From: Amoebophrya sp. A120
Lineage: Eukaryota; Protista; Dinoflagellata
Reading direction: 5' to 3'
DNA: 6,632 bases
Assembly (NCBI GenBank): GCA_905178155.1
Contig: CAJINV010000108.1
Span: forward strand, 1 to 6,632
The notes under the pieces were generated by a model. It ran no database searches. It had not been told where the DNA came from and was given only the letters and a program-made list of their open reading frames with translations. The position numbers and the translations under genes were made by a program. Below, piece by piece: positions 1-6,632 of this stretch. Position 1 is the first letter of the stretch. Every line of letters begins with the position of its first letter.

Positions 1-254
1 CGGGCCGGAGAGACGTCTGCTTCCTTGCAGAAGAAACGAGCAAAAACGGAAAGCGCAAAGCGCGCAAGGGGTGGCGCAGATCATAGAGCCGGCAAAACCT
101 TGCGAAACAGGAGCGGACGCGGGCGATTTCGTAGACGGCTCCGGACCGGAGAGCCGTCTGCTTCCTTTCAGAAGAAACGAGCAAAAACGGAAAGCGCAAA
201 GCGCGCAAGGGGTGGCGCAGATCATAGAGCCGGCAAAACCTGGCGAAGCAGGAG
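1..254. repeat. Tandem repeat, 141-bp unit (about 1.8 copies visible, runs off the left edge)
   Basis: CGG(G/A)CCGGAGAG at 1 and 142; CAGAAGAAACGAGC at 28 and 169, giving period 141 with few substitutions. Stops at AGGAG 250-254 where an insertion begins. Confidence 0.95.
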
Positions 255-317
255 TATTCCATGCAAAAGTATCGCACTCGTATAAATCCAGGCCTATTTT
301 GCTCCATGATAAAACTT

Positions 318-420
318 AGAAGTTGGTGGGAAGTTGTTGAGAAGTAGGTGGGGAAGTGGGTGGGGAAGTGGGTGAGAAGTCGGCGCCGAAGTTGGTGTGG
401 AAGCCGGTGAGAAGTGGCAG
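318..420 (+). repeat. Subterminal array of 9 x 11-12-bp RGAAGTYGGTG-like units
   Basis: Units start at 318, 329, 340, 352, 364, 375, 387, 399 and 410. Confidence 0.9.
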
Positions 421-891
421 GGTGTGTTGGCGTCGTCATCGCCTCGACCGAGTGGCGTGGCACGTCACTCCACCGCGGCGAGTTCTACCGCCTTCGCTGC
501 CTGCAGCTGCAGCTGCAAGGGTTGGAAGGAAAATTTGCGCAGCAGATGAATAGACAGACGGCCAGTGTCATTGTTTTCATTCATCTGCGGCGCAGTTCGA
601 CCAGTTCGCGCCACGGCATCAGGCTCAGCGAAGACTTAGAGAAGAGGAAGCAAAAGGTGCATCTGTGATGGCTGCACGCAAAGATGCAAGAACGGACGAA
701 ATAAAGCTGCGCGCGACCTTGTGGAGTCGGGGCTGCGCGCCGACCTCTGAACAACTTCTCAACAACTTCTCCAGCAATATATTACTCAAATTCATTAACT
801 TCGCCAACGCCTTTGCTTTTCTTTTGGGAAAAAATGCAGCTTTGCGTGTGACCTACACAGTTTACAGCATTTTTTCCTCCGCAGCTTCTCA

Positions 892-958
892 ACAACTTCT
901 CAACAACTTCTCGACCAACATATCCGAGATATTTGGCGAGAAGCTGTTGAGAAGTTGT
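892..958. repeat. Internal long hairpin built from GAGAAGTTGTT units
   Basis: ACAACTTCTCAACAACTTCTCGaCCAAcATATC-cga-GATATTTGGCGAGAAGCTGTTGAGAAGTTGT forms a stem of about 31 bp with one mismatch and two bulges. Further minus-strand units at about 751-771. Confidence 0.85.
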
Positions 959-1266
959 CGCGCAATTCATCCCCTCGAGAGTGCTCTGCTTTTGCCAAAA
1001 GCCCACTTTTGGAAGCGCAAAACATTTCTGCAAAAGCAGGCGCTGGAGCTCCCGCAGCGCTCACATTTGCGCGGAGGCGCGACCAAAGTATGCACAGCCA
1101 AACTGATTCGTGACCGCGCACGCGGCCACGAATCGAGATCCGGAAAACTCGCGAGACACCAGCCAAAGGCCGGTAGCTAGAGAAATTGGCGCGCCTAAAG
1201 TAAGCGGAAATCCGTACCAAGTCCCCGAACAAACCCTCCCCCCGACTCCCGCCAACTCAACAGCTG

Positions 1267-1352
1267 GGAAGTTGGTGAAAAGACTGGGGAGAAGATGGTG
1301 AGAAGTTGGTGGGAAGTTGGTTGAGACTACGTGAGAAGTCGGTGAGAAGTTG
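1267..1352 (+). repeat. Second subterminal array of about 8 RGAAGTYGGTG-like units
   Basis: Units at 1267, 1278, 1290, 1301, 1312, 1324, 1334 and about 1345, on the same strand as the left array. Confidence 0.85.
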
Positions 1353-1414
1353 CAAAAAGGTTTCATGCGTAAAAAGGTCGGATTTATACGAGTGCGATAC
1401 TTTTGCACAGGATA

Positions 1415-1592
1415 AGGAGCGGACGCGGGCGATTTCGTAGACGGCTCTCGGGCCGGAGAGACGTCTGCTTCCTTGCTTCAGAAGAAACGAGCAAAAGCGG
1501 AAAGCGCAAAGCGCGCAAGGGGTGGCGCAGATCATAGAGCCGGCAAAATCTGGCGAAACAGGAGCGGACGCGGGCGATTTCGTAGACGGCTC
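1415..1592. repeat. Continuation of the tandem repeat (145-bp unit variant), runs into the gap
   Basis: GGAGCGGACGCGGGCGATTTCGTAGACGGCTC at 1416 and 1561. The unit has +1 and +3 indels relative to the 141-bp unit. Confidence 0.95.
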
Positions 1593-2384
1593 NNNNNNNN
1601 NNNNNNNNNNNNNNNNNNNNNNNNNNNNNNNNNNNNNNNNNNNNNNNNNNNNNNNNNNNNNNNNNNNNNNNNNNNNNNNNNNNNNNNNNNNNNNNNNNNN
1701 NNNNNNNNNNNNNNNNNNNNNNNNNNNNNNNNNNNNNNNNNNNNNNNNNNNNNNNNNNNNNNNNNNNNNNNNNNNNNNNNNNNNNNNNNNNNNNNNNNNN
1801 NNNNNNNNNNNNNNNNNNNNNNNNNNNNNNNNNNNNNNNNNNNNNNNNNNNNNNNNNNNNNNNNNNNNNNNNNNNNNNNNNNNNNNNNNNNNNNNNNNNN
1901 NNNNNNNNNNNNNNNNNNNNNNNNNNNNNNNNNNNNNNNNNNNNNNNNNNNNNNNNNNNNNNNNNNNNNNNNNNNNNNNNNNNNNNNNNNNNNNNNNNNN
2001 NNNNNNNNNNNNNNNNNNNNNNNNNNNNNNNNNNNNNNNNNNNNNNNNNNNNNNNNNNNNNNNNNNNNNNNNNNNNNNNNNNNNNNNNNNNNNNNNNNNN
2101 NNNNNNNNNNNNNNNNNNNNNNNNNNNNNNNNNNNNNNNNNNNNNNNNNNNNNNNNNNNNNNNNNNNNNNNNNNNNNNNNNNNNNNNNNNNNNNNNNNNN
2201 NNNNNNNNNNNNNNNNNNNNNNNNNNNNNNNNNNNNNNNNNNNNNNNNNNNNNNNNNNNNNNNNNNNNNNNNNNNNNNNNNNNNNNNNNNNNNNNNNNNN
2301 NNNNNNNNNNNNNNNNNNNNNNNNNNNNNNNNNNNNNNNNNNNNNNNNNNNNNNNNNNNNNNNNNNNNNNNNNNNNNNNNNNNN
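1593..2384. other. Assembly gap (792 N)
   Basis: Run of N characters. Confidence 1.
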
Positions 2385-4363
2385 CGGCATCGCAACGGAT
2401 TTGGCGGCGCTGGGGACCTATCAAATGCAAATATCCCTGGATGTCTGGAAGAGTGTAGACTTGTCATGCAGCCTTTCCATGTTGACCCCTGAGGTCTGGA
2501 ATTATGCGGGACCTAGCATGACAGAGTCTACTGTGAGGTCTCTGTCATGCCTATTTTACATGGGAAACTCCCTGTCACCTTGGCCAAAAGTAGAAGAGCC
2601 TTCGGCACTCATGCAACACAGATTCTTGCGTGATGCGGATTTAGCATGACAACTTGCATCCTTCCAGCCCCAGACCTATTTGCAATGCATAGGACCAGAT
2701 GGGCGGGCTGTTCAACGCCTTCGCCAGCGCCCTGGTCCTGTATTACCGTGAAAAATGCCCCCACTCCCAAGGTTGCAAAAATTTGTGATGTGAAGTTTCC
2801 AAATGAAAACTTTTTGTCATGCATGCGCATGCATGAAAGGAGTACGAATCTTTCTGATGCAGAGTCAGACGTGTGTCGCATCGCTTGCAACTGCACAGCT
2901 TGCATGACAAGGGCCGCTCTTGCTGGGATCTTTTGCAGTACAGATTTTTGCTATTTAAGATTGGAATTCTGTGATGCTGATAGATGCAAGAGGGCGAATG
3001 TTTCACTTGGAAAGGTCTGCAATACAAATGCTCCCAAGTTGGTTCGGGGGTGGGGGCATTTTTCATTGTAATATCCTGAAAGCGCTGTTCTTCGTGGTTC
3101 CGGCCCCAGGCGGAGGGGACGAAGACACCAGCGTCCTGGCGAAAGTATCAAATGTAAAAATGTCTGGGTCTGGAAGATTCTAAACTTGTAATGCTGTCTC
3201 TGGATTCTAGAAAAATTTGTATTGCATGACCAGCAAAATAAGGACTCCAGTGTGTGCTACGTGGAGAGAGCATTATTTCTCATGTGCTAGAGGCATCACA
3301 AAGTCCTCTAACAATCTGTGATGCTACGGCATGCATCACAGACATCATGGGTCATTCAAAATATGCATGACAAACCTGGCAAACTTCCAGCCCCAGACAT
3401 TTTTGCATTCGATAGAAAGCGCTCCAAGACCACCAGCACATGGTTTCACCCACGAACGTATCAAATGTAAAAATGTCTGGGTCTGGAAGAGTCATGCTGT
3501 TTTTGCATGACACAGAAGGTCTGGCATGGAAGCTCTAGCATCACAGGTTTTGAGAACCTTCCGCAATGCCGAATCCGCATGACAAGTCCCCTATTTTGGT
3601 GGCAAAAAGTGGGAGCTTTTGCTACGTATGCATGAGAGACTTTTCTGTGTTCTGAAATACGCATTACAAGTTGCATTCTTCCAAACCCAGACATTTTTAC
3701 ATTTGATAGAACGAAAACGGCAAGAATAATATTGGCTTCTTGCTTCCGAGTATCGTACGAAAAAAGTGTTTCACTGTGATGACTTTGCAAGATCTGCATC
3801 ACAAGTTTGCTACACATGACTGAAAATTTGTGATGCGCGCTTCCCAAGGGAAAACACGCTTGCAAATCCAATGCCTTGCTGGTGTAGCAAGCCAGAGAGT
3901 TCTGTGTTCCATTTTCTGCATCACAAGTTCACAGTGAAACAGTTTTTTCTCACGATACCGAGCACCGAGAAGCTCCGAGAGGTCGCGCAGCAGCTGAAAT
4001 CGAAGCAACAAGTATCGACCTCCACGCGAAGGAGGAGTCTACAACCACTTTCGTATGCACTGCAAATATGTCTGGGTCTGGAAAGTTGGAACTTGTAATG
4101 CTAGCTTTACATTCCTGGGATGAAATCTGTATTGCATAACCGACAAATAAAGCCGCACCCATTTTTGTCATGCAAAAACGCAGTTTCTCGTGTGGGCTGC
4201 CTATGAGAAAGTGCTCCGGATGAAAGTTGTCATGCTGGTCTGCATTCGGAAGTGTTTCCATCATGCACATTTTAGCATCACAAGTTTCCAGACCCAGCTA
4301 TATTTGCAATCCATATTTCTGGGGCCACTACAACAAATCCAGTTCCTAAGGTCGTCGAGAAAG
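2385..4363 (+). CDS. Partial spliced gene or pseudogene, putative fucosyltransferase-like (GT-B) glycosyltransferase. Exons 2385-2418, 2697-2740, 3079-3145, 3420-3458, 3714-3750, 3963-4053, 4321-4363
   Basis: Removing six TIR elements plus one TSD each gives 118 stop-free codons: RHRNGFGGAGDQMGGLFNAFASALVLKALFFVVPAPGGGDEDTSVLAKALQDHQHMVSPTNENGKNNIGFLLPSTEKLREVAQQLKSKQQVSTSTRRRSLQPLSGATTTNPVPKVVEK. GGAGDQMGG..AF..AL....FFV resembles the N-terminal G-x-G-[ND]-[QR] motif of GT11/GT23/GT37/O-FucT-type enzymes. The product was recognised by eye only. Confidence 0.7.
2419..2691. mobile_element. MITE/Introner-like element, family A (273 bp, TSD GGACC)
   Basis: Left end TATCAAATGCAAATATCCCTGGATGTCTGGAAG; right end (revcomp) TATGCATTGCAAATAGGTCTGGGGCTGGAAG. 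GGACC at 2414-2418 and 2692-2696. Confidence 0.9.
2741..3073. mobile_element. MITE/Introner-like element, family B (333 bp, TSD TCCTG)
   Basis: Left TATTACCGTGAAAAATGCCCCCACTCCC; right (revcomp) TATTACAATGAAAAATGCCCCCACCCCC. TCCTG at 2736-2740 and 3074-3078. Confidence 0.93.
3146..3414. mobile_element. MITE/Introner-like element, family A (269 bp, TSD GAAAG)
   Basis: Left TATCAAATGTAAAAATGTCTGGGTCTGGAAG; right (revcomp) TATCGAATGCAAAAATGTCTGGGGCTGGAAG. GAAAG at 3141-3145 and 3415-3419. Confidence 0.95.
3459..3708. mobile_element. MITE/Introner-like element, family A (250 bp, TSD GAACG)
   Basis: Left TATCAAATGTAAAAATGTCTGGGTCTGGAAGA; right (revcomp) TATCAAATGTAAAAATGTCTGGGTTTGGAAGA. GAACG at 3454-3458 and 3709-3713. 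Confidence 0.95.
3751..3957. mobile_element. MITE/Introner-like element, family C (207 bp, TSD CCGAG)
   Basis: Left TATCGTACGAAAAAAGTGTTTCACTGTG; right (revcomp) TATCGTGAGAAAAAACTGTTTCACTGTG. CCGAG at 3746-3750 and 3958-3962. Confidence 0.93.
4054..4315. mobile_element. MITE/Introner-like element, family A (262 bp, TSD TTTCG/TTTCT)
   Basis: Left TATGCACTGCAAATATGTCTGGGTCTGGAAA; right (revcomp) TATGGATTGCAAATATAGCTGGGTCTGGAAA. TSD matches at 4 of 5 positions (4049-4053, 4316-4320). Confidence 0.88.
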
Positions 4364-4861
4364 TTACCGTGAGGAAAAATCCCTCCTCCCAATAGTGAAA
4401 ACGTATGTTCCTAAAAATTTGTGATGCTGATTTGTGAGCACAAATCCTGTCTCTCTTGCAAGAAGGCAAGTCCAAAGAATTCGCCGCCTTATGGATGCGA
4501 TTTGTAATGCTGTTTCACTTACATGGAGAGCCTCCGTCATGCTAAGTGCCTACAACAAAACACCCCTAAGTGCCTACATTTTTAAGCGCGTCGTTGTTGC
4601 TTCTTCAGAGGTGGACAAGCGGAACAAGGACGTCGAAAGGAAAAGAGGTGGATAGTACTGGTTTCAGAATGTGAATGTAGTTTCTAGTTTGATGTGGCGC
4701 TACAACCTAATAGAAGTTCTACAAGAAATAGAAACACCTACGACGCCGCGTTATTCATCTTATGTGATGTGCCTGCACCCACTACACTCGCGTAGTGTAG
4801 CCTTACCTGCTTCGGTTGTAATGCTTGACCTTCTTGATTCAACAAAATTTTGTATCTCATA
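4364..4861. mobile_element. Degenerate or chimeric element region: family-B-like left end, unmatched right end
   Basis: TTACCGTGAGGAAAAATCCCTCCTCCCAA at 4364 resembles the family B left TIR, but no matching right TIR was found. TTTTGTATCTCATA ending at 4861 (revcomp TATGAGATACAAAA) fits the shared terminal consensus. No TSD pair. Confidence 0.5.
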
Positions 4862-5483
4862 CCCTCCTTCGATATTTTCGGAAAAAGTACCAAAGCGGGC
4901 CATTACAAGTACTTTCGGGTCTTCAAGATTCCGAGCAACGGCTATCCACATTACTTAAATTTCCCGTACGCCTTCGGAGAAAGAAATGCTGTTTCTGCGT
5001 GATGACAATCCTATTCAGCATGGCAAGTGGTGGCACACAGCCCTAAGGTGGGAAGTTTGTCATGCATTTTTGTCAACGTCGACCTCGATGCGTACGGGAA
5101 ATTTGTATTGCATAACAGCAAGCCCTTGCGAATGGCGGGCCGGAATAACGACGAATTTCTCGGGAGGTGCCAGTACTGGTTTGGCCGGGACAGCGTAGAG
5201 CCAGCAGCTCCTGTGAAAGGAGGCGGCGCCGATGCCAATGTGCCGGGTACAGGAGGAACAAACGCGGTGAAAGAAGACGGTGGAAACGCGGAGGATTTGG
5301 AAGCTTGTCAGCTCTTCCATTTGCGACTCGGTGAACCACACATTGCACCGACCAATCTGGTGCGAAACTACTTCAGCGGGTTTTTTCTATGATGTTGATG
5401 AGAAAATTGAAAAAGATAAAGATGCTGAGCAGATAGTGATAGTGAGCTGCAGGCAAACAACCGAGCGTCAGAATCTCTTTTAG
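4862..5483 (+). pseudogene. Probable downstream coding segments of the same glycosyltransferase-like gene (about 4862-4942 joined to 5120-5392, frameshift near 5381-5386)
   Basis: Removing element 4943-5114 plus one TSD gives PSFDIFGKSTKAGHYKYFRVFKIPSNGKPLRMAGRNNDEFLGRCQYWFGRDSVEP...EDLEACQLFHLRLGEPHIAPTNLVRNYFSGFF. HLRLG fits the H-x-R-x-G GDP-fucose-binding motif. One fewer T at 5381-5386 continues into YDVDEKIEKDKDAEQIVIVSCRQ. The frame of 4862-4942 is less certain. Confidence 0.55.
4943..5114. mobile_element. MITE/Introner-like element, family D (172 bp, TSD ACGGC/ACAGC)
   Basis: Inverted core AAATTTCCCGTACGC at about 4957-4971 and 5090-5104. Termini TAT 4943 and ATA 5114. TSD matches at 4 of 5 positions (4938-4942, 5115-5119). 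Confidence 0.8.
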
Positions 5484-5760
5484 TTTCAGCAATAAGCTGC
5501 TCCACGTCGTGGTCGTGAGAAAACCTACGAGGTAGGACGAGTCGCTACTGTTGAAAATGGCTTGTTGACACCTACTTCATCACAGGCGCCTGCTGAACAA
5601 GTATGCTGAGCGTGGAGATGAATGCGTCGTGTTCATCGTTATGTTCTGATGTTGTTCTTCTTCTTACTCTTAGCTTGCGCGATATCTGGCTGTTCGTTGT
5701 CCTCGTGTGTCGTACACTACGTCCGAAGAACTGCGGTGTTGATAAAATGGCAGATGGTAG

Positions 5761-6629
5761 GACACTGCCACTGTACTAAAAGACAAAGAGGATACCAAGG
5801 AGAACGATGATGCTGCTTCTTCAGAGGTGGACAAGCGGAACAAGGACGTCGAACGGAAAAAACATAGGCGGCATCGCAACGGATTTGGCGGCGCTGGGGA
5901 CCTATCAAATGCAAATATCCCTGGATGTCTGGAAGAGTGTAGACTTGTCATGCAGCCTTTCCATGTTGACCCCTGAGGTCTGGAATTATGCGGGACCTAG
6001 CATGACAGAGTCTACTGTGAGGTCTCTGTCATGCCTATTTTACATGGGAAACTCCCTGTCACCTTGGCCAAAAGTAGAAGAGCCTTCGGCACTCATGCAA
6101 CACAGATTCTTGCGTGATGCGGATTTAGCATGACAACTTGCATCCTTCCAGCCCCAGACCTATTTGCAATGCATAGGACCAGATGGGCGGGCTGTTCAAC
6201 GCCTTCGCCAGCGCCCTGGTCCTGTATTACCGTGAAAAATGCCCCCACTCCCAAGGTTGCAAAAATTTGTGATGTGAAGTTTCCAAATGAAAACTTTTTG
6301 TCATGCATGCGCATGCATGAAAGGAGTACGAATCTTTCTGATGCAGAGTCAGACGTGTGTCGCATCGCTTGCAACTGCACAGCTTGCATGACAAGGGCCG
6401 CTCTTGCTGGGATCTTTTGCAGTACAGATTTTTGCTATTTAAGATTGGAATTCTGTGATGCTGATAGATGCAAGAGGGCGAATGTTTCACTTGGAAAGGT
6501 CTGCAATACAAATGCTCCCAAGTTGGTTCGGGGGTGGGGGCATTTTTCATTGTAATATCCTGAAAGCGCTGTTCTTCGTGGTTCCGGCCCCAGGCGGAGG
6601 GGACGAAGACACCAGCGTCCTGGCGAAAG
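5761..6629 (+). CDS. Second copy of the spliced gene, partial. Exons about 5761-5902, 6181-6224, 6563-6629
   Basis: DTATVLKDKEDTKENDDAASSEVDKRNKDVERKKHRRHRNGFGGAGDQMGGLFNAFASALVLKALFFVVPAPGGGDEDTSVLAK. The frame opens just after TAG 5758-5760, a possible acceptor. No start codon identified. Confidence 0.6.
5903..6175. mobile_element. Family A element, duplicate of 2419-2691
   Basis: Same sequence; TSD GGACC at 5898-5902 and 6176-6180. Confidence 0.9.
6225..6557. mobile_element. Family B element, duplicate of 2741-3073
   Basis: Same sequence; TSD TCCTG at 6220-6224 and 6558-6562. Confidence 0.93.
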
Positions 6630-6632
6630 TAT

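What the first reader, a model, noticed from the sequence alone, without database searches (positions are those of the whole stretch)
2385..5392. Hidden gene whose introns are all MITEs: Introner-like elements from four families restore an ORF when excised with one TSD
Seen: seven TIR elements (172-333 bp) with 5-bp TSDs are separated by spacers, which are 37-91 bp between the first six. Excising element plus one TSD joins seven spacers into 118 stop-free codons, extended by 36 more upstream in copy 2. Established: short DNA transposons (Introners) create introns en masse in Micromonas and Aureococcus, and non-canonical introns with inverted repeats and short direct repeats are described in Amoebophrya. 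Inference: these elements are removed at the RNA level. Insertions into an already dead gene would also rejoin in frame, so the ORF alone does not prove splicing. The gene is invisible to the ORF track and to canonical gene finders.
Basis: partly seen in the sequence, partly recalled or inferred. Interest (0 to 1): 0.92.

Follow-up and report, generated by a model that had tools for sequence, protein, structure and literature searches.

The report
Transposon introns in Amoebophrya parasite genes
Seven small hairpin-ended, transposon-like elements interrupt two neighbouring genes of what is likely the marine parasite Amoebophrya, and assemblies of runs that are likely RNA lack each element plus five bases, so they likely act as introns without normal splice signals, a habit already described for this genus.

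Summary
Confirmed, but already known. Seven elements (172-333 bp, TAT…ATA inverted ends, 5-bp direct repeats) lie where reported. Contigs of three probable RNA runs (one study; RNA status is the tool's guess) lack element plus 5 nt at 7 of 7 sites, while DNA-like runs keep the borders. The end motif, repeat length and splice pairs match the introner elements described for Amoebophrya A120 (PMC7789003). The last exons are homologous to an Amoebophrya AT5 protein. In a related assembly, a similar element interrupts RPB1, and removing it plus 5 nt restores the conserved sequence. Corrections: the region holds two genes, not one, and copy 1 is likely a truncated tandem duplicate ending in a half element that is retained in RNA. 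Possible addition: two imperfect repeats and one repeat-less joint place the cut 1-2 nt before the first TA and 3-4 nt after the last ATA, a position the paper's Fig. 3 leaves unknown. This scan noted similar introns in other dinoflagellate DNA.

The parts
2385..4364 (+). Gene G, copy 1: seven short exons (2385-2413, 2692-2735, 3074-3140, 3415-3453, 3709-3745, 3958-4048, 4316-4364); product of unknown family, with a hydrophobic stretch just after the first Met (possible signal peptide, inferred)
   Evidence: Joints. The 283-nt contigs of X5 and X6 equal the sum of five exons. Codon model +15.8 for + frame vs -3.3 for the open antisense frame. Hydropathy.
2419..2691 (.). E1 introner element, 273 bp, direct repeat GGACC; lies just upstream of the first in-frame ATG
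   Evidence: joint; relatives at about 81% in fetched loci
2741..3073 (.). E2 introner element, 333 bp, direct repeat TCCTG, a different TIR family
3146..3414 (.). E3 introner element, 269 bp, direct repeat GAAAG
3459..3708 (.). E4 introner element, 250 bp, direct repeat GAACG, 24 of 24 TIR match; closest relative 94.8% identical
   Evidence: hairpin -101.7 kcal/mol, z -7.7
3751..3957 (.). E5 introner element, 207 bp, direct repeat CCGAG, third TIR family
4054..4315 (.). E6 introner element, 262 bp, imperfect repeat (TTTCG / TTTCT); the joint keeps the downstream last base, so the cut lies after at most 4 repeat bases
4365..4585 (.). E8: left ~200-220 bp of a 321-329 bp element family (starts TAC), no matching right end in the window; retained in probable RNA contigs
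   Evidence: 81% identity over 196 nt to an intact copy in L035; contigs 4335-4581 in X5 and X6, 4316-4615 in X7
4583..4861 (.). Stretch from a TA at 4583 to an orphan right-end motif at 4861 (likely the right part of an element whose left part lies beyond the duplication breakpoint); removed with 5 extra nt in part of the contigs, with no direct repeat and no TIR match
   Evidence: joint 4580>4865 in X5 (depth 45) and X6 (10.6), not in X7's contigs; geometry
4866..5392 (+). Gene T: last two exons (4866-4940, 5118-5392 with stop) of a gene homologous to an uncharacterised Amoebophrya AT5 protein
   Evidence: (44% over 93 aa, no gap at the E7 junction)
4943..5114 (.). E7 introner element, 172 bp, decayed TIR, imperfect repeat (ACGGC / ACAGC); the joint keeps the upstream third base, so the cut lies after at least 3 repeat bases
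   Evidence: (fold z -2.5)
5761..6632 (+). Gene G, copy 2 (5869-6632 identical to 2385-3148, with E1b 5903-6175 and E2b 6225-6557); runs off the window and is likely the complete copy
   Evidence: loose end behind 4364 in X5 shows exon 7 joined to sequence not in the laid stretch

Best explanation
These are short inverted-repeat elements with 5-bp flanking repeats, likely non-autonomous DNA transposons of the Amoebophrya A120-type introner kind, that sit in coding exons and are likely removed from the pre-mRNA as non-canonical introns, together with exactly five flanking bases, so that the reading frame is restored. Insertion likely duplicates 5 bp of exon (shown: the repeats; inferred: transposition). 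The transcript folds each element into a long hairpin that brings the two TA ends together (predicted). The cut is likely made at fixed distances from those ends, 1-2 nt before the first TA and 3-4 nt after the last ATA (shown for three informative joints), whatever the bases there are. The two offsets sum to five, which cancels the duplication. The likely catalyst is the host's modified major spliceosome, in which U1 snRNA was not found (inferred from PMC7789003; about 55%). At this locus the elements interrupt two co-oriented genes. A tandem duplication with its breakpoint near 4585 likely left copy 1 of gene G truncated inside a half element that is not spliced.
For: Joints equal to element + 5 nt at 7 of 7 elements in probable RNA contigs; record coordinates and contig lengths leave no room for extra letters at E3-E7. 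In X1 and X3, which behave as DNA (flat depth over intergenic DNA, element depth in the tens to hundreds of thousands in X1), unbroken contigs with 0 other letters cross the E1 3', E2 5', E3 3', E6 3', E7 5' and E7 3' borders with at least 31 letters each side. X7 holds both the spliced (18.4) and a minor unspliced (2.75) form of E7. In 146 fetched loci, 154 of 188 elements have a perfect 5-bp repeat and 23 have one mismatch; shuffled pairing gives a mean of 1, maximum 5. Reading phase, called separately on each flank, is restored by element + 5 at 31 of 33 elements with same-strand calls. A similar element lies in an invariant stretch of RPB1 in L066, and only +5 restores it without adding a gap. 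Removing E7 gives an alignment to an Amoebophrya AT5 protein with no gap at the junction. The end motif TAT + 7 + AAA matches the A120 description, and 4 of the 7 window splice pairs at register 4 are among the 9 predominant A120 pairs of Table S4. Only 3 of 64 strand-called elements allow GT-AG in any register.
Against: The RNA status of X5-X7 is the tool's guess; they share one sample label and one study, and are contigs, so strand, ends and levels are not shown. The joint table for the DNA-like runs was cut (136 rows not shown), so absence of joined forms there is inferred only from unbroken contigs. 12 of 45 elements with confident calls on both flanks had opposite-strand calls and were dropped from the phase count. 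The simple ORF-length test was weak (111 of 121 vs 98-106 for out-of-frame controls). No homologue of gene G was found. No evidence on the catalyst was obtained here. The repeat-less joint at 4580>4865 has no predicted pairing between its ends, so the hairpin is not needed in every case.
Confidence: 0.88

Rival explanations
1. The joints are reverse-transcriptase template-switch artefacts: the enzyme jumps across a hairpin between two short direct repeats, and the RNA in the cell keeps the elements.
For: The elements have exactly this anatomy. Such artefacts are shown for a hairpin flanked by short repeats in yeast (PMC2923612 passages). The words template switch, reverse transcript, RT-PCR and artifact do not occur in the main text of PMC7789003.
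Against: Removal is near complete at unique element interiors (depth 0 and 0.7 at 2739-2856 vs joints at 63 and 32), whereas the yeast artefact affected about 30% of products. An essential gene (RPB1) carries such an element in an invariant stretch. Phase is restored in 31 of 33. The weakly folded E7 is removed too, and one joint follows the same arithmetic with no repeat.
Confidence: 0.04
2. X5-X7 are DNA of a strain or cell type without the insertions (empty sites, or programmed DNA excision), so nothing is spliced.
For: The tool labels these runs 'RNA?' only. TA-bounded elements lost with one repeat resemble ciliate DNA excision (recalled).
Against: All seven elements, of four end types and different degrees of decay, are missing together, while the listed exon and flank contigs show 0 other letters. 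Spliced and unspliced E7 coexist in X7. Cover falls after the stop at 5392 in X6 and X7. In X3 one contig runs 4610-5112 without a break at the E7 or 4865 positions.
Confidence: 0.03
3. Removal is real, but it is done by a spliceosome-independent, hairpin-guided activity, as proposed for euglenid non-conventional introns that leave as full-length circles. This is a rival for the catalyst only.
For: No dinucleotide rule in any register. Long terminal stems. The half element E8 without its partner end is retained. U1 snRNA was not detected in A25 or A120. Euglenid precedent (PMC11282704 section 6).
Against: Nearly all spliceosomal proteins and the other snRNAs (U5 in A120 only) are present, and 35% of A120 introns are GT-AG. 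The cut lies outside the stem, and the 4580>4865 joint has no predicted end pairing.
Confidence: 0.35
4. The elements simply inserted into a dead gene, and the open frame is incidental.
For: An open frame arises by chance in 30% of resampled chains. No homologue of gene G was found. Copy 1 is probably truncated.
Against: The joints exist in probable RNA at both genes. Gene T has a homologue aligned across E7. The frame scores as coding. This reading may hold for the function of copy 1, but not for the splicing.
Confidence: 0.03

Closest known systems
Introner elements among the non-canonical introns of Amoebophrya sp. A120 (Farhat et al. 2021, PMC7789003; abstract, sections 10, 11, 12, 16, 32 read; supplement passages for Figs S19-S25 legends and Tables S4, S7; figures not seen)
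   Same: Inverted repeats starting TAT, seven free bases, then at least three A; 3-5 nt direct repeats, with four bases upstream of the 5' end; mean length about 240 nt; non-GT-AG ends including GT-AC, GT-AA, CT-AC, CT-AG; many families; RNA-supported removal.
   Different: Nothing essential. The paper's Fig. 3 legend leaves the exact intron border unknown; here three joints bound it to two registers. Whether the window is strain A120 itself was not determined.
Introners of Amoebophrya A120 in Gozashti et al. 2025 (PMC12130899; passages only)
   Same: Diverse TIR DNA transposons generating up to tens of introns in a single gene.
   Different: That paper classifies families and transfer; the passages seen do not give the cut position.
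Introners of Micromonas and Aureococcus (as described in PMC7789003 section 16)
   Same: Short elements with direct and terminal inverted repeats that create introns; one repeat copy is lost on splicing (recalled).
   Different: The Aureococcus elements keep canonical splice motifs and constant repeat lengths; here only 3 of 64 elements could be GT-AG.
Non-conventional introns of euglenids and non-canonical introns of Fritillaria borealis (review PMC11282704, section 6 read)
   Same: MITE-like origin, terminal inverted repeats, TSD-like repeats at the junctions, non-canonical ends.
   Different: Different end motifs. Fritillaria has preferred AG-AC / AG-AT ends; euglenid introns are released as circles. 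Neither feature was testable here.

Membership tests
Amoebophrya A120-type introner element | Terminal inverted repeat of at least 8-20 nt pairing the two intron ends | tested here: met
   16-24 of the first 24 bases match for E1-E5, a similar match for E6; E7 is shifted and decayed but still folds
Amoebophrya A120-type introner element | End motif TAT + 7 bases + at least three A | tested here: met
   Both ends of E1-E6 and the right end of E7 match; E7's left end has TAT without the A run; E8 starts TAC (motif)
Amoebophrya A120-type introner element | 3-5 nt direct repeat overlapping the exon-intron borders | tested here: met
   5 bp, perfect in 5 of 7 and one mismatch in 2 of 7; 177 of 188 related elements with at most one mismatch
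Amoebophrya A120-type introner element | Repeated in the genome as families | tested here: met
   E1-E6 have full-length relatives at 81-95% in the fetched loci, E7 only a 24-nt end match; very high summed depth over elements in X1
Amoebophrya A120-type introner element | Removed from RNA at non-GT-AG borders | tested here: met
   7 of 7 joints in probable RNA contigs; none of the seven allows GT-AG on the coding strand. RNA status is the tool's guess.
Amoebophrya A120-type introner element | Host is Amoebophrya | tested here: met
   The only credible homologues of gene T are an Amoebophrya AT5 protein and a near-identical transcriptome protein; strain not determined
MITE (non-autonomous TIR DNA transposon) | Short, TIR-bounded, fixed-length target duplication, no coding capacity | tested here: met
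   (5-bp repeat 154 of 188; lengths 3, 4, 6-10 at background)
MITE (non-autonomous TIR DNA transposon) | Mobilised by a cognate transposase of a known superfamily | not testable with these tools
   No genome held. PMC7789003 section 16 reports no transposase in A120; PMC12130899 passages attribute A120 introners to several transposon classes.
Spliceosomal (U2-type) intron | GT/GC...AG ends | tested here: not met
   0 of 7 GT-AG on the coding strand (E1 allows GA-AG in one register); 3 of 64 in related loci
Spliceosomal (U2-type) intron | Removal through a lariat by the spliceosome | not testable with these tools
   needs lariat sequencing or inhibition

The most novel reading that the evidence does not exclude
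The Amoebophrya splicing machine reads neither GT/AG nor the direct repeat: it finds the transposon's TA ends and cuts at fixed offsets (1-2 nt before, 3-4 nt after) that sum to the 5-bp duplication. This locus holds a natural mutant test. A duplication fused the left half of one element to the right half of another; the left half is ignored, while the orphan right end is spliced to a nearby TA with the same +5 arithmetic, although there is no repeat and no predicted hairpin.
Probability: 0.35. Interest if true: 0.65.

Novelty: already known. Interest (0 to 1): 0.3.

Why it matters
What could matter is the method: imperfect repeats and broken elements fix the cut position that perfect repeats hide. 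Applied genome-wide, this would turn the open question of how these introns are recognised without U1 snRNA or GT-AG into a testable rule, and would give gene finders a simple model (element + 5 nt).

Tried and rejected
No genome was held for the window, and the records behind L012 and L047 could not be searched, so paralogues and the continuation of copy 2 were not read. X10 and X11 (recorded RNA, raw reads) gave only 142 and 3 partial reads on element ends and did not cover the exons: uninformative. X9 (estuary metagenome, small share) was laid; the listed pieces are mostly short element pieces: no conclusion. 'No RNA holder listed' on record. A GT-donor rule suggested by the window (repeat ends in G at 5 of 7) was rejected: in 64 strand-called elements the last base is A 21, G 20, C 14, T 9. 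A minus-strand gene (E1 would be GT-AG there, and the antisense frame is open) was rejected on codon score and, for gene T, on homology. An ORF-length test of excision size discriminated poorly. The 47-aa upstream piece of gene G found no homologue among longer proteins; six window peptides had no Pfam match below E 0.1; P0122 found no longer relative. Two of four hits (P0121, P0124) are repeat-rich bacterial Ig-like proteins and were discarded as compositional. The protein atlas did not answer. An in-frame G-T fusion would result if E8's left end were joined to the 4861 end; no such joint is among those listed, and the X5/X6 contigs end at 4364 rather than 4363, but 18 joints were not shown and contigs drop rare forms. 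No structure was predicted. Searches found no paper that fixes the cut register or the catalyst in Amoebophrya; the figures of PMC7789003 (Fig. 3, S19-S25), which could not be seen, may bear on this.
Full report
Observation. All begin TAT and end ATA and are flanked by a 5-bp direct repeat, perfect at E1-E5 and with one mismatch at E6 and E7. By their ends they fall into four types (E1/E3/E4/E6, E2, E5, E7). A relaxed scan of 2385-5868 finds 7 such pairs (six elements and one nested pair; it misses E7), against 1 in 60 Markov controls. Removing element plus one repeat joins seven spacers into 118 open codons, with 36 more upstream in copy 2. That alone proves little: 30% of resampled chains are open in some frame, and the antisense frame is open as well. 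A codon model trained on exon ORFs of related loci favours the + frame (15.8 vs -3.3).

RNA evidence. One search listed 12 runs; eight were laid on 2385-5900. X5 and X6, guessed by the tool to be RNA, hold contigs with joints 2735>3074, 3140>3415, 3453>3709, 3745>3958, 4048>4316 and 4940>5118. The E1 joint appears as 2413>2692 in X5 and, in copy-2 coordinates, as 5897>2692 in X6. Every skip equals element + 5. The 283-nt contigs of X5 and X6 equal the sum of five exons, and X7's records are contiguous across E6 and E7, so no letters lie between at E3-E7. Unique element interiors are nearly uncovered (depth 0 and 0.7 at 2739-2856). X1 and X3 behave as DNA. Their contigs cross six element borders unspliced with at least 31 letters each side, and X3 has one contig from 4610 to 5112. 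Limits: the three probable RNA runs share one sample label and one study; contigs show neither strand nor level; and the joint table was cut by 136 rows. X10 and X11, recorded as RNA, did not cover the exons.

Relatives. They hold 188 distinct elements, median 262 bp; 154 have a perfect 5-bp repeat and 23 one mismatch, against a mean of 1 in shuffled pairings. E4 has a relative at 94.8%. Of 104 elements with long flanks, 45 gave frame calls on both sides, 33 on the same strand, and 31 of these 33 are in phase after removal of element + 5 (27 of 28 at the strictest margin). Of 80 exon ORFs scanned (out of 134), 13 hit Pfam, among them RPB1. An element starting like E6 sits in an invariant stretch of RPB1. 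Removing it plus 5 nt gives 25 of 25 identical residues around the junction against the closest homologue; +4, +6 and +0 break the frame, and +2 and +8 add a gap. These elements are therefore tolerated in an essential gene. Only 3 of 64 strand-called elements permit GT-AG and 6 permit G[TCA]-AG in any register, and the repeats show no preferred last base.

Organism and literature. The exon 5120-5389 found four proteins among 1.84 billion. Two are credible and align to the E7-spliced product at 44% over 93 residues with no gap at the junction. One is from Amoebophrya sp. AT5, as is the best RPB1 hit (73%; the second-ranked hit was fungal at 38%, and the next named ones were dinoflagellates). 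PMC7789003 describes for strain A120 non-canonical introns averaging 240 nt, with inverted repeats starting TAT, seven free bases and at least three A, and 3-5 nt direct repeats; 29,850 were classed as repeated introns. Four of our seven pairs at register 4 (CT-AC, GT-AA, GT-AC, CT-AG) are among its nine predominant A120 pairs. PMC12130899 notes tens of such introns in single A120 genes. PMC12005148 notes that AT5 and the Karlodinium parasite use canonical introns. The phenomenon is known; which strain the window comes from was not determined.

Anatomy of the locus. The region is not one gene. After exon 7, at 4365, begins the left ~200 bp of a 321-329 bp element family, with no matching right end in the window. 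It is retained in X5, X6 and X7. X5 also has a contig that leaves the window's sequence at 4364, as expected for a second copy in which this element is whole and spliced. X7 has a contig in which 4586 onward follows other sequence. The N-terminal 63 residues of the AT5 protein have no match in the window. I infer a tandem duplication of a 3484-bp unit with its breakpoint near 4585, which joined the left half of an element in gene G to the right part of an element in the upstream gene T. Copy 1 of G is then truncated (read-through stops at codon 129), and copy 2 is likely complete. Support is indirect: X7's contig passes the breakpoint by 30 letters, one short of the tool's bridging rule, and X1's depth here (about 80-110) is about twice that of most other-locus contigs (40-51), which the tool warns is no copy number. 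An assembly error is not excluded.

Mechanism. Perfect repeats hide the cut position; three joints do not. At E6 the joint keeps the downstream fifth base (cut after at most 4 repeat bases). At E7 it keeps the upstream third base (at least 3). A further joint, 4580>4865 (X5 depth 45, X6 10.6, absent from X7's contigs), ends 3-4 bases after the only orphan right-end motif in 2385-5868 (4861) and starts 2-1 bases before a TA at 4583. It again removes TA..ATA + 5 nt, but without any repeat, with 8 of 24 end matches and no predicted pairing. All three agree on register 3 or 4; the published 'four nucleotides upstream' and the NT donors of Table S4 point to 4. The TA coincidence has a chance of about 6%, the joint's shorter side is 29 letters, and extra letters are not excluded for it, so this is a lead from one site. 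My best reading is a modified spliceosome that recognises the element's ends and cuts at fixed offsets, with the hairpin (E4: -101.7 kcal/mol, z -7.7; E7: z -2.5) helping cognate ends find each other, since the unpaired E8 is retained. Shown: the repeats, the joints, the restored frames. Inferred: RNA-level removal (about 90%), transposition, and the catalyst (about 55% spliceosome, 35% a euglenid-like route). An RT artefact is unlikely given RPB1 and near-complete removal.

Earlier notes of this scan describe similar introns in other dinoflagellate or protist DNA, one with an acceptor set by position. They were read after my reading was formed and were not tested here.

Verdict. Real, spliced, and a known kind. 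Interest 0.3, mainly for the cut-register lead and the natural half-element test.

Noticed in passing
window 255-1414: A further, longer element (1160 bp, about 35-bp inverted ends with the same TAT motif, perfect repeat AGGAG) inside a ~141-bp tandem-repeat coding region. Removing it plus 5 nt gives an open + frame that scores as coding. Its interior has GAGAAGTT-type short repeats on both strands and a 171-codon ORF (665-1180) with no Pfam match. No reads were laid on it.
   Followed up: partly
window 4595-4644 and 5811-5860: A 50-bp, 96% identical repeat: one copy lies in the open frame upstream of gene G copy 2, the other inside the presumed element remnant 4586-4861; possibly exon sequence captured by an element. 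Unexplained.
   Followed up: no
window 1593-2384: A 792-base N gap directly before copy 1; the exact 764-bp identity of the two copies next to a gap keeps an assembly error possible.
   Followed up: partly
window 4363/4866: Joining the half element's left end to the orphan right end by the same rule would give an in-frame 234-codon fusion of genes G and T; not seen among the listed joints.
   Followed up: partly
L066-L068 (JACKZZ010011803.1): RPB1 gene broken into many pieces, at least two by TAT…ATA elements with 5-bp repeats; this assembly, held among the metagenome contigs, carries the same element families and is likely an Amoebophrya relative.
   Followed up: partly
runs X10, X5, X6 at 2607-2652 / 3146-3179: Another member of the E1/E3 family, from a different locus, is present in RNA reads (121 reads in X10), so some copies are transcribed and retained.
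   Followed up: no
L047, L069, L114, L138: Four of the 146 motif hits come from other assemblies; not examined and possibly chance matches.
   Followed up: no
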